From: Candidatus Marinacidobacterales bacterium | GTDB lineage: Bacteria; Acidobacteriota; Vicinamibacteria; Marinacidobacterales; DATDRI01 | Assembly: GCA_965219415.1 (NCBI GenBank) | Contig: OZ244742.1 | Coordinates: forward strand, 1,696,001-1,760,000 | Reading direction: 5' to 3' | DNA: 64,000 bases | Shown here: positions 1 to 64,000 of the stretch, one piece after another | Layout of the letters: each line of letters opens with the position of its first letter | Position numbering within the stretch: position 1 is the first letter of the stretch | Translations under genes and position numbers: made by a program | Notes under the pieces: generated by a model | Databases searched by the model: none | What the model saw: only the letters and a program-made list of their open reading frames with translations | Told to the model about the DNA's origin: nothing

Positions 1-37
1 CCCAGTCCTGTATCCACTTGGCGATCCAAATACTCAT
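1..37 (-). CDS. possible 5' end of a gene running off the window edge (MSIWIAKWIQDW...)
   Basis: ATG at 37 on the minus strand with GAAGGTG just upstream; only 12 codons visible. Confidence 0.25.
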   Translation of the reverse strand, partial: MSIWIAKWIQDW

Positions 38-295
38 GATGGACACCTTCGCGGTGGAAGGTGACGCAGAAACAAGCTGACTCCCTTTCCGAGACAACCC
101 TTGCCTTCATCCTGAAAATGTGCTTGAATAGTTCGTATTCGACGGAGATAACTGTTCGTGACGCGCCGGTAGCGATCAGGCCCCTAATCCCTCACGTGCA
201 ACCGTATTTCTTCTCTCTCACTCGAACCTGTCGGCCTGATCGTCGAACAAAGCCGTCGTGAGGTCTCCGCTTGGCAAACAGGAGAGACATGGAAG

Positions 296-571
296 ATGAA
301 TATATACGTTGGGAATCTCCCGTTTAGTACTACCGAGTCGGATCTAAAAGAGGCGTTCGAGGGATTCGGCCAAGTTGACTCCACAAGCATCATTATGGAC
401 CGACACACGAACCAGTCTCGCGGATTTGGTTTCGTGGAGATGGCCGATTCCGGTGAAGCAAAGGCGGCCATCGAGGCTCTGAACGGCAAAGACATGCAAG
501 GACGCGCGCTCCGAGTGAATGAAGCGCGCCCCCGGAACGACCGCGACGATCGGAAGCCGCGCCGATTCTAG
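296..571 (+). CDS. RRM/RNP-1 RNA-binding protein
   Basis: RNP2 (IYVGNL) and RNP1 (RGFGFVEM) motifs, Arg-rich tail, AGGAG/GGAAG upstream. Confidence 0.95.
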   Translation: MNIYVGNLPFSTTESDLKEAFEGFGQVDSTSIIMDRHTNQSRGFGFVEMADSGEAKAAIEALNGKDMQGRALRVNEARPRNDRDDRKPRRF

Positions 572-641
572 TCCCAGTAAACTTTACCAGCCCGTTATCC
601 CACCCTTTTACAAACCAGGGCCGGTCGGTTAGGCTCTCCGC

Positions 642-1451
642 GTGGAGGAAGGGCCTAAACCCGTTGGACTCCGTGTCACCGACCTCACTCTTCGCTTCGG
701 CGGCGTGGCCGCCCTCACCGACATAAACCTCGAATTGCGGCGAGGCGAGGTCCTCGCCATCATTGGGCCGAACGGCGCCGGCAAAACAAGCCTCCTCAAT
801 TGCATCAGCGGACTTTGTCGTCCCCAACAAGGCTCGATTCAGTTCACCGACAGAGATCGAGCCGCGCACGAGCTCACCCGCAAACGACCGCACCAGATCG
901 CTCGCCTCGGAATAGCTCGCTCGTTTCAGAACATCGAGCTCTTCCGCCATATGACGGTGCTCGAAAACCTGATGTTGGGGCGCCATGTCCACATGCGAGG
1001 AAACGTGCTGAGCTGCGGAGTCTACTGGCTCCGACAACAAGACGAGGAGATCGCTCACCGCAAGCACGTCGAAACGGTCATCGACTTCCTCGAAATCGAG
1101 AACATCCGACATCAGGCGGTGGGCACACTAGCCTACGGCCTTCAAAAGCGCGTGGAGCTCGGCCGAGCTTTGGCGCTAGATCCCCACACCCTTCTCCTCG
1201 ATGAACCGATGGCAGGAATGAACGTGGAAGAAAAGGAAGACACGGCTCGATTTATCCTCGACATCAACGAAGAGTGGGGCGTCACCACCGTTCTCATCGA
1301 ACACGACATGGGCGTGGTGATGGATCTCTCTAACCGATTGGTGGTTTTGGACTTCGGACGGAAAATTGCCGAGGGGACACCTCAAGACATACGCCGGGAT
1401 CCCCGTGTGGTCCAAGCCTACCTGGGAGAGGAGTCCCGGAGCAGCTCGTGA
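642..1451 (+). CDS. Liv-type ABC transporter ATP-binding subunit (LivG-like)
   Basis: Walker A GPNGAGKT, LLLDEP, EHDM, C-terminal VVQAYLG. Confidence 0.93.
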   Translation: MEEGPKPVGLRVTDLTLRFGGVAALTDINLELRRGEVLAIIGPNGAGKTSLLNCISGLCRPQQGSIQFTDRDRAAHELTRKRPHQIARLGIARSFQNIELFRHMTVLENLMLGRHVHMRGNVLSCGVYWLRQQDEEIAHRKHVETVIDFLEIENIRHQAVGTLAYGLQKRVELGRALALDPHTLLLDEPMAGMNVEEKEDTARFILDINEEWGVTTVLIEHDMGVVMDLSNRLVVLDFGRKIAEGTPQDIRRDPRVVQAYLGEESRSSS

Positions 1452-3340
1452 GCGACACCCTTCCCCAGCTGCTTCTAGAAAACGCACGCCGCTCGGGCAA
1501 CAAAGTCGCCCTGCGGAAAAAGGAGTTCGGTGTCTGGCAAACCGTGACGTGGAACGAGTACCTGGAGCGGGTGCGTAATTTTTCCCTCGGCCTCGTTCAC
1601 CTTGGCCTGGAACCCGGAGACAAAGTCGCTATCGTCGGGGACAATCGACCAGAGTGGATCATCGCCGAGCTAGCCACACAAGCCGCCGGTGGAACATCGA
1701 TCGGAATCTATCAGGACTCGGTACCTTCGGAAGTACAGTACCTGGTGGACGCCTCCGACGCGCGGTTCATCGTCGCCGAAGACCAGGAACAGATCGACAA
1801 AATTCTGGAGATCTCGGACCGGTTGCCGAAGATTCGGAACGTCGTCTACTACGACCCTCGAGGGCTGAGGGGCTATCAAGAGTCCATCCTCATCCCGTTC
1901 TCTAAAGTTGAGGACCTCGGTATCGAAGAAGGAACGACACATCCCGGCCTATTCGAAAGAAACGTCGCCAACGTCAACACGACCGATATCGCGATCTTCT
2001 CCACGACCTCTGGAACAACCGCCAAGCCGAAACTCGCCATGCTGTCTCACGCGAACCTCATTAGCATGGGTCGCATGCTACCCCGTGTCGATCTGATGAG
2101 CCCGGATGACGAGTTTCTTTCTTTCCTTCCATTGGCATGGATCGGCGAGCAAACGTTCGCCATCGCCTGTGGCCTTTGTGTTGGCTTCACGATCAACTTT
2201 CCCGAAGAACCAGAGACCGTTCAAGAGAATTTGCGCGAGATTGGACCGCACTCCATGTTCTCGCCTCCCAAGATTTGGGAAAACATGGTCTCTCGCATTC
2301 AGGTAAAGATGGAGGACGCCTCCCGACTCAAGCGCGCAGTCTATGATTGGGCGTTGTCCATCGGATACCGAGCCGCCGACCGCGGGGTCTCCGGCGAAAG
2401 CCTACCCGCATCGTTACGCTGGCAGTACGTTTTGGCGGAGTATCTGTGTTTCTTTTGGATCAAAGACAAGCTCGGCCTCCGAAGATTGAAGCGCGGCTAC
2501 ACTGGAGGCGCGGCACTTGGCCCCGACATCTTCCGCTTCTTCCATGCTATCGGCGTCAACCTCAAACAGATCTACGGCCAGACCGAAGTCTCGGGTATCT
2601 CGGTCCTTCATCGCGACGGCGACATCAAGTTCCAAACCGTGGGCTTAGCTACCCCCGAGACCGAACTACGAATCACCGAGAACGGTGAGATCGTGACCAA
2701 GAGTCCGCGCGTGTTCCACGGCTACTACAAAGATCCGGAGGCAACGGAGCAGGCGCTTGCGGATGGATGGCTCCACTCGGGAGATGCCGGATACCTCGAT
2801 GAAGCCGGTCATTTGGTGGTCATCGATCGGGCAGCCGATGTCATGACGCTGGCGGACGGAACCAAGTTCAGCCCGCAGTTCATCGAGAACAAGCTCAAGT
2901 TCAGCCCTTATGTCAAAGAGGCGGTGGTGTTCGGCGGTGACTGGCCCTTTGTCACATCTTTCATCACCATCGACTACGAAAACACCGGCAAATGGGCGGA
3001 GAAGAGACAGATCCCCTACACCACGTTTACCGACCTGGCCCAGAAGGATTTCATTATCGGGCTGGTTCGTGAGCAGGTCGAACGCACCAACCAGGACCTG
3101 CCACAGGCGGCACGAATACGACGATTCCTGTTGTTGCACAAAGAGCTGGACGCCGATGATGCCGAGCTGACCCGGACCCGCAAGGTCCGCCGCTCATTCA
3201 TCGGCGAACGATACCAAGCACTGCTCTCGGCTCTCTACAGTGAAGCCACCTCGGTCAGCATAGGAACGACTATCACTTATCAGGATGGCCGCACCGCAAA
3301 CATCCAAACCGAGCTCGAAATAGAGACGGTGGGGACCTGA
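1448..3340 (+). CDS. long-chain acyl-CoA synthetase (AMP-binding)
   Basis: TTSGTTAKPK, YGQTE, GWLHSGDAG, LTRTRKVRR; GTGA overlap with the upstream gene. Confidence 0.92.
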   Translation: MSDTLPQLLLENARRSGNKVALRKKEFGVWQTVTWNEYLERVRNFSLGLVHLGLEPGDKVAIVGDNRPEWIIAELATQAAGGTSIGIYQDSVPSEVQYLVDASDARFIVAEDQEQIDKILEISDRLPKIRNVVYYDPRGLRGYQESILIPFSKVEDLGIEEGTTHPGLFERNVANVNTTDIAIFSTTSGTTAKPKLAMLSHANLISMGRMLPRVDLMSPDDEFLSFLPLAWIGEQTFAIACGLCVGFTINFPEEPETVQENLREIGPHSMFSPPKIWENMVSRIQVKMEDASRLKRAVYDWALSIGYRAADRGVSGESLPASLRWQYVLAEYLCFFWIKDKLGLRRLKRGYTGGAALGPDIFRFFHAIGVNLKQIYGQTEVSGISVLHRDGDIKFQTVGLATPETELRITENGEIVTKSPRVFHGYYKDPEATEQALADGWLHSGDAGYLDEAGHLVVIDRAADVMTLADGTKFSPQFIENKLKFSPYVKEAVVFGGDWPFVTSFITIDYENTGKWAEKRQIPYTTFTDLAQKDFIIGLVREQVERTNQDLPQAARIRRFLLLHKELDADDAELTRTRKVRRSFIGERYQALLSALYSEATSVSIGTTITYQDGRTANIQTELEIETVGT

Positions 3341-4213
3341 GTGGACGTCTTTCTTCAACTCACTCTCTCGGGAATCAGCAACGGAATGATCTACGCGCTC
3401 ATCGCCGCGGGCTTCGTCATCATTTACAAGTCGAGCGATGTGATCAACTTCGCACAGGGCGAGTTCCTTTTACTTGGAGCCTATATCGCGACCGCCTTCA
3501 TCGCGCAGTTCGGTTTGCCGTGGAGTGTCGGCGTTCTCCTGACTCTAACTGCGGCCATTCTGCTCGGGCTCCTCGTCGAGCGACTGGTGCTGCGTCCTCT
3601 CATCGGCGAGCCTCTGATCTCGATGATCATGGTGACCATCGCTCTATCGAGTGTGCTGAAGGCGGTCGTCCTTGCAGTGTGGGGCACCAGACCGCGTGCC
3701 TTCCCGAGTTTCATACCCTCCACAGAGATCGTCGCCGGCACGGTCACATTAGGCGCCGATCGGTTCCTGATCATCGGCCTGACCGGTCTTCTCCTAGCCC
3801 TGGTGGGTCTTTTCTTTCGCTTCACGAGAGACGGCATCGCGATGCGAGCGATCGCCGACGACCAACAGGCCGCCTTGAGTATGGGGATCAGTATTCGCCG
3901 GATTCTTGCGGTGGCCTGGGCGATGTCAGCCGTTTGCGCGGCCGTCGGGGGAATTCTCCTCGCCAATATCGTGGGTGTCAGCCAAGAGATTAGCTCTATC
4001 GGTTTGAGGGTTTTCCCGGTGGTGATTCTGGGCGGGTTGGACTCCATTGCCGGAGCGATCCTCGGTGGAGCCATCATCGGTCTCCTCGAGGCGTACACCG
4101 CCGGATACATCGGCCACGGGCTGAATATGGTCGTGCCCTTCGTCGTTTTGATTCTGGTACTCATGGTGCGCCCCTATGGTCTCTTCGGCCGCGTGAAGAT
4201 CGAGCGGGTGTAG
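3341..4213 (+). CDS. Liv-type ABC permease (LivH-like)
   Basis: INFAQGE, GIAMRAIADD, ILGGLDS, RPYGLFG; hydrophobic. Confidence 0.92.
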   Translation: MDVFLQLTLSGISNGMIYALIAAGFVIIYKSSDVINFAQGEFLLLGAYIATAFIAQFGLPWSVGVLLTLTAAILLGLLVERLVLRPLIGEPLISMIMVTIALSSVLKAVVLAVWGTRPRAFPSFIPSTEIVAGTVTLGADRFLIIGLTGLLLALVGLFFRFTRDGIAMRAIADDQQAALSMGISIRRILAVAWAMSAVCAAVGGILLANIVGVSQEISSIGLRVFPVVILGGLDSIAGAILGGAIIGLLEAYTAGYIGHGLNMVVPFVVLILVLMVRPYGLFGRVKIERV

Positions 4214-4233
4214 AGCGCGCATTAAGGCACTAG

Positions 4234-5277
4234 ATGGAATCCGGAATCTTCCACACCACCTACCAGGCCGACATGGCCTTGAGACGCCGCGTCTTCGAAA
4301 AAGTGAGACTCGGCCTCTTCGTCGCCTTTCTAATCGTGTTCCCGTTTTTCGCCACACCGTACGCGTTGAGTCTGGCGAACCAGATCGCCATCGCGACCGT
4401 GGGTGCCATCGGTCTCAACATCTTGGTTGGCTACACCGGCCAGATCTCTCTGGGTCAGGGGGCTTTCATGGCCATCGGAGCCTATGGTGCCGGCATCTTC
4501 ACGGCCCGCCTCGGAATACCTTTCTGGCTGAGCATTCCGATGGCGAGTTTACTCACGGCGGCCATCGGCCTCGTCTTCGGCTTGCCGTCGCTTCGCCTCA
4601 AAGGCCTGTACCTGGCCATCGCGACTCTCGCCGCGCAGCAAATCGTGGAATGGACGGTGACACATTGGACCGGATTGACCGGTGGCACAGAAGCGCTGGT
4701 GGTGCCCGCACCCACGCTGTTCGGGGTGCCCGTCAACAGCGGTTTTCGCTTTTATTGGATCTCGGCCGGGCTCGCAGGCTTGACCGCACTCTTTACGGCG
4801 AATCTGTTCCGATCCCGCGTCGGGCGCGCCTTCGTTGCGATTCGCGATCAAGACATTGCGGCGAGCGCACTCGGGGTCAACGTCTTCTACTACAAGCTGC
4901 TGGCCTTTGCGACGTCCTCTTTTTTCGTCGGAATGGCGGGAGCCCTACTGGCTCACTACCGCACCATCGTGACGTGGGAGCCTTTCACGCTCGAGACCAG
5001 CATCCGCTATCTGGCCATGATCATCATCGGAGGGTTAGGATCGATTGTCGGTTCGTTTTTCGGCGCAACGTTCATGGTTTTGCTGCCCGCCGTCATCACC
5101 ACCGTTGGCCGCAGCCTTCAAACAACGGCTCCCACCATGGCCAGCCTTCTGCCGGCCGCCCAGCAAGCGGCCTTCGGGATCGTCATCATCCTTTTCTTGA
5201 CTTTGGAGCCGGAGGGCCTCGCCAAAATGTGGAAGAACGTCAAGAACTATTTTCATGTTTGGCCCTTTTCCTACTGA
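4234..5277 (+). CDS. Liv-type ABC permease (LivM-like)
   Basis: GYTGQISLGQGAF, LRLKGLYLAIATL, GRAFVAIRD, EPEGL. Confidence 0.92.
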   Translation: MESGIFHTTYQADMALRRRVFEKVRLGLFVAFLIVFPFFATPYALSLANQIAIATVGAIGLNILVGYTGQISLGQGAFMAIGAYGAGIFTARLGIPFWLSIPMASLLTAAIGLVFGLPSLRLKGLYLAIATLAAQQIVEWTVTHWTGLTGGTEALVVPAPTLFGVPVNSGFRFYWISAGLAGLTALFTANLFRSRVGRAFVAIRDQDIAASALGVNVFYYKLLAFATSSFFVGMAGALLAHYRTIVTWEPFTLETSIRYLAMIIIGGLGSIVGSFFGATFMVLLPAVITTVGRSLQTTAPTMASLLPAAQQAAFGIVIILFLTLEPEGLAKMWKNVKNYFHVWPFSY

Positions 5278-5421
5278 AACCGCCCACTCGATTCTGAATG
5301 AGGCCAAAAGGCAGCACCCCTCCATGACAAGATAAGCGATTCCCCAGCTTATAGATCGCCTGAGCTCGTGGGGATATCCCCCCTAGACATTTTTCTCCCG
5401 CTCGCGCCACGTATCCTTCGT

Positions 5422-5442
5422 TATAATCGGGCCCGAAGGAGC
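5422..5442 (+). promoter_or_regulatory. -10 box (TATAAT) and RBS (AAGGAG) for the large secreted-protein gene
   Basis: TATAAT at 5422-5427, AAGGAG 5 nt before ATG 5448; no clear -35. Confidence 0.45.
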
Positions 5443-5447
5443 CTGCC

Positions 5448-8400
5448 ATGAAACGGTACCGGCTTGTTCCGCAAAGGAATTTCCAAGCGATCGTCCTGTT
5501 ACTGACTTTGCTGGTTGGCCGGTCCGATGTAACGGCGCAGACCCGCGAACGGCGTAACTTCTACGGCATGCACAACCTGAAGGACGGCGGAACCTCCATC
5601 CCCGAGGGCATGAATTGGACCCGACACATGGTCGGCGAGGGGGGGGTTGGGTCTTCGACTGGGTGCGCGGGGACTACGGCAAGTGGGTCGTCGACGCGAT
5701 GGATCGCGGCCTCATTCCCGTCCTGAGAGTTCAAAGACTGCAACGGAGGATGCGATCCGGGAGACGGCCATCCGGGAATCGTCGCCTCCATCATCAGACA
5801 ACACCTCGAAACGCATCGACCCGAATATCTCGACCGGCTCGTTTATTTCCAGATCTGGAACGAGCCGGGCGACTCGCGCGATTTCGTGAGCCCCGCTCGC
5901 TATGCCAGCCATCTGGTGGCGGCTTACGACGGGGTCAAGCGAGCCGATCCGAACGACGTCTTCCGCGTCATGACACCGGGCCAGAACGGCGAGGCGTGGT
6001 GGGAAGAGGCGATACGTGCCGTCCCAGCCGTGTGCCAGGCCTTCGATGTTTGGGCCACCCATCCCTATCCGGAGTCGTACCCTCCTCGCTACAACCACCA
6101 CGACGGGCGTTCCCTTCATCAACCAAGTCAAGACCATCGACAGCTACCTACTCGACCTGGACGTGGTAGGGCGTGTCTGCGACGAGGTGGGCTCACCCCG
6201 GCGGGGCTTTCCGGTCATGATCACAGAGACCATCTACGGAGACCATCTCGGGATCTCGTTCGAGGGCTACCCCAAAACGACGCGCGGCGCTGCCTGCAGC
6301 CCGGATGGACCCTGCGACTTCCAGATGGCGGCCGAGTACAACGTGGCGGCGTTCACTCAGTTTTGGCACAACTGGCCGGAAGTCCTCGCGGTGCACCCCT
6401 TCATCCTCAATAACTGGGCATGGGATCACTTTGCCTTGGTCAGCAAAACGAGTGGCTCGCGCGACTTCGATCCGATTCCGCCGTGGTGTCCGCCCCAGGA
6501 TCCCGGAGCTCAGACGTCGTGGCCCCCCGGGTATTCCGAGGGTGCGCAGCGATGTGGACTTCCCGACTTCCCCTACCCACAGTGCGTCGCACTCCTTCGA
6601 ACTCCGAAGCCCCTACCGGCTAGCCTCGAACCGTATCGGGGATCGGTAGGGAGCATCCGCGGGTTTCTTCGGCGCAGTGACACCGGCGAGCCAGTCAAGT
6701 ACGGCACGGTCTTCACCGATGGGCGTGAGTTCGGCGGGCCTTCTTTGTTTGACGGTCAGTACGCCATCAACGACATTCCGGCGGGCACCTACACCCTGAG
6801 CGTCGAGAAAGTAGGCTACCGATCGGAGTCAACCACCGTCACCGTCCAGGAAGGTCAGGAAGCCCAGGTGGACTTCAATCTCCTCTTCCAGGGGAAAGTA
6901 TCCAAGGGCATCTACTTCCAGAACCAAGGCACCTGCAGTAGCTGTGATCTTTTTGGCCCCTTTCTGGGTCAGACCGTCACGATTGCCGACGACGTGGGTT
7001 TCATCCAATTCGTTGCCGGCATGCCCAACGTCGGCAACTTGACGATCAAATTCTCCGTTCTCGAGGGCGGCCCCACCGGTCCCCAAGTCGGCCCGTCCGT
7101 GACAGCTCCCCTCGAGTGGGGAGGCGAGATGATCGGCGTCGAGTTTCCGGGCGACGGCGTTCCGGTCGAGCCCGGCCAGACCTATTTCATCAAGATGGAG
7201 AGAGAGGACGGGCAGGGAGTTTACATGTATGCCACCGACTCCGATCCCTACCCCGATGGCATCGCCTACCGCGGCAACGACCCTCTTCCCGGGATCGACC
7301 TGTTCGCGACGGTGCGCGGGCGCACGGTGGCCATTAACAGCGCGGCGGGTAGTATCGAAGGTTTGGTGGAGGACGCGGGCAACCTACCTCTCGCCGGTGC
7401 TCACATCTCCACGAATCCCGGCAACCACACCACCATGACCGACAGTAGCGGACAGTTTCTTTTGAGTGGGATACCAGCGGGCGTCTACGAGGTCACCGCT
7501 TCGTTTGCCGGATTCTCGTCCCTGACACTCAACGATGTCCTCGTCGTCGAAAATCAGACCACCACGCTGCCGTTCACTTTGGCAAAAGACATCAGCACCG
7601 GAGCCGTGACCGGCTCGGTTCTGGATCCGACTGGCGCTTCTGTTCCCAACGCCACGGTGCAGCTCCTTCCCGGCGGCCCTTCGGTCGCTACCGACTCGGC
7701 CGGAACGTTTTCGCTCGCCGGAATCGCTCCGGGAACGTATGACATGCGCGCAACCAAGACCAGATTCGTGGCCGACGAGAGGAGCGGAGTGCAAATCGTC
7801 GGTGGCGAAACGACGAACGTGGACTTCCAGCTATCTCCCGAGCCGCCGCCCCCGCCCCCAGACAATCTCATCGTCAATGGCGACTTCTCTCAGGGGGTCG
7901 ACGGCTGGTCGGTCTGGACGGAGCGTGGAGATCTGACCCCAACGGTCAACGGAAGCGGTGCGGTTCATCTGTCTGCGGTCGGACACAACGGCGGCGTCTA
8001 TCAATCTTTTGAAACCGGCGGGGCCGGCAACACCATCGATATCTTCGGCTCATGGGCGAGTGAGCCCACTGTCGTCCAGGCGCAGTGGGCCGAGGTACTC
8101 GTCATCAACGGTTCGGGTGTTCCGGCGACCGGGGTCGATTTGAACGAGAACACTCCCGGCGTCGTCATGATCTACAAGAACGACACCTGGGCCTCCCCCG
8201 GCGGATGGTCGGGCGAAATGGATCAAACGGCTCCCGTCAACAACATCGGTTCGTTCGTGGCGGCCGGCGACACCGCCACCATTGTGCTCAAGAGCGGGAA
8301 CCTACTCGGAGTGAGCTCGGGAACGCTTTTCGACGACATCGTGGTCCGTGGCCCTGCCGTCGTTCCTCCCCCTCCTCCTCCTGATAACCAATCACCGGTG

Positions 8401-10165
8401 GCCGCGGCCCAAGCCGATCCCGACTCGGGTAATGCACCCTTGACCGTGAGCTTCGACGGTTTCGCGTCTACCGATCCCGACGGCGACGTATTGACTTACA
8501 GCCGGAGCTTCGGCGATGGACAACAGGGGTCGGGCGCGATGGTGAGTCACACTTACGCAACGCCCGGCTCGTTCACCGCGGCGCTCACCGTTACCGACGG
8601 TCACGGCGGTTCCGACACGAACTCGGTGACCATCACCGTTAGCGATACCGTTCCTCCACCCATTCCTCCTTCGGTAGAGTGGGACTCCAGACTGGACACG
8701 CTAGGAGTGTTCTTGGATGGGGCGGATGTTGCGGTCGGCAGCTTCTACTGGAGGCTCGTGAGTGCGGACTTCGAAAGCGACGGGGAGATCCTCCCGCCGC
8801 CGGGAGGTGGAAACGAGTCCGGAGGCAGACACGCGGTTTTTGTCAAAGCCCTCAATGAAGACGGTTCCCCGGTTGAGAATCAGAAAGTCATCGCCTCTTG
8901 GCCCACCGGAAACCCTATTACCGCGGTCGATGTTTTAACCAAGGGCCCGCTCGACGATTTCTGGGGCGACTTCCCCATGTCCGGCGGGAATTGGTGTCCT
9001 TTTTTCCCCGAAGGTCCTCGCGGCCCTTTACGGCGCCTACATGGCCGACGCCACGAGCGATGCCGTCTGGGGCATGGGCATGCCGTGCAACCGTCGCGTC
9101 AGCTTTCGGCTGGTTTGGCGGTGGACCCGGAAAGCCGCAGACGATCCAAACAACGAGCCGTCCGCCTCGGTCTCGGCCGATCCCATCAACGGTAACACTC
9201 CGCTGGTGGTGACGCTCGACGGAAGTGGCTCGAGCGATCCGGACGGAGACCCGTTGACGTACGCCTGGAGCTTCGGGGATGGGCAAGCCGGCGCGGGCGC
9301 CGTCGTCTCCCACACTTATGAGCAAAGTGGATCATTCGACGCCACGCTGACGGTGGACGACGGGCGAAGCGGCACCGCGAGTACCACGATCCGCATCGAG
9401 GTCGGAAGTGTGGCGAACGCCCCTCCTATTGCGTCGGCTTCGGCCAGCACGACCGGCGGCATTCAACCCTTGACCGTGACGTTCGACGGAAGCGGCTCTT
9501 CGGATCCCGACGGAGACCCCATCGGCTACTCATTGGATTTCGGAGATGGCCAACAAGGCTCCGGGGTGAGCGTCAACCATACCTACGAATTCGCCGGCAA
9601 CTTTACCGCGCTTCTCACCATTGCGGATGGCCGGGGCGGCACCGACACCGCCGCCATCACCGTGACGGTGAGCTCGGTAGGCGGTGGAACCGGAAAAAGC
9701 AAGCTCACCATTCACGCCGGGTTCGGAGGACCTCTTTCCATGCAATTCGTGGCCGAGGCCAAGCCACGCATCATCAAGATCCTGGACTCCTTCAGCGCGG
9801 CCCCTGAAATCAAACGCATTTCACCGGAGACTCAAATCATCGGCCGAGCCTTTCTCGCCAACCAACCGATGGATGGTGATCCGATCCAACGCGCGCAGGA
9901 ATGGTGGAGCGGAAACGCCAACCTGATCCAGCAGTTTCCAGATGTGGACTACTGGGAGGGTTACAACGAACCCATCGTTCAGACGGTCGAGCTGATGGGT
10001 TGATACGCCCAGTTCGAGACGGAAAGGGTACGAATCCTAGCCGAGCATGGACTCAAGGCCGTCATCGCAAACTTCTCCGTGGGTAACCCCGACCTACCTC
10101 TGTGGCCGGCGTTTTATCCCGCGATCGATGCTGCCATCGCGCACGGGGGGATCTTGGGACTCCAC
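5448..10165 (+). pseudogene. large secreted multidomain protein (~1570 codons): GH-A-like domain, 3 CarboxypepD_reg-like, CBM-like, 3 PKD, second GH-A-like domain; frameshifted and 3'-truncated
   Basis: Joined across 1-nt indels near 5645, 5735, 6106 and 9027 and a TGA at 10001. Signal peptide; QIWNEP...HPY...MITET; PKD motifs (FDGSGSSDPDGD..YAWSFGDG); YWEGYNEP...GILGLH followed by an abrupt end. Confidence 0.75.
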
Positions 10166-10468
10166 TCCATCCTTTGCGCAAGCCGACGGCGGATCACCGT
10201 ATCGTTCTGGTCGAGGCCCATCGCGATCGCTTCGCGATAGAGGATTTCCTCGCGAATAAACTGCTTGATGAGACCTTCGAGCTCTCTCTCAGTCGGGGGA
10301 CGCCCTCCATTGCCGCTGCCAAAGGGCGCGCATGCGTTCGATATCATCGGCCATTACCTCGACTCGATTACCCCCGTCGGAAGGACCTCTCTTGAAAAGC
10401 GTGTACAGCCCGAAAAGGACGACCACGATAGCGAGGAAATGAAGCAAAGGATTGCGCTGCCATTTCAT
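10166..10468 (-). pseudogene. N-terminal fragment of a membrane-anchored PpiC/rotamase-family PPIase-like protein
   Basis: MKWQRNPLLHFLAI..., frameshift near 10300, RPPTERELEGLI..REEILYREAIAMGLDQNDTVIRRRLAQRME, then breaks off. Confidence 0.7.
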
Positions 10469-10563
10469 CGGTCAGAACAATACCCGGACTCAGCGGCCGG
10501 TGGAACCCGTAAAACTACGGGCTTTCTCGGAGGAAGCTTAATGAGCACGTAACAGCCTTTATT

Positions 10564-10938
10564 TCAATGGCTTGCACACACACCCGGCGTGTCCAGAAAC
10601 CCGGCGGCGGCTCGGTTGAACGCTCCAGGGTTCTCCAAGTTCGAGGTATGCCCCGCGTCCGGAAGAACGACTCGTTTCGACCCTGCTATCTTCTCGTGGA
10701 GGAAGCGGGTGCGCTCGTGCAAATCGATATGGTCGAGCTCGCCGACCAAGAGCAGCGTTGGCACGTTGATGAAATCCCGCTCAAAGAAATCGAACTGAGC
10801 GTCCCACTGCCGCGAATCCATCGCGCTACCACCGCCGACGAATACGATCGGGCAACCTCCTCCGGCCGTCTCGTAGTAGAGGGGCGTGGCGGACACGACG
10901 CTCAACACGGCCGTCCAAATCAAGACTGCATGCTTCAT
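10564..10938 (-). pseudogene. alpha/beta-hydrolase with a large internal deletion
   Basis: N-terminal LYYETAGGG..WDAQF joined directly to C-terminal VPTLLLVGELD..AGHTSNLENP; no GxSxG region. Confidence 0.7.
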
Positions 10939-11073
10939 GGCATTCTCCAACGACGCTGGTACGCTCCCTCCTGCACCTTCGTCATTGATGCATACTAGCA
11001 ATTCTCGACGGACCGGCCTGGACGTGCGAGCCGGTCGGTCTTAGAATCGGGTGGCGACGTACCGGAGGACCAC

Positions 11074-12273
11074 GTGCAAAGGTATCTGCCTGTCGTAGCT
11101 TGTCTCATCGGTCTAAGCCTCAGCTTCGGCTGCGGGAGTGGGAACGACGAAGCTGCTGGCCCCGCCCCAATTAAGATTGGCGCCATCTTCGCCCTCACCG
11201 GGCCCACCTCGGATGTCGGGACCACGTACGCCGAAGGTCTCCGTGGCTTCGTGGAGTGGACTAATCAGAATGGCGGCGTCGAAGGTCGGCCCCTCGAGCT
11301 CATCTTCCAGGACTACGGGTACAAGGTCGATCAGGCCGAGCTGCTTTATACGCAATTCGTGCAAGAAGGCGCGGTGGTGTTCCAAGGATGGGGCACCGGG
11401 GATACCGAGGCACTGCGAGGTCGTATCGCGGCCGACAAGGTTCCTTTCATGTCCGCTTCTTACTCTTACGTGCTGGGAAACCCGGACGAAGCGCCTTACA
11501 ACTTCCTGGTGGGAACCAGCTATAGCGAACAGCTTTTCATCCTTCTTGATTGGATCCTGGAAAACCATGAGAGGCCTGAAGCCCCATCGGTCGCGCTGAT
11601 GCACCATCCGTCACCTTTTGGGCTTTCGCCGTTCGAGCAGGGAGGTAAGGGCTACGCGGAGCGCAAGGGAGTGAAACTCACGGCGCACGAGATGGCCCGC
11701 GCAGCCACCGACTACACCGCCGAGCTCACGAAGATCCGCGAAGAAGGTGCTCGGTACGTCGTTTTTCAAAACACCTCCGGACCGGTGTCCTTGGTGCTCA
11801 AGAACGCGCGCCGCCTAGGCCTCGACATCGATTTCCTTTGTCTCAACTGGTGCACCAACGAGCTGCTCCCCGAGCTCGCTCTCGAGTCTGCAGAGGGAGT
11901 CGTCGGCTCCATGCTCTTTTCCCCTCCCGGGCCCGGCATCGAGGGGCTAAAGGACGCCGAAGCCTATTTGAGCTCGCGAGGAGACTCCCTACAAGAAAAA
12001 GGAAGCGTCTACGGCCAGGGTTGGTGGACGATGGCGGTGATGATCGACGGTGTCCGCCGAGTCGTCGCGGAAGGAAAGGAGCTGACGGGAGAGAACATCA
12101 AGGTGGCGTTGGAGAGCATCACCGATCTCGACACCGGCGGAGTCACCTTTCCGATCACCTTCACCGCTCGAGATCATCGGGGCTCCAAAGGCATGAAACT
12201 CTTTCGCGTCGAGAACGGAGAGTGGCAACCGCTCACGGATTTCCGGACCAGCGACCATGCTCCGACTGAATAA
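11074..12273 (+). CDS. Liv-type ABC substrate-binding lipoprotein
   Basis: Lipobox SFGC, IKIGAIFALTGP, GGVEGRPLELI, GWGTGDTEAL; GGAGG RBS. Confidence 0.92.
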   Translation: MQRYLPVVACLIGLSLSFGCGSGNDEAAGPAPIKIGAIFALTGPTSDVGTTYAEGLRGFVEWTNQNGGVEGRPLELIFQDYGYKVDQAELLYTQFVQEGAVVFQGWGTGDTEALRGRIAADKVPFMSASYSYVLGNPDEAPYNFLVGTSYSEQLFILLDWILENHERPEAPSVALMHHPSPFGLSPFEQGGKGYAERKGVKLTAHEMARAATDYTAELTKIREEGARYVVFQNTSGPVSLVLKNARRLGLDIDFLCLNWCTNELLPELALESAEGVVGSMLFSPPGPGIEGLKDAEAYLSSRGDSLQEKGSVYGQGWWTMAVMIDGVRRVVAEGKELTGENIKVALESITDLDTGGVTFPITFTARDHRGSKGMKLFRVENGEWQPLTDFRTSDHAPTE

Positions 12274-13051
12274 CGTCGAAGTCATCTATGATCGGGTCAT
12301 CCTCGTCCTCAAAGGCCTATCCCTTCAGGTCGAAACGGGTCAGATCTCAGTCCTCCTGGGTACCAATGGCGCCGGCAAATCGACGACCCTGAAAGCCATT
12401 TCCGGGCTCCTCAAGCCCGAGAACGGCGAGGTGACCGACGGCGCCATCGAGTTTCTAGGAGAGCCCATCCACCATCTCGCCGCCGAAACCATCGTCCAAC
12501 ACGGGATTTTTCAGGTGATGGAGGGACGACGGGTCTTCGAGCACCTGACCGTGGAGGAGAACCTCCTTGCCGGGGGCTACACGCGCCCCGATCAGAATCG
12601 CATGCGTTCCGAGCTAGGGCACGTATTCGACTATTTCCCTGCCCTGAAAGAACGCTCCCACCAGCACGCCGGTTATCTCTCCGGCGGCGAGCAGCAAATG
12701 TTGGCCATCGGACGCGCCCTCATGGCGCGGCCCAAGCTGATGCTTCTGGATGAGCCTTCTTTGGGCCTCGCTCCCATTTTGGTGCGGGAGATCTTCGAGA
12801 TCGTACGGCGCATCAAGCGCGAAGAAGGAACCACCATACTCCTCGTCGAGCAGAACGCGGCGCTGGCACTCGAGATCGCCGACTATGGGTACATCATGGA
12901 AGGCGGGCGCGTCGTCCTAGAGGGCGAGCCAGAAGTGCTTCGCCAAAACGAAGACGTGAAAGAGTTCTACCTGGGACTCACAGAAATGGGTCAAAGGAAA
13001 TCCTACCGCGACGTTAAACACTACAAGCGTCGAAAACGTTGGTTGTCGTGA
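12257..13051 (+). CDS. Liv-type ABC ATP-binding subunit (LivF-like)
   Basis: GTNGAGKST, LSGGEQQMLAIGRAL, LLDEPSLGLAP, tail KHYKRRKRWL. Confidence 0.93.
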   Translation: MLRLNNVEVIYDRVILVLKGLSLQVETGQISVLLGTNGAGKSTTLKAISGLLKPENGEVTDGAIEFLGEPIHHLAAETIVQHGIFQVMEGRRVFEHLTVEENLLAGGYTRPDQNRMRSELGHVFDYFPALKERSHQHAGYLSGGEQQMLAIGRALMARPKLMLLDEPSLGLAPILVREIFEIVRRIKREEGTTILLVEQNAALALEIADYGYIMEGGRVVLEGEPEVLRQNEDVKEFYLGLTEMGQRKSYRDVKHYKRRKRWLS

Positions 13052-13061
13052 AGTGACTTAT

Positions 13062-13070
13062 TGCTATAAT
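13062..13070 (+). promoter_or_regulatory. extended -10 promoter (TGnTATAAT), probably leaderless
   Basis: TGCTATAAT ends 6 nt before ATG 13077; no SD sequence. Confidence 0.5.
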
Positions 13071-13076
13071 CCTGCC

Positions 13077-13484
13077 ATGCGATACACGACGCTTTTCACC
13101 TTGACGCTACTTCTTTTCGCGGCCGCCTGCGGCGACTCAACGACTGACTCTACCGAGCTCTTGACGGTGAGAGGCGTCGTGGTCTCGGACCAGGCGGTTA
13201 CCTTTGATGCCGACTCCGTCCTCATCGTCCGCTTGTCGGACGTCAGCCTACAAGACACTCTCTCCCCCATCGTCTCTGAACAGGTCATTTCGGGTCCGCG
13301 CGAGCTTCCGGTCCCGTTTCCTCTGCCATATTCTCCGGAGCAGATCGGCGAGGGCAATACCTACTCGGTAGGCGCCCGCATCGAGCGTGGGACCACCCTC
13401 CTCTACATCAGCACGACGTCCAATCCCGTGATCACCAACGGGAACCCGGATCGCACGGACGTCGAGGTGGAGCAAGTGAATTAG
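13077..13484 (+). CDS. YbaY/YscW-family lipoprotein
   Basis: Lipobox AAAC; VRLSDVSLQD, PVPFPLPY, YSVGARIE, PVIT. Confidence 0.85.
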   Translation: MRYTTLFTLTLLLFAAACGDSTTDSTELLTVRGVVVSDQAVTFDADSVLIVRLSDVSLQDTLSPIVSEQVISGPRELPVPFPLPYSPEQIGEGNTYSVGARIERGTTLLYISTTSNPVITNGNPDRTDVEVEQVN

Positions 13485-13632
13485 CGCTGGTCCGCAGTAG
13501 CGGGCTAGACGCCTTCCCGAACAACAGATTCAATCGAAGGGTAGGTAAAGGGGCTCGGCGTAACGCGATCCTTTTTTTCAACCGGGGACGCTCGACGCAT
13601 CGCGATGCCCTGTGGTAGACCTTCGATCTCGA

Positions 13633-14886
13633 ATGACTGAAGACCGCGCCGTCTACATGCCCGAAGTGGAAGCAGCTTCCCCGGAAGCTCGCTCGGCGTA
13701 CGAGGACGATCTGGTGCGGCGCGCCGTCGCCTTTGCGGCTGAGAGATCCACAGAAATCCGCGAACGACTGAGGAAGGCCGGAATCACCCCTGAAAGCATC
13801 GGCGGAGTCGAAGACCTGCCTCGAGTTCCGGTGCTGTCCAAGGAGACGCTGCCAACACTTCAGGCGGGCGCACCGCCCTTCGGTGGGATGCTCGCGGTGT
13901 CCGCGTCGAAGCTCCGGCGCGTATACATGTCTCCCGGTCCCATCTTCGATCCAGAGGGCGATCAAGATGACTTTTGGCGCTGGGCCCCGGCGCTTTGGGC
14001 TTCCGGGTTTCGGCCCGACGACATCGTGTACAACACCTTCTCCTACCACCTCACTCCGGCGGGAGCCATGATGGAGGAAGGCTTGCGCGCCATCGGATGC
14101 ACCGTCATCCCCGGGGGCGTTGGAAACACCGAGCTTCAGGTGGAGTTTCTCTCTAAGGCGGCGGCTACGGGATATGTCGGCACGCCGGCATTCTTGCTAA
14201 CCATGATGGAACAAGCCAAGGAAAGAGGCCTGGCGCTTTCGCTCCGGCGAGCCTTTGTCTCCGGAGCCCCGCTCTCTCATTCTCTGCGTAGGACCCTGCA
14301 ATCGGACTACCGCCTCTCGGTCTTCCAGGGCTACGGCACCGCGGATGCAGGCGCCCTTGGGTACGAGTGCGAGAAAGCGGAAGGGTGGCACATCGCACCG
14401 GGCGTCGTGATCGAAGTCGTCAATCCTGCCTCGGGGCAACCGGTCGAGCTCGGGGAAACGGGCGAAGTCGTGGTCACGGCACCCAATGATGTCTACCCTC
14501 TCGTCCGCTTTGGTACAGGGGATCTTTCCGCCTTCATGGCCGCGGCTTGTTCCTGCGGACGAACGACGCCGCGCCTCGTGGGCTTCCTAGGGCGGGCCGG
14601 CGACGGCGTGAAAGTACGCGGCATGTTCGTCCATGCCAGTCAGCTCGCAAAGGCGTTTTCGGAGATCGAGCCCGTCGCTCGCTATCAGGCGGTGGTCAAT
14701 CAAGTAAGTCACAAGGACGAGCTCACTATTCAAGTGGAGGGCAAACCGGGAGCGACACTCGATAAGGAGAAGCTTACCGACATCCTCCGGGGCGCGTTGA
14801 AGCTCCGCGTTGCGGTTACTATCTTGCCGCCCGGCTCCCTCCCCGACGAAGCGAAACCGCTAGTCGATGAGCGGACGTGGGACTAG
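13633..14886 (+). CDS. phenylacetate-CoA ligase family protein
   Basis: SPGPIFDP, FSYHLTPAG, YGTAD, RFGTGDLS, KVRGMFV. Confidence 0.88.
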   Translation: MTEDRAVYMPEVEAASPEARSAYEDDLVRRAVAFAAERSTEIRERLRKAGITPESIGGVEDLPRVPVLSKETLPTLQAGAPPFGGMLAVSASKLRRVYMSPGPIFDPEGDQDDFWRWAPALWASGFRPDDIVYNTFSYHLTPAGAMMEEGLRAIGCTVIPGGVGNTELQVEFLSKAAATGYVGTPAFLLTMMEQAKERGLALSLRRAFVSGAPLSHSLRRTLQSDYRLSVFQGYGTADAGALGYECEKAEGWHIAPGVVIEVVNPASGQPVELGETGEVVVTAPNDVYPLVRFGTGDLSAFMAAACSCGRTTPRLVGFLGRAGDGVKVRGMFVHASQLAKAFSEIEPVARYQAVVNQVSHKDELTIQVEGKPGATLDKEKLTDILRGALKLRVAVTILPPGSLPDEAKPLVDERTWD

Positions 14887-14905
14887 GGGACTAAGGCGGC
14901 GGGAT

Positions 14906-14932
14906 TTGCTTTACTTGCTTTACTTGCTTCAT
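14906..14932. repeat. 9-bp tandem repeat TTGCTTTAC x3 (third copy imperfect)
   Basis: TTGCTTTAC TTGCTTTAC TTGCTTCAT in an intergenic region. Confidence 0.6.
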
Positions 14933-15008
14933 AGGCCTGGGCAAACTATTGATGACTATTCCGCCCCGCTCGTGATGAAGTTCTGATTCAACCAGGAGCC
15001 ACCCGTCA

Positions 15009-15788
15009 GTGACCAACCCTCGTCTCGTCCTTCTCGCCGCAACGCTAGCGCTTGGACACGCGGCCTGCAGCGGTTCCGCGCCGTCTCCGATAGGCCCTGA
15101 ACTCGTTTCGCCCACCCCTACTCCGAGCGTTCAAACCGACGCTGGTTTACCGGTGGCCCCTCAAGTGCGGAAAGACATCCCCTTCGAGAGAATCCTGTGC
15201 TTCGGTGATAGCCTGACCTTCGGCACCACCTCCCGTGGGGTGTTGGAGCACTTCACGCTCGAGCCGGTGGAAGGCTACGTGCCGAAGCTGCGCCGGCTCC
15301 TGAGACGGGAGTTCGACTCCACCGCTCAGGTCATCAACTCCGGTCGTGGCGGCGAGACGACCGAGCGGGGTTTGGCGCGCTTGAAGAACGAAATCCGCTC
15401 CCAGCGCTTCGACTTGGTGCTGCTCTTGGAGGGAGTGGTCGACGTCAACAACCCCAATCCAAAGTTCGGGGAGGCACGAGCCAACCTGAAAGAGATGATG
15501 CGTGTCGTCAAGGGGGAAGGCATCCCGGTCATCATCGGTACCGTTCCTCCTCTCAGCGGAGATGGGTTCCGGATCCGCGGCATCGAGAATATCCCCAAGC
15601 TCAACGACATTATTCGGGAGGAAGCGAACGCGGAAAGAGTCCCCGTTGCCGACCACGACCAGGCCTTCGGCAATAACGAGGGGTTCCAGGGACCCGACGG
15701 GCTACACCCCAACGACGCAGGTTACGAAGTCATGGCGCAAACCTGGTTGGAAGAGATTGAGAAGCTTATCGAAGAGATGTCGACTTAG
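15009..15788 (+). CDS. SGNH/GDSL hydrolase lipoprotein
   Basis: FGDSLT, NSGRGGETT, DGLHPN; lipobox-like HAAC. Confidence 0.9.
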   Translation: MTNPRLVLLAATLALGHAACSGSAPSPIGPELVSPTPTPSVQTDAGLPVAPQVRKDIPFERILCFGDSLTFGTTSRGVLEHFTLEPVEGYVPKLRRLLRREFDSTAQVINSGRGGETTERGLARLKNEIRSQRFDLVLLLEGVVDVNNPNPKFGEARANLKEMMRVVKGEGIPVIIGTVPPLSGDGFRIRGIENIPKLNDIIREEANAERVPVADHDQAFGNNEGFQGPDGLHPNDAGYEVMAQTWLEEIEKLIEEMST

Positions 15789-15807
15789 GGTCCGCGCAAG
15801 AATAAGA

Positions 15808-17334
15808 CTAGTTCGTCCCGTCTATGCCGTTTATGAAGACCCGCTGGGCGGGTTGAACCGCGAGGCGCGTAACCGTGGCCCCGTCTAAGAACACGATCTT
15901 CACATCGTAGGTGGCGCCGGCCGGCACACCAAAGTGGAGTATGGGCGAGTTCTGCGCGCAATACCCTGTAGCACTTTGCGACTCACGGAAGCCCCTGAGA
16001 TGTTCCGGGTCGTCGAGATGTCCTGCATCGTAGACATACGCCTTCGCACCGAACGCGCCCGCCTCGCCTTTCGGTGAGCGAAGCTGAACCTGCAGCCAAT
16101 TGTCGTCGTTGAGTTGGTTCCGGAAAAGCGTATTCTGACCGCGCTTGCTAACCAGGGCGAGGTCGAGATCACCGTCGCTATCGATGTCGACGAGGGAGAC
16201 GGCGCGGGGATTCGCACCGATGCCACCGATTCCGGGTGCCGACACACGTTTAAAAACACCCTTCCCGTTATTCTCGTAGACGGCCTGGTTGCCGCCGAAA
16301 TAAATGTCGAGGTCGCCGTCGTGATCCAAATCGCCTAGACCCGCGGTGAAGTCACCACGGCCAAAGATCTGAGCGAACTCGAAAACACCGTCTCCTACGT
16401 TCAGGTAGAGCTTCGCAGTGTCTTGTCCCACGACGAGGGCGTCGAGGTCGGCGTCGTTGTCGACGTCGCCGAACGCCCAGCCGTTACCTGGCGTGTCCTC
16501 CTTGAACCGGATCCCGCTCTCCCGTGTCACCTCGATGAAGGTTCCATTGCCTCGGTTGCGATAGAGCGCAATCGGACCCTGCGGCAAGTCGACTGCTTTC
16601 CATCCCGTAGAAGCCAAGTCGAGATCGCCGTCCCCGTCGAAATCGGTGAGCATGATTCCTTGGTTAGACAACTCCCGGCCGTCAATACCGAGCGTATCCT
16701 TGCGCTCGAAACGAAAGGAACCTCGATTGATGTAGGCGATGTTCTTCTGTCCGTCCCAAGCACTTAGGACGATATCCACCCGCCCATCCCCGTTGATATC
16801 GCCAGCCGCAACCCCTCGAGACTCGAGGTCGTCGATCCGAATGCCGGCACTCTCCGTGAGGTCGACGAAGTTTCCGTTGCCGTCGTTCCGATAAACTCGG
16901 CTGCGGCCGGTCCAGGTGTGGGCGTTGAAGAGGTCGTAGTCGCCGTCGTTGTCGAAGTCTGCGAAGATCGCGGCGTGGCTCTCCTCGCTGTCGCCGTTGA
17001 AGAAGCCGTCGTCTTCCACACCTGCCTCCAAAGCCTGCTCGATGAAGCTCGCATTGCCTTGGTTCACGAAGAACAGCTCCGGGCGGTCCTCTTTTGGATC
17101 GGCGATGTTGGTCACGTAGAGCTCGGGGAGCCCATCTCCGTTGGTATCGGCCGCCTGTACGCCGTGCCCCCCAAAGTTCCTCAAAGAGACGAATCCCGAC
17201 TGGTTGGTGATATTGCCGAACTTGAACTTCGCCCGCTCGCGAGCCCCCGCACCCTCGGGACCGGACATGGAGAATCCGATCACAAAGAGCGCCAGTAGAG
17301 ACGCAAGGGCCACGGAGATTTTCAATCGAAGCAT
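15808..17334 (-). CDS. CRTAC1/ASPIC-UnbV protein with FG-GAP/VCBS repeats
   Basis: Repeated DxD/NxDGDxDL motifs; C-terminal GAFGAK..GYCAQNSPILHFG; signal peptide. Confidence 0.88.
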   Translation of the reverse strand: MLRLKISVALASLLALFVIGFSMSGPEGAGARERAKFKFGNITNQSGFVSLRNFGGHGVQAADTNGDGLPELYVTNIADPKEDRPELFFVNQGNASFIEQALEAGVEDDGFFNGDSEESHAAIFADFDNDGDYDLFNAHTWTGRSRVYRNDGNGNFVDLTESAGIRIDDLESRGVAAGDINGDGRVDIVLSAWDGQKNIAYINRGSFRFERKDTLGIDGRELSNQGIMLTDFDGDGDLDLASTGWKAVDLPQGPIALYRNRGNGTFIEVTRESGIRFKEDTPGNGWAFGDVDNDADLDALVVGQDTAKLYLNVGDGVFEFAQIFGRGDFTAGLGDLDHDGDLDIYFGGNQAVYENNGKGVFKRVSAPGIGGIGANPRAVSLVDIDSDGDLDLALVSKRGQNTLFRNQLNDDNWLQVQLRSPKGEAGAFGAKAYVYDAGHLDDPEHLRGFRESQSATGYCAQNSPILHFGVPAGATYDVKIVFLDGATVTRLAVQPAQRVFINGIDGTN

Positions 17335-17443
17335 CAGGGAATTTCCTCGGCGATAGGTTGTACCTCTCTTAATACATGAAACGGCGGGACTTGTCAAGAT
17401 CCCTGGGCTTGCGGTCTTGCGGTCAGGCGCCGGTTCGGGGAAG

Positions 17444-19372
17444 ATGACGGCGGTGACTAGAGCCATTGTGTGGCGATTGGGGTTGCTCGGGTTGCTGCTC
17501 GTGACCGCGGCAGTGGCCATGGTTCGGATGACGAGCTCGACACGTGACTACCGTCTCGTCGAGCACCTCGAGGAATCCAAGGCGACGACCGAAGGCGGTG
17601 TCTTCGCCTCGTTTGCCGGCCAACCGAGCCTCTCCGGACCGGTCTCGCTCGCCGGTGATCGGCGCGCCGCCCTGACCCCACCGATCCCGTCGAGGCTCGA
17701 CTTCAATGTCACACTCCCCCCTGACCCGTCACTGCACTTCTCGATCGGAATCCAAAGTGAACGCGAGGTCGGTCGAGCCAAGGTGGAAATGGCAGTCAAC
17801 GTCGCGTACGAGAACGAGAGTCTGGTCGTCTACCGCGAGGTATTCCGCGCCTTCCAGCTCAACCGGTGGTATCCACGCCGAGTCGACCTCACGAAGTGGT
17901 CCGGGAAAAACATCAAGCTCCGGCTCGCCGTTGCGCCGGCGTTCGGTGCCCCCGATCCGCCTTGGGCAGAACGAGTCCGGGTCGCCTGGGGTGATCCGGT
18001 TGTTGGTAGCCGACCGGACCTGCGTCGGCAAGGGTCCAGCACGCGAGCCGACGATCGGCCTTCGATCGTGTTCATCCTCGTCGACACTCTGAGAGCCGAT
18101 TATCTCGGTTCTTACGGTTTCGATGGAGACATTTCGCCGGGACTGGACCGGTTGGCCGCGGAGTCGTTGCGATTCGAGAATGCTTTTTCGCAAGCACCGT
18201 GGACCAAACCCTCTATCGCGACTCTATTCACGTCTTTGTATCCGGAGGTTCACGGGCTGACCAACCATGAGGGACTCTTTTGGGGAAAGGGTCGTCCCAA
18301 TATGAGAACCGGCGTGCTTCCGGAGGAAGCAATCACCCTCGCCGAGATCCTGCGTGAGAACGGCTATCGCACAGCATCCTTCATGACCAATCCGATGTTG
18401 GCTCCCACCTACGGATTCGACCAGGGATTCGAGGTCTATGAGGTTCACGAGATTCGCGATTTGAGCAACTTGGTCATGGACGCCGCGACCCGATGGATCG
18501 AGTCCATACCAGACGACGAGCCCTTCTTTGCCTATCTTCACTTCATGGACGTTCATGGTCCCTATGATTCGCCGGAAAAGGATTTCGAAGCCTTGAAGGA
18601 TAGCCCCAGCTTGGGTGGCGACCGGGCATTGAGGGAAAAGGAGTACGACGAGATCTCGGACTACTTGAAGCGTGTTGATTGGGCCCGCGAGCCCGAGGCG
18701 CGGAGCGTCCGAACATGGCGGGCGCGCTACGCGGCCGGCATTCGGGACTTCGACCGTCGGCTCGCGTCATTTTTGGAGGGGCTTCGATCCTCGGGGCGAT
18801 TCGATAACGTCTATTTAGTTCTCACGTCTGATCACGGCGAAGAGCTCTTCGAGCACCAAGGGTGGGACCACGGCCATACTTTGTTTGGGCAACAGCTTCA
18901 TGTTCCGCTTTTGATTCGGCGGCCAGGGGGCGAAGGGGCCCGTGCCGTTACTGATGTTGTTGGCCTCATCGACTTGATGCCCACGCTGCTGTCCCTGGCT
19001 GGGATAGAGTCATCCGCGGGCGTTCAGGGACGAGACGTCTCCGCTCTTCTCGACGGCGACGCGGTCGAGAGCCGTGGTGTGTCTCGCGCCACCGCCACCA
19101 GCGATCGGCCCAGCCTCCATGCTATGCGCACGCCCGACTACAAGCTCATCCTGGATATCGATACCGGGGAGACTTGGCTTTTCAATGCGCGGAAAGATCC
19201 TAGCGAGCAAGAAAATCTCTCCGCCGAACGACCGGAAATTGTAGAGGAGCTACGTGATCGCCTGTTGACCCGGATCGCGGAATCGACTGCGGAGGGAGCC
19301 CTCGGCAAGCGATTGGCACCTATTCCGGACGAGCTTATCGAACAGCTTCGGGCTTTGGGGTACGTTCAGTAG
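17444..19372 (+). CDS. sulfatase-like hydrolase/transferase with N-terminal extra domain
   Basis: ILVDTLRAD, WTKPSIATL, DVHGPY, TSDHGE, LRALGY. Confidence 0.88.
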   Translation: MTAVTRAIVWRLGLLGLLLVTAAVAMVRMTSSTRDYRLVEHLEESKATTEGGVFASFAGQPSLSGPVSLAGDRRAALTPPIPSRLDFNVTLPPDPSLHFSIGIQSEREVGRAKVEMAVNVAYENESLVVYREVFRAFQLNRWYPRRVDLTKWSGKNIKLRLAVAPAFGAPDPPWAERVRVAWGDPVVGSRPDLRRQGSSTRADDRPSIVFILVDTLRADYLGSYGFDGDISPGLDRLAAESLRFENAFSQAPWTKPSIATLFTSLYPEVHGLTNHEGLFWGKGRPNMRTGVLPEEAITLAEILRENGYRTASFMTNPMLAPTYGFDQGFEVYEVHEIRDLSNLVMDAATRWIESIPDDEPFFAYLHFMDVHGPYDSPEKDFEALKDSPSLGGDRALREKEYDEISDYLKRVDWAREPEARSVRTWRARYAAGIRDFDRRLASFLEGLRSSGRFDNVYLVLTSDHGEELFEHQGWDHGHTLFGQQLHVPLLIRRPGGEGARAVTDVVGLIDLMPTLLSLAGIESSAGVQGRDVSALLDGDAVESRGVSRATATSDRPSLHAMRTPDYKLILDIDTGETWLFNARKDPSEQENLSAERPEIVEELRDRLLTRIAESTAEGALGKRLAPIPDELIEQLRALGYVQ

Positions 19373-19412
19373 TGCTGGCTACGGTGCCGCGACGACCGAA
19401 CAGGCACGCGGG

Positions 19413-19736
19413 TTACGAGGAAGTGAACGGCTTCGGGCGATTCTTGTTGACCTTCGGGGTGTGAGCGGTCTTGTACTCGGAAAGCTCGGCTTCGGTGACG
19501 GTCATGTGCGATGAAGGGTAGCCCTCGCCACTCGCGTCGAGCTCGCGCTGCAACTTGAGGAAGCAGATCTCCGGAGCATCTTGATAGCGGACGCGGTTCG
19601 CGAGAAATGCCTTGTTCGAAATGGCCACTGTAAAAAGGCGGGGCTCGCCGTCGGGCCGCATTACCTGCAGCTGGTACTCACGGGTTCTCTCGTTGACAGT
19701 AAAGCCAACGTACTCTGCTCTTGGGTCGTTCGCCAT
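19413..19736 (-). CDS. hypothetical protein
   Basis: GGAGG RBS before ATG 19736; clean 107-aa ORF. Confidence 0.65.
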   Translation of the reverse strand: MANDPRAEYVGFTVNERTREYQLQVMRPDGEPRLFTVAISNKAFLANRVRYQDAPEICFLKLQRELDASGEGYPSSHMTVTEAELSEYKTAHTPKVNKNRPKPFTSS

Positions 19737-19834
19737 GGGTCTCGGTCCTCCCGCAAGCGCGTGGAGGGGCCAGGGAGACCCGCGCGAGCTCACTGCTATA
19801 TCTTATCATGATCACCTTGGGATCGTCGTGCCCT

Positions 19835-21106
19835 TTACCGAGTTAGCCGATAAATAAAGACCGCCGCACGCTGGGTGGCGATGGGGATCGTCGAAAGATC
19901 GAGATCTTCATTGACCGAGTGCGACCCCGCACCCACCGGTCCCAACCCGGCGAGAGAATCTATGATCGGCGCGACGAAGGAAATATCGGCGGCGCCGCGG
20001 GACCCTGGATCGATCGGTGTGATCGCCCCCAGGCCTAGATCCCGGCTGGCCAGCCCGAAGGCTTGCAGAAGATCGTAGTTCCCCTTGCTAGGCGACATCG
20101 CGGGGTAATCGTCCTCCCCGAAGTGAATCTTCGCCGAAGTCCCCGACAAGCTGTGGCTGACAATCTCGCGCATTCTGGATTGCGCCTTTTCCTTCTGCTT
20201 GTCCGAAATGAAACGTAGACCTCCCTGTGCTGTCACCGTTTGCGCAATGACGTTCGATTTTCCGAAAGCGGTCCCCTTCTCGGCTTCCGGGTCAAACTCT
20301 ACCGCGGTGCCACCGACGATGACTCCCGGACTGAAAGTAAGGTATTGCTCGCCGCCGAGCTCCTCGCGGAAAGCGTTCAGAATGCGGGCGGCTTCGAAGA
20401 TGGCTCCGTCTCCGAAGGCGGGGCTGAAGATCCGAGAGGAATGGCCTCGCTTGCCGGAGACCTCGAGCGTCCACGTACTGGCTCCTCGTCGTGCCACGGT
20501 TGCGTTTTTTCTCCCCACGCCCCCCTCGAACCCTAGGCCGATGTCACTTTTCTTGGCGGACTCGATAAGATCGCGGCGGACGACGCGAATGGGTCTTCCC
20601 GGTTTTTCCTCATCACCGATCAAGGCCACGGTGATGGTGGTGTCCTCGAGCGCTCCCACTTGATGGAGTGCTTTGAGGGCATAAAGCATCACCACGTCGC
20701 CGCCCTTCATGTCGGCAACGCCCGGCCCCTTTAGACGCTCGCCCACTCTTCGCGTGCTTTGGAATGGGCTGTCTTGTTCGAAAACCGTATCCAAGTGGCC
20801 GATCAAGAGGAGTCGCTTTCCCCGGCTGCCCTTTCGTTCGGCGAAGAGATGTCCGGCGCGTCCGACTTCTTCCGGTGTCGAGACCCATCGCGTCTCGAAA
20901 CCGAGGGCGTCGAGCTCGGAACGAAAGACTTGCCCGACTTCCTGGACGCCGTCCAGATTCAGCGTGCCACTATTGATGTTGGCAACTCGTTCGAGGAGGG
21001 CGACCGCTTCCCCGTTGTGCGCGTCAACATATCCCTGAATCTTTTCTTCGGTGGCCGACAACTGTGCGGTCGAAGCCAGGAAAAAAGCGAGGGACGCCAG
21101 TGTCAT
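19835..21106 (-). CDS. M20 metallopeptidase (carboxypeptidase G2-like)
   Basis: GHLDTVF, GVADMKGG, GDEE, RGAAD, GSHS; TGATG coupling to the upstream gene. Confidence 0.9.
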   Translation of the reverse strand: MTLASLAFFLASTAQLSATEEKIQGYVDAHNGEAVALLERVANINSGTLNLDGVQEVGQVFRSELDALGFETRWVSTPEEVGRAGHLFAERKGSRGKRLLLIGHLDTVFEQDSPFQSTRRVGERLKGPGVADMKGGDVVMLYALKALHQVGALEDTTITVALIGDEEKPGRPIRVVRRDLIESAKKSDIGLGFEGGVGRKNATVARRGASTWTLEVSGKRGHSSRIFSPAFGDGAIFEAARILNAFREELGGEQYLTFSPGVIVGGTAVEFDPEAEKGTAFGKSNVIAQTVTAQGGLRFISDKQKEKAQSRMREIVSHSLSGTSAKIHFGEDDYPAMSPSKGNYDLLQAFGLASRDLGLGAITPIDPGSRGAADISFVAPIIDSLAGLGPVGAGSHSVNEDLDLSTIPIATQRAAVFIYRLTR

Positions 21107-21585
21107 CAGTACGTCTTCCGGTGAGGTGACTTCCTCCAGAACTCGAGGAACTCGCGGCATTCCTCGAGTAGGATCCCTCCTGTTGATCGCACGCGGCTAC
21201 CTCCGAGGCGCGTGAGGGTTCGGTTCGAGATCACCAGCTCGTTGAACCCCAGCCGCTTGACGTCGCGGACGGTGGTACCGAAATAGATGCGGTTGATCTG
21301 GGCCCAGTTGATGGCGGCGAAACACATTACGCACGGCTCGCCAGTGGAGTAAAGCACGCATCCCTTGAAATGGGGCGACTCCATCTTCTTGGCGGCCCGG
21401 ATGATGGCGCAGACCTCGGCATGGCGAGTCGGATCGTTGGTCTTGAGTACCTCGTTGTGTCCAGTGGCGATGACTTTCCCCTTGTAGACGATGCACGAAC
21501 CGAACGGCCCTCCGTGTCCTTTCTCGACACCACGGTAGCCTTCCGCCAGGGCAATCTCCATGAACTCTCGGTGTTGGTCTGCCAT
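21106..21585 (-). CDS. nucleoside/guanine deaminase (CDA fold)
   Basis: GGPFG, NDPTRHAE, EPCVMC; AGGAGG RBS. Confidence 0.9.
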   Translation of the reverse strand: MADQHREFMEIALAEGYRGVEKGHGGPFGSCIVYKGKVIATGHNEVLKTNDPTRHAEVCAIIRAAKKMESPHFKGCVLYSTGEPCVMCFAAINWAQINRIYFGTTVRDVKRLGFNELVISNRTLTRLGGSRVRSTGGILLEECREFLEFWRKSPHRKTY

Positions 21586-21776
21586 CTTCGGCGCCTCCTG
21601 TCGAGCCACGGGATTATACTCCAGCGCCACTGTTCTCTAGCCAAACCTACCGCTCGCTCTCATCGCCAGCGATTTTCAACAGGTTTTCCGATGGCGAAAA
21701 CTTCATGGACGGCGCTCCGTCATCGTTTGCGGGGATCATGTTAACGTGGCATTACTATCCATGAGGAGGATGATAA

Positions 21777-23723
21777 ATGCCAACCCGCCGGATCTCGGGG
21801 CTCCCCTGGCCCAGAGCGCGTAGACTGAGTCCACTCTTCACAGCGCCCGCGGCGCTTTTGTTCTTGAGCCCCATTATCGGAGCAGAGGAGTCTAAGGGAG
21901 AGGTCGACGAGAACCTCTTCTTCGAAGACCGAGACAAGATTCCGCTGCAGTACCGCTGGGACCTCGACGCCATTTTCCCCAATCGAGAAGCTTGGGAGGC
22001 GGCGCGCAAAGACGTCGAGGACGCGCTGCCCGGTCTCGGCTCCTACCGCGGTCGTCTGGGTGAGTCGCCCGAGGTCTTGGCCGAGGCCCTTCAAGCGAAG
22101 TTCGATCTGGAGCGTCGTTTCGAAGACGTCTTCGTCTACGCTTTCCAACTTTTTTACGCCGACACTGAAGATGCGACCGCCAAAGAGCTCTCCGGTCAAG
22201 CGCAAGCGCTGGCCGGCAAGGCCCAGGAAGCCGCATCCTTCATCGAGCCCGAGATCGCACAGCTACCCGCCGAGCGCTTGACCGAGTTGTTGACCGCGGA
22301 CGGCGTCAAACCCTTCGGCCACTACATCGACAACGTCGTGCGTACCAAAGCCCACATCCGCAGCGCGGAGATCGAAGAGATCCTTGCGGGCTCATCGCTC
22401 CCCGGTTCCGGCCACCAGCAGGCGTTCACCAGCCTAGAGAACTCCGACATCGAGTGGCCGACGATCAAGAGCGAAGACGGGAAAGAGCAAAAGGTCGTCC
22501 CCGGGCAGTACATTCAGTTCGTGATGAGCTCGGATCGCCGGGTCCGCCGCGAGGGTTCCTTGGCTCTCTTTGGCGTTTACGACCAGTTCGCGAACACTTT
22601 CGCGTCTACTTTGGGCAGTAGCATCCAGCGGGACGCTTGGATGGCTCGCACTCGCGGCTACGACTCGAGCCTCGAGATGGCGCTCGATTCCACGAACGTG
22701 CCGCGTAGCGTCGTAGACACTCTCGTCGAGACGGTGCACGACAACATCGAGCAGGTCCACGGTTACGCCGCGTTGCGTAAGCGGATGCTCGGCCTCGATG
22801 AGCTCCACGTCTACGATATGTATGTCAACCTCTTGCCGGGTCTCGATCGTACCTACACGTTCGAAGATGGTTGGAGTCTGGCCATGGAGTTCTGGCGCGA
22901 GACGTTCGGCGAAGAGTACGCCCGAGCGGCGGAGCGAGCGCGCAAGGAACGTTGGGTCGACGTGTACACGAACCAGGGAAAACGGCCGGGCGCCTTCGCA
23001 TGGGGTACCTACAACTCCCACCCCTACTTGTTCCTCAATTGGAACGGAAAGCTAGATGCGGTCTCCACGCTGGTGCACGAAATGGGGCACGCCATCCACA
23101 AATACCTCACCGACGAGAACCAACCCTATCAAACTTCCAGCTACAGTCTTTTCGTCGCCGAGGTGGCTTCGGTAGCGAGCGAATCACTCTTTCTCGAATG
23201 GTTTCTGAAGAGGAGTGAAGATCCCGTGGAGCGCAAGCTTCTGCTGAACCAGGCGATGAACAGCATCACCGGTACGTTCCTTCGCCAGATCTTCTTCCAC
23301 GAATGGGAGGCCGCCGCCCACGCTATGGCGGAGCGCGGCGAGCCCCTGACGAAAGAGTCCTTGGGCAAGCTCTACCGCGATCTCTGGCAAACCTACTATG
23401 GGCCCGATCTCACGGCGGACGACGTCTACCAATCCGGCTGGGCCCGCGTGAGCCACTTCTATCGAACCTTCTATGTGTGGGTCTATGCCACGAGCTTCGC
23501 AGCCGGGGAAGCGATCGCAAAGCGTTTTCGTGATGGCGACGACACCGCGGTCCAGGACTACCTGGCGATGCTCAGGCTGGGAGGTTCTGTCTATCCAATG
23601 GACGCCGTCAAGAGAGCCGGGGTCGACATGAACGACCCACGAGTCATCCGTGCGGTCATGGTGCGTTACGGCGAGCTCCAGAAGCGCCTCGATAAAGAGT
23701 TGGTCGGCGAGAGCGGACGCTAA
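21777..23723 (+). CDS. pepF: oligoendopeptidase F (M3B)
   Basis: WDLDAIF, GKRPGA, HEMGH, FVAEVAS, HFY..YVWVYAT. Confidence 0.9.
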   Translation: MPTRRISGLPWPRARRLSPLFTAPAALLFLSPIIGAEESKGEVDENLFFEDRDKIPLQYRWDLDAIFPNREAWEAARKDVEDALPGLGSYRGRLGESPEVLAEALQAKFDLERRFEDVFVYAFQLFYADTEDATAKELSGQAQALAGKAQEAASFIEPEIAQLPAERLTELLTADGVKPFGHYIDNVVRTKAHIRSAEIEEILAGSSLPGSGHQQAFTSLENSDIEWPTIKSEDGKEQKVVPGQYIQFVMSSDRRVRREGSLALFGVYDQFANTFASTLGSSIQRDAWMARTRGYDSSLEMALDSTNVPRSVVDTLVETVHDNIEQVHGYAALRKRMLGLDELHVYDMYVNLLPGLDRTYTFEDGWSLAMEFWRETFGEEYARAAERARKERWVDVYTNQGKRPGAFAWGTYNSHPYLFLNWNGKLDAVSTLVHEMGHAIHKYLTDENQPYQTSSYSLFVAEVASVASESLFLEWFLKRSEDPVERKLLLNQAMNSITGTFLRQIFFHEWEAAAHAMAERGEPLTKESLGKLYRDLWQTYYGPDLTADDVYQSGWARVSHFYRTFYVWVYATSFAAGEAIAKRFRDGDDTAVQDYLAMLRLGGSVYPMDAVKRAGVDMNDPRVIRAVMVRYGELQKRLDKELVGESGR

Positions 23724-23733
23724 GACCTTTCTC

Positions 23734-25365
23734 TCAGAGCTGCGCAGTCGGAAGGAACCGTGGGGGCTTCCGAGCCTTTGTCGCCTGCTCGAAAGCGTAG
23801 GCGAGCTTGACGAGGGTGGGCTCGCTCCAAGCGCGGCCGAAGAAAGACAATCCCACCGGTAGTCCGTGAACGAAGCCCGCCGGCACGGTGATGTTGGGGT
23901 ATCCAGCCACGGCGGCAAAGCTCGAGCTCCCGCCGCCCGAGAAGTGATCGCCGTTGACGAGATCCGTCGTCCAAGCTGGCCCACCGGTGGGTGCCGCGAT
24001 GGCGTCGAGTCGGTGTTGGTCCATGGTCCGGTCGATGCCCTCCTTCCGGCTCAACCGATGGTTGGTCTCGAGCGCCTGAAGATATTCCTCGCTGGTGAGG
24101 GGCCCTTTTTCTTGCGCTTGCAGGAAAATCTCCTGGCCGAAGTACGGCATCTCCTCATCGCGATGTGCCTCGTTGAATGCGATGAGCTCGGCGAGCGACT
24201 TCGCGGGAGCGCTCGGTCCCAGACCCTCCAGATAAGCATTGAGGTCCGCTTTGAACTCGTAGAGCAAGACCTCGAACTCCGTATCTCGACTCTCGTTGGC
24301 GCCCTGCGAACCGAGTTTTCCGCTTGCACTCGGCAGCTCCACCGGGTCGATGATCGCAGCACCTCTTCGCTTCATCTCTGCGATGCCTTCTTCGAGAACC
24401 GCATCCACTTTCTCGTGAAAGCCAAACGTTTGCCGCAATACACCGATCCGTGCACCACGGAGACCGTTGGCGTCCAGAAACGCGGTGTAGTCGGAATGCA
24501 AATAGTTCCTGCTTTCCGTGGTCGCCGGATCCCGCGGGTCGACTCCGGTCATGGCGCCGAGGAGGATGGCGCCATCCCCGACCGAGCGCGCCATGGGCCC
24601 CGCGGTGTCTTGGCTATGAGCGATGGGGATGATGCCGGCACGGCTCACGAGCCCCACGGTCGGTTTGATCCCCACCAGCCCATTCGCATTCGACGGGCAG
24701 ACCACCGAGCCGTCGGTCTCCGTGCCGATGGCGGCGGCGGTGAAATTCGCCGAAGTGGCGGCTCCGGAGCCCGAGCTCGACCCACATGGATTTCGATCGA
24801 GTGCGTATGGGTTGCGACATTGTCCACCCCGACCGCTCCACCCACTCGACGAACGCGTGGAACGGAAGTTGGCCCACTCGCTCAGGTTGGCCTTCCCGAG
24901 AAGAATCGCTCCCGCCTCACGCAGCCTCTGCGCCACGAAAGAATCACGTGGGGGGCGGGACCCTTCGAGGGCAAGGGAGCCGGCCGTCGTGGTCATCTTG
25001 TCACCGGTGTCGATGTTGTCCTTGAGCAAAATAGGAATGCCGTGCAGGGGCCCGCGAGCTCCCTTGGCTTGGCGTTCCTCGTCGAGCTCACCGGCGAGGG
25101 CGAGAGCGTCCGGATTGGTTTCGATCACCGATCGTACCGTCGGGCCTCGTCTATCCATGGCCTCGATCCGGTGAAGATACATCTCGGTGATGGATCGTGC
25201 CGTGAAGCGGCCCGATCTCATGCCTTCTTGCAGCTCGGAGAACGTCACCTCCTCGAGCTCGAAGCGTTCCGGCTGCGGCTCTGTCGATGACATCGCTCGC
25301 TTGGGTAGAGCGGCAGGCGCGAGGCTACCGAGAAGACTCTTTTGGATGAACTCTCTCCGCTTCAT
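23734..25365 (-). CDS. amidase-signature family amidase with Tat-like signal
   Basis: KRREFI, LLKDNI, GSSSGSG, GTETDGS. Confidence 0.93.
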   Translation of the reverse strand: MKRREFIQKSLLGSLAPAALPKRAMSSTEPQPERFELEEVTFSELQEGMRSGRFTARSITEMYLHRIEAMDRRGPTVRSVIETNPDALALAGELDEERQAKGARGPLHGIPILLKDNIDTGDKMTTTAGSLALEGSRPPRDSFVAQRLREAGAILLGKANLSEWANFRSTRSSSGWSGRGGQCRNPYALDRNPCGSSSGSGAATSANFTAAAIGTETDGSVVCPSNANGLVGIKPTVGLVSRAGIIPIAHSQDTAGPMARSVGDGAILLGAMTGVDPRDPATTESRNYLHSDYTAFLDANGLRGARIGVLRQTFGFHEKVDAVLEEGIAEMKRRGAAIIDPVELPSASGKLGSQGANESRDTEFEVLLYEFKADLNAYLEGLGPSAPAKSLAELIAFNEAHRDEEMPYFGQEIFLQAQEKGPLTSEEYLQALETNHRLSRKEGIDRTMDQHRLDAIAAPTGGPAWTTDLVNGDHFSGGGSSSFAAVAGYPNITVPAGFVHGLPVGLSFFGRAWSEPTLVKLAYAFEQATKARKPPRFLPTAQL

Positions 25366-25433
25366 GGGGCACTCTCCTTTCTTTGCATCGAGAGGATGGC
25401 TTGCGGAAGACGAAGCTTTCGATGCTCAACGAC

Positions 25434-27131
25434 TTACTTCGCTCGCGGGGCAAGCGACTGGATCATTCTGCTCGCCATCTTCCAAGGCGCGAATCGCTTG
25501 GGCGGCCGCAGAGTCCCCGTTAGGTACTGTCTGCGGGCCTCGTTTCGCCGAATCTTGCCGTTCGACGTTCTGGGCAGCGTTCCCGGTTCCAGAACGCGCA
25601 CGTTGTCCGTAATCAGTCCGATTCGGTCAAGGATCCTTTGACGGATCGCGGTGATGGTCTGCGAATCGGTCGAAGGGTTACTGGCGCTGCTTCTTTCTGC
25701 AAGCACGACGAGCTCTTCCCTTTCACCGTTTTCGGGAACAATTCCGACCGCCGCCAAGCATCCGCTGCGCACGTCGGCGAGACCGTCCAAAGCGTGCTCG
25801 ATATCTTGAGGCGCATAGTTACGCCCGCGCAGGACGACGAGGTCCTTGTTCCGGCCATACAAGTAGAGCTCCCCGTCGAAGAGGAAGCCCGCGTCCCCGG
25901 TATCCAGCCACCCGTCCTGCAACCCCTCACTCGTGATAGAAGGCCCGCGGGCCAGCACGCGACCCACCCGTCCGGCTTCGAGCTCCTCGCCGTCTCCGTC
26001 GGCGATCCGGATCTCGTATCCTGCGAGCGGAGTGCCGACGCTGGCAAGATCCTGCCCCTCGGCCGTGATCCGAGCGATACCGTCTCCGGCCAGGGCACCG
26101 CGGTCGAAGGTGTGCACTTGCACGGCCCTCAAGGGATCTGAGAAAGTCAGCGCAAGAGTCGCTTCCGCTAGTCCGTAAACAGGAGTAAGGGACTCCTCGC
26201 GCAGGCCGTACCGACGAAAGCGTTCCTGAAACCGACGCAACACGATGGGCGTGACCGGCTCCGCGCCGTTCAACGCCAGGCACCAGGAAGACAGATCCAC
26301 TCCTTCGAGCTCTTCATCACGAATGCGATCGGCGCATAAACCGTAAGCGAAGTTAGGGGCCGGGCTGATCGTCCCGTGATAGCGAGAAATAATGCGTAGC
26401 CAAATCGCGGGGCGGCTCACGAAGTGCTCGGGTGGTATGAGGATCAAATCGCTGGGATGTGCCAGGCTGGTAAACACCGAGCCCACCAATCCCATGTCGT
26501 GATAGAGCGGCAACCATGATACGGCGGTGTGCCTGAACTCAGGCCCTTCCGGGTACGGTTTCAATATCGTCTCGCGGATCGCCTCCACGTTGGCTAGAAT
26601 TTGACGGTGCGTTAGCCGGATCGGCTTGGGCTCGCTGGTCGTGCCCGAGGAAAACTGGATGAGTGCCAGATCATCCGGCAAAGAGGCGACCGGTGCTAGT
26701 TTTTTACGAGGCAGGTCTTCCATCGCAATGAACCCCATCTCGATCTCGGTCAGCTTTCTCGTCCGACCCAAAAGCCTCCCCAACATCCGTTGGGTCAGCA
26801 CGAGTCGCACTGCACTCTTCCTCAGCATCGCCGACGTTCGTTGATGGTATTCGTCCAATCGACCGAGGCGGAAGGGCGGATAGAGCGCGACGGGTACAGC
26901 ACCGGCGAGAACGACTCCGAAAAATGCTTCGTAAAAATCGATCGAAGTGGGAAGGATAATGGCCACCCGGTCTCCCGGCCCGATTCCCAGTTCCTGCAAC
27001 CCTCCCGCCGCCTGCGACGCTCGACGATGGATCTCCCGATAGGAGTAGAACGTTTCCCTCTCCCAACGATCGATGAAACGAACCCCGCGTTGGGAGGCGG
27101 ATGCGCCCTCAACGAGATGTCCTAGGGTCAT
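25434..27131 (-). CDS. fatty acyl-AMP ligase (FAAL)
   Basis: QFSSGTTSEPK, SWLPLYHDMGL, YGLAEATL, LPRTSNGK; adjacent to an ACP. Confidence 0.9.
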   Translation of the reverse strand: MTLGHLVEGASASQRGVRFIDRWERETFYSYREIHRRASQAAGGLQELGIGPGDRVAIILPTSIDFYEAFFGVVLAGAVPVALYPPFRLGRLDEYHQRTSAMLRKSAVRLVLTQRMLGRLLGRTRKLTEIEMGFIAMEDLPRKKLAPVASLPDDLALIQFSSGTTSEPKPIRLTHRQILANVEAIRETILKPYPEGPEFRHTAVSWLPLYHDMGLVGSVFTSLAHPSDLILIPPEHFVSRPAIWLRIISRYHGTISPAPNFAYGLCADRIRDEELEGVDLSSWCLALNGAEPVTPIVLRRFQERFRRYGLREESLTPVYGLAEATLALTFSDPLRAVQVHTFDRGALAGDGIARITAEGQDLASVGTPLAGYEIRIADGDGEELEAGRVGRVLARGPSITSEGLQDGWLDTGDAGFLFDGELYLYGRNKDLVVLRGRNYAPQDIEHALDGLADVRSGCLAAVGIVPENGEREELVVLAERSSASNPSTDSQTITAIRQRILDRIGLITDNVRVLEPGTLPRTSNGKIRRNEARRQYLTGTLRPPKRFAPWKMASRMIQSLAPRAK

Positions 27132-27132
27132 T

Positions 27133-27390
27133 TCAGACACTTTGGTGACTCTCCGCGAGTCGCCGATCGATGAGCCGAACGACGTCCCCAACCGTTTCGA
27201 GACCTTCTTCGTCCCCAGAGTCGAAACGAACCCGGAAGTGGTTTTCGAGCTCGACAACCAACGTCAGTTGTTTCAAAGAGTCGAGCTGCAAATCGTCAAT
27301 GAGATGAGTCTCGTCGGTAACGCGAGAGCTCACTTGAAGGTGATCCCGAATCACCTTGCGCACACCCTCTAAGATCTGTTGCTGGGTCAC
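27133..27390 (-). CDS. acyl carrier protein
   Basis: LQLDSL phosphopantetheine motif, ETVGDVV; 85 aa, acidic; GTG start overlaps the upstream stop. Confidence 0.9.
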   Translation of the reverse strand: MTQQQILEGVRKVIRDHLQVSSRVTDETHLIDDLQLDSLKQLTLVVELENHFRVRFDSGDEEGLETVGDVVRLIDRRLAESHQSV

Positions 27391-27956
27391 GCGGACGGCC
27401 TCGCAGGAATGAACCTGTGTCGGTTGCCTAGGTGCTTCGCGTATCCACAATGAGTGGCGAGTGCATTTTCCTCGCAACGGATTCGCGTGCGGAGTATCCA
27501 GGCGTTCAAGAGACTGAAGCCAATCGCTGTAAACCAGGCGGTGTGAATGAGAGGGATAGCTAGACCTTCCATAATCACCGCGACGTAGTTTGGATGGCGC
27601 AGGAAACGGTAGGGGCCACCGGTGACCGGGCGCGCGCCCGGCACGACGATGACACGAATGTTCCAATAAGGCCCGAGTGTCAGGACTGCCCAGTATCGAA
27701 GTGCCATGGCGCCAATGGCGAGGACAAGCATGGGGTAGCCGAGAACGGGAACGAAGGCTCGGTCGAGGAGGACGACTTCCGCGCCACACGAGAAAAGAAA
27801 GACGCCATGAAGCAACTTCATGAAGCCGGCGTGCTCTTGGCCAAACTCCTTGCCACCTCGCTCGAAGGCCCACGCGGCGTGCCGGCGACTCAAGCCGACC
27901 TCGAAGAGGCGCTCCGCCGCCACGAGCCCTAGGAAGACAAGATAGGGTGTCACCAT
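27387..27956 (-). CDS. isoprenylcysteine carboxyl methyltransferase family (SrsB/BpsB-like)
   Basis: LGPYWNIRV, GPYRFLRHPNY, RIRCEE; membrane protein next to a type III PKS. Confidence 0.9.
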   Translation of the reverse strand: MVTPYLVFLGLVAAERLFEVGLSRRHAAWAFERGGKEFGQEHAGFMKLLHGVFLFSCGAEVVLLDRAFVPVLGYPMLVLAIGAMALRYWAVLTLGPYWNIRVIVVPGARPVTGGPYRFLRHPNYVAVIMEGLAIPLIHTAWFTAIGFSLLNAWILRTRIRCEENALATHCGYAKHLGNRHRFIPARPSA

Positions 27957-28999
27957 CGCAGTAGCACGAGCTCCGAGCAAAAACCGGGCCCCATGGCCAG
28001 CATCAGGCCATGGCTCCCCACCGGTGGTCGCTGCCGTTCCATCGTGTCGCGCAACACCATCAGGACCGATGCACTCGAAAGATTTCCCACCGATCTTAGG
28101 CTCTCCCACGTAAGCGCCAGGGCCTCGGGGGGCAGCTCGAGGACCTCCTGGAATGCTTCCAAGACCTTGGGGCCTCCCGGATGGCACACATAGCTCGAGA
28201 TATCGCTGCGGCTCAATCCCCGCTGGGATAGAAATTTGTCGACGTCTTCACCAATGTGCTCTTGAACCATGCGCGGAACATCAGCGGACAAGACGACACG
28301 GAAGCCCTCTTTTGTAATGTCCCAGCCCATGACGTTCTCGGTGTCACGGTAGAAAACCGATCGGCTGTCGACCACCGTGGGACCTCCATTCGCTCGGTTG
28401 CCGCCCACCAGTATGGCTGCCGCCGCACCGTCCCCGAAGAGTCCGCTGGCGATGATATTTGGAATCGATAGATCCTTGCGTTGGAGCGTCAGACTGCACA
28501 GCTCGACGGAAAGGAGTACCGCGACTTGATCCGGGTGGGCGCGCAAATAGTCCGCGGCCCGTGCCACCCCCGCCGCGCCGGCGAGACATCCCAACCCAAA
28601 GATGGGCGTGCGCTTCATGTCGGCGCGGAGTCGCAGTCGGTTCGCTATCAGCGCATCGATCGATGGCGTCGCGACGCCTGTGGTAGTGACGAAGAAAATG
28701 TGATCTATCTCCTGAGCATCGAGACCGGCGGCCCCCATGCCGTCGATGATGGCTCGAGCACCGAGCTCTACCGCACAACGGATGAAAGCATTGTTCGTCG
28801 CGGTAAACGAATCGAGCTCCTCGTACTCCTCGAGCGGCAGAGCCAGGTGGCGCCCCCCGACCAAGACGTTCTGGTGAAGGCTCTCCAACCGGTCGACGTT
28901 GTAGTGGCGCTTCGCCCAATGTTTCTTGAAGGCATCGACGAGCGTCTTTTGATCGTAGTAATTGCTAGGGAAAGCGCGGCCGACCGCGGCGACTTGCAT
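27950..28999 (-). CDS. type III polyketide synthase (chalcone synthase-like)
   Basis: Cys-His-Asn triad: GLGCLAG, HPGGPKVL, GNLSSAS; LFGDGA; AMGPGF. Confidence 0.95.
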   Translation of the reverse strand: MQVAAVGRAFPSNYYDQKTLVDAFKKHWAKRHYNVDRLESLHQNVLVGGRHLALPLEEYEELDSFTATNNAFIRCAVELGARAIIDGMGAAGLDAQEIDHIFFVTTTGVATPSIDALIANRLRLRADMKRTPIFGLGCLAGAAGVARAADYLRAHPDQVAVLLSVELCSLTLQRKDLSIPNIIASGLFGDGAAAAILVGGNRANGGPTVVDSRSVFYRDTENVMGWDITKEGFRVVLSADVPRMVQEHIGEDVDKFLSQRGLSRSDISSYVCHPGGPKVLEAFQEVLELPPEALALTWESLRSVGNLSSASVLMVLRDTMERQRPPVGSHGLMLAMGPGFCSELVLLRW

Positions 29000-29000
29000 T

Positions 29001-29732
29001 TTACTTCTCAGATGGTCCGAGGGCCGTCTCCGTGAAGAGCTCCGGGGGCAAGTTCTGGTTGATGCGAAGCTCGTTCAGTGAGAGGACGGTTTTGCTTTCG
29101 CCGATAAGACTTTTCATTTCGATGCGGTGGGCCATGGGGACAGCGCCTACTTCGCGGATGTCGGTGAGACGGGCCTCTTTCAGCGGGTCGAGGTCCTCGT
29201 CGAAAAATACAGCTTGCACCGTCACGAAGTTGTCTTTTCTCACTCAGCCGCGGAGCTTACCGTAGGCAATGCGGTGGCCGAGGGACTCCTTCCATGACGT
29301 AGCAGGGAGTGTCGTCGATCGATTCCTCGCCGACTAGACGATGCTGCAGATCGTCGAGATGGGCCGCCCCAGCCAGATCGGCGTAAGAGATGTCCGACCG
29401 AGAAACGGATCGTCCTGATTGCGCCCGGCGATCGGGCGGACCAAATCGAAATTCGGGAAGTAAGCCCACTGGCGGTTACGTTTCCCGCGTCGGGCGACGA
29501 TTAGAAAGCGCGTTCCCTCCAATTCCTCCGGTTCGAGAAGCGTGATGACGGCGCGATAATCGACTCCCGCCCGCCGCATGATGAGCTCGAAGACTCGTTT
29601 CTTCACCTTCCCTTCAGCAACGATCTCCATGTGGACTCGGGCGGAAAGATCTTTGATCTGCAGGTCGAGTTCTTTCGCATGAGCCACGATCGCGCCGGCG
29701 GAAAGTTGCGCAAGGAGCAGGAACCCGATCAA
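29001..29732 (-). CDS. outer-membrane lipoprotein-sorting (LolA-like) protein, interrupted in this sequence
   Basis: GTRFLIV..QWAYFP..FLG/SDISYADL..DTPCYVME..; indels near 29398 and 29277 and an in-frame TGA at 29244-29246. Confidence 0.7.
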
Positions 29733-30949
29733 AGGGCGGCCTCCTCGCGTCGCAAGTAGAGCTTCATACCGGCCACGAGATAGACGATTCCGAAGATCAC
29801 CAGAGCAAGCAGGCTCGGCGCAATGTCGGCGAGGCCCCGCTCACGCAACATGAGGTCGTTGAACGCTTCCATCGCCCACGCGGTTGGAAATAAATGCGCG
29901 AGTTTCTGGAGCCACAACGGCTCAATGGTGATGGGCCACCAACAGCCTCCGATCGCGGCCATCGCCATGATAGCGATGGTGCCCAAAGGAAGCACAGAAT
30001 CCCGGGTCGGAGCGAGAGAAGCCACCAACAACCCGAACGACGCGGCTGCGAAGCTCACACCGATGATGACCAGCCCTATGGCCAACAATGAAGGACCGAG
30101 GCTTACGGCAAAGACGGCGCGGCCGAACGCGAACAGGATCAACATCTGCACGACGCCGATGATGCAACGTGAAGCCACTTTGCCGGCGACGACGCTTCCC
30201 GCGGAGGTCGGGCTCGCGGCAAGGCGATACAAGATCCCCCAACCCCGCTCGTCGACGAGACCCAGGCCCACGCCAAGGAGCATCCCCAGCATGAGGAATG
30301 TAACGCCGAAGCCCGGAACGTTTTGGTCAAATGCATTGAAAGAGGTCCGTGCGCTGGTCAGACTTTCCTCATCGAGGACCACCGATTTGCCGACGAGGCG
30401 CGAGGCGAGCTCACTCGCGTCTTCGGTCACCTCCTCGAAGTCCACGTCTCCCGCGTAAGTCAATACTTCGACGACCGCGACGCGCGCCGCCACTTGCGTT
30501 GTCACCAATGCCGCCTGGGCGCGACGCACCTCACTCTTGATCCTCAGGAGCTCCAGGTGCTTCACCGGATCCGTCAACAAGAGGAGACGCACCGATTGGC
30601 CCTTCCGAAATCCGCTGGTGAACCCGTAGGGAATGACAAGCGCGGCGCCGGCCTCGCCCGTCTCGGCAACCAGGCGCCGGGCCTCTTCGTCGCCAACCTC
30701 TTGGAGCCGCACTCCCGACGCTTCTTTGAGCGAGGCAACGAGCTCGTCGGCAACGTCGCCACCGTCCAATTTCGCGACCGGCAAGAGGAACTCTGTCTCC
30801 GAACCTCCCCGACTCCCGTAGAACGTGGAAAGGGAGAAACCCGCTACCGCGATGACCACGATCGGCGCAAGTACCAGGAAGATTAACGCTACGCGATCGC
30901 GCGCAAGGAGGCGCAGGTCCTTGGCTACCAGCACCAGCAGTCTTGTCAA
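29729..30949 (-). CDS. ABC-2 exporter permease
   Basis: KDLRLLARDR, ERGWGILYRLAASP, GGCWWP, PTAWA; six TM segments. Confidence 0.88.
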   Translation of the reverse strand: MTRLLVLVAKDLRLLARDRVALIFLVLAPIVVIAVAGFSLSTFYGSRGGSETEFLLPVAKLDGGDVADELVASLKEASGVRLQEVGDEEARRLVAETGEAGAALVIPYGFTSGFRKGQSVRLLLLTDPVKHLELLRIKSEVRRAQAALVTTQVAARVAVVEVLTYAGDVDFEEVTEDASELASRLVGKSVVLDEESLTSARTSFNAFDQNVPGFGVTFLMLGMLLGVGLGLVDERGWGILYRLAASPTSAGSVVAGKVASRCIIGVVQMLILFAFGRAVFAVSLGPSLLAIGLVIIGVSFAAASFGLLVASLAPTRDSVLPLGTIAIMAMAAIGGCWWPITIEPLWLQKLAHLFPTAWAMEAFNDLMLRERGLADIAPSLLALVIFGIVYLVAGMKLYLRREEAAL

Positions 30950-31062
30950 AGCGGTTCCCCCCCGGGCCCGGTCGCCCGCAAGCCCCATACTAGCCGCTTA
31001 TCCTCGCGGGAAGGACACGAAATACCGTTTGAGGTTAAGCGATTTAAAGTCAATTACTTGTA

Positions 31063-31096
31063 ATACTTGACAAAAAAGTCATATATCTGACACAAT
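31063..31096 (+). promoter_or_regulatory. sigma70 promoter overlapped by an IscR type-1-like Rrf2 operator
   Basis: ATACTTGAC-AAAAAA-GTCATATAT (31063-31086) covers TTGACA (31067-31072); CACAAT at 31091-31096. Confidence 0.65.
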
Positions 31097-31105
31097 AGGC
31101 TCGCC

Positions 31106-31606
31106 ATGAAGGTCACCGCCCAAGAGGAATACGGGATCCGGTGCCTGCTTCAGTTGGCTCGGCGAGCCGGTAACGAAAAGCCGGTCACCGTCCGGGAAGT
31201 TGCCGCCTCGGAGAGCCTATCGCCCGCTTACGCGGAAAAGCTCCTCCGAGTGCTCAGCCGAGCTGGCCTCGCAGAGTCGATTCGAGGCACGCGGGGAGGG
31301 TATCGCATGACAAGTTCTCCGGAGCGAGTCACCCTGGGCGACGCCGTCCGTGCCCTCGGCGGTTTCGTGAGCCAGCCAGAGATGTGCGCGAAGTTCACCG
31401 GACACGACGACTGCTGTGTCCACACCACCGACTGCGGATTGCGCCCGGTGTGGTTCACGGTGAACATGCACGTCCAGAAGATTCTCGACAGCATGCCGTT
31501 GAGCATGGTGTTGCAGGCGGAAAACAAAATCACCACGCGATTGGACGAGACCATCACCTCGTTGAACCGCAGCCTCGTCCCGTTGCAGATCTCTGCGAAA
31601 GTGTGA
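31106..31606 (+). CDS. Rrf2-family (IscR/SufR-like) regulator with a Cys cluster
   Basis: EEYGIRCLLQLA, SIRGTRGGY, CAKFTGHDDCCVHTTDC. Confidence 0.92.
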   Translation: MKVTAQEEYGIRCLLQLARRAGNEKPVTVREVAASESLSPAYAEKLLRVLSRAGLAESIRGTRGGYRMTSSPERVTLGDAVRALGGFVSQPEMCAKFTGHDDCCVHTTDCGLRPVWFTVNMHVQKILDSMPLSMVLQAENKITTRLDETITSLNRSLVPLQISAKV

Positions 31607-32937
31607 CCGACATGAAAGCCCTATCGAGCCTAGCAGACCCAACGTGGTCACAGGTGGCTCCCGTCGATGAAGATTCGAGTGTCGGTGTGAACACCTGGGC
31701 CGAAGAAACGCAGGAGGGGATCGAGGAGGAGACCGAGAAGACCGAGGAAACCATAGCCAGTGAGACTACCGAGCAGGCGGTAGCATCCCCCACCGATGTC
31801 GGCTACTTTTTGAATGTCGCGGGCCGCTATCCACTGCTCACGGCAGACCGAGAAAAGGAGCTTGCTTCGATTCTGTGGAGCGCACGTCGACGCCTGGTGC
31901 AAGTGATCGGGCTCGCGCGCCGAACGGGAGGCAACACTAGAGTCGAAGCTCCCGCCCCCATCCGCACCCCATCGAGGATATTGTCCCCGAACGCGCGGCG
32001 ACGCTTGATCGCCGCAGAGGAATATGCGGGGAGGTTGTTGCGCGCGGTCGGAGAAACGAAACATGCGGGCGAAGGCTTCGACCGATCTCTGGCCGTCCCA
32101 CCGCCGATGGAGCCGGCTCCCAGGCGAGGACGTCGAAGCCGCAACTCGGTAACGCCGTTACTCACCAAGAAACAGATTCGTTCCATCCTGCCGATTCTCA
32201 GAGAGTCCATGGAGCGCATCCGGACGGTGCGCGAAGAGTTGGTGGAACACAATCTCAGGCTGGTGGTGTGGGTAGCCAAGGCGTACCGGGGACGCGGCCT
32301 CGACTTCGTGGATCTCATCCAAGAGGGAAGCCTGGGGCTCCTCCGTGCCATCGATCGATTCGACCCGGCGGTGGGAACACGTTTCTCTACTTTCGCTACC
32401 CACTGGGTCCGACAAGGCATTCGGAGGGCGCTCGCCGAGAAGGCACGCACCATCCGCCTTCCCTTGAATCGTCTCCCGGAGGCGCGGGAAGCAGTCTACC
32501 AGCGCTTCCAGCTCACGAAGAAGTTACAGCGAACACCGACCCTTATCGAGATCGCTGCAGAGATGGGACTACGACCCGAGAAGGTCCAAGAACTACTACC
32601 GGCGCTGGCCCCGATCGACTCGCTAGACGCTCCCTTGGCCTCTACCGATCTACGTCATGCCGATCTCTTGGCCGATAAAGGAACCTCCCCGCTCGAAGAG
32701 GCGATCGAGGAGGAAACTACCCAATCGATCCAGGCGTTGTTGGAGCGGATGCCCGAACGAGAGCGGATCATCTTAGCGATGCGTTATGGAATCGGGTATC
32801 CGCAAGAATGCACTCTCGAGGAGATCGGAACCGCGCTCGGACTGTCGCGTGAGCGGATCCGCCAGATCGAGCAGCTCGCGCGGCAAGAGCTCCGCTCGCT
32901 CATGCTCAACGTCCAGCCCGATCTAGCCAACTCATAG
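31603..32937 (+). CDS. sigma70-family factor (RpoD/RpoS-like, lacks a typical region 1.1)
   Basis: Region 1.2 YPLLTADRE; region 2 NLRLVVWVAK..DLIQEG..RFSTFATHW; region 4 TLEEIG..SRERIRQIE; GTG overlaps the Rrf2 stop (alternative ATG 31612). Confidence 0.92.
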   Translation: MTDMKALSSLADPTWSQVAPVDEDSSVGVNTWAEETQEGIEEETEKTEETIASETTEQAVASPTDVGYFLNVAGRYPLLTADREKELASILWSARRRLVQVIGLARRTGGNTRVEAPAPIRTPSRILSPNARRRLIAAEEYAGRLLRAVGETKHAGEGFDRSLAVPPPMEPAPRRGRRSRNSVTPLLTKKQIRSILPILRESMERIRTVREELVEHNLRLVVWVAKAYRGRGLDFVDLIQEGSLGLLRAIDRFDPAVGTRFSTFATHWVRQGIRRALAEKARTIRLPLNRLPEAREAVYQRFQLTKKLQRTPTLIEIAAEMGLRPEKVQELLPALAPIDSLDAPLASTDLRHADLLADKGTSPLEEAIEEETTQSIQALLERMPERERIILAMRYGIGYPQECTLEEIGTALGLSRERIRQIEQLARQELRSLMLNVQPDLANS

Positions 32938-33016
32938 CCGCGGGGCGAGAGGGCCGCCTGGCCACGTTGCGTAAGAGTACAGCCTATTTTGGCGGCAGAC
33001 AGGTCATTTCAAGGTG

Positions 33017-33967
33017 CTAGTCCCTGAGCTCCTTGCCGGTCAGGTGGAGGAGACCTCGCCCAAGTTGGGCTGGTGGACGACGAGCTCCTTGATGCGGACG
33101 TTCTCGTCAGAAGCGAGTTGGAGAAGCTCTGGGATGAGCCGCTCGACGACGAGCTCACCGGCGAGCTGGAATCGGTAGGTGCCGGCGTGCCGGGAGTCCT
33201 GCTCGAGAAGCTGGGATCTTAGCTTGGCGGTCGGCGCATTCTCGAAGGTAACGACCACCGTCTGCCCCCTCCCCACTCTCGCCGCGAGTTCCTGAGACGT
33301 TCCTTCGGCGACGAAACGCCCCTCATCCATAATGGCGACGCGATGGCAAAGCCTCTCCGCCTCCTCCATATAGTGGGTGGTATAGAGGACGGCCATTCCT
33401 TGCTCCGCAAGCCCCTCGACCGAGGAAAAAATGCGCTCACGCGACTGAGGGTCCAACCCGACCGTCGGCTCATCCGAGCAATAGCAGCTCGGGCTCGTGA
33501 ATGATTCCACACGCAAGGTTGAGCCGGCGTTGCATGCCGCCAGAGAAATCGGCCACGTTGTCGCGCCGCCGTTGGGCGAGTCCGACGAGCTCGAGCATGG
33601 CTTCTACGCGTGACTCGAGACGGGCGCCGTCTAGACCATACATCCGACCGAAAAACCGCAGGTTCTCTTCCGCAGTCAGCGTCGGATAGAGACAAACCTG
33701 CTGCGGAACCAACCCCACTCTTCCTTTGACCGATTCCACGGCGGCGGCAATACCCAGACCATTCAAGCGCACCGCCCCCGCGGTGGCCGAAACGATGGTG
33801 GCGATCATTCCGATGGTGGTCGTTTTCCCGGCGCCGTTCGGCCCTAGAAGCCCGAAGATCTCCCCACGGCGAATGGAAAAGGAGACCCCGCGAACGGCTT
33901 GGCGTTGCCCGTAGCTCTTGGATAAATCCGAGACTTCCAAGACCACCGGGGCTTGATCAGTGTTCAC
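33017..33967 (-). CDS. ABC exporter ATP-binding subunit (DrrA/CcmA-like), two 1-nt frameshifts
   Basis: GPNGAGKTT, FSGGMQRR, DEPTVGLDP, TTHYMEEAE; corrected end EVFLHLTGKELRD*; indels near 33475 and 33050. Confidence 0.85.
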
Positions 33968-34032
33968 GAGCGTAATCTGATTTATACGTTGAACCGCCCA
34001 TGTGGCAAAGCGCGTGTGTCGAGCCGGTCGAG

Positions 34033-34221
34033 CTATTCGAGGAGCGATAGAAGAGACAAGCGATAGGCGTAAAGCTCCCTCTCGCTCAGGAACCAATCCT
34101 CTTTAACGGACCGACTCCTCTTGTTGGGCCAGCGATCGTCAGAGCCCATCACGATTTCGGTCTCGGCATCCTCGTCCCGCCAGGTGTCACTATCGAAGTC
34201 TTCGAGGATTAACGTCGGCAT
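34033..34221 (-). CDS. small acidic hypothetical protein (62 aa)
   Basis: GGAGG RBS and TAGAAT -10 upstream. Confidence 0.55.
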   Translation of the reverse strand: MPTLILEDFDSDTWRDEDAETEIVMGSDDRWPNKRSRSVKEDWFLSERELYAYRLSLLSLLE

Positions 34222-34338
34222 TTCGTCCTCCCGCTCCCTAGTCCCATTCTAGGCACGGGATTCAGAAAAGCCCGTGGAAGATCCCACAAAAAGGAAGAAA
34301 TCGCGTCGCCCACCCACCTCACCCCCTCTGGGCATTAC

Positions 34339-36342
34339 TCAATCGATGACGAGTTTCTTCACTTCCTCGACCAGCCTCTCAGGAGTAAACCCGAGTTTTT
34401 CCCAATTGACCGAAGCGGGCGCTGAAGCACCGAACCGATCGAGCCCAACGATGGCGCCCTTGTCTCCCACCCAACGATGCCAGCCGAGCGTGGCCCCGGC
34501 CTCGACCGCAACGCGCGCCGTCACCGATGGCGGGAGAACGGACTCGCGGTAGTCTTCACTCTGTTCTTCGAACAGCTCCCAGCAGGGCATCGAGACGATG
34601 CGGCAGCGAATTCCCTCGCCGTCCAATAGCTTCCGAGCTTCCATCGCCAAAGAGACCTCGGAACCGGAGGCGAGCAAAATCGCTTGGAGCGAACCACTCT
34701 TTGGGTCGTCCAGCACGTAGGCACCGCGAGCGAGTCCTGAAACATCAGCGTTCAGTACCGGAAGCCCCTGCCTCGTTAGCACCAAGGCGACCGGCCCTTC
34801 CTTCCGTTCGATGGCCCATCGCCAGGCTTCCGCCGCTTCGTTCGCATCGGCGGGTCGCACGACATGGAGATTGGGCATCGCTCGTAGCGACATCAAATGT
34901 TCGACTGCTTGATGCGTCGGACCATCCTCACCGAGACCGATGGAGTCGTGCGTCCACACGAAAGTGACCGGGAGATGGCTGAGAGCGGCCAAGCGCACCG
35001 AAGGACGCATGTAGTCCGAAAAGCAGAAGAAGGTTGCGGTATAGGCGCGGACGCCGCCGTGATAGGCCATACCGTTCGCGATGCCTCCCATCGCGTGCTC
35101 TCGTACTCCAAAATGAATATTCCGGCCGGCACCGGTTCGCCCATCGAAAGAATCCTCACCGTCTAGCGCCGTCTTGGTAGAGCCCGACAGATCGGCATCG
35201 CCGCCGATCAGCTCTGGCAAACGGGGCGCGATGGCGTTGAGCGCTTTGCCGGCTGCGGCGCGGGTCGCGACTTTATTACCAGGCTCGAACCGCGGAATAT
35301 CTTGATCCCAACCTTGCGGGAGCTTGCCCGCCATCCGCCGCTCCCACTCCTTTGCAAGCTCCGGGTTGGCCTCGGAGTATTCTCGGAGGCGCGTGTTCCA
35401 GTCGTCCTGTGCCTTTTGCCCCCGATCGACGGTTCGCCGGAAGTTCGCGGCGGCTTCGTCGGGAACGTAGAAAAACCGCTCGGCATCCCATCCCAACTCT
35501 TTTTTCGTAAGCGCCACCTCTTCGTCTCCCAGCGGGCTGCCGTGTGCGCCGGAAGTCCCCGCCTTGTGGGGAGAACCAAATCCGATCGTGGTGTGAACGT
35601 TGATCAAGGAGGGACGCCCGGTATCTGCCTTAGCCTCCGAAATCGCTGCGTCGATCGCGTCGAGGTCCCGATCGCCATCCTTAACATGAAGCACCTGCCA
35701 ACCGTACGCCTCGTAGCGTTTACCGACGTCCTCGGTGGAAAAAGTCAGAGAGGCCGGCCCATCGAGAGTGACGTCGTTCGAATCGTAGAGGTAGATCACT
35801 TTGCCGAGCTTGAGATGACCGGCCAAGGAGGCGGCCTCGGCCGAGATCCCCTCCATGAGGTCTCCGTCCGACACCAGCGCGTAGGTGTGATGGTCGACGA
35901 TCGTCTGCCCGGGGCGGTTGAACTGATGCGCCAGGGCACGCTCGGTCAATGCCATCCCTACCGCGTTTGCAGTTCCCTGCCCGAGTGGTCCTGTGCTCGC
36001 CTCCACACCTGGAGTCATGAAGGATTCCGGGTGACCGGGCGTATTGCTCCCCCATTGTCGGAAATTCTCGAGATCGGCAAGGCTCAGGTCGTAGCCGGTG
36101 AGATGGAGCAAGGTGTAAACCAGCATGCAACCGTGCCCGGCCGATAGGATGAATCGGTCCCGGTCGGGCCATTCCGGGTCGCGCGGGTTGTGACGGAGGT
36201 GACGTTGCCAAAGCACGTATGCCATCGGGGCCGCGCCTAGGGGCAACCCTGGGTGGCCGGAGTTCGCCTTCTGCACCGCGTCGATAGCCAGCGTTCGGAT
36301 GGTGTTGATACACAGCTCGTCCAGCGAAGCCGTTGCTTTCAT
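34339..36342 (-). CDS. tkt: transketolase
   Basis: [50 protein letters not shown]. Confidence 0.97.
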
Positions 36343-36538
36343 TCCACTCTCCCGTGTTGACGAAGATGACGTGGCGCGTGCCCGCGGCCGCGCCTCCAAG
36401 TCCAAGTAAGAACGATGGAGAATACCAAGTGAGCAAGGCTCCGACAAGACCCGTGGCTAGGCGTGGAAACCTCAATTTGCGCACCGGCTCCCCCTGGACT
36501 AAATTTGACTGAGGGCGTCTCGCACCCTCGGTCAAATC

Positions 36539-37226
36539 ATGGCCTCCAAAAGCAAGCTCTGGTACTTGAATCGTATGGACCTGTTTCGCCATATGAACAT
36601 GGATGCCATGAAGTTAGCGAACCAGATCAGCGTCATGACCGAGCTCAAGAAGCGCACGCCGGTCTATCTGCCTGGAGATCCCGCCGACAAGATCTATCTC
36701 ATCAAGCGCGGTGTCGTGAAGATCTCGACGCTAACGGACGAAGGGAAAGAAATCGTGCTCGCATTCCTGCACCCGGGTGACGTGTTCGGGGAGCTCGCGG
36801 TGGTGGACGCATCGCCGAGAGACCATTTCGCCGAGATTTACGAGGATGCGCTCATTTGCATCTTCGCGCGCAACGAGTTTCTGCAGTTCATGAAACGATA
36901 TCCCGACCTCGCTTTCCAGGTTGACCAAGATTCTCGGGCTTCGGGTCCGCCGGCTATCCAATCGTGTCGAAAACCTCTTTTTCAAGAGCGCCCATGCGCG
37001 GCTGGCCCAGACGTTGCTCGACCTCTCGAATGAGTACGGCGTGCCGGACGCGGCAGGCGTTCTGCTTACCCTGAAACTGAGCCAGCAGGAGCTGGGAAGC
37101 TTGGTTGGTCTCAGTCGCGAGTCGGTCAACCTATGCTTGAGCGATTTCAAGCGTCAGGGGTTGGTGGAATCCTCCGGGCGCTCTCTGCGACTTCTGGAGC
37201 CGGAGAAGCTGGCGGCCCTCCGATAG
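36539..37226 (+). CDS. Crp/Fnr-family regulator (1-nt frameshift near 36920)
   Basis: cNMP fold (GVVKIS..GKE..PGDVFGE..PR); HTH LSQQELGSLVGLSRESVN. Confidence 0.88.
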
Positions 37227-37420
37227 AACTCTCCTGAAAGTTAAGAACCTAACAGCCGCTTCCCGGCTTTCGCTCTAATGTGTCCCGTGAGGGGAGTTCA
37301 GAACCAGCTTCCTTAGGGGGGGAAGCGTCGCGTCTCGCCCGCGATAGTGACCGGCTCGGCAAGTCACTCTTCCATAAAGGTTTGTTCTCAGGGCTTGCTG
37401 TGTTGGCGGGAGATCACGTC

Positions 37421-38135
37421 ATGGCGACACAGATTGCGTTCACCAGAAAAAACCTGGACGTCCGACAACTTCCTCAACAAGAGGCGGCCGGACGTTTCTT
37501 CAGCGGCACGCGCTTGTTTCGTAGCTTGAAGGAGAGCCAGGTCCGGAGCCTCGCCGCCCGAGGCAGCTTGAATCGAGCCGAACGGGGGCAGATCCTCTAC
37601 TGCGAGGGGGAACTGCTCAACCATCTATACGTGGTCCAGTCGGGCAGCGTGAAGCTCGTTCGGAGCTCCGAAGAACGGGAGGGAGCTCATTGTGAATCTC
37701 GTCGGAGTCGGTGAATGCTTCGGCGCCATGGCTCAGCCACTGCTGGCTCCGAGCCTCGCACAAGCACTGGCGAATTCTGTCGTTCACGTGATTCCCCTTC
37801 CGGGCGTGCGCAGTGTGGCTGCCGACAATCCTTCCTTTGCGCTCGATCTGCTGGAAGTCAGCGAAGAACAATGGGTCTCCGCGCAAGCGACAGCCGCTCG
37901 CTTGGCTTTTGAAAGCGTTCCGCGCCGCCTCGCGACTTTGCTGCTCGGCATCTCCGACCAGCGGTACGGGACGCTGAACTTCCCGCTCAATCAGACCGAG
38001 ATCGCGAACCTCATCGGCAGCAGCCGGGAGACGGTGTGCTCCATATTGAATCGCCTGCGCCGTGATGGAATGCTGTCTATCGTGACGGGAAGAATCCGAC
38101 TCGTCGATCGAGTTCGCCTCGCAGAAGTCCGTTAA
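37421..38135 (+). CDS. second Crp/Fnr-family regulator (frameshift near 37675)
   Basis: QSGSVKL..GRELIV..GECFG; HTH LNQTEIANLIGSSRETV. Confidence 0.85.
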
Positions 38136-38224
38136 ACTCGCCGAGCGAGCCGCCACTCAAGCCCCCACCGAGGCCAGCATTCCTCTTTCCTCGACCGATG
38201 GCCTGGGCATAGAATCGAGTCTCC

Positions 38225-39151
38225 ATGCCCGAACAAGCTCTCCGCTGGGTCGTCTTCGGTTCCATTGTGCTGATCATGCTGGCCCTCGATCTCGGAGTGT
38301 TCCACCGGCGAGCCCACGTCGTCCGACTGCGAGAAGCCATCGTATGGAGCGTCGTATGGATAGCACTATCGCTTCTCTTTAATCTAGGCGTCTACGTCTA
38401 CCTCGGCCCGCAAGCCGGATTGAACTTCCTAGCCGCCTACCTCATCGAAAAGTCGCTCAGCATTGACAACATCTTCGTGTTCTTGCTCATCTTTTCCTAC
38501 TTTTCGGTGCCGGCCCAATTTCAGCACCGGGTTCTTTTCTGGGGAATCATCGCTGCCCTGTTCATGCGGGCGTTCTTCATCGCCGCTGGCCTGACTCTCA
38601 TCCAGAGGTTCGAGTGGATCGTCTATGTCTTCGGAGCTTTTCTGGTCTTTACCGGAATCCGGATGGCGATACGCAAAGAGGGCGAGATCCACCCCGAGCG
38701 GAACCCGATCTTGAAGCTGTTTCGGAGATTCTTCGCCGTCTCTAGCGACTACCAAGGTGCACGGTTTCTTGTCAGGAAGGACGCGGGTTGGATCGCGACG
38801 CCACTGCTCATCGTCTTGCTAGTCGTCGAGACTTCCGATCTCATTTTTGCGGTCGATTCCATTCCAGCGGTTCTAGCGATAACCATCGATCCGTTTATCG
38901 TCTACACATCGAACGTTTTCGCGATCCTAGGCCTGAGGGCCCTCTACTTTGCTCTTGCGGGCATTGTGGAGCTCTTCCATTACCTTCACTACGGCCTTTC
39001 CGCTATCCTCGTCTTGGTAGGGTTCAAGATGCTCATCTTACACATCTACCACGTCCCGACGGTCCTCGCCCTCAGTTTCATTGCCGCGACGATCCTGATA
39101 AGTGCGGTCGCTTCCATCCTCTATCCTCCGAAGAAGAGTATCGAAGAGTGA
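38225..39151 (+). CDS. TerC/Alx-family membrane protein
   Basis: EKSLSIDNIFVF, DLIFAVDSIPA, TSNVFAILGLRALYF. Confidence 0.95.
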   Translation: MPEQALRWVVFGSIVLIMLALDLGVFHRRAHVVRLREAIVWSVVWIALSLLFNLGVYVYLGPQAGLNFLAAYLIEKSLSIDNIFVFLLIFSYFSVPAQFQHRVLFWGIIAALFMRAFFIAAGLTLIQRFEWIVYVFGAFLVFTGIRMAIRKEGEIHPERNPILKLFRRFFAVSSDYQGARFLVRKDAGWIATPLLIVLLVVETSDLIFAVDSIPAVLAITIDPFIVYTSNVFAILGLRALYFALAGIVELFHYLHYGLSAILVLVGFKMLILHIYHVPTVLALSFIAATILISAVASILYPPKKSIEE

Positions 39152-39161
39152 GAACGATTTA

Positions 39162-39560
39162 ATGAGCGGCATGCTCCTAGCCAAGATCGCTGTCGGGGGA
39201 GCGATCGGAGCGCTGGCGCGATATGGGATGTCCGGCGCGATCTACGCGGCCATGGGCGCTCGACTTCCTTGGGGTACGCTGTCTGTGAATCTTCTGGGTT
39301 GTTTTCTACTGGGTGCATTGTTGGAGATAGCCAGGCTCACCGCCTGGGTCTCTCCGGATACGCGGCTCGCACTGGCGATAGGATTTCTCGGTTCTTTCAC
39401 GACGTTCTCTACGTTCGGTGTGGAAACGTTTCGGGCCATCGAAGCCGGTAGTTGGTCGACGGCGATGTGGAACGTGATGCTAAACGTCGTCGGCGGGCTG
39501 TTTTTCGTTATCCTCGGGGTTGGCCTCGCTCGCGGGGTCATCCACTTGCGGAGCGGTTAA
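39162..39560 (+). CDS. crcB: fluoride efflux channel CrcB/Fluc
   Basis: GGAIGALARY, PWGTLSVN, GFLGSFTTFSTF. Confidence 0.95.
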   Translation: MSGMLLAKIAVGGAIGALARYGMSGAIYAAMGARLPWGTLSVNLLGCFLLGALLEIARLTAWVSPDTRLALAIGFLGSFTTFSTFGVETFRAIEAGSWSTAMWNVMLNVVGGLFFVILGVGLARGVIHLRSG

Positions 39561-39923
39561 TGAGAGAGCTCGAAGGGGAACAGGTCTTGATGCGGATTTT
39601 CATCGGAGAGAGAGAACCGTTGGAAGGGAAGAAGCCTCGTGGACTGCCTGGTCGAGCTCTTCAAGAAAGAGGGATTCGCGGGAGCGACGGTCTTGCATGG
39701 GACCCAGGGCTTCGGCGCCCACTCCCAGGGGATCCATCGCGATGCCATTCTGCGCCTATCGCAGGACTTACCGGTCGTGGTGGAGGTCGTCGACACCGAC
39801 CAAAGAATCCAGGAGTTGCTCCCCACGCTGGACGAGATGATGGGGGGAGGCCTCGTCACCCTCGAGAAGGTCCGGGTCATTCGATACCGTCCGCGCGGAG
39901 CGGAACCACCCTCGCGCGACTAG
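39560..39923 (+). CDS. DUF190 (PII-like) protein, frameshifted near 39610-39620
   Basis: LMRIFIGE..AGATVLHG..GFG..LSQDLPVVVEVVD..GLVTLEKV; TAATG coupling to crcB. Confidence 0.85.
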
Positions 39924-40082
39924 GCCCCAGCCCCCAGATTCGGGCCTTTCTGCACCCCATATTTAGTTGTCCCTATGGCAGGCCACCCAATATCTTGACC
40001 TTTGTCCGCGGAAATGCTACTTTCGCGTGTTCACGAAGCTCAGGAAACTGGCTCAGAAACCCGAATCGAGAGGTGATTCTTT

Positions 40083-41330
40083 ATGTCGAAGCGCTGGCTG
40101 ATTAGCGGGCTGCTGCTCATACTATCCACTGACGTCCCGAGCGCAATGGCGCAGGGGAGCTTGTTTCCCAGCGTAGGGGCGATCAACCGCGCGATGTCCG
40201 GAGCCTCCGTCGCAGCTCCACTGGACGCCGCTGGCGCTACTTACTGGAACCCCGCGACGATCAGCGCGTTTTCGAAGCAAGAGATCTTCGTCGGAGGCGA
40301 CTTCGTCTATGGAGACACTTTTCTGGCCACCGGCGTGGTAGGCGGTACGGCGGGAGAGAATCGAAGCGACAGCGGTCTGGCCGCGGCTCCAGTCATCGGG
40401 GTCATCAGCCGGCCCAAGGACTCCACGTTCACCTTCGGTCTGGGCATCTACTCCATTCTCGGTCGCACCATCGATTTCCGGGGGAGCGACTCCAATCCCA
40501 TCTTGAGACCTTTTGATCCTCCCAGATCGTTTGGCGTCGGGCCGGTGTCGGCAGAGCTCTCGGGACTTCAAGTGGCGTTGTTGATGTCGAAACAGATCTC
40601 GGACACCGTCTCGGTGGGCGGCGGCCTCACCGTGAACAGCGTTTCACTCGACCTGGATCCGGCTTTTTTCGCGCCGCGGAACTCGAACGGCACCTTTCCC
40701 GCAGCAACAAACAGCCGACCCAATTGGGGGGCCGGATTTCAAGTCGGCGTCTACTACGACAGTCGCGACAAGTGGAAATTCGGCGGGGCCTTCAAGAGCC
40801 AACAGTGGTTCGAGACATTCAAGTACAACTCCAAGGATCAGATCGGACGCGCCCGCGAGCTAAATCTAGAATTCGCACTCCCGTCCATCTTGACATTCGG
40901 TGTCGGCTACCAAGCGTCGCGGAGCACGCTGATCGCGGGAGACGTCCGTTATTTCAACTATGCGAGTACGCCGCTCTTCGGCCATTCTCCGGAAGTCGGT
41001 GGCCTCGGCTGGCGTAGCATCTGGGCCTTCGCGGTCGGAGCCCATCACCAATTCAACCAGATGGTTTCCGCACAGTTCGGATACGCGTACAGTCAAAGCC
41101 CGATCGAGGATGGCGAAACCATCTTCAATATGCAGCTCACTGCCGTCAATACCAATTCCCTGTCCGGAGGGGTAACGGTTGCCTTGACCAGGTCGGTGGA
41201 CATCGTGGGAAGCGCCGTCTATGCGTTCGAGGAGAAGAGCCAGGGCACTATCCTTCAGATTCCTGGCACCGCTATCCAGCTCAAACAGAGCCTCGGTACG
41301 TTCAGCCTGGGGCTACGCTTCAAGCTATAG
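40083..41330 (+). CDS. OmpP1/FadL-family outer-membrane transporter
   Basis: Signal peptide, RAMSGASVAAPLDA..YWNPA, amphipathic beta strands. Confidence 0.85.
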   Translation: MSKRWLISGLLLILSTDVPSAMAQGSLFPSVGAINRAMSGASVAAPLDAAGATYWNPATISAFSKQEIFVGGDFVYGDTFLATGVVGGTAGENRSDSGLAAAPVIGVISRPKDSTFTFGLGIYSILGRTIDFRGSDSNPILRPFDPPRSFGVGPVSAELSGLQVALLMSKQISDTVSVGGGLTVNSVSLDLDPAFFAPRNSNGTFPAATNSRPNWGAGFQVGVYYDSRDKWKFGGAFKSQQWFETFKYNSKDQIGRARELNLEFALPSILTFGVGYQASRSTLIAGDVRYFNYASTPLFGHSPEVGGLGWRSIWAFAVGAHHQFNQMVSAQFGYAYSQSPIEDGETIFNMQLTAVNTNSLSGGVTVALTRSVDIVGSAVYAFEEKSQGTILQIPGTAIQLKQSLGTFSLGLRFKL

Positions 41331-41332
41331 GC

Positions 41333-42775
41333 TCAATCCTGAAGGTATCCCAGGGCTCGGAGTCTCTCGATCGCTTGGGAATCGACGGGGAGCGGTGCCT
41401 TCTCGCTACTCAAGCGATCGATCAACGCCTCCAAGGTGGTCTGCAGTTCGTCCGCTTCTCTCGATGCCTGGTCGATACGGTTGCGGGTCTCGTAGGGGTC
41501 ACTCGCAAGATCGTAGAACTCGTCATCGCCATGGGTATAAAGAAGGTACTTAGAATCCAACGTCCGAAGCGCGTAATTCTGCCCCTTGGTCATGGACTCG
41601 AGCCGCAACTTGCGACGCTGCGGGTAGAGGCTCCTCTGCGCAAATGCGACGCGTTTCGAGTAACCCCCGCCCAACCCGCGCATCAAGGGCAGAAGCGATT
41701 GGCCTTGGATCGGCAATATCTGCTCATCCAGGGCACCCTCCGCCTCAACGAGATCCATGACGGTCGGAGCGAGGTCCACGTGCTCGACCACCCGATCCGT
41801 AATGACCTTACCGGCATAGAGATCGCCATCGAAATGGAAGATGAGCGGCACGTGCAGCTGGACGTTGTAGAGCTGTTTCGAGTGCCCAAACCACCCGTGG
41901 TTCTCTAGACCTTCTCCGTGGTCGGCGGTGACCACCCACAAGCTACCGCGGTCGAGCCCGCGCCGCTCCAGTTCGGAGTAGAGCCGCTGGAGCTCGGCGT
42001 CCACGAACGCAATCTCGCCATCGTACAAAAGGATCTGTCTTCGCAGCGCGCCGTTTGCGGAAGTATCGAGGCGGTGTTCCGTCTTAAGGAACTCTGTGTG
42101 CGCAAGCCGTTCGGCCACGTTCTTGGGCCACAATCTCTGGAGATGCTCTGCCGGTGGTTCGCGCGGACCGTGAGGATCGAACAGGTGTACCCAGAGGAAA
42201 AACTGCTCTTCAGGTGACACGCCGTCCAACCATTGAATCGCAGAATCGATCGTCTCGTTCGCTGGACGGTACAGCTTTTCGTCAGGATTCCTTTTCTTAT
42301 CGCGCGTTGTCGACCCCTCTCGAGCCAGCTCGTCGTAGTGATCGAACCCCTGCCGAAGGCCGCCCCAGTCGAAATGAGCGTCGGTGCTGGTGAAAGCGGC
42401 GGTCGCGAATCCTTGTCGGGCGAGAAGCTCCGCGAGGGTCACGAAAGACTCCTCGAGGCGGAAACCGTTGCGGTGGACGTTGTGCTGTAACGGATACAAA
42501 GACGTAAACAAAGACGCATGGGACGGCTGGGTCGTACTGGACTGAGCGTAGGCTCTTTGGAACACGACCCCTCGCTCGGCAAGGGAGTCGAGAAACGGCG
42601 AGACCGGCCGGGGGTAGCCGTAACTTCCGAGATGGTCCGCGCGCAGGGTATCGACCACCACCAGGACGATCCGCTCCGGGGGCGAGGGCTCGGGCGCCGC
42701 CGGCTCAGGAGGCGCGGTCGATTGGCACCCCATCGGAGAAAACGTGATGGCAACGACAGCGAGCAGCGGACCCAC
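41333..42775 (-). CDS. sulfatase-like hydrolase/transferase
   Basis: VVDTLRADHL, TTQPSHASL, DPHGP, TADHGE, LRALGY. Confidence 0.88.
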   Translation of the reverse strand: MGPLLAVVAITFSPMGCQSTAPPEPAAPEPSPPERIVLVVVDTLRADHLGSYGYPRPVSPFLDSLAERGVVFQRAYAQSSTTQPSHASLFTSLYPLQHNVHRNGFRLEESFVTLAELLARQGFATAAFTSTDAHFDWGGLRQGFDHYDELAREGSTTRDKKRNPDEKLYRPANETIDSAIQWLDGVSPEEQFFLWVHLFDPHGPREPPAEHLQRLWPKNVAERLAHTEFLKTEHRLDTSANGALRRQILLYDGEIAFVDAELQRLYSELERRGLDRGSLWVVTADHGEGLENHGWFGHSKQLYNVQLHVPLIFHFDGDLYAGKVITDRVVEHVDLAPTVMDLVEAEGALDEQILPIQGQSLLPLMRGLGGGYSKRVAFAQRSLYPQRRKLRLESMTKGQNYALRTLDSKYLLYTHGDDEFYDLASDPYETRNRIDQASREADELQTTLEALIDRLSSEKAPLPVDSQAIERLRALGYLQD

Positions 42776-42856
42776 CAGACCACGGCGAAAGATGGCGACC
42801 TCCTTACGTGTATGGTCGAGGTATGATGTCAGACAAATCTCGTGCTCGCCAAACGC

Positions 42857-43808
42857 ATGACGTTCCGATCGCTCTCACCTGCGATTCCGACCGTTTTGAT
42901 CTGTACGATTTCCTGGGCGGCAGGCACCCAAAGGGGAAGTCGCGGTGACCTTCGACGATCTCCCGGCCATCCAGATGCCCGCCTCCGATGCCTGCAATCT
43001 GGCAAGCATCGAGAAGATGACCGGACGCCTGCTCGCGAAGGTGACCGCGAGTCGCGTTCCCGCGGTGGGCCTAGTGGTCGAAAGCCGGCTCTGCGACGAG
43101 CTCCGAACACGATATCTAGCGCCACTGCTCGAACGATGGCTCGACGCCCGGCTCGAGCTCGGAAACCACTCCTACTCCCACTTCGACTTGAACCAAACTC
43201 CGCCCAAGCAATACCGCGAGGACATCGTACGGGGCGAATCAACCACGTCACGCCTTCTTGCCGATCGAGGCAGGAAGCTAAAGTATTTTCGCTACCCTTA
43301 CCTTCATACCGGCGACGAGTTGGAGAAGAAAAAAGCCATCCAAACGTTTCTCGTTGAGAGAGGGTATACCAACGCGCCGGTAACTATCGACAACCAGGAA
43401 TGGATCTTCGCCGCCCTCTACGCGCGCGCTCGAGACCGGGGAGACGGGTCGATCGCGAAGAAGGTCCTCGACGCGTACGTCCCATACATGGAGACGATGT
43501 TCGAGTATTACGAGGACTTGTCGATGAGGGTTTTTGGTCGTGAGATCCCGCAGGTGCTCCTACTTCACGCCAACCCGATCAACGCCGATAGCTTCGATGC
43601 GCTGGCGAAGATGATGACCGGTCGAGGCTACTCTTACATCTCACTCGAGAAGGCGCTGTCCGACGAGGCCTACCGCTCGCCGGACACATACGTGGGCCCA
43701 CAAGGATTGTCGTGGCTTCTCCGTTGGGCGGAGGCAGCCGATGTCCAAATCTCTAGGGAGCCACGGGAGCCCCAGTGGCTTGCGGAGCTCTTCCGCACCT
43801 ACAATTAA
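42857..43808 (+). CDS. polysaccharide deacetylase (CE4/NodB), frameshift near 42935
   Basis: VAVTFDDLP, LGNHSYSH, FRYPYL, LLLH. Confidence 0.87.
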
Positions 43809-43826
43809 ATAACCCGTCCCCGAACT

Positions 43827-44751
43827 CTACTTGTTTGCGACGTCCCAGAGCTGCTTCATCCGGGTGAGGTAATCGTCTTTGCTTTCGACGCCAGGCGAGA
43901 ATTGAACGTCGAGCACCAGCTCGTGAGCTCCAATCTCCCGAGCCGTGGCGATATCGGCTCCGATCTGCTCGATGGTGCCCGTAAATTCGGCGCGGTCGCT
44001 ACCAGAAGGTAAGTCGGAGAACTCGCAAGGGTTACCACGAACGATCAGCTCCAATTTGGAGGGGTCTCGACCGGCCTCCTTCGCCATCGCTTGGATCCCC
44101 CCGAACATCTCCGGCACCGCCTTGAGCGGAATACCGACCGGAAACCACCCGTTCGCCTCCCTCGCCATTCTCTGAAGAGCGCTTGGCGTGAAGGCTGCCA
44201 TGTAGATGGAGGGATGTGGCTTCTGAAACGGCTTGAGCCCGATGATCGATTCCGGAATCTGAACGTACTCGCCTTTGAACTCCACCGGATCGGTGGTCCA
44301 AATCGTTTTGATCGCCCGGATGAGCTCATCTGCGCGTTTGCCCTTCCCGGACCACGACGTTCCCGCCGCCTCATACTCATCCGGCGACCATCCCATCCCG
44401 AGCCCAACGCGGAGCCGCCCGCCCGAGAGCACGTCGAGACTGGTGAGGGTTCGCGCGAGCAGTGTTGGGTTGTACCAGGGCAGGTTCAGCACACTAGAGC
44501 CGACGGCAACGCGCTTGGTTTGAGCCGCTGCGAATGCGAGCGTTTGCAACGGATCCAAGGACGTCTTGTATAGAGCCGGGAGACTTCCGTCACCGACCGG
44601 GTAGGGCGCACGCGGCTTTATCGGCCACAGCAAGCGGTCCAAACACCCAAAGGCTGTCGTAGCCCAGTTCCTCTGCCCTCGTTGAAACCGCGGCCACCGC
44701 TTCCGGGCCGGCGGCCTTTCCTACTTGTGGAAGTGCAAATCCTAGACGCAT
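43827..44751 (-). CDS. LLM-class flavin/F420-dependent oxidoreductase, frameshift near 44641
   Basis: MRLGFALPQ..AEELGYDSLWV-DRLL; LDVLSGGRLRVGLGMGW; KPFQKPHP. Confidence 0.88.
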
Positions 44752-44764
44752 GGGAACCTCCTTG

Positions 44765-45050
44765 CTAGGAGCCCGCGGCTTCTAGCGAATTCTTTGGCAA
44801 ACGGATGATAAACGTAGTTCCTTTTCCGACCTGGCTTCTCCACTTCGATATCGCCGCCATGTTTCCGTACGACGTTTCGCGCCGTCACCAGGCCCGAGCC
44901 CATCTTAATGCGCGAGCCAGTCGCCGAGAAATCGAAGTCGAACAGCCGACCCAGCTTTTCTTCCGGAATCCCCTTGCCGGTATCAGAGATTCGGACGTGG
45001 ATGGAGTCTACGTTTTCCCTAGCTTGGATGCGAATGGTCCCTCGCTGGTG
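44765..45050 (-). pseudogene. orphan C-terminal HATPase_c fragment of a histidine kinase
   Basis: Hand translation: GTIRI..VRISDTGKGIPEEKLGRLFD..KMGSGL..RKHGGDIEVE/SQVGKGTTFIIRLP; no start codon. Confidence 0.75.
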
Positions 45051-46298
45051 CTATCGCAAAGAACGAAGTGCGAGCAGTCCGAGGATGGCCACCGCGATCC
45101 CGAGGGCAACCCATAGCACGATCGGGTGCCGCTCACTCCAGGGCTCCGGGCTCAGGTAACCGGGGTTCGTCGCCTCCGGGCCGAGCTCGCCTGCGGCAGC
45201 CGACTCGAGCTCGTCTCTAGGAGTAATCCGCGACAGATCGTACTCGGGTCGGGAAGTGCGGCTATTACCGTACAGAAGTTGATAGGTCGTTCCCGGTTTT
45301 TGGCGAAAGACGACGTGGCGTGGCGTCCCTTCTAACGTGGGAAGCAATCCTTCAACCGGCGAGTCATTCCGGTCGAGCACCGCGACGCGCCAATAGCGGC
45401 CACGGGCCTCGGGGAACCGAACCTGCAGCGACGTGCGTTGATCCTGCTCCTGATCACTCGCTCCGGGTTTCGGGTAGCGGTATATGTTTCCCTGTCCGAC
45501 GCGTCGCCATTCTTCCCCGTCGATGCTCACATCTACTCGTACGGTTCGATGAAACTCTGCCTGCTCCGCGTGAAAGCGTACGAACGAAGCAGGTACATAC
45601 TCGATTCCGAGATCAGCTTGCCATCGACTCTCCTTCGAAGCTGTGCCGCGTTCCGGTCCGAGAACGGGGAGGTCGACGAGCTCCGGGGCTTCGACGATCT
45701 CGTACGCGACGCGACAGCCGTAGACCGCGAACCGTCTTTCCGGTTCGAGAATCTTCAAACGCAGCCAACGGGCTCGAGAGTCTGGATAAGAAACCACGGT
45801 CTTGCCTTCACGCGTATTGTCGAACCGAAAGATGGGTGCCTTTTCCTGCAGCACATGCCAACTCTCCCGATCGTCACTGGCGGCGACTTCGACCCACGCG
45901 AAGAACTCGTTGACACCGGTTTGTATTTCGAGGGAGTTGTGTGCGTCGTGGTCGGAGCCCACGTCGACCACTAGCTGAGTGTGCTCCCCGGGGATGAACC
46001 CGAGGTCGGCGATCTCACCTTGCCGCCATTGCCGCTCCTCCTTACCGACGCGCGCAAGTAGGACAAAGGGAACTTCCCGCCCGTTCGCCCCGATGACGCG
46101 CACGTCGGCGAGACTCTTCTGGGCGCGGCCAAACGTCTCGAGTGGTAGGGTCACACGCACCAGACGGGGCTCGACAGCTGACTCTAAGGAGATCGGCCGG
46201 GAGTACCGCCAGTTCGTCCACGCGTCGGGAATCTGGGCCCGCACCGTGGGTGCCAAGCCACAGAAGACCAGGACGGCAAGCGGGAACGGCTTCTTCAT
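45051..46298 (-). CDS. DUF3999-like exported protein with C-terminal TM anchor
   Basis: Signal peptide, LADVRV..EVPF, DRNDSP, YQLLYGN..PEYDL, LWVAL; coupled to DUF2339. Confidence 0.75.
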   Translation of the reverse strand: MKKPFPLAVLVFCGLAPTVRAQIPDAWTNWRYSRPISLESAVEPRLVRVTLPLETFGRAQKSLADVRVIGANGREVPFVLLARVGKEERQWRQGEIADLGFIPGEHTQLVVDVGSDHDAHNSLEIQTGVNEFFAWVEVAASDDRESWHVLQEKAPIFRFDNTREGKTVVSYPDSRARWLRLKILEPERRFAVYGCRVAYEIVEAPELVDLPVLGPERGTASKESRWQADLGIEYVPASFVRFHAEQAEFHRTVRVDVSIDGEEWRRVGQGNIYRYPKPGASDQEQDQRTSLQVRFPEARGRYWRVAVLDRNDSPVEGLLPTLEGTPRHVVFRQKPGTTYQLLYGNSRTSRPEYDLSRITPRDELESAAAGELGPEATNPGYLSPEPWSERHPIVLWVALGIAVAILGLLALRSLR

Positions 46299-48127
46299 CG
46301 CTCCTCGCGCTCCGTGGCCACCTTCTGTTGATAGAAGAATGAGACCACGACCAACAACACTCCCAGGACCGCGAAGGAGGCGATTCGGTAGACGCGCTCT
46401 AGGAAGGAGAGATCGTACAGAAACACCTTCACCACCACGACCGAAAAGAGGGCCAGCCCCAACCACCGCACCGCGGCACTACCACTTCGAACGCCCCACA
46501 ACATCAGGCCGGTCGCGTAGAGGGTCCACAACAGGGAAAGCGCCAGCTGCTGAGTGAGTCGCGTATCCGCGCCCAGATCCAGACGCATCCGGCCGAAAAG
46601 GCCCCACACTTCCAACGACAGCGACGAGACCAACAAGACGTTTGCGGCGAGGCCTACGACTTCGAACGCGAGACGCTCACGCTCCGACAGCATGCCGCGA
46701 TGGCGTCGGGAGAAGGCGAAGGCTGCGGCAAACGAAGCCACAACGATGGCGTAGGTCAGGAATCGAGGGTTCCATAGAAACTCCTGCGCGGACACTCTGA
46801 AGAGCAGCAGGCGGGCGCCGGCGATGACGAACAATACGATGCCGGCCCATCGCAACAATCTCAGGTTCACCTGAAAGCCACTCCAGATCAGCACTGCTCC
46901 TTCGACCGCCCAAGCGATAGTGATCCACTTGCCGTCCAGCCTTATGGGAATCGCTAGTGTCACGAAAGTGAGAGCCAAACCCGCGAACAGCAGACGTGAG
47001 ACTGAGCGCTCACCCGTCTTTGAAGCTGGAAGGAGTCGCGCCGCTCCCAAGTGCGCGGCACCGAGAGCCAGCACCGCGACGGTCAAGACCCACCGATGAT
47101 CTCCATAGAGGAGATACTGGAGCGCGCCGAGAAACGCCCCTGCGTTCGCCAACACCAAAATAACGTGCTCCGACGCCATGTTTCCTAGTCGACGCGATGG
47201 AAGGATGGGAACCGCTGCGAACTGCACGAAGAAGAGCGTTGCAAAGAACGCGGTGCGCCCCAGTTTGGCGACTTTGTAGAACTCTTCGATCCAGGCCCAG
47301 AAGTAAATCGTCGTACCTGCGAAGGCTACCAACTCTAAACTGCGCCAACTACGTAGACGAGCGACGACGAGCATTCCTCCGTTCAACACCGCGAGGTAGA
47401 TGAACAGAGGGATCTGCGCGTCTTTGCCTGTGCTGAGCAAGATCGGCGTGAGTAGACCACCGATTTGGGCAAGCAAAGCCAGCGGCTGCGAGTCCCGCCC
47501 CAGCGCAATCGCGACCATCGTTCCGGTCACGACGATCATCCCGGCGAACGCGACCGGTTGGGGAAGGAGTTGATAAAAACTCCAGGCGGCGTACAAGGAA
47601 GCGTACAAAACACCGGCTGCCAAACCGGCGATTCCGCCCGAGAAATAGCCGTAACCTCGCCGCAACAGCCACTGGCTGAACACCAGTAGGCCAGTGCCCG
47701 AAAAGAGACCTAAGGCAACGCGTCCACTGGGACCAACCCATTCGTTGTCGAACGCGTACTTGAGGAAGAAGATCGCGGCGAGCAGCAGCGCGATGATTCC
47801 GACGCGGTTGAGCCAACGACCGGCGATCAGTGTTTCGAGATCGAGCCCGGCCTTCGCGGCGACCGGGACCGGGTGCTTAGGCGCCGCGGTCGACGGAGGC
47901 AACGCGTCAATGGCAGCAGGGGCAGGAGGGGCCGCAGTTTCGGAGACAGGAACCGGCGCAGCTTTTGGTTCGGCGAGGCTCGGCGATCCGCCTAGCTCTC
48001 GGAGCCTTCGAGCGAGTTGCCCGACGGTTCGCTCTAGCGCCGAGACTTTGACCAACGCGATGATCGCCAGGATCGGCCCACCCAACAGAATGAGCCCGGC
48101 GACAATGACCAGCGATAGGAACTCCAT
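46295..48127 (-). CDS. DUF2339 multi-pass membrane protein
   Basis: LETLIAGRWLNRVG, FFLKYAF, KVFLYDLS..RIASF. Confidence 0.88.
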   Translation of the reverse strand: MEFLSLVIVAGLILLGGPILAIIALVKVSALERTVGQLARRLRELGGSPSLAEPKAAPVPVSETAAPPAPAAIDALPPSTAAPKHPVPVAAKAGLDLETLIAGRWLNRVGIIALLLAAIFFLKYAFDNEWVGPSGRVALGLFSGTGLLVFSQWLLRRGYGYFSGGIAGLAAGVLYASLYAAWSFYQLLPQPVAFAGMIVVTGTMVAIALGRDSQPLALLAQIGGLLTPILLSTGKDAQIPLFIYLAVLNGGMLVVARLRSWRSLELVAFAGTTIYFWAWIEEFYKVAKLGRTAFFATLFFVQFAAVPILPSRRLGNMASEHVILVLANAGAFLGALQYLLYGDHRWVLTVAVLALGAAHLGAARLLPASKTGERSVSRLLFAGLALTFVTLAIPIRLDGKWITIAWAVEGAVLIWSGFQVNLRLLRWAGIVLFVIAGARLLLFRVSAQEFLWNPRFLTYAIVVASFAAAFAFSRRHRGMLSERERLAFEVVGLAANVLLVSSLSLEVWGLFGRMRLDLGADTRLTQQLALSLLWTLYATGLMLWGVRSGSAAVRWLGLALFSVVVVKVFLYDLSFLERVYRIASFAVLGVLLVVVSFFYQQKVATEREER

Positions 48128-48428
48128 CGGACGTTTTACCTCCCCGGTTGCTGGGAATGCCAACTAACCACCGAGCGACCTAGCAGCATGAATCGTGCCA
48201 CCAAGGATGCTTTCCAGGCATAACCAACTACATTTAAATCACTTAACTCGATTTCGGCTTGGGATTTGCGGCCCAATAAGAACATTCTGTGCGGACAGTT
48301 CGTGCCATGATCTGTACAATCCTTGCACATCGGTTCTTTCGACCGATACGGCCCCGCGTACGAGCTTCTTTTGTCTGGATACCGGGAGAAGGCTTCGTCC
48401 GCCTTACGTCACATTATAAGTCAGCCTG

Positions 48429-48743
48429 TCAGGCCCGCGGTTCAATGCCGTTACGTTTGCTGACTTCCACTGCAAATTGTCGAAGGAGCTCGTCTAGAAA
48501 CGCAGTGTACTCTTCCGTCGAGGCAAGGTAGGCCTTACCCATCTTGTCCTGTACGAACCCATCGACATCTTTGAAGAACGGATCGTCCTTCAATTCGGGG
48601 AATACCTCCAGTAAGCGCGAAATAGTCTCGACCAGACGTAGGGTTGCGGTGTAAACGCCCTCGTCGATTCCGCTCCGAGCCGCACTGGCAAGAAACGCGA
48701 AAACGGGAAATAAATCCTGATCTAGCTTCTTCTTGTCCCTCAT
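48429..48743 (-). CDS. hypothetical protein resembling DUF6092
   Basis: AFLASAARSGIDE..Y..LRL pattern; ATGA overlap with the nitroreductase. Confidence 0.6.
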   Translation of the reverse strand: MRDKKKLDQDLFPVFAFLASAARSGIDEGVYTATLRLVETISRLLEVFPELKDDPFFKDVDGFVQDKMGKAYLASTEEYTAFLDELLRQFAVEVSKRNGIEPRA

Positions 48744-49267
48744 AGTAGTGGCCCGTATCGATTGTGATAGACGGCGGCCCCTTGCTTGTTCGCCTTCACC
48801 GACTTCGGAGCTGCAATGGGATGACCAATGGGGATGATCATGTCTACGCGACAGTGATCGGGGAGTCCCAGAACAATCCTAATGCCGGCCATTGCTGCGA
48901 TCATCGTGAATTGCGATCCAAGACCCAAAGCGGTTGCCCCCAGAAGCACGTTTTCCCCAGCCGCCCCTGCGTCCACCAAAGTACAGCGTGCAGCTACCGG
49001 CCCCACTGTTTGGTATGCCACTTTTTCATCCGTAAAGATGATCATCAACATCGGTATGTAGTTGCGATTCAGCGAAGGTGAAATCTGCTGTATGGCGCGG
49101 ATGACTCCAGGGTCGTCAACCACAATACAGTGTCGATAAGGTCTGTTCGACGCCGTCGGGGCGCGACTTACCGCGTAAATGAGCCTATCCAATTGCTCAC
49201 GAGACACCGGGACCTCCGAAAATGCGCGGCATGCCCTTTTCTTGGCCAAGACCTCGAATAATTCCAT
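48740..49267 (-). CDS. nitroreductase family protein
   Basis: KRACRAF, APTASNR, DAGAAGENVLLGATALGLGS. Confidence 0.9.
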   Translation of the reverse strand: MELFEVLAKKRACRAFSEVPVSREQLDRLIYAVSRAPTASNRPYRHCIVVDDPGVIRAIQQISPSLNRNYIPMLMIIFTDEKVAYQTVGPVAARCTLVDAGAAGENVLLGATALGLGSQFTMIAAMAGIRIVLGLPDHCRVDMIIPIGHPIAAPKSVKANKQGAAVYHNRYGPLL

Positions 49268-49276
49268 TGTCTTTCT

Positions 49277-49735
49277 CTAGCCGGAGCTTCGGCTAAAACG
49301 GATTTGGTTACCACTCGGGAAGAAGATCACCATTTCGTCGCCCTTGATCTGGAAGCGGCAAGGTTCGGTCGTCGGCTCGGCGTGCTTGATCTCCATGCGG
49401 AGCGGCGCGGCCGGAAGGGTGCCCAACTCCTCTCCCGCCGACATATGGTACTGGTGAGAGAAGGTGAGGCTATCCCCGTCCAGGACATAGGTTCCCGCCT
49501 CGCCCGAGCCACGACGCGGCTTCTTGTCCGAATCTAGAGTGAAGAACAACGTGACCCAATCAGTCCCCGTAAAGAAGATGAGGCCATCGAGTGCGTGTGA
49601 GGAATTGTCTTTCAGATCATAACTCTCCGCCTTCCACGCACCTAGAATCGAAGATTCTTCACCCATAGCGGGCGAGGAAAGGGCGGCGACCAGGGGGATC
49701 AAAACCAAAACGAGCATCCATCGAGACGACGACAT
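49277..49735 (-). CDS. secreted lipocalin-like protein
   Basis: Signal peptide, ILGAWK, GTYVLDGDSLT; AGGAG RBS. Confidence 0.65.
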   Translation of the reverse strand: MSSSRWMLVLVLIPLVAALSSPAMGEESSILGAWKAESYDLKDNSSHALDGLIFFTGTDWVTLFFTLDSDKKPRRGSGEAGTYVLDGDSLTFSHQYHMSAGEELGTLPAAPLRMEIKHAEPTTEPCRFQIKGDEMVIFFPSGNQIRFSRSSG

Positions 49736-49853
49736 ATTGAATCTCCTTTCGCGACCCTCTCCACTACCTGTCGCGACGGGAATTTTCAAGTGCCATGGGG
49801 CCATGGGCTAGGGGGTTTGTCCCCGGAGAAGCACCGGGGTCAGAGCGAGAGAG

Positions 49854-52408
49854 TTATTCCGCGAGAAATTGCCAGGCTTCCGCGCTATTTGGAGAGCCGG
49901 GGTCGGCTTGACTCCAGAGTGCAAGGAATCTCTCGTACTGTTGCCGGGCGGCAACGAGATTCCCCTGTTTCGCAAGAAGACGGGCCAGTTCTAAGACATG
50001 CAGAGGTTCCAAGACTCCGGTCCATCTCTGAGTGATGTCCGGCGTCAAGAGTTTGCGGTACATCCGGATGGCTCCCGGCAGATCGCCTTGTTGTGCCCTG
50101 GTCCGCGCCGCCCCATCCCGAAGAGGTAGGTTGGCGACGATGCTCCCGAAGATCTCGGAGCTCGAGAACCACATCTTGAGCTCCGGCTCGCCGTCAGAGA
50201 ACGCAACTTCCGCGGCGCGGAAGTCTCCCTGCGCCAAAGCGATCTCACCCTGCAGTAAGTGATACCACCAATTCTCCTGTGGATCTTTCACGTCGTAGAG
50301 CGCTCGCAGGGAATCGAGATTGCGGCTTGCGTCTTCGAGCCTTCCGTCACAGGCTTGAGCGACTCCGGCGCACAAGCTTGCCACCATCAAGATCTGCCGC
50401 CTCCCGTTCCCACTGAGGCTCGGCACGAGTTCCATCGCCCGATCCGCGAGCCGGACCGACTCAGTCAGCCTGCCCTCCTCGAGAGCAAGCATGGAGCGAA
50501 GTATTTGTGTCCGAGCCTCGAACAACCTGTGCTGCCCGCTTCTAGCCAATTGGACCCCCTCGAGCAGACTCTGCTCGGATTCGCGATATCGGCCGACGCG
50601 AGAAAGAAGAAACGCCTGAACGAGAAGCAACGAGGGAGCCGACTCGGTGGGCGCGTGATGTGTCTCGTCGAGATACGCGAGCGCCTCATCGTAGTGCCCC
50701 ATCATCGCACTCGGTAGTGCCCCATCATCGCACTCGCCCAACTGCGTCCAAAACTCGACGAAACCAATGAACCGTTCCCCCCCGGGGCGCGCGAGTATTC
50801 TTCCAACGCTCGGTCGGGCATCCCGGCAACGAGATACGCCTCTCCCAAACGCTCGTAAGGGTTGGCGTCGGCAGGATACATCTGGGCGTAACTCTCGAAC
50901 TGGCGAAAGGCCTCGGGATACCGTCCGTTTCGCAGCATCCCGTATCCGTAGTAGGAGCGAAGTAGCCCCGAGTCCGGCACCGCCTTGATGCCGCTTGCGA
51001 GCACCGCGAGTCCTTGATCGCGGCGGTTCGATGTCAGATGCACGATGGCCAAGAGCACGTACGCGTATTCTTCCTTCGGGTAGCGAGCGAGGCTCTCCTC
51101 AAGCAGCTCCACCGCCTTCTCGTGTTGGTCCTCCTGGACGAGCTGCCCCGCTTCCGCCAGAAGCTTCTGCCGCTCCGGTAGCGTGTCGCTGTGGGTTAGC
51201 GATTGCTGAAGGTACTTCTCGGCCGCAAACGTGTCGTGCCGAATCAGGGCCACCTTGTGCAGCTGCCAGTAGGCCAGGCCGAAACCAGGATCAACGGCCA
51301 CCGCCTCCAAGAACAATCGGTGGGCGTCGCTCAAACGAAGATGCCTACCGGCCTCTATTCCCTGTCCGTAGAGCCGGTAGGCTTCCAGGGACTTCGTGGC
51401 TCCGGAAACCCGCGTCGTGGGTAAGGGGTCGTCTAGTTCCAGTGCCTCGCCCATGCGCCACGCCAGATCGTCTACGATCTGGAAAAGGTCGGTCCCTCGA
51501 ACCGAGTACGCCGAAAGGATGCGTCCGTCCGTGACGTCTTCGAGTTGAGCGTCGATCCGAATCTCCGCACCGTGCTTGACGATGCTGCCCGCTAAAAACG
51601 TCTCAGCACCGGCGCGCCTAGCGATCTCGGGGAAGAAACTGGCGTCTAGCTGATCTGTCTCCTCCTCTTCGCCAATTTCGCGAACCGCCTCTTTTAGCTT
51701 CTCGTCGCTTACGACATTCAGCGCCGGAGTGCCGTCCAGCCCGCCTTGAAGCATGCGACACACTCCCTTCGAAAGCCAGCGGTACTCTTCGGCATCGATG
51801 TGGTTTTCGAAGTCCATGATGGCGATGGATGGACTGCCCTCGGCTGGAGGAACGATGGAGTTCCAATTGGACAACACGTACCAGCCAACTGCGATGGCGA
51901 CAACCGTAGCGGTGGCGACACCCAGCACGATTAACCCCAACCGCTTCCGTTTGGGTGCGGTTTCGTCGTGATCGTGGCCGGCCCTCCAGAAGCTAACCGT
52001 ATTCCAGACGTCGGCACTCGAAACGGAACGTCGCGAATCGACGAATCTGCTGGTGGCCGGTAGTGTGGAGACCCCTGTCCCCTCCGAATCTGCTTCCCGA
52101 TGAACAGTCGCGATCAGGCGGTACCCTCTCCGCGGCACGGTTTGGATGTAGCTGGGGTCTCTCGCGTCGTCACCCAGCGCTTTTCTCAACTCCCAGATGG
52201 AGTTCGTCAGCACCTCTTCGGTAACGTAGCTGTCGCTCCAGGCGTGCTGGATGATCTTGGACTTGGGGACGACGCTGCCGGCGTTCTCTGTGAGATAGGC
52301 CAGAACTTCCATCGCCTTGGGCTCGACCCTGACCTCGCGGTCGTCCTGGACAATTCTGTTCAGACTGGGCTGAACGAGCCAGTCGCCGATTCGGAAATCA
52401 CCGTCCAA
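49854..52408 (-). CDS. CadC/ToxR-type wHTH-TM-TolB-like-TPR membrane regulator, frameshifted by a 23-bp duplication
   Basis: VEPKAMEVL..IWELRKALGDDARDPSYIQTVPRRGYRL, TM helix, SIAIMDFEN, TPR helices; TTG start with AGGAG. Confidence 0.82.
50691..50736. repeat. perfect 23-bp tandem duplication GTAGTGCCCCATCATCGCACTCG x2
   Basis: Copies at 50691-50713 and 50714-50736. Confidence 0.95.
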
Positions 52409-52693
52409 CCGCCGGTCACTCCTTCCCGCGGTCGGCTGAGCAGCCTCCCGATGGACACTGCGACGAGTTCTGGACGAACATTCTGGACATTCTATGAGGT
52501 GAAGCAAACGGTATGCCACAGCACCGCCGTCCGCTTCGGCGCTGGCTCAACCCTCGTAACCGATTGACCCGTCGGCACCCGGAGCAGTGGCACCCCGTCG
52601 CGCGATAAGTTTTTGTCTGAGGATGAAGATCGCGAAATTTACAGGGCTAGCGTGGACTTTACAGTTCCTCGATCCTCTTGCGAGGCCCCGAAA

Positions 52694-53449
52694 CTACCTC
52701 TTATCGCGTTCCACCAGCCTCAAGACGGACCTCTCTGTTTGGGGAGCCGAACGTGCCGGAACGCCTTCGGCAATCGCGACCGGTAGCGTAACCGGTGGCG
52801 CCAAAAGACCGTCGAGACCCGAAACGAACGCCTCGACCAATCGCTCGTCGAGAACCACCTGGTCCTTGACGAGAAAAGAATACGCCAATCCCCTTCGCAT
52901 CAATCCGCCCGGGGCGTGGTGTTCCGCAGGGGCGACGGCGTGAATCATCTCATGGGCCACGACGCGGCCCAGAGCGCGGGACAGACGCCTGAGCTCCCGG
53001 ATATCGAGAAGGCGAGTGGGTCGGTCGTGAATCTTCACTGCGCTTACCAAGTTTCGATAGAAGACGTACAAGGAATGAGAACGTCCACCTCCGGGGAGAA
53101 ACGCGCCCATGACATCTTCCTCCAAGCCCCAATCTGAACCGGATGGCTTGGATGGCATGAGGACGATTCGTAGCAGAACCGTGTTTCCATACAATGGGGG
53201 ATCGTCGAGCTCCGCCTCCATCCACTCGATGTCGAGGCCGACGGGACCAACGAGTTTTTCCACTTCGCGAACCATCCCCTGGAAAGTTCCATTGGGAGCC
53301 AGACCATGAGCATCGTGCCAGACCATCAGAAGCCGAGGCCCACGAGTTCGCTGTTCCTCGATGCCCTTTTGAGCACCTACCGTCTCAGTGATTCCAAACG
53401 AAAACGCCCCGATGAAAAGGACGAGCCGAACCACCCTGCCGTGAATCAT
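52694..53449 (-). CDS. secreted hypothetical protein with HExxH motif
   Basis: Signal peptide; LGRVVAHEMIHAV..HH...GLM; GAGGG RBS. Confidence 0.7.
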   Translation of the reverse strand: MIHGRVVRLVLFIGAFSFGITETVGAQKGIEEQRTRGPRLLMVWHDAHGLAPNGTFQGMVREVEKLVGPVGLDIEWMEAELDDPPLYGNTVLLRIVLMPSKPSGSDWGLEEDVMGAFLPGGGRSHSLYVFYRNLVSAVKIHDRPTRLLDIRELRRLSRALGRVVAHEMIHAVAPAEHHAPGGLMRRGLAYSFLVKDQVVLDERLVEAFVSGLDGLLAPPVTLPVAIAEGVPARSAPQTERSVLRLVERDKR

Positions 53450-53714
53450 CCCTCACCCCCATTGGCTCTCCCTCAACGTGATCTTTTATGGCTATACGTT
53501 GAGCAACGACAAAGAGATCCGCTAGAGTTCTCAGTTTTGGGTAAGGTTTTTCTCAGGCTTGGTCCTAGGGTGCCGCGTTGTGTTGGAAGAAGAACTCTTC
53601 CTCTCCGATCCCTCCCGCCGAGTGGATGGCTCCCTTTTCCACGAGAAGCTCGACGATGTGCTTGGGGCTCTTCGAAACAGATAACAACAACGCGGACGCT
53701 GTGACTTTCAGGAA

Positions 53715-54470
53715 ATGAACCGCGGAGACACGAGCAGTGCAATTCAACCGTGGGCAGAACCGGGACAGATCAGCACCGTACTGCTAGACGCCGGCAATAC
53801 ACTGGTCTTCTTGGACTACGGCGCGATCGCCGACGCGATCGAAGCAAGTGGATTCTCGATCGATGCGGCTGCACTCGAGCTCTCCGAATATCGCGCCCGC
53901 CGGCGTGTAGACCAAAAGTACCTCGAGGGTGGTTTTACCGACGCCAGCATGTGGCAATGCTACTTCGACTGGCTGATGGAGGAAGCGGGTGTATCATCCG
54001 CACCGCGACCCGAGATCTTGGAGCGACTTCGCCAACGCCATGCGGAATCCAATCTCTGGAGCCGTACCAAACCCGAAGTGCGGGACGCGATGGCGAGATT
54101 AAAGGACAGCGGTCGAATCGTCGCCGTCATCTCGAACTCAGATGGGTCCTGTCGCGAGCTGTTGCGGCGGCTAGGCCTTCTTTCCTATTGTCATGCGGTG
54201 TACGATTCGGCGGAGCTTGGAGTCGAAAAGCCTGATAAACGTATCTTCCAGATTGCGCTGCGAGACCTCACGGTTGAACCGACTCAGGCTTTGTACATAG
54301 GAGACTTGGAAGCGATCGATGTTCTCGGAGCGCGACGCGCGGGCATCCTACCGGTGCTCGCCGATCCACACCCCAGGGGAGACGCGGTGGATTTTCCGGT
54401 CCTCCGCGGTGTTAGCGAGCTACCGGACGCCCTGGGGATAGCGAACCAAACACAACTAAAGGAGCTCTAA
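53715..54470 (+). CDS. HAD-superfamily hydrolase (subfamily IA)
   Basis: LLDAGNTL, ISNSD, EKPDKRIF, IGD..DVLGA. Confidence 0.9.
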   Translation: MNRGDTSSAIQPWAEPGQISTVLLDAGNTLVFLDYGAIADAIEASGFSIDAAALELSEYRARRRVDQKYLEGGFTDASMWQCYFDWLMEEAGVSSAPRPEILERLRQRHAESNLWSRTKPEVRDAMARLKDSGRIVAVISNSDGSCRELLRRLGLLSYCHAVYDSAELGVEKPDKRIFQIALRDLTVEPTQALYIGDLEAIDVLGARRAGILPVLADPHPRGDAVDFPVLRGVSELPDALGIANQTQLKEL

Positions 54471-54473
54471 CTC

Positions 54474-55064
54474 ATGCCCCGCATCAAATGGATCACCGAC
54501 GAGGAAGCCACCGGCGAGGCGGCCGAGGTCCTCGAGGAGACCCGGCGCCGTTTCGGTGGACACTTGGGAGACGAGACCCGCTGCTTCAGTCTTCGTCCCG
54601 ACTTGATGAAATTGACCACCGACCTGTTTGTCCAAGGACATTTCCGTCCGGGTTTTCTGAACCGGCGGCAGAAGGAGATGATTGCTACCTACGTGTCGGC
54701 GGTGAATCACTGCCAGTACTGACGGGACTCCCACGCACACTTCCTGCGGGCTCAGGGAGCAGATGAGAAAGTCGCCGCGGCGGTCCAGAAAGGTGACCTC
54801 ACGGCGGTTCGAGAATCCGGCCTCGACCCCAAAGAGGTCGCGCTTGTCGAGTTGATCGACACCGTCACCCGTCACGCGCACCGCGTCACGGATGACCAGG
54901 TGCAAGGCCTCCGCGATCACGGATGGAGTGACGAGCAAATCTTCGAGGGAGTCTGGGTGGCTGCCGCCTTTGCCTATATGACGCGCGTCGTCGACGCCTT
55001 CGGAATCAATTGGAAACCAGAGATGCTCAACTCGAGCGCGATGGGCCCGAAACGAATCGATTGA
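54474..55064 (+). CDS. AhpD/carboxymuconolactone-decarboxylase-like peroxidase, probable selenoprotein (CxxU, Sec at codon 83; 196 aa)
   Basis: KEMIATYVSAVNHCQY-TGA(54720-54722)-RDSH continues in frame to DAFG...; SECIS-like hairpin downstream; AAGGAG RBS. Confidence 0.85.
54720..54759 (+). promoter_or_regulatory. candidate bacterial SECIS element
   Basis: Stem CTTCCTG(54740-54746)/CAGGGAG(54753-54759), loop CGGGCT after a 24-nt spacer from the TGA. Confidence 0.65.
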
Positions 55065-55083
55065 TATCGGTTCTTCAACGAGC

Positions 55084-55524
55084 ATGGGTTCCGGTGAGCT
55101 CGAAGCCATCTGGCTAAAGCGGATGAAGCTCGGCCCCATGGATCCTCACCGGAACGCCACGCTAAAGGCGGGCCGTGGGTTGGTCGATAACGCCGACCGA
55201 GGGGGAATGCGTCAAGTGACTTTGATGGACGCCGAGCGGTGGGCCCGCATCGAAGAGACGATCGGCTGCTCCCTCGACCCCTCGGCCCGACGGGCCAACC
55301 TTCTGGTGAGCGGTGTGAGCCTGGCACAGAGTCGGGGGCGGATCCTTCGGGTCGGCCCGTGCCGACTGCGCATCGTCGGGGAAACAAGACCGTGCGAGCG
55401 AATGGACGAAGCCTTCGGGGGGCTTAGGCGAGTGATGCAAGAAGACTGGGGCGGGGGTGCCTACGCCGAGGTGCTCGACGACGGCGATATCGTGGTGGGT
55501 GACGAGGTCCGCTGGACGGAGTAG
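55084..55524 (+). CDS. MOSC domain protein
   Basis: RQVTL, RRANLLVSG, TRPCERM, AEVLDDGDIVVGD. Confidence 0.88.
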   Translation: MGSGELEAIWLKRMKLGPMDPHRNATLKAGRGLVDNADRGGMRQVTLMDAERWARIEETIGCSLDPSARRANLLVSGVSLAQSRGRILRVGPCRLRIVGETRPCERMDEAFGGLRRVMQEDWGGGAYAEVLDDGDIVVGDEVRWTE

Positions 55525-55535
55525 GCGGCTTCACC

Positions 55536-56006
55536 TTACTCGTGAATGTGTTCCGCCAGGTATTTGTCCTTGCCGATCTCATCGACGATGTGAAGCTGGG
55601 CCTCTAGCCAGTCGACGGCTTCTTCTTCTCCCTTCAAGATCCCTTCCAGTAGCTCTCGCGTGCCGTTGTCGGCCTTGTCGCGGCAAAGCGCAATCCCGTT
55701 GTTCAATCGCTCCACGGCGGCTTTCTCCAGGTCTAGATCGGCCCTGTGCTGCTCGACGGGGTCCTCCCCCAAACTGATGGGGCCAAGGCGCTGCATGTTG
55801 GGCACACCTTCCAAGTAAAGGATCCGGTCGATGATGGCGTCGGCGTCTCGCATCTCTTCCATGGATTCTTCGCGTTTCTTCTTGGCCAGCTTTTGGTAGC
55901 CCCAGTTCGCGCACATCTTGGCGTGTGCGAAGTACTGGTTGATCGCCGTGAGCTCGGCCGTCAAAACCTCGTTCAGAGCCTCGATAACCTGTGAGTCCCC
56001 CTGCAT
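55536..56006 (-). CDS. bfr: bacterioferritin
   Basis: ELTAINQYF, EEMRDAD..RILYLEG, DNGTRELLE; AGGAAGG RBS. Confidence 0.95.
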   Translation of the reverse strand: MQGDSQVIEALNEVLTAELTAINQYFAHAKMCANWGYQKLAKKKREESMEEMRDADAIIDRILYLEGVPNMQRLGPISLGEDPVEQHRADLDLEKAAVERLNNGIALCRDKADNGTRELLEGILKGEEEAVDWLEAQLHIVDEIGKDKYLAEHIHE

Positions 56007-56099
56007 GTGCCTTCCTCCTCAGCTCTCTTCTCTTGAGCGTGGCGGGCTGGTGCGAGCGTGGAGTCGATATACTAGTCTCTCCCTGGGGGTAGAGCAACA

Positions 56100-56275
56100 G
56101 GAGCCGTCAGCCCGAGCGAAGCGCGAGCGACCCGACTTCGCCAAGGCTTCGTCGGGTCCGCCGAAGCTCTGAGATGAGTCGCTTATGCGGAGGCGGAAGT
56201 GAGTCGCGGAGCGAGAGCCGCGTTCCGCAGCGAGCCTGTCGAGCGGAGGGCTAGCCCGACCGAAGGACGGGCGCA
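56100..56275. repeat. composite palindromic REP/MITE-like element between bfd and bfr
   Basis: CCGACTTCGC-CAAG-GCTTCGTCGG-GT-CCGCCGAAGC...GCGGAGGCGG; core GGGTCCGCCGAAGCT shared with 62577-62591. Confidence 0.6.
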
Positions 56276-56318
56276 TTGCGAAGAAAGTGGCCCCGCGGCC
56301 TTGATGAGCGTTGGAATG

Positions 56319-56522
56319 CTAGCTGGCCGCGGCTAGCTTTCTCCGAGGTTGGTGCTCGATCTGTTTTTCCGACTCGAGTATCGAGACGAGGGTCTCCTGG
56401 CACCCTCCGCAGCAGGCACCCGCGGAGCAGCCAAGCGCGACGTCATAGAGACTCGAGGCTCCCTCGCGCACCAAGCTCCTGACGGTGCGGTCGGTAACTC
56501 CACGGCAGACGCAGACGATCAC
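56319..56522 (-). CDS. bfd: bacterioferritin-associated ferredoxin
   Basis: IVCVCRGV...ACCGGC; upstream of bfr. Confidence 0.9.
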   Translation of the reverse strand: MIVCVCRGVTDRTVRSLVREGASSLYDVALGCSAGACCGGCQETLVSILESEKQIEHQPRRKLAAAS

Positions 56523-56636
56523 GAGGGAAGCGCCTCTCGTTTCGTGGTTGGCGCCAAACCATCGAGGTGCTCGACAGCAACATGGCCAGGCGCCTCCGGA
56601 GCTGTTCTCCAATCCATGGGATGATTGTAAATCCAC

Positions 56637-56663
56637 TGAAAGTGAAAGTCAATTTCATTTTCA
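56637..56663. promoter_or_regulatory. Fur-like iron-regulator box upstream of bfd-bfr
   Basis: AT-rich imperfect palindrome TGAAAGTGAAAGTCAATTTCATTTTCA (22/27 positions self-complementary). Confidence 0.65.
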
Positions 56664-56725
56664 ATTAATACGCAAAAATATCGTAAGCCATTGATTTAAT
56701 GGGGGTTACGATCTAGAGGCCGAGA

Positions 56726-57595
56726 CTAGGGGAGTCGCAACGAGTCTAATTTCACCTGGAGCAGCTCGGCCGGCGAAAGATCGTAGTTGAACCCGCTCAA
56801 TGCCGCCTCCCAACCTCCATATTCGGGATTGGGAAGGACGAACCACTTGCGGCCCCAGTACTGGTCGTAGTCTCCAACGACCGCATCCCGCTCCGTGAGA
56901 GAGCTACGCATCCCGGAGACGAAGTCGTTCAAGTCGTCTCCGAAAAGCAGCAACACCCGGTATCTGGAAGCGATGTCGGCGCGCCGCGACGACTTGTCGG
57001 AGAGGTTCCACTCCTCCCTTTCACCCCGGGTGTAGACCGTGTCCTCATCCGCCTTCAGGGGGAACCCGGCCTTCTCCAGGTTGTTTCGAGTGGCCTCCTC
57101 CACCGCGTGCCGGCGATTCGTCAGGTACACCACGGTGACCCCTCGCTCGGCGGCGTATTTCGTGAACTCGAGGGCGCCGGGGATAGGGAGGGCCTTCTCT
57201 TTACGACACCATTCCTGCCAGTGCGGCCGTCCGAACTTGATGTTGTCGACGATAAGCTGTGCCTGGTAGTCAGAGTTGTCCAGAACCGTTTCGTCCACAT
57301 CGAGGATGATGACCGGGGGAAGCTTGGAGACTCCCTCTCCCTGCTCGAGTGCCGCGGTCCATTCAGGATCTTCGAGCGCGCCGTCCAGTATCCGCTTGGC
57401 CTGCCGGTAAACCTGTGTTGTCAGGGCTCGGCGCTCCGCGGCGCTCTGGATCCATAAAACGCTGTTGAGAAGCTCCCAAGAGTAAGGCGTCTGGGATTCC
57501 CGCGGATCGGGTCTTTCCGGCAAGAAGTGACTCGCCAAAAAGAGTGCTACCCCGAGTATCAGGACGACTGCCAGTGACCCCATCGAATTCTTCAT
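56726..57595 (-). CDS. class C acid phosphatase / e(P4)-family 5'-nucleotidase
   Basis: LDVDETVLDNS, TNR, FGDDLNDF, LPNPEYG. Confidence 0.9.
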   Translation of the reverse strand: MKNSMGSLAVVLILGVALFLASHFLPERPDPRESQTPYSWELLNSVLWIQSAAERRALTTQVYRQAKRILDGALEDPEWTAALEQGEGVSKLPPVIILDVDETVLDNSDYQAQLIVDNIKFGRPHWQEWCRKEKALPIPGALEFTKYAAERGVTVVYLTNRRHAVEEATRNNLEKAGFPLKADEDTVYTRGEREEWNLSDKSSRRADIASRYRVLLLFGDDLNDFVSGMRSSLTERDAVVGDYDQYWGRKWFVLPNPEYGGWEAALSGFNYDLSPAELLQVKLDSLRLP

Positions 57596-57704
57596 TTCCC
57601 TGCCTCGGCTCCTCGTAGGTTTTGGGCGTTCAATATAGAATGGAACCGGTCGGAAGCCAAAGAGAAGGCCGGTTCCTTCGTGGTTTCCGCCTAGAGCGTT
57701 GTCG

Positions 57705-58637
57705 ATGATGGACCTAATACCCGCCGCTTCGCTGAACGCGAGGCTGAGCCTTGCCCTGCTCGTCCTCGTCGGCACGTCGTGTTCGCTGAAGGCGAGAGCT
57801 GTCAACACGCTATCCGAGGTGCTCGCCGAGTCGGAAGTGGTCTATCTCTCCGACGAGGATCCCGAGCTCGTCGCCGAGGCCATGCCCTTCAATCTGAAGA
57901 CGATCGAGACTCTTCTTGAATCCAGCCCCGAACATCAAGGGCTGCTTCTTTCCGCAACCACCGGCTTCACTTTCTATGCCTACGGTTTCGTGGAACCCAA
58001 GGCCGATCGCGCCGAAGACGAAGACTTCGAGCTGGCGGAAGAGATCCGTGCCCGCGCCGCCAAACTCTACTGGCGCGCGTACCGCTACGGGATCCGTGGG
58101 TTGAACGTGAATTACCCGGGCTTTGGGAACACGTTGTCCGTCGAGCCCGAAGAGACCGTCGCACCGCTCGAGGTGGACGATGTACCTCTGGCGCTATGGA
58201 CAGCCGCAGCACTGGGAGGAGCCATCGGGGTATCCAAGGACGATCCGGAAGCCACCGCGGATATTGCGGTGGTAGGGGCGCTCCTCGAGAAATGCCTCGA
58301 CCTCGATCCAAGCTACGGCGACGGCATCCTGTACGGATTGCTCGTGATTTATGAATCCCAGCGATTCGGCGGATCGCCGGAAACCGCGCGCGAATACTAT
58401 CGCCGTGCGCTCGAGCTTTCTCGTGAGACCCGTGCCTCCACTTGGTTGCTGTGGGCCGAGAACTTCTCGGTCCCGAACCAAAACGTCGTGGAATTCAAAG
58501 AACTGCTCGAAAGAGTTCTGGCTTTCGACGTCGACCAGTACCCCGAAGATCGACTCCTGAACATTCTCGCTCAGCGGCGCGCCCGATGGTTGATGGGTCG
58601 CGTCGATGAGCTGTTTCTGGAAGGTGACGACCCGTGA
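57705..58637 (+). CDS. TPAT/TRAP TatT component (TPR-like lipoprotein)
   Basis: Lipobox GTSC, EDPELVAEAMPF, helical; first gene of a TRAP operon. Confidence 0.85.
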   Translation: MMDLIPAASLNARLSLALLVLVGTSCSLKARAVNTLSEVLAESEVVYLSDEDPELVAEAMPFNLKTIETLLESSPEHQGLLLSATTGFTFYAYGFVEPKADRAEDEDFELAEEIRARAAKLYWRAYRYGIRGLNVNYPGFGNTLSVEPEETVAPLEVDDVPLALWTAAALGGAIGVSKDDPEATADIAVVGALLEKCLDLDPSYGDGILYGLLVIYESQRFGGSPETAREYYRRALELSRETRASTWLLWAENFSVPNQNVVEFKELLERVLAFDVDQYPEDRLLNILAQRRARWLMGRVDELFLEGDDP

Positions 58638-59665
58638 CAAATCGATCGCTTTCGCGCGTGCTGTTCACGCTGCTGGTCTTTCTCAGCTTAGGCTTCCTAT
58701 CGACCCTCGACGCGAAAGTCGTCATCCGCCTGGGAACCCTGGCGCCCAATGGCTCCGCCTGGCACAAGATCTTCAAGCAAATGGGGGCCGATTGGCGGAA
58801 ATCGACCGACGGGGAGCTCGTCCTTCGGATCTACGCGGGCGGCGTGGTAGGAGACGAAGGGGAAATGATTCGCAAGATGCGGATCGGTCAGCTCCAATGC
58901 GCCGCCATCTCGAATTCTGGCGTCGCCGAAATCGATCCCGCCGCATACGCCCTGATGCTTCCGATGATGTTCGATAGCTACGAGGAATGGGATTACGTGC
59001 GCCAAGAAGTGAATCCGACCTTGGAGGCAAAACTCGAGGCAAAAGGATTCAAAGTGCTCGCCTGGTCCGATGTGGGTTGGGTCTACTTCTTTACAAAAAA
59101 CCCCCTCCGGAGGCCGACCGACCTGCGAAAGATGAAGCTGGCCGCCTCGGCAACCGAAGCCGCCACCGTCGAGATCATGAAGTGGGCCGGTTTCAATCCG
59201 GTACCGATCTCCTCCGTGGATATGGCAAGCGGTCTCCAGACCGGTCTCATCAACGCGATCTATCTTCCCGTGATCTTGGCCGAAGGCTCGCAGTTCTACC
59301 GGCACGTTCGCAACATGACCGAAATGAAGTGGGCACCGTTACAAGGAGCTCTCGTCATGCACGATCGCGGGTGGAAGAAACTCGATGCCAATCAGCAAGC
59401 CACGATCACCCGCATCGCGAAACAAGTGGGCACCGATCTTAGGAAAGACACGCGTCGCCAAGAACAATTATCTCTGGACGCGATGAAGAAACGCGGGCTC
59501 GAGATTGTATCGGTGGACGATGGTGATGTCGCCGCTTGGCGACAGACAGTAGAGAAGGCCTACCCCAAAGTCCGCGAAAAACTGGTCCCTCCGGAAATGT
59601 TCGATCGGGTCAAGAAGCTGCGCGATGAGTTCCGAGCCACGCGGGGGAAATCCAGCCAGCCTTAG
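58634..59665 (+). CDS. dctP: TRAP substrate-binding protein DctP/TatP
   Basis: GTLAPNGSAW, YAGGVVGDE, KMRIGQLQ, LQTGLI. Confidence 0.9.
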   Translation: MTNRSLSRVLFTLLVFLSLGFLSTLDAKVVIRLGTLAPNGSAWHKIFKQMGADWRKSTDGELVLRIYAGGVVGDEGEMIRKMRIGQLQCAAISNSGVAEIDPAAYALMLPMMFDSYEEWDYVRQEVNPTLEAKLEAKGFKVLAWSDVGWVYFFTKNPLRRPTDLRKMKLAASATEAATVEIMKWAGFNPVPISSVDMASGLQTGLINAIYLPVILAEGSQFYRHVRNMTEMKWAPLQGALVMHDRGWKKLDANQQATITRIAKQVGTDLRKDTRRQEQLSLDAMKKRGLEIVSVDDGDVAAWRQTVEKAYPKVREKLVPPEMFDRVKKLRDEFRATRGKSSQP

Positions 59666-59683
59666 GACTCGAAATAACCAATT

Positions 59684-61483
59684 GTGAAAAAAACGCACCT
59701 TATCGAGGACGGCCTTACCGTCCTCGCCCTCCTCACGATGGCCCTCCTCCCTCTTCTGGAGATCGTGATCCGCAAATTCTACTCGAGTGGCATTCCCGGC
59801 TCCGCGACTTGGGTGCAGCACTTGGCGCTCTGGGTGGGTTTCCTGGGCGCCGCCATCGCTGCCCGCAAGGGAGAACTGCTTTCGCTCGGCACGGGCGGCA
59901 CATTCCTTAAAGGAAAGTGGAAGACCGCGTCCGAGGTTTTCACGGCGGGAGTCGGCGTTGCGGTGTGCACCATCCTGGCCAGAGGAAGCCTCGAATTGGT
60001 TCTGGTGGAGCGGGAGGGGGGACGCGAGCTCGCCCTAGGCGTTCCGGTCTGGCTGGCCGAAGCCATCATGCCCATCGGCTTTACCGTCATCGGCCTCCGC
60101 ATCCTTAGAAGAGTCCCGGGAGGTTGGCGGAGCCGGCTCATCGCCGCGGGCTTCATCCTGATCCCGATTGTCTTAGGTCTGCTCGAGAATCTCCCCGGAA
60201 GCGGAATTCTCGTCCCACTTCTTCTCGCCGTGATTCTTGCGACTGCGCTGGGAGCCCCCATCTTCGTGGGCCTAGGGGGGGTGGCCGCGATACTCCTCTG
60301 GAACAACTACGATCCGGTCTCGGCAATCGCCGTCGAGACCTACAACCTTGCGCTCAAACCTATCCTGCCCACCATCCCGCTTTTCACGTTGGCCGGCTTC
60401 ATCCTCGCGGAGGGAGGAACACCGCATCGGTTGGTGGAGCTCTTTCGAAATCTTTTCGGCTGGATGCCGGGTGGGGTGGCCGTCGTTGCGATCGTGGTGT
60501 GTGCTTTTTTCACGAGCTTCACCGGCGGAAGCGGCGTGACCATTCTGGCGATGGGCGGACTGCTCTACCCGATGCTTCTCGAAGATAAGTACCGCGAGAA
60601 CTTCAGCACCGGGCTTCTGACGTCCGCCGGCTCACTGGGACTCTTGTTCCCGCCGTCACTCGCGGTCATTCTCTACGGGCTCGTTGCTCAGATTGAGATC
60701 CGGAAGCTCTTCGTCAGTGGCTGGGTCCCTGCGACTCTGGAGATCCTCCTCGTCGCCGCCTTCGCGCTCTTCTACAGCCGACGCACCGGCATCACCAAGG
60801 TCTCGTTCCACTGGCGCCAAGCTGGAAACGCCATTTGGAAAGCGAAGTGGGAGATCGCGATCCCGGTCCTGGTGCTGGGAAGCATCGCGGGAGGATTCGC
60901 CACGCTGGTAGAGGCGTCGGCCGTCACCGTGCTCTACGCCCTGTTGCTCGAGTTCTTCATCCACCGAGATCTGCAAATACGCCGGGATTTGGTACGGGTG
61001 GTCGGAAACGCCGCAACCCTCATTGGTGGCGTTCTCATCATCCTGGGGGTCGCCTTGGGTCTCACAAATTACTTGGTGATCGCCGAGATCCCTCTTCAAG
61101 CGGTCGAATGGGTCCAGTCTTTCGTTGACTCCCCCCTATTTTTTCTCCTTCTGCTCAACATCTTTCTCCTCATCGTTGGGTGCCTGATGGATGTCTACTC
61201 CGCGATCGTGGTGGTGGTCCCGCTGATCACGCCGCTAGCTTTGGTCTATGGGGTCGATCCCTTTCACTTGGGAATCATCTTCCTCACCAACCTCGAGCTC
61301 GGCTATCTGACCCCGCCAGTCGGTATGAACCTCTTTCTCGCCTCCTACCGATTCAAGAGACCTCTGCCCGAGGTCTACCGAGCCGCGCTCCCCTTCCTCG
61401 GAATCCGGGCCGTGGGTGTCCTGCTAGTGACCTACGTGCCAGCGCTAACGGCCTTTCTCCCCCAGCTCTTGGGAATGGACTAG
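59684..61483 (+). CDS. TRAP fused small+large permease (DctQM)
   Basis: DctQ-like N-terminus; TIPLF, SFTGGSG, LGLLFPPS, YLTPPVGMNLF. Confidence 0.92.
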   Translation: MKKTHLIEDGLTVLALLTMALLPLLEIVIRKFYSSGIPGSATWVQHLALWVGFLGAAIAARKGELLSLGTGGTFLKGKWKTASEVFTAGVGVAVCTILARGSLELVLVEREGGRELALGVPVWLAEAIMPIGFTVIGLRILRRVPGGWRSRLIAAGFILIPIVLGLLENLPGSGILVPLLLAVILATALGAPIFVGLGGVAAILLWNNYDPVSAIAVETYNLALKPILPTIPLFTLAGFILAEGGTPHRLVELFRNLFGWMPGGVAVVAIVVCAFFTSFTGGSGVTILAMGGLLYPMLLEDKYRENFSTGLLTSAGSLGLLFPPSLAVILYGLVAQIEIRKLFVSGWVPATLEILLVAAFALFYSRRTGITKVSFHWRQAGNAIWKAKWEIAIPVLVLGSIAGGFATLVEASAVTVLYALLLEFFIHRDLQIRRDLVRVVGNAATLIGGVLIILGVALGLTNYLVIAEIPLQAVEWVQSFVDSPLFFLLLLNIFLLIVGCLMDVYSAIVVVVPLITPLALVYGVDPFHLGIIFLTNLELGYLTPPVGMNLFLASYRFKRPLPEVYRAALPFLGIRAVGVLLVTYVPALTAFLPQLLGMD

Positions 61484-61512
61484 CCGCTAAGTCCCACTCC
61501 AACAGACACATA

Positions 61513-61567
61513 CCCTCTCCCCTTGGGAGAGGGTGGCGTCACGCACCGTCGTGACGCCGGGTGAGGG
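61513..61567. repeat. REP-like double-hairpin element
   Basis: CCCTCTCCC-CTT-GGGAGAGGG, GGCGTCACG-CACCGT-CGTGACGCC, GGGTGAGGG. Confidence 0.7.
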
Positions 61568-61696
61568 CAATAGGCGTCTTGCTTGGGCCAGCATTCTCCA
61601 TTTCCGGGGAACAAATCGGCCCCGAATTACTTATATATCCCTGAGGGTCGGCAAAAACCCCTCGCAACAACGTGATTTGAAATGGAGGGACGATTT

Positions 61697-62431
61697 ATGA
61701 CGGCTTCGCCCAGCACCGAATCGGGATTAAGAAATGGCGCTTTGATTAGCCTCCAAGGGGTGTCCAAGATCTTCTACACCGACGAGGTGGAAACGCACGC
61801 ATTGGCGGGCGTCGTTTTGGACATCAACAAGGGAGACTACATCTCCATCGCTGGACCTTCGGGCTGTGGCAAGTCCACGCTCTTGTCCATCCTGGGCCTT
61901 CTGGACTCGCCCTCCACGGGAAGCTTCACGCTGAACGGACAGGCGGTGGCCAACCTGAAACTGTCCGACCGGGCACGCATCCGGAATCGGGAGGTCGGTT
62001 TCATCTTCCAGGCCTTCAATCTGATCGGTGATCTGACGGTGTACGAGAACGTCGAGCTTCCGTTGACCTACCGGGGCATGCCCTCGTCGGAGCGCAAGAA
62101 GAAGGTGCAAGCGGCACTCGAGAGGGTCGAGATGGCACATCGAATGAAGCATTACCCCTTTCAGCTTTCCGGGGGCCAACAACAGCGGGTGGCGGTGGCC
62201 CGTGCGGTCGTAGGAGATCCCTCGATCGTGCTGGCGGACGAGCCCACCGGGAACCTCGATTCCGCGAACGGCGAAGCGGTGATGGATCTGATGGCCGAGC
62301 TTCATCGCGGAGGGGCGACCATATGCATGGTGACCCACGATCCGCGCTATGAGACATATGCCGATCGCTCCATCAGCCTCTTCGATGGCCAAGTCGTAGA
62401 GGAGGAGGGAGTCGCCACCGCGACGGCCTAA
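61697..62431 (+). CDS. MacB/LolD-type ABC ATP-binding protein (stand-alone)
   Basis: [41 protein letters not shown]. Confidence 0.93.
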
Positions 62432-62456
62432 GCGTTTCCAACGCTAAACACGAAAC

Positions 62457-62483
62457 AAGGGGCTCCTCGGAGCCCCTTTTTTT
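62457..62483 (+). terminator. rho-independent terminator
   Basis: AAGGGGCTC-CTCG-GAGCCCC followed by a T7 tract. Confidence 0.85.
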
Positions 62484-62520
62484 GCCTTTTTTCGACTATG
62501 ATATGGGGCCAGCAAGAATG

Positions 62521-62615
62521 CCGTCACCTTGCTCTCTCCCAGCCCGCCTCCGTCCTGAGGACTTCGGCGGGTCCGCGGGTCCGCCGAAGCTGTAGCGAAG
62601 GCGGAAGGGAGAGGG
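62521..62615. repeat. nested REP/MITE-like element upstream of etfB
   Basis: CCGTCACC..CTCTCCC [CCGCCTCCG..CTTCGGCGG..CCGCCGAAG..CGAAGGCGG] GGGAGAGGG. Confidence 0.65.
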
Positions 62616-62651
62616 AATAAAGGATGGAGACCATCACCGATAGACGGAGGA

Positions 62652-63449
62652 ATGATGAAGAGCTTGGCCCTGGTCAAATATGTGCCCGACACCAACTCTC
62701 CTTTCCGGATCAATAGCTCCGGGACCTGGGTGGACGACGCGAACCTGAGCTTCGTGCTCAACGAGTATGACCGCTACGCGCTCGAAGTGCTGCTAAGGCT
62801 CAAGGACGACGGCAAAGTCACCGAAGTCGTGGCTCTCACAGTGGGCCCTGCCGGAGCTTCTTCCGCACTTCGCACGTGCCTCGCCACCGGGGCCGATCGC
62901 GCCATCCACATCAAAGACGATGCACTAAACGGAAGCGATCCACTGTCGGTGGCCAAGGTCATCCAAGCGGCTGTCAAAGATGAAGGATTCTCTCTGATTG
63001 TGGCCGGTCTTCAGGCCGACGACGATAACCACACCCAGATCGGGTCCCTGGTGGCTCGTCTCTTAGACTGGCCATGTGCTACCGCAGCTTTGGGATTAGC
63101 GCTGCAAGACGAAAACACCGTTCGCGCTGAGAGAGAGCTCGAGAACAACCGCCTCCAAGTCGTCGACTTGACGCTTCCCGCGATCGTCACGGTGCAGACC
63201 GGCATCAATACACCGCGGTATGCCAGCCTCAAGGGGATCATGGCGGCAAAGAAAAAGGAAGTCCGCACCGTCGGCCTTGGCGATCTCGGTCTCGATGCCA
63301 ATGAAGTGGGGGCGGGTGCGACGCGGATGAAGACCGTCGCATTCGCGTCTCCACCAAAAGGCAAGGGTGCGGAAATCCTGAACGATAGCCCCGATGAGGT
63401 GGCGCAAGGGCTCTTGAAGCGAATCCGCGAAAACACGGGGGTTGTCTAG
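62652..63449 (+). CDS. etfB: electron transfer flavoprotein beta subunit
   Basis: VKYVPD, NEYDRYALE, GADRA, NTPRYASLKGIMAAKKK; GGAGG RBS. Confidence 0.95.
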   Translation: MMKSLALVKYVPDTNSPFRINSSGTWVDDANLSFVLNEYDRYALEVLLRLKDDGKVTEVVALTVGPAGASSALRTCLATGADRAIHIKDDALNGSDPLSVAKVIQAAVKDEGFSLIVAGLQADDDNHTQIGSLVARLLDWPCATAALGLALQDENTVRAERELENNRLQVVDLTLPAIVTVQTGINTPRYASLKGIMAAKKKEVRTVGLGDLGLDANEVGAGATRMKTVAFASPPKGKGAEILNDSPDEVAQGLLKRIRENTGVV

Positions 63450-63451
63450 CG

Positions 63452-64000
63452 ATGGCTTGCAAAGCATTGATTCTGGCAGAGCACGAGGATGGAGCGGTCA
63501 AGGACATTTCTTACGAGCTTCTCGGCATGGCGCATCGATTGGCCAGTGAGGCAGGCTGGAGCACGGAGACGGACATCAAGGCTCTGCTATTGGGACACGG
63601 TGCGGATGGCTTGGCGAACGAGCTCGCGGGACGCGGTGCCGCAGAAGTGATTTACGCAGACGGTCCAGCAGTGGCGGACTACACCGGCGATGGTTATCGA
63701 AGAGTCGCGGAATCCGTCATCAAGGAAGAGTCACCGGAAATCGTTCTCATCGGACACACCCCCAACGGATGGGACGTGGCTCCGTTGGTGGCGGCGGGTT
63801 TGGGAGTGCCCTTGGCCACCGGGTGCTCCAACATCAAGTTCGAAGAAGGTAAGGCTCGGTTTGTGCGCAAAGCCTTTAACGGCAAGTTCGTGCACGAAGT
63901 CGAGATCGAAAACGCGTCACCTTGTATGGCGACGTTGGATAAGGGTGCCTCGGAGCCGGTTCCCGGAAGCACTCAGGGGACGGTGCGCAAGATCGACGCC
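63452..64000 (+). CDS. etfA: electron transfer flavoprotein alpha subunit (partial, runs off the window)
   Basis: MACKALILAEHEDG...GWDVAPLVAAGL..RKAFNGK; directly follows etfB. Confidence 0.88.
   Translation, partial: MACKALILAEHEDGAVKDISYELLGMAHRLASEAGWSTETDIKALLLGHGADGLANELAGRGAAEVIYADGPAVADYTGDGYRRVAESVIKEESPEIVLIGHTPNGWDVAPLVAAGLGVPLATGCSNIKFEEGKARFVRKAFNGKFVHEVEIENASPCMATLDKGASEPVPGSTQGTVRKIDA

Follow-up and report, generated by a model that had tools for sequence, protein, structure and literature searches.

Positions 54474-55064, on the forward strand of the window (the whole 64,000-nt stretch of DNA analysed here, from a Candidatus Marinacidobacterales bacterium), very probably hold one intact gene for an AhpD-like selenoprotein, in which the UGA codon at 54720-54722 would specify selenocysteine (Sec). 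The coding sequence is complete, with 196 amino acids and a stop; it runs from the start codon ATG (54474-54476) to the terminal stop TGA (55062-55064), and a Shine-Dalgarno-like AAGGAG, read from the sequence, lies 9 nt upstream of the ATG (54459-54464, forward strand). The only in-frame TGA inside the coding sequence is codon 83, and translation with TGA as Sec (U) gives 196 residues, with ...VSAVNHCQYURDSHAHF... around the codon and no other stop. The earlier note had described a single frame, split by TGA 54720-54722 and nothing else, with a 196-residue read-through product, and had expected standard gene callers to divide it. Sequence and translation bear out the frame, and the ORF list does break the gene into two pieces in the same frame, 54474-54722 (82 aa) and 54852-55064 (70 aa, from a TTG start), 378 nt apart from start to start.

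The TGA also falls where it had been placed in that description, exactly at the second redox Cys, in the pattern C80-x-x-U83-x-x-x-H87. The redox motif C80-Q-Y-U83 (TGC CAG TAC TGA; 54711-54722, forward strand), in which the Cys80 codon is TGC 54711-54713, is read from the sequence, and Cys is invariant at both of its redox columns in the 12 homologues aligned. The alignment likewise shows as invariant the His87 of CxxUxxxH (CAC, 54732-54734, forward strand) and Glu68 (54675-54677, forward strand; 13 of 13 aligned sequences). The search query had C substituted for U and, from translation of the terminal stop, one false residue at its end; neither affected the results. An antisense ORF at 54456-55139 (227 aa) was considered as a gene and rejected, as it has no Pfam match.

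By sequence profile and predicted fold, the gene product is a TIGR01926/COG2128 AhpD-like 'peroxidase-related enzyme' with the CMD fold. The Pfam CMD profile (PF02627) gives 59.6 bits against a gathering score of 23 (E 3.1e-16), and its best stretch, residues 42-103, spans codon 83. The NCBIfam model TIGR01926 ('peroxidase-related enzyme') aligns with residues 3-182 over profile positions 2-177 of 178 and gives 88.8 bits against a curated cut-off of 81.8, a small margin of just 7 bits; TGA-bearing relatives score 85.6-155.2 with the same model. Two other curated Sec-containing CxxU branches of the superfamily were compared, and the product lies far under the cut-off of each: NF041238 (AhpD_rel_CFYUT) gives 71.4 bits (cut-off 175), with only profile positions 216-343 aligning, and NF053654 (YciW-related) gives 30.9 bits (cut-off 310). 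NF041238 proteins are about 357 aa long, and only their C-terminal half aligns with the target, which falls outside that family.

The AlphaFold2 model, built from 13 sequences, is a single all-helical domain of ten helices (pLDDT 90.5, pTM 0.87), in which C80 immediately precedes the helix 81-93 and U83 lies at the N-terminal end of that helix. Foldseek matches the model to AhpD-like structures with TM scores of 0.75-0.82 over about 183 columns, covering both sides of the UGA (6k40 from Deinococcus radiodurans, 0.82; 2oyo, 0.81; 2prr, 0.79; 3c1l, about 0.77), and a sequence search of the PDB returns the same set of AhpD-like structures (E-values 3.5e-13 to 3.2e-08). Family profile, Pfam domain and structure matches each extend over the UGA, which makes the two ORF pieces halves of one domain. 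Orthology with Mycobacterium tuberculosis AhpD (1knc/1gu9) was also considered and is rejected by the score for TIGR00777, the model for AhpD proper (27.6 bits, below the cut-off of 191.95), and by the structural match to 1knc (TM 0.52, E 0.068); the two proteins share the CMD/AhpD superfamily and the CxxCxxxH motif.

Codon differences among three congeners, compared pairwise, are mostly synonymous on both sides of the UGA, with synonymous:non-synonymous counts of 17:2, 19:2 and 14:0 upstream and 21:3, 22:7 and 19:7 downstream. The region downstream of the UGA is, judging by these counts, under purifying selection and so appears to be translated past the TGA. This bears directly on the possibility that the UGA mainly terminates, leaving an 82-residue fragment and possibly a separate 70-residue product from TTG 54852. 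As Sec is in general inserted with low efficiency, a degree of termination at 54722 is to be expected, and the energy of the hairpin described below lies at threshold; that termination is the main outcome is nevertheless very improbable. Profile, Pfam and structural matches run across the UGA, the stretch separating the ORF pieces (residues 84-126) shows purifying selection in this frame, and an 82-residue product would have neither the catalytic Sec nor His87 and would lack six helices of the ten.

In a collection of 5.8 billion proteins there are 15 near-length homologues, the best of them 48% identical, and no near-length full-length product of the target's own orthologue group was found there. 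Twelve of the 15 were aligned (P0009, P0010 and P0014 were left out as near-duplicates or for want of a source), and all 12 have Cys at column 83; E68, C80, Y82, C83 and H87 are invariant among them. Because gene-called proteins are biased towards Cys forms, this 12 of 12 demonstrates Sec/Cys pairing and not the frequency of either form. Frequency is better seen when 61 genomes from the same class are searched in six frames. AhpD-like matches were found in 54 of them; at least one in-frame TGA is present in 79 of the 121 matches and none in the other 42, by hand count (78 of 118 with TGA when three rows from the unpublished genome G007 are left out). Two in three AhpD-like matches of the window's order hold a TGA, with up to several such genes per genome. 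In one genus (g12), each of 16 genomes out of 16 has one AhpD-like match with one TGA.

Codon 83 was placed by tblastn on 72 loci (L024-L095), from which HSPs that did not cover residues 80-90 and identical downstream sequences were dropped, leaving 61 distinct relatives of the order. At this column, where the earlier note had looked for Cys/TGA pairs, 44 relatives have TGA, 16 have TGC and one has AGC (TGA in 43 of 60 when the G007 locus, L043, is removed). Within the window's order, on these sequence counts, Sec forms of AhpD-like proteins are more numerous than Cys forms. The closest named relatives have TGA in eight cases of eight. Two congeners keep the TGA at 97% and 95% amino acid identity and about 92% nucleotide identity, and the two closest records in the named genome collection bear the title Candidatus Marinacidobacterales (Acidobacteriota, Vicinamibacteria). 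The next six (41-50% identity), the closest relatives beyond these, belong not to other Acidobacteriota but to other phyla, in records titled Eremiobacteraeota, Isosphaeraceae (two), Planctomycetota, Pirellulaceae and Pirellulales, and all six have TGA. The five loci that follow (33-38% identity) have TGC or TGT. Judged by this conservation, placement of the TGA at the Cys column exceeds chance by far.

Decay of a Cys gene, in which TGC or TGT mutated to TGA, would need one base change only, and both the splitting of the gene by standard ORF calling and the protein database, with its 48% best match and no full-length product of the orthologue group, would fit a pseudogene. Such an origin is very unlikely given the retention of TGA in the two congeners and in six of six cross-phylum relatives, the prevalence of synonymous changes downstream, the lack of further stops or frameshifts in the gene, and a strain variant that keeps the TGA.

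A different substitution is seen at greater distance: 20 alphaproteobacterial loci (L109-L128, 23-29% identity), mostly from records of Caulobacterales and Phenylobacterium, have Val at the Sec/Cys column in the motif SQFV[FY]SQHC, the CxxC site being lost or displaced.

Components for Sec decoding are present elsewhere in the window's genome. The search for selA, selB, selC and selD found selA (569.7 bits), selB (375.8), selD (328.3) and tRNA-Sec (69.7), all over their cut-offs, and ARAGORN calls a tRNA-SeC with anticodon tca; a tRNA search within the window found none, the tRNA-Sec lying elsewhere in the genome. The Rfam tRNA-Sec model (RF01852) also exceeds its gathering score in control genomes such as those of Caulobacter vibrioides, Thermus thermophilus and Thermotoga maritima, which are not known as Sec users; RF01852 by itself is therefore no proof of the Sec trait, and the ARAGORN call matters. 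The selD gene (G000:C3:3889655-3890587, forward strand) has one in-frame TGA, in the motif CAGUASK, so its product, selenophosphate synthetase, is itself a selenoprotein. The selD of congener G001 also holds one TGA, and in congener G002 only residues 72-309 were matched. The sel genes sit on contigs other than that of the window, in an assembly with 8.45% estimated contamination. In G001, selA, selB, selD, tRNA-Sec and the orthologue of the target all lie on one 6.3-Mb contig, a layout that answers the contamination concern by analogy only; G002, an assembly 91% complete, gave no selB match above the cut-off.

With this machinery in place, near-cognate or reassigned decoding of the UGA to one of the standard amino acids (Trp, Cys or Gly) is most unlikely. 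The genome uses TGA as an ordinary stop codon, which ends the target gene itself; selA, selB and other long frames have no internal TGA, and the codon stands at a redox Cys column of the kind typical of Sec/Cys pairs. An assembly or sequencing error at 54720-54722 is the least credible account of the codon, as contigs from four runs of four studies have neither TGC/TGT nor any other alternative base there (two of the four contig sets match all 701 nt exactly and could come from the source sample) and the independent assemblies G001 and G002 carry the same codon.

A variant strain, present in contigs of the other two runs (X6 and X10), departs from the window at 37 listed positions, none of them at 54720-54722; worked by hand, 33 of the 37 differences fall at third codon positions, as do 18 of the 19 downstream of the TGA. 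The 104 nt at 54714-54817, which contain both the UGA and the hairpin, show no variant-strain difference and form the longest invariant run in the gene; as a sign of constraint this is suggestive at best, being a single comparison.

If the UGA is decoded as Sec, a bacterial SECIS (bSECIS) element is expected close behind it, and a putative one is the stem-loop at 54740-54759 (forward strand; 7-bp stem, 6-nt loop, -7.5 kcal/mol). Its arms, 54740-54746 (CTTCCTG) and 54753-54759 (CAGGGAG), form 7 pairs, one of them G-U, around the loop CGGGCT (54747-54752), which has G at position 2 and lies 24 nt from the TGA; the hairpin is present in the minimum-free-energy fold. The bSECIS core, as set out in a section of a 2026 review, has an apical loop of 3-9 nt, a stem of 4-16 bp, G in the first two loop bases, a spacing of 16-37 nt from the UGA and an energy of -7.5 kcal/mol or lower (PMC13188914). 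The target hairpin lies within all of these constraints, with an energy exactly at the threshold and thus borderline, and its loop CGGGCT is not a clean match to the finer pattern N1-G-[G/U]-N-N2, with N1 and N2 pairing, that the same section gives (PMC13188914).

Hairpins of this kind have a measurable background rate. Across the window, the hairpin criterion of the earlier note selects 11.2% of all positions on one strand and 12.4% on the other and, counting TGA triplets alone, 10.8% and 10.4%. Under the published core constraints the pass rate is 5.7% for random positions (5000 drawn) and 4.7% for TGA triplets (1632 in all). The fold of the 71-nt region is no more stable than those of shuffled sequences (z = +1.16), and an Rfam scan of 54400-55100 with E up to 10 returned no SECIS family, only three chance-level matches. 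The 7-bp stem with its CGGGCT loop 24 nt past the TGA is thus as the earlier note described it, but alone it is no better than chance against this background of 5-11%. By itself the hairpin is weak evidence, and its weight comes only from conservation in relatives.

By the earlier note, relatives that never show TGA or a conserved hairpin at this position would have refuted the Sec reading; none of the refuting results that it named was obtained. Mean folding energy over the 55 nt after the codon is -19.0 in TGA forms and -18.6 in non-TGA forms; as this is equal in Sec and Cys forms, only a test for a hairpin at the right place separates them. Counting only stems at the required distance, 32 of 44 TGA forms have one with at least 7 pairs, versus 3 of 17 non-TGA forms; with the limit lowered to 5 pairs the figures are 44 of 44 versus 13 of 17. 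In the columns of the target hairpin, the six Sec orthologues from other phyla read TTCCTGC-(AGTT or GGTC)-GCAGG. All share a near-identical stem (UUCCUGC ... GCAGGR), equally far from the UGA, and in the Cys forms that come next after them the 3' arm of the stem is broken.

For the hairpin, 15 sequences (14 distinct) were aligned: the target and its group, the six orthologues, and a Sec clade of paralogues in which spacing and loop are likewise 24 nt and 6 nt. The structure used was derived from one of the aligned sequences. Over the 14 distinct sequences the helix columns are paired in 87.5% of cells, versus 36-66% with the partner slid, and three pairs are compensatory, with changes on both sides (covariation score 0.394 versus at most 0.154). 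The hairpin therefore does recur at the same columns in relatives with compensatory changes, though the three compensatory pairs separate two clades only and so amount to about one evolutionary comparison. Conserved amino acids (F-L-x-x-Q-G) could account for part of the conservation of the stem.

A mechanism can be proposed for the AhpD-like selenoprotein on this basis. SelB with Sec-tRNA(Sec) would be recruited by a SECIS stem-loop within the coding sequence while the ribosome reaches UGA 83, the SelB-binding stem-loop most likely being that at 54740-54759, 24 nt downstream of the UGA. Sec would thereby take the place of the second Cys in the C-x-x-C-x-x-x-H motif, where helix 81-93 has its N-terminus. 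Such a protein may be a selenol/thiol oxidoreductase: Sec83 would make the nucleophilic attack, with Cys80 resolving the intermediate to a selenenylsulfide and His87 and Glu68 assisting. Glu68 is presumably the proton relay of an AhpD-type active site, and reduction of the oxidized enzyme would fall to an external thiol system. In M. tuberculosis AhpD, Cys133 is the attacking nucleophile and Cys130, His137 and Glu118 are its helpers, and the spacing E68...C80-x-x-U83-x-x-x-H87 matches the pattern of that protein. The role would be detoxification of peroxides or disulfides, the enzyme serving on the substrate side either as a peroxidase itself or as the reductase of a peroxiredoxin. From the sequence we infer selenium insertion at residue 83, the hairpin used by SelB, the roles of the catalytic residues and the substrate alike.

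The nearest homologue with a studied function is DR1765, the D. radiodurans protein of structure 6k40. Its loss leads to higher sensitivity to H2O2, and the cysteines of its CxxC motif are needed for full complementation, as reported in a review (PMC8945050, citing Zhao et al. 2020). DR1765 and the 'peroxidase-related' structures 2oyo, 2prr, 3c1l and 2pfx share the CxxCxxxH site with the target (TM 0.75-0.82), but theirs is a Cys site and the target's a Sec site, at an identity of just 20-26%. M. tuberculosis AhpD is described in the same review as reducing AhpC in a lipoamide-dependent way and as having a weak activity of its own as a peroxidase (PMC8945050). Peroxidase or AhpC-reductase activity of the target would follow by analogy, from the family and from DR1765 genetics. 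Of the label Sec-peroxidase given to the gene in the earlier note, a Sec gene of the peroxidase-related family stands, and 'peroxidase' is a reading of family membership.

Sec-containing AhpD-like families had also been said to be on record, and the literature agrees (PMC1088965; PMC2398784; PMC13188914). CxxU AhpD-like proteins were introduced as a new selenoprotein family from the Sargasso Sea, with 27 sequences in COG2128, according to an excerpt of Zhang, Fomenko & Gladyshev 2005 (PMC1088965). In GOS data 'AhpD-like 1' (COG2128, CxxU) is the fourth largest family, with 299 selenoproteins and 902 Cys homologues (PMC2398784), and an excerpt from a 2006 survey lists AhpD-like (COG2128) selenoproteins in complete genomes and three selenoprotein families in Acidobacteria (PMC1794560). 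The section of the 2026 review cited above tabulates 'AhpD-like protein, TIGR01926, CxxU' (PMC13188914), and the AhpD-like family serves as the browsing example in a passage of the BSepDB paper (PMC13326102).

The target shares with this AhpD-like selenoprotein family the TIGR01926 model, CxxU with Sec at the second Cys, widespread Cys homologues and a SECIS-type hairpin after the UGA; there is no difference of kind, and the host lineage differs. A full-text literature search for 'Marinacidobacter' found no paper, so the lineage may be new for the AhpD-like family, a small increment. Family, motif and decoding mechanism are already in print, the family has been known for twenty years, and no new question is opened; the target shows each testable defining feature of the known family and adds one more case in which Sec would replace the reactive Cys of a CxxC oxidoreductase. 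As the ORF call splits the gene and the database holds no full-length product, such genes are probably under-annotated in metagenome-assembled genomes.

This marine Acidobacteriota lineage would use the Sec system for several AhpD-like paralogues. In the window's genome, a second AhpD-like gene with TGA at the CxxU column (G000:C3:5336679-5337191) scores 145.4 bits with TIGR01926 and has the motif CHYUIEHH; a third (G000:C3:3645172-3645453), under the TIGR01926 cut-off, has the motif CEYUTSIH and about 290 aa in two CMD-like halves. A tentative account, rather doubtful on the present sequence comparisons, is that a self-contained Sec-AhpD cassette, with the SECIS within the coding sequence, moves between phyla and that the order built its unusually Sec-rich set of AhpD-like paralogues from this cassette.

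The selenoprotein gene is closely flanked on the forward strand by a gene for a HAD-family hydrolase (53715-54470), whose stop lies 3 nt before the selenoprotein ATG, and by one for a MOSC-domain protein (55084-55524), which begins 19 nt past the selenoprotein stop. Each is probably co-transcribed with the selenoprotein gene. A ferritin-like gene (120.7 bits) adjoins the cluster on the opposite strand (55536-56006), and the HAD, selenoprotein, MOSC and ferritin-like genes may form a small stress-related cluster in the genus. Scanning 53200-56100 turned up no promoter-like sites; it gave three terminator-like ones, each on the minus strand, where 2.7 would be expected. Around the six cross-phylum orthologues, where 84 ORFs were scanned, the HAD-AhpD-MOSC order is absent and the neighbours differ at each locus; the order being unconserved, the operon gives no conserved functional clue. 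At one of these loci, in a record titled Planctomycetota, an ORF with EF-hand repeats and a T4_deiodinase/AhpC-TSA match (L100:1656-2945, forward strand) lies directly upstream of the Sec-AhpD orthologue; 'Deiodinase-like' is a listed bacterial selenoprotein family.
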